A stretch of 64,000 bases of DNA from Ostrea edulis (taxonomy: Eukaryota). Where the stretch lies: contig NC_079172.1 of the NCBI RefSeq assembly GCF_947568905.1, forward strand, positions 71,238,001 through 71,302,000, in the 5' to 3' direction. A program made the translations under genes and the position numbers. Position 1 is the first letter of the stretch. Each line of letters opens with the position of its first letter. The notes beneath the pieces were generated by a model. The model did not search any database and had not been told where the DNA came from. It saw only the letters and a list, made by a program, of their open reading frames with translations. Of this stretch, positions 1 through 64,000 are shown piece after piece.

Positions 1-10040: not shown

Positions 10041-11832
10041 TATGCAATGTAATTTGATATACTGTACCCTATTGGCAGTGAGAAGTCTTTATCGAGCCAA
10101 CGCCTGACTCGACTTTCATTGCTATATGTCAAGAGTTTGAAGAAGTGCTATCATTACCAACATGTATTTTCACGTCTTAAATCGGACGAGGCCAAGATAC
10201 CCACCGAATCACCAGTATCTTGTTTGTAGGAAGCATGGACATTAGTGTGCACGTGTAACCAAATTTCACAAGATGGCTGTAGGGTTGTGAGTCCATTTAT
10301 TCAGCAATGGAAAAATATCGATGATATGGTGGGATTAAGGGAATAAAACCGAGATGAGATGACAACATATAAACAACACATAGACAATACTAAGACATCG
10401 TATTTCGACAATAACAAATAAAGATAACATTTGATTAATGGAAATTACATAAATGCTTAGACCATTAATTCATAATTTACACAATTTCTGCGATTAAAAT
10501 ATATAATTAGCTTAAGTCAATCATATGTACATACATATATATACCGGTTTGTGGAACCGAGTTAGTCCCCTATACAGTTGGTTTATAACCGAGTTCTATG
10601 TATTGACCTATTAAGATATCAATGTATTCAATACATGTATTCAAAAATCATTTGTATTCAAGGATGCATCAATTAAAAATAAAAACCAGCAACAACTAAA
10701 CAGACATTTGTAACGTTTAGCAGCTTCCATTCTTCTCTTTCATACAAGTTTGACAATTTTATTTCATTAAAATACGTTTTCCATTCATTAATTACTTATA
10801 GAATTAAATCAGTGATTTTATGTATTTTGAATAGCTTATTTACTTACAGGTAAAGGTGTTGTATGGAACAATCCCAGTACTTTTAGATTTACTAAAACCT
10901 AGTAGTCACACCTATATAAGACATACTATCCTTCTACTGGTCTAACAACTCACTAACTAATATATACTCAAGAGTTAGGACCAATACAATTCTGACACTG
11001 CCATATCCACTTAATGTAGAATTATTGTTATATGGTAATGAAAATTTATCTGAGAGTGAGAACTGTCACAACAACATTTTTTATTTAGCCCAGAAATTTC
11101 TTGTTAAAAGTAAAAGGTTCTGAGCCAACCTCTGAAAGCTGTTCTACTATATCTACATGTAATACTGTCATATTTTATATAAAATATACTCATGTGCACC
11201 AAGGTTGTAATAAGTGGAAACCTGTGTTTATTACTTATTGTTTATATGGCATAACTCTACAATGTAGGGTGGGCCACAAAAGGAGACCAAAGTTTTACAA
11301 GGAGGTATACAAGTAAATATCTATCAAAATCTTCTTTTTTTAAAAAAAAAAAGGGAGGGGTGGGGGCTTTTAATATTAATTTGCAAGCATCATTGGGTAG
11401 GATAGCTTTATATTTGCATAAATCATGGGTGTGATGTCACGATAGGGAAATTAAGTTATATATGAGAATACAAGTGATTAGTGTATATTGGGGAATAAAC
11501 TTTTGAAATCTTTTTCTCAAGAGAAACAGGGCCAAGAATAGTCATATCAAAGAGACCCTATAGCTCATTTTGCGCAAAAGTCATGAAATCACAATTTTCC
11601 CAGAACTCTTTCATATTTTGTTGCATCATTGAATGTATTAAGTGTGCGAAAATAACACTTATTAAAAGTTGAAAATTCTCATTTAATGCAAAAATTAATA
11701 CTTTTTGATGGCCCATACTAAACAACATTCAGTGTCCTTTCAGTCTTCAGGCGCATGCACAGCATATCGTCTTATGAGAGAAAGCGTACAGTGGATAGAC
11801 CTAGAATTTTGACAGATTCTGCATGAAAAGAG

Positions 11833-11834
<2 letters not shown>

Positions 11835-11869
<35 letters not shown>
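11835..11869 (+). repeat. Poly(A) tract of 35 nt
   Basis: Directly visible. Confidence 0.9.
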
Positions 11870-11871
<2 letters not shown>

Positions 11872-13860
11872 GAATGACATCAATCTCATAGGCGAACTAA
11901 AATTTACGTTGGGATCAGGATGCCCGTTTGAAAGCTAGAGCTAGGAAAAATACACCCATGACCCAGAGGCGGATCCAGGATTTCCGAAAGGGGATATAGA
12001 ATACAAATAGAAAATTATACAAAATAATAGAAACTATACCAGGCAAATTGAATTATACAATATAAATTATGAAATATACAATATTAATGGAAATTTATAG
12101 AGAACAAATAAAATCACACGATACAACTGGAAAATACACCATGCATACAAAAGGGCAATTACACAGGATACAAATGGAAACGATCGAATATTTCAACGTT
12201 TCACCTACCGTACTGATACAATACAGCAAGTGTGAATAACAGATATGAACCCTGAAAATCAGAGGATGTTCATATTGATTGCTTGCTTTTAAATAATTCG
12301 CATACATCTCATTAGTCTTATCAAGAGATCAATGTAAGTTCTACTATTCTCTTCTACTTTCATACTTGCAATAATTTGTACACAATCTGTGTACGCCATT
12401 TAAGGAACAGACGTCTACATTGTTGATATTGAGATAGATCAATCGATCAATGTTTTATTTCTTGCAGTACAAAGTAAAACATTAAAAATGTTAGTACATA
12501 TTGTGTAATACAGACAAAACAATACAAATGGAAATCGTACGATATAGATATTGAATATAGAATACAAACGAAAAATTATATATTAAAAATAAACATACAC
12601 AATACGAATAAAAAAAATAGATAGTAAAATAGAATATAAATATAAAATTTAATTATAGAATACAAATAGTAAATATACTATACAAATTGACGATTAAAGA
12701 ATACAAATAAAAAAAATTTGTACAACACAAATTGTGAAAAATATTATGCAACACAAATTATTAAATATATGATAATATCCCGTGGGAAGTCTGGTTGTAA
12801 TAGGTCCTCAGTGGCCCTTGCTTGTCGTAAAAGGTGAATATATATATATAGGTCTGTACTTTAGTGAGATTGTAGGAAGCGAACATTGATATCCAGTCAC
12901 ACAATGTACACATGCATTCTTATTGTCAAACACACACGGTACAATTTCTTAGATATTAGTGACACGTGCTGATGTATCATGCTCAGTATCGGGACCCCCC
13001 CCCCCAACAAAATAGAAACAACAATCACAAATCGAGGGGGGGGGGAGGGGGGAGGGGGCATTCACATGTTGGGTACGTATCACTTCACGTCACATCATCC
13101 TGTACTTATTGTGCTTATGTTTAAAAACAAATGGATTTGTGGTGAGGTTTTTTCAATATATGCAATGTTTATGAATCTTACAATTCTTGTGTGACCTTTT
13201 CCTTGTGTATATTTAAATGACATTGTGATCGCTGTCATGTATATAATGCTGTGACACAGGTGGCGCTCCATAGATCTGTCACAAGTCCATTTTCTGCTCG
13301 ACCGATTTCCATTCCATCAATATGTATCTACCCAGATTTACGACAGATTCAGTGACTGCAGCTTAATGTTTACACTGTGTATCTGAGCAGGTATGTTTTA
13401 TGACGACTAGTAAATATATTTCAATTTAAAATCCCCGTCCAATGTTAATACAGATCTGACTAAAGAAATTAAATATTAGAAATGGTTTAGATTTAGATAC
13501 GTGCCGTATAAAATTTCAGGAAGAGGTCATAAGATAGTGATTTTCGACAACAGTTTCCACTTTGGCAGCAACAGTTACTGAGTAATAATTGATTGTGATG
13601 AAATATTGAATTTAAATTCAATAATTTGATTTTTTTTTCTACTTTCGTTTTAATAATAAACATGTACGTTGCAAGTGGAAGCTTGTTTTCTTCTTTCCTA
13701 TATTTGTTTTATTTATTTTTTTGGGATACAGTCTAAACACATTTACATGCACAGTCCTCTGTCTACTGGTAAAGTTAATAAACTTTGAGATATTCTGCTA
13801 AATCTAGAACGTTTTTTGTTTTTAAATTCTCATTATTTACGTGTTGTTTACAATCTACAG

Positions 13861-15518
13861 ATGTCCAGACGGGACATAAAGTTTGCCCAGCACTATGTGG
13901 AGTGTACACAGTGTGAGGCGAACGCTGAATATTACTGTAACACCTGTACTGACAACCTGTGTCAGGTATGCCGGGACCGTCACACCAAGAGCAACGCCAC
14001 CAGATCCCACGTCATCGTCCCCTACCAGGAGAGACCGACGACATCTCCAAACACCGAATCCTGTCACATCCATCCAGAATTATCTTATGACATGGCGTGT
14101 CAGGAATGCAAGCTTCCGGTCTGCTCTAGATGTATGAAGGAAAACCATAAAGATCACACATTCAGAAATATTGAGGGCACATTGAAAGACACCGAGAAAC
14201 CCTGCAGAGACAAGATTCAAAACGCGAAGAAGAATATCCTCCCAAAACTGCGCGACCGCTTAAAGAAATTATCTGATCAGAGAACAAAGTCCAAGGAGAA
14301 AAGAACTGACATAAGGAGACGACTGCGAGAAGATGCAAAACAGATTAAGGATTTAGTAGACACCATTCTCCAGGAGAAACTCGGAGATCTTGATATCAGC
14401 GACAAATCCCTGGATGAGGAATTCGAAAATCAAACAGCCATTATATCTCGTTTTATATCCAACTATGAAGATTTCATCGACGGGTTTGAAGATGAAGAAA
14501 AACGACCGTACGAGAAGCTAGCGCTGCGAAATGAAATACTCCAGTCTGAAGTTACAGAGCCTGAATTACCAAGCATAGAAAATCCTCAGTACCAACCAGA
14601 AATCATCAACAAGGACGGGGTCATGAAGCTGTTTGGAAAATTAAGTATGCCAAAGAGATCTACGTATGAAAAACAAAAACAAAAAATTTCAAAAAAACTT
14701 AACGTGTCAAGAAATATTTCTATCGGTTCTCCTGTAAAATGTCTGGAGTTCGATGTGCCCTCTAAAGATTTAGTCAGATTTCCTGTGTATCTGTAGACAA
14801 AGTTTGGGTTGGAGATAAAAAAGGCCAGATCATGCTCATGAACAAGACTGGAAATAAATTGGACGAGATTAAAACAGATTTGTCCTCTATATGGGGTTAT
14901 CACGCTGTGACTTACGATGGTGATTTGCTGTACATCGACGAATCAAACAACAGCATCAAGAAATACACATCAGACAGGAAGACCACAACTGTAATCATAA
15001 CCACGGGAGCCTGGACGCCCTGCAGTGTGTACTCCTCCCACAGTACCGGCGACATACTGGTGGGGATGATTAGTGTTGACGGGAGAGTGGTCCGATACAA
15101 CAAGGAGGGTCGTGAGCTGTGGCAGAGTCAGTACAACGCCCAGGGTCAGCGTCTTTATGGTTATCCTAACTATATAACAGAAAACGTGAACGGCGACATC
15201 TGCACGTCAAACGGTATCCTCAATAAAGGCGTGGTGGTGGTGGTGGACAGGGACGGAAATCACCGGTTCTCCTACAGAGGGCGTCAGGACGGATCAAAAT
15301 TCAATCCATTGGGAATCTGTACCGACGTCCACGGGCGGATCCTAGTGGTAGTCAATCTTGGCATCGTCCATATGATTGATCAGAACGGAGAGTTTATCAC
15401 CGTCCTACTGACCAGTGATCATGGAATATCTTGTAATTACGGACTGTGTACAGACAGGGACAATAATATCTGGCTTTGTGGACTCAACAGAGTCAAAATG
15501 TACAAGTATTTGAATTAG
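13861..15518 (+). CDS. RING-less TRIM-like protein (B-box, B-box, coiled coil, NHL/beta-propeller) with one frameshift near 14770 (pseudogene or assembly indel)
   Basis: B-box 1 CTQCEANAEYYCNTCTDNLCQVCRDRH..H; B-box 2 CHIHP....MACQECKLPVCSRCMKENHKDH; a helical K/E/L segment. The other frame continues SQISCVSVDKVWVGD into NHL-like repeats (YPNYITENVNGDIC, FNPLGICTDVHGRILV, YGLCTDRDNNIW). An acceptor (TCTACAG) directly precedes the ATG, and a candidate 5'-UTR donor is CAG|GTATGT at 13391. Confidence 0.88.
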
Positions 15519-17322
15519 TCGTGAAGTCACTGTGGCGGCTACTGTCCCTCTTTATTGATTGAAGTAACTTTGCGCAGATTTACATATAATAACAATTGAA
15601 AGATTACACCAGTTACTTTCTCAAAGAACACGAATTATGTCAATCCGCGCAAGGAAAGCCTACACAATTCCAAATTTTAAAACAAACAGACGGAAAAACA
15701 GTTTTGTCCCATGATTTGTTAGCACATCTTAAAACTAGTGCTTAGAAAGCAGTTGTGATAGAACATTGACTTTTGCTAGAAACAAAAAATTCAATAATTT
15801 CATTCAGTCAACTTATTCATATTGAAGAATTTTGTTTATCAGAGTTCAATAAACTACGTAATTTTATTAACGAACGTTTGGTTGCGAAATAAATCTTCTT
15901 CTAACAACACAAATAATTGCAATAAAATACAAAGGCTACAAATCCATAGAAACACAATGTAAACAACATCCTGAATAAAATAAACATCGTACTGTACTGT
16001 CATTTTTGTTTTGTTGAATAATAATTCCCCCTCTTTTGATCACGAATTAAATTGAAGGTCGAGGTACCGTTTTCATTAATTGATAATGTTCAACGTATTT
16101 TCGTAAGACCGAAATGGTAGTTTTTGGCAAATTCACAAAATACGATCGATGTCTGAGAAAATGATTGATACCACAGTACTACATGTATATATAGTGTATA
16201 CATGTAAGAGGATATTTTGTTTTATGCATCTCAAAAAACCAAAAACAAATTCATTTGAACCAAAGTTATCAGCAAAAAAGATCTGTAAAGGAAGCTCGGA
16301 AGTTTAAAAGTCTCAATCAACACGCCATCACAGAAAAAACACAAAGTTGTTGTATTTAGTTTCCACGGTCCCTTTTTATGCAGGACATTCAGCAATTTGC
16401 GACCCGGGTGACTTAAGCAAAACAGACATGTTAAATCAAAGAAAAGGCCTATCTGTTCACAAGTATAATGCCGGTATCATTAATCGGCACAATACACCCA
16501 GGAAACATCTTCACCTGATGATATGATGTATTTTTTGGAAACATGCTCTCCTTCATTAATGTTACACATGTGTCTAGCGGGAAGACATATTAAACAAATA
16601 AATGGTATTGCATAGAAGAATGCATGAAATAATGCGCTGCTGGCGCACATGAGTTGAATAAACAATATCTTCAATTCAAATGAATTTAAATACAATATTT
16701 AAATAATCGCGTGCATTATTTATATTATTGATAAGGTAAAAAAAAATTCATCATAACAGAAATTCCTAATATGTGAGTTCCTTATTAGCGAGTTTTACTG
16801 TAAACTTAAATTATTCCTTTCTTAAACTGAATTATTTAATACATATCAACAACTAAGTGAGGAGTTGCTAAGTTGATAATGCACACGGTATTAAGAAATT
16901 ATCCTTATTGCAGAGTAATAATTCAATCAAATTCAATAATTTCACTTCTTTAAAACCATAGGTGTAATAAGTGGAAAAGGGTGAATGTAAATGAATTAAT
17001 TAACGAAAGCGATGATCCTAATCATGCACAAGAGTTGAATTGTAAAATATGTGAATTCAGAGAATGTATGCGAATTCTAGTAATGTTCTGTTGAAAATGA
17101 ATGCGCGATATTATTTTGAACAAAAAATATTGTTCATATAGTTGCCCATAAATAGGCTTCAATTTGTCTTCTACTTGTTTAATAAAAGGATGGATGTTGA
17201 TAAAAATGAAATATATAATTTTCAAAATATCAAACTGCAATATAGTTTGTAAGGTACTTGGTTGCTAAGTAAAATTGAGTTATTACTTTCAGCAAGTTAT
17301 CTTAAAAGCTGACAGTAATTCC

Positions 17323-17325
<3 letters not shown>

Positions 17326-17360
<35 letters not shown>
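17326..17360. repeat. (GA)n microsatellite
   Basis: Directly visible. Confidence 0.95.
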
Positions 17361-17364
<4 letters not shown>

Positions 17365-18301
17365 CAGAAGTTAATTCTATATTCGATATTCAGCACTTCT
17401 GACATATGGTCTCCTGGTTCAGGAAATTTTAATACGGCTGATTCAACACTAAAATCACAGATTGCAGAAACGAACAGGCATACATATTTCATTTATTCAA
17501 TCAAAGCTTATTTCTTCTATAAGATCAAAATCAAGCATCGAAAAACACAACCACTATTTATTGATATTTAAAAAATAAAAGAACAAATATTTAACATATT
17601 TGAACATATTTGTGATTGAATATATATAACTTAATAGAACAGAGTGAATCTGAAGCAATAAACCCGTCAAATCAGCAGAAAATGTCGATTCATGAATCAT
17701 TGTCATCCTGTCAGTAATTCCTGTACATAATCTCCGATGTGCATTGACCTCGAAGGTCACCAGTTCGGAAAAAGCGAAAGAGGGGTACTAAGGACGAGTC
17801 AGATTTGTAAAGAATTTAACATGTCAATTTTGTTGAATATTCACAATCAAAATTACATTTGAGTGACACATGCGTAATTATTTCTTTCTTACACTTATAG
17901 TACTGTTTGTCTTTCATAAAACGCTGTAATATTTTTAAACAAATGACGTGTAGGCTAGTTATCCACGTCAGTTTCCGTCTTTGTATATAACCTCAGCCTC
18001 GGCAATTCGATTATGTTCGGCAATCATCGTTCCCATGTCCTTGTATACGACGCCATGGCGGTTTATATGAAACGCCCATTGTAGGTATGCTCTCAAACAA
18101 TTTTCCGTTGCTTATTTTGCAGAATTTTTGTTCAGATCTTGGGGATTATATTAGTTATACCGATAGGTGTTACTTAGTGCACAATTGGATTGTTAATACC
18201 GTCAGTTACAGCTGATGTTGCTTTAAGAATTGCACTGGCTTAAATCCACCAAAGCGTGCCCATCACTTCACTCTCGGAGTGTTTTTCTCAGAGAAACAGG
18301 C

Positions 18302-18626
18302 ATGAGTTCCAACCCGTGTTTGTCTCGAGTCGACCTCAAGCCCGATTCTCCACTGGCGCAGGGTTTGTAGAATCCAAGATGGCGTGAGAATGCATGAAAA
18401 TTGATTAGCGAGTTTTAAAAATTTATATCAATTTCTGAATGAATAACCATCATTTTCATTTCATCAAGTAGAAATTTAGTTACATGTATCTATAGTGTGT
18501 TTCTTTAAAAACTAATCTTATACATGTAGTCATATAACGAACACATAGTACATTTTTTACAACAGCATGAGATCACGGAGTAGTGAAATCCTATTAATTA
18601 CCTTACTGAAATGATGCGTCATCGTC

Positions 18627-18712
<86 letters not shown>

Positions 18713-18775
18713 AAGTACACGATAAATTAAACTCCACAATGAATGTCACACAAAAAGAACATTAAATTCAACATA

Positions 18776-18830
<55 letters not shown>

Positions 18831-20544
18831 GTTTTTAATCTGTATATGTGCACCGGTACTTATAGAAAAGATAGCTTTATAAATGTGCAGATATGTACAA
18901 TGTTTATATTAAACTGAATAGATATTCATTCTCAGTACAACTAAGAAAAGTATCACCTCAAAATACGATGATATTGGAGTTGTAGTGTAACGGAATATAC
19001 TGAGCTGACCGGAGTTTGTAACGGAATATACTGAGCTGACCGGAGTTTGTAACGGAATATACTGAGCTGACCGGAGTTTGTAACGGAATATACTGAGCTG
19101 ACCGGAGTTTGTAACGGAATATACTGAGCTGACCGGAGTTTGTAACGGAATATACTGAGCTGACCGGAGTTTGGAACGGAATATACTGAGCTGACCGGAG
19201 TTTGGAACGGAATATACTGAGCTGACCGGAGTTTGTAACGGAATATACTGAGCTGACCGGAGTTTGTAACGGAATATACTGAGCTGACCGGAGTTTGTAA
19301 CGGAATATACTGAGCTGACCGGAGTTTGTAACGGAATATACTGAGCTGACCGGAGTTTGTAACGGAATATACTGAGCTGACCGGAGTTTGTAACGGAATA
19401 TACTGAGCTGACCGGAGTTTGTAACGGAATATACTGAGCTGACCGGAGTTTGTAACGGAATATACTGAGCTGACCGGAGTTTGTAACGGAATATACTGAG
19501 CTGACCGGAGTTTGTAACGGAATATACTGAGCTGACCGGAGTTTGCAATAATCCCTACATACTAGTACTTGTAATTTTGTGCGAACAAAGAATATACGAT
19601 TAAATTTTTCAACATTTCTTATCCATGTTTTCTCAAAATCGTTTGACAACAGGCATGCACTATTTAGACATTTTGAGCAATGATGTATATTTGTTATACA
19701 TATATTTTCAATCAATGTTACAGTTATAACTATTTTAGTTTGGATAGGTGTTGAATTTAGTATTTGCATATATCTTGCTAACATACCATTTTCCAATGTT
19801 TTAATGTATAGCAAAAAAGTCTGAAAAGGTCCGTTGCCACATAATTTGTTTGAAAGAAAGGGGTAGTTTTCGTTGGACTTAATGCACAGTTTTGAAATTC
19901 ATTATCATTGTTAGATTTCTTGTATTCCGAAGAAAATATCTATGTTTATCTTATACATATATCTTGATATCATTAATTTACACTAAATATCTTCATTTTA
20001 TGTGGTCCTTATCCATATGACAGCATGTTTGGTCAAATCATATTGTGCAATAGCGAAAACATAAACGCATGGCGATAAACAATGCCTCCCTAATGTAGGA
20101 TAATACCAATGGCATTTCTAGCAAGTCAAGTTAAAAAAAAACCTTACCGCTTCCTTATTTGGCAAGAATCCTCATTTCTCAAGGACTCCATGTTTATTTT
20201 AGAAATTCAACGGACAGTGTCCGTTGCTTTTTCTGAAAGTGTCCTTTTTAACGGAAAGTATCCGGCATGCCTATTCACCTGACCGATTAATACTTTGTTC
20301 TGATATAGAAATTCCTCTGTGGTTAAGTTGGTTGAGACAAAATAGCTCACCAAAGTTTCCTGCACCACAAACATCGCCAGACCCATTGTTGGGAACAACA
20401 CCAGAATCTACTGAGGAGGACTCTATGGAAGATTCCATTCAGCCTCCACACGACAAGAGAAAATCGGAGGCGTCAAATGGTGAAACATCTGTGTGCCTAA
20501 GACGTGAACCTGTGAAGGTAGCTTGTAAAAGTTCAACTTCCTAA
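18302..20544 (+). CDS. Candidate small orphan protein of about 98 aa (coding exons 18302-18362 and 20309-20544); unverified
   Basis: Upstream donor AG|GTATGC (18085), acceptor TTTTTCTCAG (18291), ATG at 18302, donor G|GTTTGT (18363), acceptor TTCTGATATAG (20308). Phases are compatible and give MSSNPCLSRVDLKPDSPLAQEIPLWLSWLRQNSSPKFPAP...STEEDSMED...KSSTS*. No recognised domain. Confidence 0.3.
18634..18827. repeat. Compound (TA)n(TG)n microsatellite plus a second (TA)n tract
   Basis: Visible at about 18634-18710 and 18779-18827. Confidence 0.95.
18987..19544. repeat. 31-bp minisatellite, 18 near-identical units
   Basis: Unit GTAACGGAATATACTGAGCTGACCGGAGTTT; 558 bp = 18 x 31. Two units carry a T>G change. 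Confidence 0.98.
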
Positions 20545-22631
20545 TGCGCTGACATATTTTGACTTTAGTGGTTAAAATCACCATCCCTGTTGTATATAAT
20601 TGTATACAAGTTTATTATTGAGTGTTTTTGTCTTTTGAAATTATCTAAGTGTTCACATAGGGTTTCTATTTCACATTAAATGTGGTTTGTTTTTACTGGC
20701 CAATTCGTCGTTGTCATTTCATGGCTGGAGTCATGCCCCAAATACCACGGCGAGGAGTGTAGTGGAACCAAATACCCGGAGGCACGAATTAACCAGATGT
20801 ATCTCAGTGTTGATCCCGCCTTGCTTCAGAGAACATCGTGGTCTGGACCCCAGGCCGAATTCCTGCAGCATTGAGGTACCTGACTAGCACACCACTATTT
20901 CAATTTTTGATGCACGGTTTGAATGTAGCAAAAATGAACACAATAACCGTACAACAAAGAGAAAGTAAGTACTGCAAACTCTGATTACATGAAATAAAAC
21001 CATAGAGCTACATTGTCGCTTTCAATGCGAAAATCAATATTACAAGTTAACAGGTCTCGGACACTGAACGTTATTGTTTATTTTTTTTTTAAATCATGAT
21101 TATAAATATATATAATTCAATTCAATAAAATAATCAAATGATAATGATGGGTTTGCATATATATGATTAAGTTTATTATTTCATAGGCCGGCAGTACATC
21201 ACAAATGTTTCTCTAAAACCATAATATATAATCGCCCTCCTCCTGGCGGCCGATAATAGATAATGCATGTACATAAAACAAAACCACCAACTGTGCAGTT
21301 AATCAGCATACATTTTATGGATAAATTTTAAGGTGCCACCTTATTTTTATATTTCATTATGTTTGTATTTAACAAGATTTATAAAAATTAGGGATATCCC
21401 AATGTCATTCTTGTTTAGGTTGTCTGAGTTGTAGTTTTGGTACTCGGGGATCTCTCTATTATAGGGGTTGTAAATAAGTTGTCAACTTCTTCAATTGTCA
21501 TTAATAAATGACAATTTTCAACCAACAATATGTATTCTATTGTTAATTGCCAAGAAAAATAACAAAGCTGCAGGACATGAGAAAACCGGTTTCTTCGAAT
21601 AGTATTTGATATTCTTATAAAAAATGGACAGCATAACAGTAGTAATTAAATTCAGTTCTATGTGATTGGTCAATGTTTATTGAATAAAGTAATGATAGTG
21701 TTCCCGTGCAATACAGTGTTTACTGATACACTTACTTTATAATTTCAGTGTACTTTTCAAGTTCTGTAGACCACTACATGTACACAACAGGTACCCGAGT
21801 GTCTCCCACATCCAAGGACAACAGATTACAGGTGTGGAAATAATTAACAGGACCAAATGGTCTAAGTAGTTTGATGCTTTAGAACATTGCCGACTCTGTT
21901 ATTGTTCCGTTGTATACTTCTACATAACAGGTACTTAAGTATTCCATACTTCTTAAAACAACAAATTAAAGGTGTGAAGAAAAAATGGTCAGGATTTCGA
22001 CATCATGAAAATGAGTTTAGCGTCTTGAGGCATTATAAATGGTTTTGTGTTTTGAATTTTTTATATGTATAAAACTGATTTTCAAATAATTTAAAAACCA
22101 AATCAAGAGAGTTAAACCAGCATCACAGTCACGGGAGTCTACCGTAACAAACAATGAATAAATGCCATGAAAATGAACAAGGTGTACAAACTGCATTATG
22201 CCCAAGATACATGAAAATATAGCATCTGTCGTACGAGCTCATATTCAGTAGAATGGTCTGCTGGACTCTTTGTACTTCAGTGTTCCATACCTCAGAAAAC
22301 AGCAGATTGGAGGTGCGAAGAAGAAGAAAGGTCAGAATTTCAACATCATTAAAATTAGTCTAGCATTTTGAAACATTGTAAATGGTTTTGTGTATTGGAA
22401 AAATATATATATATAACTTGATTATCACATGAGATTAAATAACCATGATATGAAAAACTTAATGCAAATCAAGAGAGTTAAACCAGCATCACAGTCATAG
22501 GACTCTACCCTAACAAACATTGAATAAATGCACTGAAAATAAACATGGTGTACAAACTGCATTATGCCCAAGATACATGAAAATATAACATCGGTCGGAC
22601 GAGCTCATGTTCACTCTTTTGATCACGGAAT

Positions 22632-22783
22632 TTAGACACAGTGACCAGATTCGGTGTTGATACACAGATTCTTTGTAGCACACACATAACCGTACGGTCT
22701 TCCCGTGACACACCACACGTAGTATGGACAGCCCATGGGGTGCTGCTCATAGTAGGTAGAGTTTTTATTGCTGCAGTAATCAC
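22632..22783 (-). CDS. Terminal exon: chitin-binding type-2 (CBM14/peritrophin-A-like) domain and stop
   Basis: (S)DYCSNKNSTYYEQHPMGCPYYVWCVTGRPYGYVCATKNLCINTESGHCV*; C-x14-C-x5-C-x9-C with HP..C..Y..C; acceptor TTCCATCAACAG. Confidence 0.8.
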
Positions 22784-25700
22784 CTGTTGATGGAATAAAA
22801 ACAAACACTTCAGGATTTCATGTTTCACAAATCTTCCGGGTAACTGGTTCATATGAATTTATTTACTTTCACTGTGTGTATCCTACTTAATTTCTGTTGA
22901 ATCCATTGTTTGTTATTTGCAATTATGATGGTATATTCTGTTTCAACCTAATTAGATCCGGTTTTAGTGCCGGTTGTCCGTGTGTGAATATAGGAGTTAT
23001 GAGATTGATCACTGTTCGTTATCTTCACCTTTCATATACATTCCATGAACTCCGCGACCTATTTCAAGGTATTGTTAAAATTGTTGGGAAATATTATTAT
23101 ATTTCCTGGTGTAGTTTTAACATTTTATTTTGATTTAGAATAATAGAGAATGCAAGTATTACCTATATTATGCAATGTTTATCTTATAAGTATTTCTCTT
23201 TATAATCGTCCAAATATGGAAATCATTACCAAATATGGAGACAAATCGATGTCAGGTGATTTCAGCTGTTACGTTTGAATAACTTACAGATCTCTATTTT
23301 ACATACATATACTTGAAAGTGTTTGAACTCTAAACACATTTTTTACAGTGTATTTATAGTAAAAAATAATACCCAAAATATAAATATAAATAACAAAATG
23401 TCCTTCTTTGGTTTGTCAAAGGTCGCAAACATTGCAGAAAAAAAATATTCCACAATCTGCTAACGCTGGTTATTATTTTTTCTGCATTGTTTCTTATCTT
23501 GACATCCCCTTTAACAAATCAAAGAAATCATTTATTATTTAGATAATTAGTTTAGATAATTAGTTTCATCATCCAATAAAATGCTATCATTACCGGTACA
23601 AATGTGCCAAAACCACCAGTATACGGTATCAGGCAGATCTATTAAATGAGACCATACTTACTTGGTACACTCGATATGGTATATTCTGTTGAACTTGGAA
23701 CAATATCTGTGCTGTTTAATGACTCTGGATTGAAGGCTACACATCTGACTGTTACGTTACTCCAACTATCCGCTGTGAGGTCTATTGAAAAATTCATCGT
23801 CTGAACATTGCTACAGTTCTTAGAAGACAAGGAGTACACCCTCTTCTGATTGGCTGGGTGATAATTCTTGAACTCCGTTTCACCGGGACGCTTTATTTGA
23901 ATTTCTAGTTCTCCAACCGGATGACCAACATCTCCTGTGCACGAATGCGTCCTTTGATTTTGCCCGTCTATCAGATCGGCATGAAGGGTGATTAGGGGCG
24001 GATTAGGTTTCACTTCAAAATTAAAAATAGAATAAGAATTCTAAAAATGTGTATGATATGAAATTAGTGTATGATAAGTACATTCAGTGTATAAATGATT
24101 TCAAATGAGACCTTGCATTATGAATCTGAATTCCAAGTTCAGAATTGAATTATCAAAGCTCATAAATATCAGAATTATGTATTCTAACCAAACTATATTC
24201 TAAAAGATCGTGTATCTACTCTGATATTTGATAATCAAAGTTACACGTAAAATGCGTTATGAAAAAGTGGTTAATATTTTCTAAAGATAAACGATGCACC
24301 TTTCATCACGATTGCAAAAGTTGTAGCAATGGTGTCTTCATTTTCAATCTCCATTACAACGGAATATTTCGCATCATCGCTACAAGACATTGAAGGAATA
24401 GACACATCCACACGTTGGGCTGAGAGGGAAAATGATACATGGAGTTTATCGGAGTACTCAGGTAAAACTGCTACAGTTCCGTCAGACCTGATGAATGCAA
24501 TGATGACCTGGTTTTTGGACACATTAAGAGAATGAAATGTTGATACATTGAGGTGGCAGCTGATACTGGCTAATTCATTCTGGTACACGGATGACGATGT
24601 ACACTCCACATCTGTAGAAGAAGAAGGAAGGGATTGAATGTAGTACCATATCAGACATGTAATTTACATATTCATCGATGAGAAGGAAGTCTTTGCTGAT
24701 GTTTTTAAAGTAATGGAGAACCCATTTTGTTAGTCTTTACATGAACATATCATAAACTCGCACAGTCTCTGTGGTTATGGTGTTTGCATCACGAAGTTAT
24801 AAATTCGAGCCCCGCTAGTGCTTTGAAAGCGTCAAATTTAAGATGTAAAAAATAGCTGTTTTTGAAACAAATTTAAAACATATCTTTATAAACTTGCATT
24901 TAATCTCGAATTGGGTATTTATGTATAGTTATTTAAAAGAAAACCCCACTTTTATTATTATTGCATGCCTTTTTCTATGTATTTAATGTTCTTTGTTTTA
25001 GTTTGTTTTTATTGTTTTACATGTAAAGCGCTTTAGGTCAATTGTCTTAATTAGATAAGTGATATAGAAATGTATTATAATAATAAATGATATTGATAAA
25101 AAATAGGCAGTGATTTCTCCTTCGGTAAATGGACGGAACTTAGAAGCTAGAGGGGTTTGAACCCTAAAACCACAGTTCCGGTGTCACAACAGGCGTTGAC
25201 ATCTTAGAAACTCTCACTTCTATGGTCCCCAGCGCTAAACATAGGTTTACAATTGTGGTAGAACAAACCCCTACTACCAACAAGCCCTTGATACTAGTTC
25301 ATGATTCCTTTGTGACTTGCTGATTTTCTTATTTATTGAGAACAACCCATTACATATGTACATATGGCTGCCTTTGTGAATTTTAAGAAGAAACCTCTTA
25401 CATTTGGCTGCTTTCGTTACTGTTGTGGACAATGTGGAGGTCGATGTTGTCGAAACTGAAGAAAATGAAAATCATCATCATCATCATTGCATTCAAAAAC
25501 CAGTTACATGTATATCATTGAGACCACTGATCCTGGCCTTAAACAATAGACAAATACATATACAAGATTTGATAAAACTACAGTAATTATGCAAGAAGGT
25601 GAATATTACCAAAAGTGATCAATTTCATAAATCGCAGAAAGTATAAATATTTAGAGTAAAGCAAACACGGACTCCTGAAAACACCAGAGGTGTGATCTGG

Positions 25701-28700
25701 TGCCTAGGAGGATTAAGTATTCCCTGATGACCAGTCACACAAGCCATGAGACCTCTATTTTGATCAGGTAAACGGAGTAATGCTTGGTCAAAATCAGAAT
25801 GTAATGAACAACAATTGATATAATAATTATTCTTTATATGATTGTTGGATATGCATTAAAAATATTTACAATGTAGTACTGTCATATATTGAGTTAAGGA
25901 ATGTTTATGCAATCGGTGTGTAAACGATGACTATTTCCTTCATGAAGCACAGTCCTATTATATTAATATTGAATTAATTGTTAGTCCTCGTACATGCTAG
26001 CAATATTTAACGTCAGTATCTCGCAAAGTCTATGATCCTTATAATGATCTAATTTGTAATTACAACCGTCATTAGGTCGAATGCTGTCTGACGTGTTCAT
26101 ACCAATTGTTAGTCCTCGTACAAGCAAGCAATATATAATTAACAAAGGTGAATAAAATCCGTAAACAAACAACAAATATATCGCAACTTTCCTCTGTGTC
26201 ACATCTTCTATATAGAATGAATGATAGTATCTAAAACGTATACGGTACCAACTCCGCGATAACAATAAACTTGTAGAAGCTATTTTAGGGAAAAACTTTT
26301 AGGGATATTCAGAGTGCTAAATAGTATATGACCCTTATATTGATATTATGTTTAGATTAGCAGAAGACACTTACTGGGGGTCGTTGGACTCTCTGTACAT
26401 ATTGCGCGGCTGCAGTCATCACAATACGCCTTCCCTATGTATACACATTGACGAACTGCGCATTTTCTTCCGTGAGGTTGGTTCTTCTCACACTGAATGT
26501 ATGTGTTGCAGTTATCGAATTTTTCATGATCAATGAAGAAAACCTTTGTTTCATTGAATTGTTCACATACATCAACTGGAATGTTTTATAAAGATATAAA
26601 AGTCGTTAAAAGAATGTGGATTTCATCCTGCAAAGTTTCACTAGAACATACATTCTAACAAAAACAAATACTTGTACATGTAATGAACTATATGTAGTTG
26701 GCTAAATCTCGTTGGAATATTTACTTTGTTTTGATAAATTATTCAAAGTAATGATTATTTACGTATTTAAATATCAAAACGAGTCGCCTGGTTATAAAAC
26801 TTGCTTTCCTATATTCAATTCTCGATCTTAGAGTGGCATTAAATACGCGATTCTGAACATAAGCAGTGACTGATCCTTCACCGAGTACTCAGTACTAAAT
26901 GTGAAAGCCACGGGTCTTTTGAATGAAAGGTGAAGATAACGAACAGTGATCCATCTCATAACTCCTATAAGCAATACAAAATAGAGAGCTCTGCACACAC
27001 GTACCCCTGGATACACCGGAGGTGGGATCAGATGCCAAGGAGGAGTAAGCATCCCCTGATGACTTGTAATATATATATATATATATATATTGTATAACTT
27101 TTAAAACAGAGATCCCGTATTACAGTGGGTGTTTGCAGGATAAAAAACTCTCCGTGACCTTGAACGCCAAGATTAATTCAAAGCTTGTGTCAATGGGTGA
27201 CCTTTCTATATGGAGTGGGGAAAAGATAAACTAGGTTAAAAACCCAAGATAAGAAAATCTAAATATCAGAGTTAATTGTAGCAAATAAGCCACAATTTTT
27301 ATAATTCTGAAAATCGCAGGATAATTTTCTCAAGTTTTATTATGCAATATAGTTCATCACAGTATCAACGTTTTTACTATCGTGAATCAAAATAATTCAA
27401 TCTCCATTCAAAAGGAACTGAAGTATAGGTATTGATCTAAACATTGCCATTCAGTAAAACACACTTATAGCGAAGTTTAAGCTGGATTCTGTATTCGTGT
27501 GTTCGCTTTAACAGTGTTTAACTGTAACTATAGAAAAGAGATTCGAATCCCGTATCATTTTATGGTGTAATATGCATTACCCAATTCTTTATACACTGTA
27601 CATATAGATATTTCGGTTCTCGATATGGTGACATACTTACTAATAAAATTTAAAAATTTCCTATCAACTTTATTCCACTGATGCTACTAAGGAGGTATTT
27701 TAGCACTGAATGGCGTTTGAACATGTCATTTTCGAATGTCACAATACCTTTTTGCGTGTAATTCAAATCTTAAATTAAGAAAATTAAAAGGTTTCTTGAT
27801 TTACAGGGACCCCCTTCTGCTTGTGATTCATAGTATGATAATGTTGAGGGTGAGGCCGTTAAACCAACACACATTGGTTTTAATGTTAATATCGGTTTGG
27901 TTTCATATGTTGCATAGAGAAATAAGGCTATTGAAGGGAAGGCCTAGATACTCTCTGAATAAGGATCATATAATCGAAACATTTGAAAATTACCTGGAAT
28001 CACATAAAGTGTTTCTTCCACCACACTTGACTGAACGGAAGCATCTTCTGTCTGAATCTCACACCTGATTTTACCTTCGTTCCATTCCCTCGATGCATTA
28101 AGGTAGAACTTCAGCGAATGAGTAGATGAGCAACTTTCCTGACGTGTTGTGTTCTCCTTTACCAGCAACATTAACCCATCAGCAAGAAGAACGCTATAGA
28201 GATATAGGGAAGAGGATACACTCGAATCGTAGACTTTCATGGCATCTGAAATCACTTTTTCGTTAAATATAGCGGTTTCTCCTGTGGTCGGATTAGATAT
28301 TGTAAGGGAGAGAAAGCCACTGACATCCGGGTATCCAACCTCTCCGGAGCAGGAGTGTTCTGAGGTGTAGTGGAATGTGTCCTCCACAACGTCGACATGT
28401 AGTGACAGAGAGACAGGGGTAGATCCAGCTTCAACTGTTTCAGAGACAAGGTACAAATTATCAGTAAACGTATTCCTCCTCCATTCCCTTATCTACAAAC
28501 TAACGGTAATATAAAAAAGGATCATCCCATGATCACCATTATCGCTTTGATTTGAACCAGTGACTCGAGGTATTTTACGGCGGAAAATATCACAATAGCC
28601 AGCGTCTTTTTACATTACGTATAAATTTATGCGCTATAGTGAGGGAGTTATAAAGATCTATTTACTTAAGAAAAATCATAAAACCAGACTAACCCTGAGT

Positions 28701-31700
28701 ATAACAGAGTATGAGAGTTCACGTATGAGAAATGATTGGGACGTATTGTGAGTCGCAATAAAGCGCGTTTATTTAGTTTAAGGAAAATGCACGAAATTTC
28801 CAAAGATGATATTATATTTGATAGAAATATGGATTTTCAATCTCCCTTGTACATCTTTGTCTAAACCAATCACATAACGCGGTGTATAGAATTATTATGT
28901 TACGGTGTAATCTATTATGTTCATTGACAATCTCTTCGTGGTCTGTGGTGATAGGTCTTCCAACAGTCTGTTGGAATTCCCATGGGCACGAATTGTGCTC
29001 CTTTGTTAGCTGACTTGTTTCTATATTCATATGAAGCAGAATTTATTCAAAAACTTATACGCGAGAAGAAAAAATATTTCGCTGTGACCTTCAATTCGAC
29101 ATTTAGATATATCGATGATGTTTTGTCTATTAACAACAATAGCATTCATTCATATGTCGATTTGATATATCCCTGTGAGCTCAAAATAAAGGACACTACA
29201 GAGTCGACCACTTTTGCTTCATAATTAGATATTTTATTGAAAGTAGACATTAACGTCAAACTGACAACTCAACTGTATGACAAACGGGATGATTTCAGTT
29301 TCTCCATCATCAACTTCCCATATTTATGTAGCAATATTCCATTATCACCTGCATGTGGCGTTTATATATCTTAACTGATTCGATATGCAAGAGCTTGTTC
29401 TGCGTATAATCAGTTTTTAAATCGAGGTAAGCTACATACAAACAAGTTGATGGTACAGGGGTTTCAACAGTCTCGATTGAAGTCAACATTTCGCAAATTC
29501 TATGGTCGTTATAACGATGTAGTTCGTCAATACAACCTCGCATTGGGTCAAATGCTGTCTGACGTGTTTCATACCGATTGTTAAGTCGTTCTTGGCACAC
29601 TGATTTTGACTGCGGATAACTCCGTTTACCTGAACAGGATATAGGGCTCACGGCGGGTGTGACCGGTCAACAGGGGATGCTTACTCCTCCTAGGCACCTG
29701 ATCCCACCTCTGGTGTGTCCAGGGATCCATGTTTGCCCAACTATCTATTTTGTATTGCTTATAGGAGTTACGAGATTGATCACTGTTCGTTATCTTCACC
29801 TTGCATAGGGATATGATTCATATCATTTTAATCTGAGGAAAACATTGCTGTACATCAATTTAGATTGGTATACCATGCTTTATACATTAAGGGATCGCCC
29901 AAGGGAAGAAACAGACTTACCTGTGGGTTGTAAGGTCAGGGGGAGAGGAGAGGCAATTACAGAACTTCCGGTCGTAACGGTACAGAAATATTGTCCTTCA
30001 TCACTACACTGTAGGTTAATGTATTCCACTTTTAACTCTCCATCCTCAAAGGTTACTGATCTTCCTGGACTATCGGTAAGTACTCCATTGGCATAGTTTG
30101 CTATGGTAGCGTTTGTGTTATTGGATATTTTGTAAATTGAAATAGAGTTTATTGCTGACGTCGCCACGCTCGTCTGACAATGAATACTAACACGCTCTCC
30201 AGGTTTAGCTGCCACATGATATTGTGTAAAAGATACATCTGAAATTAAATGGGAGACTTTAACTATAAAACAGATTCATGTTAATAGCAGAAGTATCTAC
30301 CTAAACAGAAGGAATAAACATTTTTGTCAAGTGTTTTTCTTCTTGATATTTAATAAAACGTTATATTTTTACCAAAAATCTGAGAAAGTAAAAGTATGCT
30401 CTATCCAATGTATGTTCCTTACCATTTGTACATTGTAACAATCATAGAAAATCTATTTTATTAAGAGTTCATAAATCTGGTAGAAGTAAATGAACCCGAA
30501 AGTCGAAAACGATCTATGGTTTATCACTAGAAACACTGTCAAGAAAATACAACTCAGCGCAATAAACTAGTGGCATAGAATATATACGTATACAATGCAA
30601 ATAGGCCCAATCCTGGGTAAACGTTTGCAAATTACAAAGAAAGTCAGTCTTCTTCTACGGTGAAAAGTCGTTACTTTATTACTAAAGAAGTAGACAGCAA
30701 TTTTGATTTCCATATCTCAAGTGATAATGATAAGACGTGCGGGAAATATACGTTCAACAATATCACACTGTGTTTGCTCTACTCTAATTTTGTATTCTTT
30801 TTGGGATTTATGAGATTGTATTGTTTTTTGGGATTTATGAGATTGATCACTGTTCGTTATCCTAGTTGTATCGTTTGAATGAATAAATCGCAACGACATC
30901 AATTGACATTTTATCATTAGGAAGCATGCGAGAAGTTTTCATATCAATATCTTATTTGTACTACATGGTACTATGCGCAGAAACAGACGAACAGAAACTC
31001 TAACGAATGGATGTAGAGGATATCTATAAACATTCCCTGGCTTTGTCTATAAATCAGGAGATTCTATGTTTTGCCATCAATGTAGTTTATTTTCCAAACT
31101 ATCACAAATCTACAATCGAAATACAACTTCAAACATTTCGGTTGAACGACACTGAAGAGACATTATTTGTCGAAATGCGCATCTGGTGCATCAAAATTTG
31201 TACCGTATAAGCTTTACATTTACATACCTGACTGCAACACAGTAACCACTTCCGATGCGACAGCAGTTTTATTCAGCAGTGTGTTTGATGCTATACAACG
31301 TATCACAGAACCATTCAAAGCTAGCTCCATGGGAAAACTAGTTTTATAGTTCCACTCAAAATCCACAGAGCAGTCACTATTTCTAGGTGACTCATACATG
31401 CTCCGCTTTGCGGGGTCTTGTAGCACGGAGCCGTCGGGTAGTCGGACTTCTAGGGAAATTTGGCCATATTCATAGTCGGTTGTCGTCCTGCAGGTCAGTT
31501 CCACTCTTTCACCGCTGTAATACGTTGTCTTCATATCCAGCGTTACGTTATTGATGGGCGCTGGAAAGTAAGTGATGGTGGCTTCGTTATCGTAGTACAC
31601 GGTAATGTCGATATTGTGTTGCCTTCCAGGTTTTAGATTTAATAACATGGTACTAAATAACAAATACGGAATACAAACTGACTTTTACTGAAAATGAATA

Positions 31701-32967
31701 TTTCAATAATATAGAACTTACCAGTGATCTCAGCGTCGCTTATCTTCATTATAACTGTTTCTGCAATGTCCGCCATTGTTATCCCGCATTTGAATCGTAA
31801 GAGTGACGGGCATATTACTGCTGTAGCTAACTTGACGTGAAATACAACTGTTATTCTGTCAGTATGTCGTGTAAAGGTTACACTTGTTAAATCACTCTTC
31901 GTAGGGTGTGATTCTGTGCCATTACTTGAGAGTAATGCGAGTACAGACGAACTTGTACCAAGTTCCCGGCTAGCAATTACTGTGTCCCAATTCTCCACCA
32001 CGTCAATTGTGCACTCTAACACCAAGTCCTCTCTAGCAAGGACCGTCACACTAGGGAATGATATGTCTGGAACATAGTATACAAGACTGAATATGTAGTT
32101 ATGACGCTGTATGACTGAATATATAAAAAGCAGATAATAAAGATGTGAGAGTAGACAGAGCAAAGGGAGAGAATGAAAGGAGGAGACAAGGGGAGGAGAC
32201 AAGAGGAGAAGACAAGGGGAGGAGACAAGGGGAAAAGACAGGGGGAGAAGACCAGGGGAGGAGACAAGAGGAGGAGACAAGGGGAGGAGACAAGGGGAGA
32301 AGACAAGGGGAGGAGACAAGGGGAGAAGACAAGGGGAGAAGACAAGGGGAGGAGACAAGGGGAGAAGACAAGGGGAGGAGACAATGGGAGGAGAGAAGGG
32401 GAGAAGACAAGGGGAGAAGACAAGGGGGGGAGACAAGGGGAGGAGACAAGGGGAGAAGACAAGGGGAGGAGACAAAGGGAGAAGACAAGGGGACGAGACA
32501 AGGGGACGAGACAAGGAAAGAAGAGAAGGGGAGGAGACAAGGGGACGAGACAAGGGGAGAAGACAAGGGGACGAGACAAGGAGAGAAGACAAGGGGACGA
32601 GACAAGGGGAGAAGACAAATGGAGGAGACAAGGGGAGGAGACAAGGGGGGAAGACAAGGGGAGGAGACAAGGGGAGAAGACAAGGGGAGGAGACAAGGGG
32701 GGGGGAGACAAGGGGAGGAGACAATGGGAGAAGACAAGGGGAGAAGACAAGGGGAGAAGACCAGGGGAGGAGACAAGGGGAGAAGACAAGAGGAGAAGAC
32801 AAGGGGAGAAGACAGGGGGAGAAGACAAGGGGACGAGACAAGGGGACGAGACAAGGGGAGAAGACAAGGGGAGAAGACGGGTAGAAATAGAATGAGGAGA
32901 GGAAAAGGAATCAATGAAAAAGGAGAGAGGAAAGAGAGAAAAAGGAGAAGGGGAGGGGAAAATAAGA

Positions 32968-33030
<63 letters not shown>

Positions 33031-36000
33031 CCTTCTATCTACCCCCAGATATACTTCGAAATAAATGTCATAGATATGGAGGTATGATAATAAAATATAA
33101 AAGATAACCAGAAGCTTTAAAGGTTAAGAAGTTGTATAACAGTAACAAAAGCTTTACATTATAGTTCATGTACATTTGATATGCAGCATACAGTATTATT
33201 TCCATTTACAGGTATTTATAAACTTGATGAACACTCACTGGCTGTGCTGATAGGAGCACCTGTTGTTGTCTCCGTAACCATTGTTGTAGTGCCAGGAGGT
33301 GTTTCTGATGTCAATGTCGAGTTGTCTGTTGTGTTCGTTGTTGACAATGCTATCTGTGTTGTTTGTATAATGTTTTCTGTTGTTGATCGTGATGTAGTAA
33401 CGTAAGACGACGATGAATCTAGATTTTCTGTTGTTGATTGTGACGTAGTGACTTTAGTAGACGATGAATCTAAATTTTCTGTTGTTGATTGTGGTGTAGT
33501 GACTTTAGTAGACGATGAATCTAGATTTTCTGTTGTTGATTGTGGTGTAGTGACTTTAGTAGACGATGAATCTAGATTTTCGGCTGTTGATTGTGGTGTA
33601 GTGACTTTAGTAGACGATGAATCTAGATTTTCTGTTGTTGATTTCGTTGTTGGTTCTACAGTGACGGAAGTAATTAATTCTTTTGTATTGTTTGACGTTT
33701 GAGTTGGTAGAGAGGTGTATGTTGTATTATCAGGGGTTGTTATTGATAAATTCTCCGTGGGCTTTTGAGTGGATGTTAATGTTGTATCTGTAAATTGTGT
33801 TAAGGTAGAAAATATTGAGAAAGGACTAGCAGATGATGTTTCTGTTGGAAGAGAAGACATAGTTGTTGTTTCTGTTCTACTAGCGGGGGATGTTGGTGAT
33901 GTTGTCAATGTTTCTAATGTAGTTGATTGGAACGCTCGAGTTGTTAATGGTGATGATGTTGTCAGTATATCTGTTGTAGATAGGGAAGTGGGCGATGTTT
34001 TTGGCATTGATGTCAGTGTTTTTGTCGTAGATGGGGAAGCTTGAGATGTTACTGTTGTCGATGTCAGTATTTCTGTTGTGGATAAAGTCGTTGGGAATGT
34101 TGTTGATGTTGTCACTGTTTCTGTTGTAGTTGTCGGTGGTGATGTGGTTGATGTTGATACAGATTGTGTTGTCGATGAAGTAGTTGATGTTGATGGTTTT
34201 CCTGTTGTAGTTGGTGTTGGTGATGTGGTAGATATTTTCAGTGTTTCTGTTGTAATTGGTGTTGGTGATGTGGTAGATATTTTCAGTGTTTCTGTTGTAG
34301 TTGGTGTTGGTAATTCTGTTTTAGTTGTCGATGAAGTGGTTGATGTTGATGGTGTTCCTATTGTAATTGGTGTTGGTGATGTGGAAGATATTTTCAGTGT
34401 TTCTGTTGTAATTGGTGTTGGTGATGTGGAAGATATTTTCAGTGTTTCTGTTGTAATTGGTGTTGGTGATGTGGTAGATATTTTCAGTGTTTCTGTTGTA
34501 ATTGGTGTTGGTGATGTGGTAGATATTTTCAGTGTTTCTGTTGTAGTTGGTGTTGATGTGGTTGGTGTTGAAACAGATTGTGCTGTATCTGGCGGTAGTG
34601 TTGAGGATGTTATAAGTGTTGTAGTAGTCAATGCGTCCTCTGTGGTAGTGCTTAATTCAGTTGTTATTTCTGCTTCTTTTGTTTCTGCAGCTGTAAGAAA
34701 TTCAGCTGAGCTTATTTATGTTTGGATAACTAAGTTCTTAGCGTAAGTGGATAACGAGAGTTGGTATAAATGAGTGAAAAAATTATTATATGAGATTTAG
34801 AATACAAAAAAATGTTATTTTATTATTATGATCTTATATATGACATCAATCAAACTTGCCACANNNNNNNNNNNNNNNNNNNNNNNNNNNNNNNNNNNNN
34901 NNNNNNNNNNNNNNNNNNNNNNNNNNNNNNNNNNNNNNNNNNNNNNNNNNNNNNNNNNNNNNNNNNNNNNNNNNNNNNNNNNNNNNNNNNNNNNNCATTT
35001 ATGTTAAGTTGTAAGCATGATATTATATGTATCGAAATGTATCGAAATATGCAGGCCATGTTGCATGATTCATATGTTGTAAACAAACACTATTAGATAT
35101 ATTTAAACTTTATAGATTGATCTACTGAAGAAATGGTGAACATGGCGTAACTGATGCTATGTAGGTGAAGATATATGTCAGTGATGATGATCAAATGAAA
35201 ACACTCGTCAAACGTTCAGGACGAATCTGACGTACAAATATTTCAGAATGCAGAGTATGTTATAATGTTGTTAACAAGACAGAACGAACGATTGCTGAAA
35301 ATGGTCATAGAAAAGTGATGTTTGATATTATAAAAGATAGAGTTGGGGAAATTAACTTGACTTAGTTTACAGTCAATGTTTAGTACGAGATCGACTTGCT
35401 GATACTCAGAGGCAGGAAATATAGCCAGCATACCTGTTCTTGTTGTACTCGATGATGAAGGTGTATTTTCTACAGAAGAAAATGTCATGTATGAAAAAAA
35501 GAAGGTAAAATGCATTAAGTAAGTTTGCATCCATTTATAAAGACAAATACATATGATAAGATTTCTTAAAATTTGTTTATAAAGAAAACAACTGAAGATG
35601 ATTTGGCCTCGCATATTATACCTAATAACCAAGACACAAGAACTTCTTCAAATGTTTTACATTTTCGTAGACAAAACATGTATAAGATTTATCACAATAA
35701 AATTAACAGATGCTCTATCGTATAAGATTACAAGCTGAGAACTGGATCTGAGGGGAGTCATAGTAACCACATCCAATACGATTATAAACCATACCTGTAG
35801 TCATAGATTGGTCTGCTGCTGAGGAAGTGGTACCAGCTGTTGTTAATGACGTGATCATGGTCCGAGCTGCTGTTGATGATAATGAAGTGGTTTGAACTGT
35901 TGAGGATAGTGGTAACGTGGACTGAACTGTCGATGAAAGAGTTGACGTTGTTTTAGTAGATGATGGTGTTGATGTAGTGTCAACTGTTCCTGATGATGTT

Positions 36001-49200: not shown

Positions 49201-51463
49201 ATATGTAAGGAAGTTGTCAGAAATTTAACCGAACTTAATTTTTGGTGCACAAAGAATGACAGACTATCAGGCACATAGCGTGGCTTTTCTATATAAAAAG
49301 GGGGGTGGGAGGCAGAGGAGAAGTCGTCTAAAATTCTTGACAATCTAGCAAAAAAGGGGGACCCCCCTAAAATATGTTGTCTATTCTAAACTAACAGCCC
49401 AATGGAGGGGTGGGTGCTTAGTCCTTTAATTCATTATTTACTGCAAAGTACATGTGGTGGGAGATATCATCCAATATGCCTTAGTTTGTATGTGAAAATA
49501 ACTTTGCACGTAAAAATCACGGAAAATAAATTTTATAAAAATTAGAAATGTCCCTTTTCTGGTTTAACGTGCCCGAGTATAAGATGGACGAAATCAAGGA
49601 TATCAAATGTGATTATCCAGTCAAACAACTTCTTGAAGACTTCGTCTCCCACAAAATTTATAAAGAGGAACACTTTAACAGAGATGGGATGCCCCTCATT
49701 GATTTTGGGAAAAACTTTTTCTACCACAGCATTCTTTCAACCTTTTGACAGGCTCTGTGAAGTGCAGTATCACATGACTTCTGCACTTTTAATATTACAT
49801 ACACATACGCATAGGCGCCCTCTGGTGATAACCCTACTAAGACCTGGTAATTTCTGATGTATCCCTGCTAAACAGTCCATAATTGTATATTAACAAATAA
49901 CGTTTTCAATTTTCATAAATATTTTTTCCCCCTAAAAAATTAGAACATTTATATCTGAACCATTTAGGCATGTTTTATTAGATATTCATCATGCACCAAA
50001 TCACAGCGAAATGTACACTCTGGAATCCTTTATTTCCAAGCAAAACATTTTTTTTATCATTCCGGGAAAAATCACCAAAAAAAAAAAAAATGATATAAAA
50101 TAATTGAGAGCTTGTTTCATTTTTTCGATGGTGAAATCATACTTCATAAGAGGTATTTTAACGAGCCATTAAATAAACTTTTAGTGTAATGAGCTCGAGC
50201 TACCTTAACCGGTGCAAAATATTTGTACACGGATTTTAGATTCATACATATTGAACGTAAGCCCTACATGTCTGTGCACATGCACAGCAAGAAATTATAT
50301 GCTTATTATTAGGCGTTGCTTCGTAACCTTACGAGTGTTGTGCGTTATAATACATGTGTAAATCAGATCATTTTCTGTGTGTAATGCGTACCGTTGATAC
50401 TGTGACACACGTTGATTAGTCTTTTTATATAAAAACAAATTCGAGATGCACATGCCTTGTCAATTTTGACGCATGTGCAATAGTCCAATCCTAAAGATGG
50501 GGAATTCTTTCGGTTCTCGGTAAAAATCGTGGATTTCCGTTGTCCTTGAACCATGTATGATCATACCGAAATTCGACAAACATGTAAACCTGACAATTGT
50601 TGACTTATAACGTGTAAGGGTTCAGCTATGTAAATACTAAGTCTACAAACGGAAATACTGTAGGGATGACCGCGTATAACTTAGGAAACAATGATGCATT
50701 TTTATAAAGAGAAATGTAAAATCAGAAATCAAACGATGACACAAATGAAGAGTACAACACTGAGGTATACATTTCTGAGAAACATAACTTACACTCCCTG
50801 AGTTACAAACATACATAGCTGAAGCTGAAAAATGAACACGGTTGCAAGTTTGGATTAACAAGTTTTTTTTAACACGATTACCCTCCATACTTTTCAAGGT
50901 GTAGTGAGCCACCCTAAATTTCTCAATGAATTAAAATTTGTAACCTAGTATAGAAGTGGTTTATAAGTCGGACTTTACATAGTCTACCTTTGAGTAATGA
51001 CAGAACATTAGGGCAGTTTGGATCGTTTGAAATGGACAAACAGATAAAAATGAACAAATTGTAGGAGACTGAATAAATCCAATAACACGATGATGCAATT
51101 TGTTTTAAATACATGTACATGTTTTGGCTATTCTTCAACAGCTTAATTGTGACATTTGTTATGGTAATTTGCAGAACTCCTTTGTTTCCCTTGGGTAAAC
51201 TTTTAACAAGACTGAGTCACGTTGTACTAAGCCACCTGAATTTTGTTGACTGTAAACGGTGGTTTGTCTGGAATACATAAATGTACAGTTGACTTAAAAT
51301 AATTGATAAAACGTATCTCGTGTAAGATTGTTATAGTTAGACAATTATTTCGTTAGGTTTCAGATTCATCAATAGACCTCGTGCTTCGGAGCAGCCGCTG
51401 GGGCATTCTTACCTGATCCATAGATACAGAGCTGGCCATAGACTTGGCATATTTTGATAGTTC
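22632..51463 (-). CDS. Multi-exon type II membrane protein: TM - SEA - Thr/Ser mucin stalk - IgV-IgC - IgV-IgC - CBM14-like - IgV-IgC - CBM14-like (at least 17 exons, about 1,826 aa; 5' end uncertain)
   Basis: 17 GT-AG exons with compatible phases total 5,481 nt (divisible by 3) and end in TAA at 22632-22634. Domain motifs are given in the exon entries. Confidence 0.82.
22975..23031 (+). mobile_element. Penelope-like element 3'-end fragment
   Basis: ATAGGAGTTATGAGATTGATCACTGTTCGTTATCTTCACCTT, as at the end of the 29803 copy. Confidence 0.7.
23662..24012 (-). CDS. Exon: Ig C/I-like domain 3
   Basis: VKPNPPLITL...HSCTGDVGHPVGELEI...NCSN...TVRCVAFN; 351 nt, phase 1-1, donor GTAAGT. Confidence 0.85.
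24300..24611 (-). CDS. Exon: Ig V-like domain 3 (F-strand Cys absent)
   Basis: VECTSSSVYQNELASISCHL...VDVSIPSMSCSDDAKYSV; 312 nt, phase 1-1. Confidence 0.8.
25402..25455 (-). CDS. Exon: short Thr/Ser linker
   Basis: STTSTSTLSTTVTKAAK; 54 nt; acceptor TTTTCTTCAG, donor GTAAGA. Confidence 0.75.
25596..25800 (-). mobile_element. Diverged Penelope-like 3'-end fragment
   Basis: AAACACGGAC.CCTG...CACCAGAGGTG.GATC.GGTGCCTAGGAGG, the reverse of the 29590-29803 region. Confidence 0.7.
26375..26575 (-). CDS. Exon: chitin-binding type-2-like domain with 8 Cys
   Basis: VDVCEQFNETKVFFIDHEKFDNCNTYIQCEKNQPHGRKCAVRQCVYIGKAYCDDCSRAICTESPTTP; 201 nt, phase 1-1, donor GTAAGT. Confidence 0.78.
26927..27062 (-). 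mobile_element. Penelope-like 3'-end fragment
   Basis: AAGGTGAAGATAACGAACAGTGATC...GGAGGAGTAAGCATCCCCTG. Confidence 0.8.
27994..28434 (-). CDS. Exon: Ig C/I-like domain 2 (with an internal insertion)
   Basis: HSCSGEVGYPD...ESCSSTHSLKF...WNEGKIRCEI; 441 nt, phase 1-1. Confidence 0.82.
28919..29803 (+). mobile_element. 5'-truncated, degenerate Penelope-like retroelement (RT core + thumb + 3' UTR; Naiad-type because no C-terminal endonuclease follows)
   Basis: Q..GIPMGTNCAPLLADLFLY, FRYIDDVL, SYLD, LYDKRDDFSF.IINFPYL.SNIP, GVYIS.LIRYARAC. One frameshift and two premature stops; the ORF ends at about 29583 with no GIY-YIG domain. Confidence 0.9.
29921..30238 (-). CDS. Exon: Ig V-like domain 2
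   Basis: GERVSIHCQ...LKVEYINLQCSDEGQYFCTV (D-x-G-x-Y-x-C); 318 nt, phase 1-1, donor GTAAGT. Confidence 0.88.
31152..31192 (+). ncRNA. Type I hammerhead ribozyme core (stem I degenerate), probably from a Penelope-type terminal repeat
   Basis: CUGAAGA, stem II GACA/UGUC (loop UUAUU), GAAA, stem III AUGCGC/GUGCAU (loop AUCUG), cleavage triplet AUC at 31190-31192. Confidence 0.6.
31228..31560 (-). CDS. Exon: Ig C/I-like domain 1
   Basis: GERVELTCR...SDCSVDFEW...LNGSVIRCIASN; 333 nt, phase 1-1, donor GTATGT. Confidence 0.87.
31722..32066 (-). CDS. Exon: Ig V-like domain 1
   Basis: EDLVLECTIDVVENWDTV...VICPSLLRFKCGI; 345 nt, phase 1-1, donor GTAAGT. Confidence 0.8.
32177..33026. repeat. Degenerate 13-bp purine-rich array (GGGGAG[A/G]AGACAA) followed by a purine tract and (GA)n at 32971-33026
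   Basis: Directly visible. It is intronic and produces spurious G/R/E/K-rich and P/L/S-rich ORFs. Confidence 0.93.
33239..34690 (-). CDS. Exon: Thr/Ser/Pro mucin-like region 2 (484 codons) with internal 15-aa and 17-aa repeats
   Basis: Open frame with repeats TTETLKISTTSPTPI and TTENLDSSSTKVTTPQS; acceptor TTCTTACAG, donor GTGAGT; phase 1-1. Confidence 0.85.
34864..34995. other. Assembly gap (132 N) inside an intron of the SEA-Ig-CBM gene
   Basis: Run of N. Confidence 1.
35434..35469 (-). CDS. Exon: 36-nt Ser/Thr linker
   Basis: ENTPSSSSTTRT; acceptor TTTTCTTCTGTAG, donor GTATGC; phase 1-1. Confidence 0.75.
35795..36852 (-). CDS. Exon: C-terminal half of the SEA domain and Thr-rich mucin region 1
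   Basis: (R)SGSIIVTFMLYF... followed by T/S-rich sequence; 1058 nt, phase 2-1; acceptor CTTTTCAG, donor GTATGG. Confidence 0.87.
37851..38062 (+). mobile_element. Penelope-like 3'-end fragment
   Basis: Near-identical to 29591-29803. Confidence 0.88.
38230..38300 (-). CDS. Exon: middle of the SEA domain
   Basis: MEKTFKRSNSYGSNYQFCEVKNL(R); 71 nt, phase 0-2; links the flanking SEA exons in frame. Confidence 0.8.
38646..38907 (+). mobile_element. SINE (Meta-SINE-like), head missing
   Basis: TGTCGTAAGAGGCGACTAAA...GTGTGGCACAATAAAGATCCCT...GGTGACGTCTCCATATGAG.GAAAAATTCTCGAG, then a CAAT tail. Confidence 0.8.
38990..39490 (+). mobile_element. Older, degenerate Penelope-like RT/3'-UTR fragment
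   Basis: TATGACAAAGGGGATGACTTTAGCTTC (YDK.DDFSF), continuing to GAGATTGATCACTGTTCGTTATC. Confidence 0.8.
40247..40284. repeat. Poly(G) tract of 38 nt
   Basis: Directly visible. Confidence 0.9.
40460..40680 (-). mobile_element. Penelope-like 3'-end fragment (a further partial copy at about 40790-40885)
   Basis: GAAGATAAC.AACAGTGATCAATCTCATAAC...CCGCCGTGAGCCCTATAT. Confidence 0.8.
40959..41062 (-). CDS. Exon: N-terminal part of the SEA domain
   Basis: (Y)TSEITLTIKQDYTATLGNKNSQEYRELTSQLCSQ matches the SEA pattern L.I...Y...L.N..S.EY..L; 104 nt, phase 1-0. Confidence 0.85.
41561..41578 (-). CDS. 18-nt microexon (DSKIRY) between the TM and SEA exons
   Basis: Acceptor TTTTTTTCTGTTTACAG, donor GTAAGT; phase 1-1. 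Confidence 0.7.
41690..43660. repeat. About 23-bp minisatellite array (about 2 kb, EcoRI site in most units), degenerating at the right end
   Basis: Unit TT[G/T]ACCGAGGGAC[G/A]AGGAATTCA; intronic. Confidence 0.95.
43742..43925 (-). CDS. Exon: cytoplasmic tail and type II signal anchor
   Basis: FYTFIDTQSYKNPDGFSS...KNTRRSRLIKISVFWMVVLMLALIIFIIYISNYR: a basic cluster followed by about 21 hydrophobic residues; 184 nt, phase 0-1. Confidence 0.75.
44014..44140 (-). mobile_element. Penelope-like 3'-end fragment (a + strand copy follows at about 44445-44521)
   Basis: AAGGTGAAGATAA...GGGCAAACACG.ACCC.TGGACACACCAGAGGTGGG. Confidence 0.78.
44952..46260 (+). mobile_element. Degenerate, internally deleted DIRS/Ngaro-like tyrosine-recombinase retrotransposon remnant (gag-like ORF1 and SGNH-hydrolase fragment)
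   Basis: CDDIGSHVPLKLTQKIWEG/FIDLSVL, IEKWTSAFMIYMSI, W.KYDDQFRLR (gag-like; frameshift at about 45285, stop at 45530). LFRTDGTHL/VLGNQLFLNNI (SGNH-like) at about 46090-46250. No RT, RNase H or YR seen. Confidence 0.7.
47418..50204. mobile_element. Kolobok-like non-autonomous element with TTAA flanks, carrying a 46-bp satellite
   Basis: TTAA|GGTAGCTC at 47414-47425 and GAGCTACC|TTAA at 50197-50208. RR...YY termini with a TTAA target are Kolobok hallmarks. Confidence 0.6.
48091..48921. repeat. 46-bp minisatellite, about 18 units
   Basis: Unit GAGAAATCAATGTGCTACACGG[G/A]CAGAACACAAGCGGTATTCTC[A/G]C; period 46 (48181, 48227). Confidence 0.97.
50506..50913 (-). mobile_element. Inverted partial copy of the left part of the 47418 Kolobok-like element
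   Basis: 50506-50888 is the reverse complement of 47709-48092 with scattered differences. It ends in GTGTAGTGAGCCACC|CTAA, similar to the 47418 terminus. Confidence 0.75.
51413..51463 (-). CDS. Most upstream exon found for the SEA-Ig-CBM gene (ELSKYAKSMASSVSMDQ)
   Basis: Strong acceptor (TTTTCACTTCCCACAACCAG) and donor (CAG|GTAAGA); phase 0-0, in frame with the TM exon; contains in-frame ATGs. Confidence 0.55.
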
Positions 51464-51764
51464 CTGGTTGTGGGAAGTGAAAATGTAAAGTAAACTCTTA
51501 TGTCCTAACGAAGGTTGTATACAAGAACATCACTAGGTTATTATAGCAAAAATGGAAAGGGAAATATTCAGATTAAACCGGGATCGAACAAAGACAGTTG
51601 CGTTACTTAGTGAGGTGATCTCACCACTGATATAACAAGGCCGATAGACAAAGCATGGTGATATTACTACATTACGAAATTTAAAGTTTTTTTTCGGAAA
51701 TCATACAAGAACTCTTCATATCGAGGAGGCAAAAAAAAGTCAGAAACGTCGAGTATGACCTTAA

Positions 51765-53295
51765 AGGACACATCTCATGTTTTCAAAGTATACAATATTA
51801 CATGCATTTTGTCTTCTTTATGCTTATAGTAATTAATTCTAATAGTTCGTTCGCCGAAATTTTGCGATAATTAACCACAATACAGACTTAAATCTAAGCC
51901 CCGATTTCAGAAAGTCAAGTTAATTAGGTAGGTAGTCACGTGGTACAGTGACGTCACATGCGCCCTTCGGATTGTGAAAGTACTGCGAAATATTATTAAA
52001 AACTCAACTTTTAGGGGCCTAATTCATTTACCATGGGCAACATTAAAATCGATGTTGATAAATTGTCCGAGTTTTATATGTGTTCGCCACCAGTGCACAC
52101 ATATAACGATGTAAATACCCAAATATAGCGAGTAAAGCGTGTATGAAATCGGCAAAATTGTGAGTAAATAATGTTTATATGGGTCGCTGTCTACAAACTG
52201 TTTTGGGGATGTTATTCCTTTATACATCTGTAATTGGCGCTGTTTTTCTAAAATAAAGAGTGCAATCATTATTTATTTTTGGATTAGACAAATTATGATG
52301 CGTTAAATTGTTGACAACTAGGCCCTATGCCAAGCTATTGTCACGCGTGCATTTCGGAAAGAAAGAAAAAGACAACACACCCACAAATCAATAAAAACAT
52401 TCAAATTTAAAGTGGTAATCACATTATTTTATTTTGATAAAGCAATCTTATTACTATTTTTGAATTGTGATCTGCACGTCTTTAGGAAGTACGAAGTGGG
52501 AGCACGGCGTTATAGCCTACTGACGCACTCAAGGTGCTACGAGTTCAATAAAGAAATAATTTTATAATTCAATTTAAAGTTAGGAAATACAATATTCTAT
52601 TATTTGTATAATTAAAAGTTCAATTATTTTGTATCTTTAATTTTTTGTTGTTGTAAATCTACCAGTTGGTAGAAGTTATAATGTATCGTCAATATATGTT
52701 GTTACAAGGTGAAGGTCAGTTGATCCGAGTGTGTATTGAATTTGAAGAGCAAATCAGAATGTATGACATAGGCCTACCAGTGCTTATAGCTTCGATATAT
52801 CCATTTTCTCGCAGTTTATCAGGGTCTCTGTCCAAGCGATGTTTGAAAAGGTGACTGGGTGTGTTTTTTAAGGTAAAGTTCTTGCTCCAACAAAAAAATT
52901 ATCCACGTCTTTTTTCTCGTACCTTCCTTCGAAAAATACTCAGTCTTAATCCTTTCTACCGACAAATAGTACACTCGAGCACGGTACAAAACATCTTAAT
53001 GCATTATTATTTACAAGCCGTTAACGTGACAATTGGTTTTTGTCGATTAAATCTAATCTGTTTATGAAATGGCTAATAGATGTTTTCAAACCCAAGGGCG
53101 CATATGACGTCACACAAAATGGCGCGTAAACTAGCGAAAGAAAATATGCATATCGCAGTATTTGAATTTCATCGCTTTCAAACTCGAAAACTACGCAAAA
53201 TATTTCATTTAAAACACATTTAAAGTAGTTTTAGGCATAAAAAGAGTTAATTTTGCTGAAAAAATGCAAAAGTTTAGAAACATGCGTTGTGTCCT
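51765..53295. mobile_element. Second Kolobok-like non-autonomous element (1.53 kb)
   Basis: TTAA|AGGACACATCTCATGTTT ... AAACATGCGTTGTGTCCT|TTAA: an 18-bp TIR with 2 mismatches and a TTAA duplication. Confidence 0.75.
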
Positions 53296-54307
53296 TTAAG
53301 CAAGAATAACCACGACTGTTCCATGTAGATGCAAAATTTAACTTGGTTTCGTCTTTCATTTGAATAAGGATATCATGGTTTCAAAATCTAAAATTCATGG
53401 GGAAATAATTAAAACTTACATACAAATTTGGGTAATTACAGATGTATGTTTCAGGTAGATAGCTTTGGTGGTTTTTTTTTAAACAAAACTTATCCAAGAT
53501 CTCTGCTGTGATAGCCTTCTTCGGGCGATTTAAATTCGATTGGAAAGAAGTAGCAATTGAATTTGTGTTATTCCTTTGACTAATGAAACAGACATTTAAA
53601 TTGACGACTATCGAAAATTCGCCTTAAAACCAGACAGATATTCCGTAAAATTAGCTTTAAAACCAGACAGATATTCCGTACAATCAATCCAGATGAGTTC
53701 AATGTTGAAACTGAATAACAAGTAATGGCTCATTTTAGATATGACAATATCTCTATCTAGTAATGCTGGAATTAAGAAGAAATCATTTAATCCAGATCAG
53801 AAAACGTGTATTTCGAACCCCCCCCCCCCCCCACCCCAACCCCCCGCGCTGCAACGTCAATCCTTAAACTTCAATGACTCTGTTCAATTTATATCGTTAT
53901 AAATAAATTCCTGATTTAGAAACATTACTCTAGCTACGTAGAACAGTTTGGTTTGTTTATAAATATTAACTGAATTCTTCAGATCTGAGAGATAATATGC
54001 CCTTTAATTAAGATTTTCTAATTGATAGCAATGACACCATTGGATCGGAGTAAAGCAAAGAATAATAATTTTGATTTAGAATTTTGCTTTATATATATTT
54101 ATCATCATTGTTGTTGTAAATTTCTATAACTCTTTATCTCATCAACACCATTACCATAAAGCGCTCTACATGTAGAACAGACTAAAAGAATAATAGATAC
54201 AGAAAAGTACATAGAATAATATCAAACTGAAGTAAATAAAACTAAAGAAAAACTATATAATGCTTTATAAAGATAAATTTATATTCTTCATTAGCACATG
54301 GTGGCGG

Positions 54308-54318
54308 AGAGAGAGAGA

Positions 54319-54355
<37 letters not shown>
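54308..54355. repeat. (GA)n microsatellite
   Basis: Directly visible. Confidence 0.95.
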
Positions 54356-54358
<3 letters not shown>

Positions 54359-55323
54359 TACCCCATCATAGTGCCATCCTAGATCCTGTTCCTCAACATC
54401 CATTAGAATATTATAAATCTGACAATATCATTCCAATGAATATCAGATTGATTAAGCACGTGCACATGTAAACAACGGGGTCCACAATTATTTAACATAC
54501 ACAAAGAGTCATCTTCTGAGAGATTCTCTGAAATCTTTCTAAAACTAACCCCACCAAAAAAGTATGCTACGATTGTTGCAAACCTTTGCCAAATTCTTCG
54601 TATTTTCGCCAATTACAAGGGTATTTAAAGGCAAACAAAAATTGCAACCATTCTGACTTCATTCAGGAGATATCTCTCATACGCGACCTAACACATTGCA
54701 GTGTATTCCAAGGGTTTAAATGCCAATGAATACTGTGCAATTATCTACAAACAATAGGTTACATACATCTGTAGGTGTTCGTTATAAAAAGCACAGGGTT
54801 ATCTCAAACAACAATTATGTAAATAATTTCATTTATGTGTTGAATACTACTTTTTTAAGTGCAAATGCAGGTAAGTAAATATACTAATTTGAATGGGGCT
54901 TTTTTGGTGTGAAATGTAAAGTAAGTAAATATTTATTGTTTTGAAATTATTGATTTTGATTCCCTGTATACGAGTGCCTTGGAATTCTCGCAGCTGGCTC
55001 TGTAAGTGTCGGGTGCCATGTTACATAAGTTCACTGATTCGTAAGTCACTGCAGTTTTTCTGTAGCTGGTTACGCAATTCCAAAATGTTCCATGGTCGAA
55101 TCTTTCCCCCCTCTGATGCAAATAGCCAATAAAAATTATCATTATGGTCACGTGATTTGATGCGGTTGGTAAGCTTGTGGTAAGCTTGGTCATTCTCGCT
55201 TTATCAACGCTAGTGAAAGCATCAAAGATTTCAGCACAGTTATTGAATGATGGAACCTGGTATAAATAAATCGTTGAATCGTACGTGTAGAGCAACGCAA
55301 TTTTGTTGTTTTTGATGAATGTG

Positions 55324-55533
55324 CAGTGGCGGATCCAGGAATTTCATAACGGGGGGGGGGGGGGGGGCAGTAGAAGGATGGGGTTGCCTTGAAGCTTTGC
55401 ACTGATGGGGGTGGAGGAGGCGAAGCCCCCGGAAGCTAACGAAATTGTGCCAATAAGAGAGTGGGTTCTTTTTCATTTAGATAATGAACATATAACGTCT
55501 ACATACATATATTTGGCGCTGGATCCGCCTTTG
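55324..55533. mobile_element. MITE with CAG.GGCGGATCCAG-type TIRs
   Basis: CAGTGGCGGATCCAG ... CTGGATCCGCCTTTG; a related end occurs at about 11965. No clear TSD. Confidence 0.65.
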
Positions 55534-56907
55534 ATTTTGTGGTAGATCATCATTTTCAGCTGCTTCCGGTCTGGGTACATTCCGTGCGGTTTAAGGTATC
55601 ACACCGGTAATTATTTTCACTATATATTACTATAAAGGTTAAAAAAAATCATTGGAAATCAATTTGCAGAATTCATGCCGAAAAACGCAGTCAGAAATGT
55701 TCTATGTTACCTGTTCGTCCGCCGACACCGGAAAACAATACCCTACGCGGCATTTTCGAGAAGAAAAAAACCCACCCGCAAACAAGACTATCCTCAAATC
55801 CACGTGTTTTCCACATGTGTGTAAACAGCCGGAGTGAACCTCAGGAAGTAGCCTCAGCTACCAACATCCTCTGTATATACTTGGTTATTTCTACAAATTA
55901 AACAAAATTTCCCAATCAGGGGTACAAAAATCAAGAGAAAAGAAGAACAGGAAATGAGAAAAATTGCACATGAAAAAATGGCCTTTTTCTTTAATAATTT
56001 CTTTGAAACATATGGAACTACAATTGACTAAGTTCATTTTGATTTGACAATTACCGGTGTGATAACTTAAATAATGAACACGATGAATGTGTGTGTGATA
56101 TACATGTAAGACGATTGAAGGAGCACTGTGTGTAAACAGAAAACTGAAATTGAGGAAATATGATTCTTGTTCGGAATTTTAGTGTTTTAACATTATCCAC
56201 GATAATCGGCAAGAATGACGTTTCTGCAGCCACAAACAGCAGATTAGCAGGCGATATTCTTGCTATTACGCAATATATTCGTGACGGAGTTGGAGTTGAA
56301 ATAGTTATCACTGCATAATTAATTCGCCAGATGCAATTCACGTTCTGTAGAAATTTCAACGCCACGATGATGGGGACGAATGAACATCTGGAACAACTCC
56401 TTATTAAGGTTCATAGTTAATATTTCAAAATAAGATCATTATAACGGCCATACCATTTGCAAAATGCTGACTTTAAGCGAAACAAATCCCTGTAACATCA
56501 ACCTGACATCGATTGAAAAAGTGGCCACATGCAGAACAAGCTCTTGTGTGTCAAATCAGTTGAGACATAAATATGATATGCAGGTGATAATGGAATATCG
56601 CTACATAAATATGGTAAGTTAACGATGGAGAAGCTGAAGTAATCTCGTTTGTCTTCATTAAAGTTGAGTTTGCCGTTTATATTTATGCAATAAAATTATG
56701 TGATCCACAAGACCACCGTTGGAAACCCACGGTTGATTACGCTTCGTTCCTCTCTCTATCACCCATGGGTCCATTCAATCCAACTCGCTCGTTCTCATGA
56801 ATAATTAATGAGGCAATTTGATTGGGCGCTCATAGTTTACCCTGCGCGAATTTGTCCAATGAACAAGACGCTTTAGCCCAATTTCGGTAAACAATTGGTG
56901 TGATAGC

Positions 56908-57085
56908 AATCGGAACTCCTCGAATGTCTCGCGCACTCGACATAGGTCTCGGATGTAATACGGTGGCATCCATGAGTGAATTTGATGCATTGCCAGTTGG
57001 CAATGCATCAAATTCACTCATGGATGCCACCATATTACATCCGAGATCTATTTGGAGTGCGCGAGACATTCGAGGAGTTCCGATT
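56908..57085. repeat. Long inverted repeat: 88-bp arms, 2-nt loop, 4 mismatches
   Basis: 56908-56995 pairs with 56998-57085; the inner 34 bp are perfect. Flanked by the direct repeat GTGTGATAGCA (56898-56908, 57087-57097). Confidence 0.95.
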
Positions 57086-57223
57086 AGTGTGATAGCAGAG
57101 TTCAATCGGAACATGAAATGATATGATAGACATTATTTATGCGCTCAGCATCACCTGGCATATTCAAATGACAAATTACATTTTGTTGCATTTTGCCATC
57201 TTTTTGTTGTATACTTTACGTAG

Positions 57224-57355
57224 NNNNNNNNNNNNNNNNNNNNNNNNNNNNNNNNNNNNNNNNNNNNNNNNNNNNNNNNNNNNNNNNNNNNNNNNNNNNN
57301 NNNNNNNNNNNNNNNNNNNNNNNNNNNNNNNNNNNNNNNNNNNNNNNNNNNNNNN
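57224..57355. other. Assembly gap (132 N)
   Basis: Run of N. Confidence 1.
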
Positions 57356-58400
57356 CTTCACGTAACGCGTTTCGGCATATTCAAAGATTTAAATGTGGAT
57401 TAAGAATGGGTGTAATTATCTACAAAACAATAGGTTATATAGGTGGTTGTTATAAAAAGCATCGGGCTATCTCAATAAAATCAGCAGTAGGCGTAATCGT
57501 AGAACAGTCTGTGTAAATGTCTAACAGTAGGTTATCGTGACGTCACAATAGCGAGGTCAACAGCTGAGCAAACCAAACTCTAATTTGGTACCCTGCTGAC
57601 CTCGCTTCTCTCATGTGCAACAGGTAAGCGCCGATTTTTGACAACCAGGATCAGTTGTAACTACTCGGCTATTTCCGTAACCGTAACTTCTTATCGGTTA
57701 CTGGAGAAGACGAGCGTGTGATACGATTGAGCCAGGGTTTTGGCTGTATCGTTATATCACGAGTATGACGATAATTCATTTCAAAATAACAACGACACTA
57801 GCGATGACGTCACAGTCGACTACATTACGTTACGAATATACACGGTAAAGTATGAATTCGGAATCTCTTCAGAGCGACATGAAAATCAGTTGACCAATGA
57901 AATCGGCTCATGTGGGATAATCAAAGTACCGCTTTGTTTGTGTGTAGCACCAATCAGCGGGGAACCAATTTAGCCAAACTCTTCCAGTCAGGCATTATGG
58001 GATAGCAATTTCTTAGGAACTACAAAATCACACGACCGCATACACTGTGATGTCCCTGTAGAATGACAGAAAAACATATCGTCAAAGGTAAACAGTTCAA
58101 AACAAGAACGTAGACATCAAGCTCATTGCTTTACATTATAATTTGAACAGAGTCTCCCTACTTTTTAGTGATCTTTCGATCATTTGATGTTTAAAATAAA
58201 ATCCATACTTTTGTATTAATGCTCTTAAATGTCAATATTTTAAGCTTTAACTATGAACTACTTCTTTAGTGATTTTTGCCGGCGTAAGAATCCCGGACTC
58301 ACAATATACAAATACGTTTCTTATACTGTCAGAAGAGGCCTATACGTAGATGAGGCCTCGGCGGGGAGTTTGCTGTTCCGTTTTATTTTCTGTGAGTTTG

Positions 58401-64000: not shown

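Follow-up and report, generated by a model that had tools for sequence, protein, structure and literature searches.

Two described systems resemble the protein considered here in that both join Ig domains to a carbohydrate-binding module. The VCBPs, gut immune proteins of sea squirts and amphioxus, are small and secreted; they carry a signal peptide, two V domains in tandem at the N-terminus and a single chitin-binding domain. In reviews up to 2026 they are listed for protochordates only, and FREPs for molluscs. The VIgLs (FREP, CREP and GREP) are also secreted, their lectin part is a fibrinogen, C-type lectin or galectin domain, and they are reported to be confined to Heterobranchia (PMC8878817). 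So far, the fusion of Ig to chitin-binding modules has been regarded as particular to protochordates, and that of Ig to lectins, among molluscs, as particular to snails. Resemblances of another kind are found among proteins with a SEA domain. SEA mucins (MUC1 and MUC3/12/13/17) have a Thr/Ser/Pro repeat stalk and a membrane-proximal SEA domain with the motif G|S[VI][VI]V, which is the self-cleavage site of SEA domains; the MUC-type proteins are type I, with a C-terminal tail and a distal mucin domain. Type II transmembrane serine proteases (enteropeptidase, matriptase, HAT) begin with an N-terminal tail and a signal anchor, followed by SEA. Finally, ectodomains of the B7/CD80 type consist of a V domain followed by a constant-type domain.

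The window analyzed here is a stretch of 64,000 nucleotides from Ostrea edulis NC_079172.1. On its minus strand, 15 exons could be joined in frame to give 5,379 nt encoding 1,792 aa. The exon model was obtained from the stop-to-stop translation of positions 22,000-52,500, with scored acceptor and donor sites and a check of phase. All 14 introns of this predicted model are GT-AG, and each exon from mucin exon 6 through C3 is phase 1-1, so that skipping or duplication of any of these should leave the frame intact. The encoded order is a short tail, a signal anchor, SEA, a Thr/Ser stalk, V1-C1-V2-C2-CBM14-linker-V3-C3-CBM14, and the stop. When the 1,994 ORFs of the window were scanned on both strands with family HMMs, exactly three V, three C and two CBM domains and one split SEA domain were obtained. 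The preliminary description had named these same parts (TM, SEA, mucin, three V, three C, two CBM and the stop), and all of them lie on the minus strand where it had placed them. Its count of 17 exons and 5,481 nt was not reproduced, and the two extra exons were not found; the shortfall of 102 nt and two exons is probably located in the cytoplasmic tail.

The membrane anchor is encoded by exon 2 (43742..43901, ending in phase 1). The basic cluster NTRRSRLIK is followed there by a hydrophobic segment of about 23 residues, the signal-anchor TM segment SVFWMVVLMLALIIFIIYISNY. There are five positive residues ahead of this segment, and its far side is acidic. The positive-inside rule thus predicts a cytoplasmic N-terminus and a C-terminus outside the cell, the type II orientation. 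The model contains this internal signal anchor and no N-terminal signal peptide, its 5' end being uncertain. The order of basic cluster, TM segment and SEA is the same in the homologues from Ylistrum (P0015, XP_060075028.1), Saccostrea (P0060/P0037, XP_062618597/8) and Mytilus coruscus (P0055, CAC5391878.1), as well as in P0020, P0073 and P0076. Since exon 2 has no ATG ahead of the TM segment, an upstream exon is required. The putative exon 1 (51413..51439) is a weakly supported guess, called from an ATG at 51439 with 9 codons (MASSVSMDQ) and a good donor, CAG|GTAAGA in phase 0, and without homology support. The cytoplasmic tails of the homologues are 115-300 aa long and not conserved in sequence, so further 5' exons may be missing from the model. 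Neither homology to these tails nor splice-site enumeration in the window gave anything convincing for additional 5' exons.

The SEA domain is split over three exons. Its first part is in exon 3 (40959..41062, EITLTIKQDYTATLGNKNSQEYRELTSQLCSQ), its middle part in exon 4 (38230..38300, phase 0 to 2, MEKTFKRSNSYGSNYQFCEVKNL), which was found by splice-site enumeration, and its end, with the motif GSIIV, at the start of exon 5 (35795..36852). Exon 3 alone scores 19.3 bits (E 0.0012) with Pfam SEA (PF01390), under the gathering cut-off of 26.4 bits, and gives a tblastn match to the SEA domain of Mytilus P0014 with E 1.9e-4. We also used a SEA HMM that was trained on the homologues alone; three of their SEA domains pass Pfam (40.4, 31.5 and 28.3 bits). 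With this HMM, the addition of exon 4 increases the score from 33.4 to 60.1 bits, and the alignment is gapless; the best of 2,000 shuffles gave 9 bits. The claim of two SEA exons in the preliminary description is thereby borne out, and the rest of the domain is in the first part of the exon at 36852. The family pattern is 'C.E[MI] ... YYGC.V..L..GSI.V', and GSI is kept in all homologues. A 14-exon model of 5,412 nt, which joins exon 3 to an acceptor at 36956, was rejected on the same scores, since exon 4 with the acceptor at 36852 gives the higher value. A different candidate for a SEA exon at 40013-39922 (TTPYFIAFHSEIKLKANGVLISF...) was also discarded, as it has a poor acceptor and would duplicate the GS strand.

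The remainder of exon 5, which contains 30/60-nt tandem repeats and ends in phase 1, and exon 6 (33239..34690, phase 1-1), which contains 45-nt and 51-nt tandem repeats, encode a stalk of 767 aa, of which Thr makes up 36%, Ser 20% and Pro 8%. A second possible acceptor for exon 6 is present at 34684. The apparent 1,104-nt intron between the donor of exon 5 at 35795 and the acceptor of exon 6 at 34690 contains an assembly gap of N's at 34864-34995. The exon-5 frame, read onward, reaches a stop after 26 codons, and there are three in-frame stops between the gap and the exon-6 acceptor. With stops on either side of it, the gap has no influence on the reading frame, and the junction of exons 5 and 6 is phase 1 on both sides however long the gap really is. 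The gap could conceal an exon, or there could be a mis-join or scaffolding error at this point. The combination of PTS tandem repeats with a membrane-proximal SEA domain is that of SEA-type transmembrane mucins. However, the predicted protein is type II rather than type I, and its stalk is capped by Ig and CBM14 domains. The N-terminal tail, signal anchor and SEA are arranged as in the type II transmembrane serine proteases, but no protease domain is present in the window exons or ORFs.

The Ig part of the ectodomain is made up of three V domains, each followed by a constant-type domain. V1, a divergent V-type domain (exon 7, 31722..32066), has 30.9 bits with the family V HMM, and C1 (exon 8, 31228..31560) has 46.8 bits with the family C HMM. 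V2 (exon 9, 29921..30238) scores 47.0 bits with the family V HMM and 31.1 bits with Pfam V-set. C2 (exon 10, 27994..28434) has an insertion of about 30 aa; its match to the family C HMM is split in two halves, and it scores 15.6 bits with Pfam C2-set_2. V3 (exon 13, 24300..24611) has 62.7 bits with the family V HMM, and C3 (exon 14, 23662..24012) is 62% identical to Saccostrea XP_062602631.1. With Pfam on single exons, for which the cut-offs are 26 bits for V-set and 21 bits for C2-set_2, V2 alone passes, and no match is obtained for the V1, C1, V3 and C3 exons. Because most single exons fail in Pfam, the family profiles were used. The family V profile matches the V domains of antibodies, nanobodies, JAML and pIgR in the PDB, down to E 1e-13, and its 60 best PDB matches show no preference for VCBP structures. 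The family C profile matches only the IgC domain of B7-H3 (E 8e-5). Homologues of the C domain, aligned with C3, give up to 62 bits with the CD80-like C2-set_2 of Pfam, and an AF2 model of C3 (pLDDT 80.8) gives Foldseek matches to MHC class II beta2 and B7-H3 IgC with TM 0.5-0.6. The reading of these exons as V-C pairs is right; we would not insist on C1 or C2 set from these matches. The similarity to B7/CD80 is at the level of fold and profile only and does not imply orthology.

The first CBM14-like module is encoded by exon 11 (26375..26575). It is followed by exon 12 (25402..25455), a Ser/Thr linker of 18 aa with strong splice sites and without homology support. The second module, in exon 15 (22632..22783), extends from 22783 to 22635, with the stop TAA at 22634-22632. 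With Pfam CBM_14 (PF01607, gathering cut-off 22.1 bits), both exons are under the cut-off, exon 15 with 17-18 bits (E 0.003-0.006) and exon 11 with 11.1 bits (E 0.47), whereas the CBM modules of relatives give 25-82 bits. The family HMM gives 31.8 bits for exon 11. Six Cys are aligned across 38 modules, the two of the window and 36 from the family, and 32 of the 38 match Pfam CBM_14. Among solved structures, the CBM family profile matches Aplysia EHEP best (8in3, E 2.7e-21), and also squid beak chitin-binding protein 3 (7bwe, E 6e-9), Avr4, and the CBMs of insect and human chitinases. The AlphaFold2 model of exon 15, with the family alignment as input, has a pLDDT of 90.6. Foldseek places the CBM14 of CHIT1 first (TM 0.73-0.77, rmsd 1.7-1.8); next in rank are Avr4, Der p 23, EHEP, Blo t 12 and tachycitin. 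In an exhaustive structural alignment with 48,161 chains, CBM14 proteins fill the first eight places, with Z from 5.8 to 3.4 and all 49 residues aligned, and the next chain, an unrelated one, has Z 2.9. On the basis of this model, we regard the CBM14 fold of the C-terminal module as settled. EHEP was deposited as a polyphenol binder, so the CBM14 fold alone is no proof of chitin binding. The family profiles, the PDB profiles and AlphaFold together confirm the SEA, V-set, constant-type Ig and CBM14 assignments that had been made from the letters alone, with the window CBM exons sub-threshold in Pfam.

To find relatives of this protein, the C3 exon was run with phmmer exhaustively against 1.84 billion representatives. 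This gave 44 matches in all, the mark of a small and specific family. The named matches with V/C/CBM architecture are from bivalves only (oyster, mussel, scallop, clam and unionid), in the genera Saccostrea, Mytilus (5 species), Ylistrum, Pecten, Mizuhopecten, Tegillarca, Mercenaria, Mya, Mactra, Potamilus and Sinanodonta. Bacterial sequences account for a few matches at the weakest end, and these look spurious. A protein search by words, started from Mytilus P0055, gave Mytilus proteins only. The hallmark of the family is a C domain with the motif C.G.VG.P.G.L and three conserved Cys, and the window protein has it. With local family HMMs, the relatives follow one grammar, (V-C-[CBM])n; they also match Pfam V-set, and in three proteins SEA is above the cut-off. 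The window order SEA-V-C-V-C-CBM-V-C-CBM is that of Mytilus P0055, P0007 and P0073, and the V/C/CBM order is also that of the secreted Pecten protein P0009 (XP_033759722.1). The ectodomain is colinear over about 700 aa with both P0009 and P0055. The relatives have the same V, C and CBM domain families, with about 24-32% identity to the window protein, and the same TM-SEA-mucin tether, which is absent in the secreted Pecten protein. They differ from the window protein in the number of units, the length of the stalk and the length of the tail. Furthermore, the orthologue-like genes of Mytilus have seven extra TSP1 repeats, whereas none were found among the 1,994 window ORFs with the family HMMs on both strands.

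The fused layout, together with the TSP1 repeats, is seen in the models of M. trossulus, M. edulis and M. coruscus. A further M. trossulus protein (P0076), listed apart from these, has 2,393 aa, with a TM segment at 301-319, SEA, a stalk of 740 aa and four V-C-CBM units; this Mytilus homologue has been named automatically as 'mucin-3B-like'. Additional models with the fused layout are from Saccostrea (LOC134280195), Ylistrum and Sinanodonta. These homologue gene models are also predictions, but independent ones. With the Saccostrea orthologue fragment XP_062602631.1, the window protein shares 60% identity over the end of V3, C3 and CBM14, and the same two junctions. The Saccostrea contig L001 has the V3, C3 and CBM exons in the same order, and the identity to the Saccostrea orthologue is 45% for V3, 62% for C3 and 69% for CBM. 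The first CBM and linker exons were not found on this contig, because it ends about 2.3 kb upstream of V3. The adjacent locus tags in Potamilus, Sinanodonta and Mytilus suggest that the family genes occur in tandem clusters. Judged from these predicted architectures, the gene is one member of a bivalve-wide V-C-(CBM14) family, in which secreted and tethered forms coexist.

The preliminary description took this combination of domains to be possibly undescribed, and proposed that the same architecture be sought in bivalves. That search gave matches in RefSeq/GenBank, including P0076, P0073, P0055, P0037/P0060, P0015 and P0020. We found no description of Ig and CBM14 proteins in bivalves in the literature searched, with most subscription journals outside it. 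Within that literature the absence of a published account stands, but the architecture is not unique, as a bivalve-wide family is already present in RefSeq/UniProt with the labels 'uncharacterized', 'Chitin-binding type-2 domain-containing' and 'mucin-3B-like'. The family is a new combination of known modules, of a membrane mucin with an Ig-lectin fusion.

How close is this protein to the VCBPs and VIgLs? The description of it as VCBP/VIgL-like is good as an analogy. As in VCBPs, V-type Ig is fused to a C-terminal peritrophin-type chitin-binding module, and the protein could plausibly act at a mucosal surface that contains chitin; as in VIgLs, Ig is joined to a carbohydrate-binding module in a mollusc. 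By defining features, however, it is neither, and it is unrelated to the VCBPs. In place of their V-V tandem and single chitin-binding domain, the order is V-C-V-C-CBM-V-C-CBM: each V domain is paired with a C domain, and there are two CBM14 modules. The protein also has a mucin stalk and SEA, its model has a signal anchor where VCBPs have the secretory signal peptide, and it comes from a protostome. The window exons and ORFs contain no fibrinogen, C-type lectin or galectin domain.

The exons of the window very probably form one transcription unit. The same fused layout in homologues of other bivalves makes a single gene likely. It is nevertheless conceivable that the model is a chimera of two genes arranged head to tail and expressed as separate transcripts, one for a membrane SEA-mucin protein (exons 1-6) and one for a secreted V-C-CBM protein (exons 7-15). 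The window model was predicted from genomic DNA alone, the assembly gap and the minisatellite sit in the same part of the locus, and secreted relatives with a signal peptide do exist, such as Pecten P0009; yet the fused layout recurs in models of Mytilus (4 species), Saccostrea, Ylistrum and Sinanodonta, and the exon phases agree, 1 to 1. In addition, neither an ATG nor a signal-peptide exon was seen ahead of V1, and the only ORFs there are translations of the minisatellite. We consider such a chimera to be very unlikely.

Four sequencing runs carry the locus, and none is on record as RNA. The contigs on 22632-28500 span introns and exons alike, and thus are genomic DNA. The many apparent 'joints' are artefacts of a very high-copy repeat at about 22,990-23,035 and 26,920-27,040. 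Between individuals, 8 of the 12 exon variants in 22632-28500 are synonymous and the other 4 are conservative (N>T, V>I, V>L and V>L), in a small sample of low-depth contigs. In the V3 exon, 4 of 5 SNPs are synonymous, and there are 7 SNPs and indels in 40 nt of the intron just past the V3 donor. This pattern, within the limits of a small sample and low-depth contigs, fits genuine, constrained coding exons in the modelled frames. With the same limits, the conservative variation within the species argues against hypervariability.

We suggest that the gene encodes a single-pass type II membrane glycoprotein, in which a chitin-binding Ig/CBM14 head is carried on a mucin stalk and could be shed. 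This prediction seems to us reasonably probable, and the account as a whole is a well-founded lead and not a result. The protein would be placed in the apical glycocalyx of an epithelium, where the O-glycosylated stalk would keep the head far from the membrane. The CBM14 modules would bind chitin, either in the animal's own scaffolds or in chitin-bearing particles or microbes, and the V domains, the fastest-diverging part, may provide a second recognition surface. If SEA were to cleave itself at G|SIIV, the ectodomain would stay attached by non-covalent contacts, and pulling forces or proteases could then release it. The working role would be like that of a membrane-tethered counterpart of a VCBP, which may have arisen independently by the shuffling of phase 1-1 exons.

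A more mechanical role is also possible, though less probable. The protein could fasten a self-made chitin matrix, such as the organic layer of the shell or periostracum, the gastric shield or the gill rods, to the epithelium that secretes it, with the Ig pairs acting as spacers or associating with one another. Bivalves use chitin in building their hard parts, and a membrane tether with a long stalk would suit an anchor. Ig domains and chitin-binding proteins have been reported among shell-matrix and shell-repair transcripts (PMC8382897), which favors this possibility, as does the conservative variation within the species. On the other hand, the V domains diverge fastest between oyster genera, and the family genes are in tandem clusters; both are commoner in recognition families. 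We consider a structural anchor to be somewhat unlikely. The ligand itself could also be other than chitin. In that case the CBM14 fold would bind algal polyphenols or another glycan, and the protein would serve epithelia more generally, as a membrane mucin or as a receptor for adhesion. The CBM profile has its best solved match in EHEP, a '25 kDa polyphenol-binding protein', the window CBM exons fall under the Pfam CBM_14 cut-off, and the spacing between C4 and C5 is short. However, chitin binding is proven for the other solved matches, namely squid beak CBP-3, Avr4 (bound to chitin hexasaccharide), the CBM14 of CHIT1, tachycitin and Der p 23, and the aromatic residues typical of the family are retained. 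A non-chitin ligand is thus still less probable than a structural anchor, and we regard it as unlikely.

For the tethered, chitin-binding protein that we favor, there are several points in favor of a role in recognition: the fast divergence of the V domains, the apparent tandem clusters, and the presence of secreted and tethered forms together. A broader proposal, that a bivalve Ig(V-C)-CBM14 family independent of the chordate one provides secreted and sheddable tethered forms for an immune or recognition interface at chitin-containing mucosae, is tentative and at present rather doubtful. If true, the bivalve V-C-CBM14 family would show that the pairing of Ig with chitin-binding domains arose more than once, and would be a protostome counterpart of the VCBPs, in the place that is held by the FREP-type VIgLs in snails. 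It would also provide a candidate set of proteins for how shellfish epithelia handle chitin, whether in their own matrix, in food particles or in microbes. The gene illustrates the phase 1-1 exon shuffling of Ig, CBM14, mucin and SEA modules and, in mussels, of TSP1 modules. Among toxin-responsive genes in the gill of Mytilus, the enriched domains include CBM_14 (9 genes), I-set (9), Ig_2 (8), Ig_3 (7) and V-set (7) (PMC6215123). The similar counts for CBM_14 and Ig in this gill set could stem from the V-C-CBM14 family, which is a weak lead.

An additional cysteine, nearly invariant, lies 8 residues N-terminal to the canonical F-strand cysteine in the V-type Ig domains of the bivalve V-C-(CBM14) family, in the pattern L.C.D.G.Y.C (alignment A5). 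In the minus-strand gene the pattern bears on V2 (29921-30238) and V3 (24300-24611). V3 has the additional cysteine and lacks the canonical F-strand one, and the sequence therefore suggests that its intradomain disulfide is shifted. The constant-type Ig domain of the family has three invariant cysteines rather than two, which are C24, C66, and C90 in C3 numbering, as seen in alignment A6 and in the C exons of the window.

Several homologous bivalve proteins of the family (P0005/P0012/P0033, P0011/P0018, P0055/P0010, and P0056/P0057) have neighbouring locus tags or common contigs, which points to tandem clusters of the family genes in Potamilus, Sinanodonta, and Mytilus. The 64-kb window contains one family member. 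A second assembly gap is located upstream of the gene, at 57224-57355, and it could affect the gene model if 5' exons extend past 51.5 kb.

When genomic contigs were aligned to 22632-28500, all of the apparent splice joins were false and were due to a SINE/MITE-like element of very high copy number, located at about 22990-23035 and 26920-27040, and also at 37919-38125, 40415-40663, and 44008-44136. Its summed contig depth is 1e5-1e6, and its translation reads '...GMLTPPRHLIPP..GVRVCPTLYFVL.IGVMRLITVRYLHL'. Mucin exon 6 and V1 are separated by an intron containing a 13-nt minisatellite of 53.7 copies (32179-32878) and a (GA)28 microsatellite (32971-33026), which give spurious ORFs of 270-400 aa on both strands. 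Introns 1 and 2 carry tandem repeats (42208-43540 and 48047-48954) that give long repetitive plus-strand ORFs, with translations 'TEGRGIHLPRDEEFIDRG...' and 'SMCYTGRTQAVFSREINVLHGQNTSGILT...'; these repeats are probably non-coding satellites. The V2-C2 intron contains a plus-strand reverse-transcriptase fragment at 28982-29224, with the motif FRYIDDVL.

Elsewhere in the window, an intronless minus-strand ORF of 322 aa (3535-4503) looks like a rhodopsin-type 7TM receptor. TRIM-NHL-like genes are expanded in bivalves. Two adjacent plus-strand ORFs at 13816-15518 jointly look like such a gene, the first (326 aa) having a coiled coil and B-box-like Cys/His motifs, and the second (228 aa) part of an NHL-like beta-propeller.
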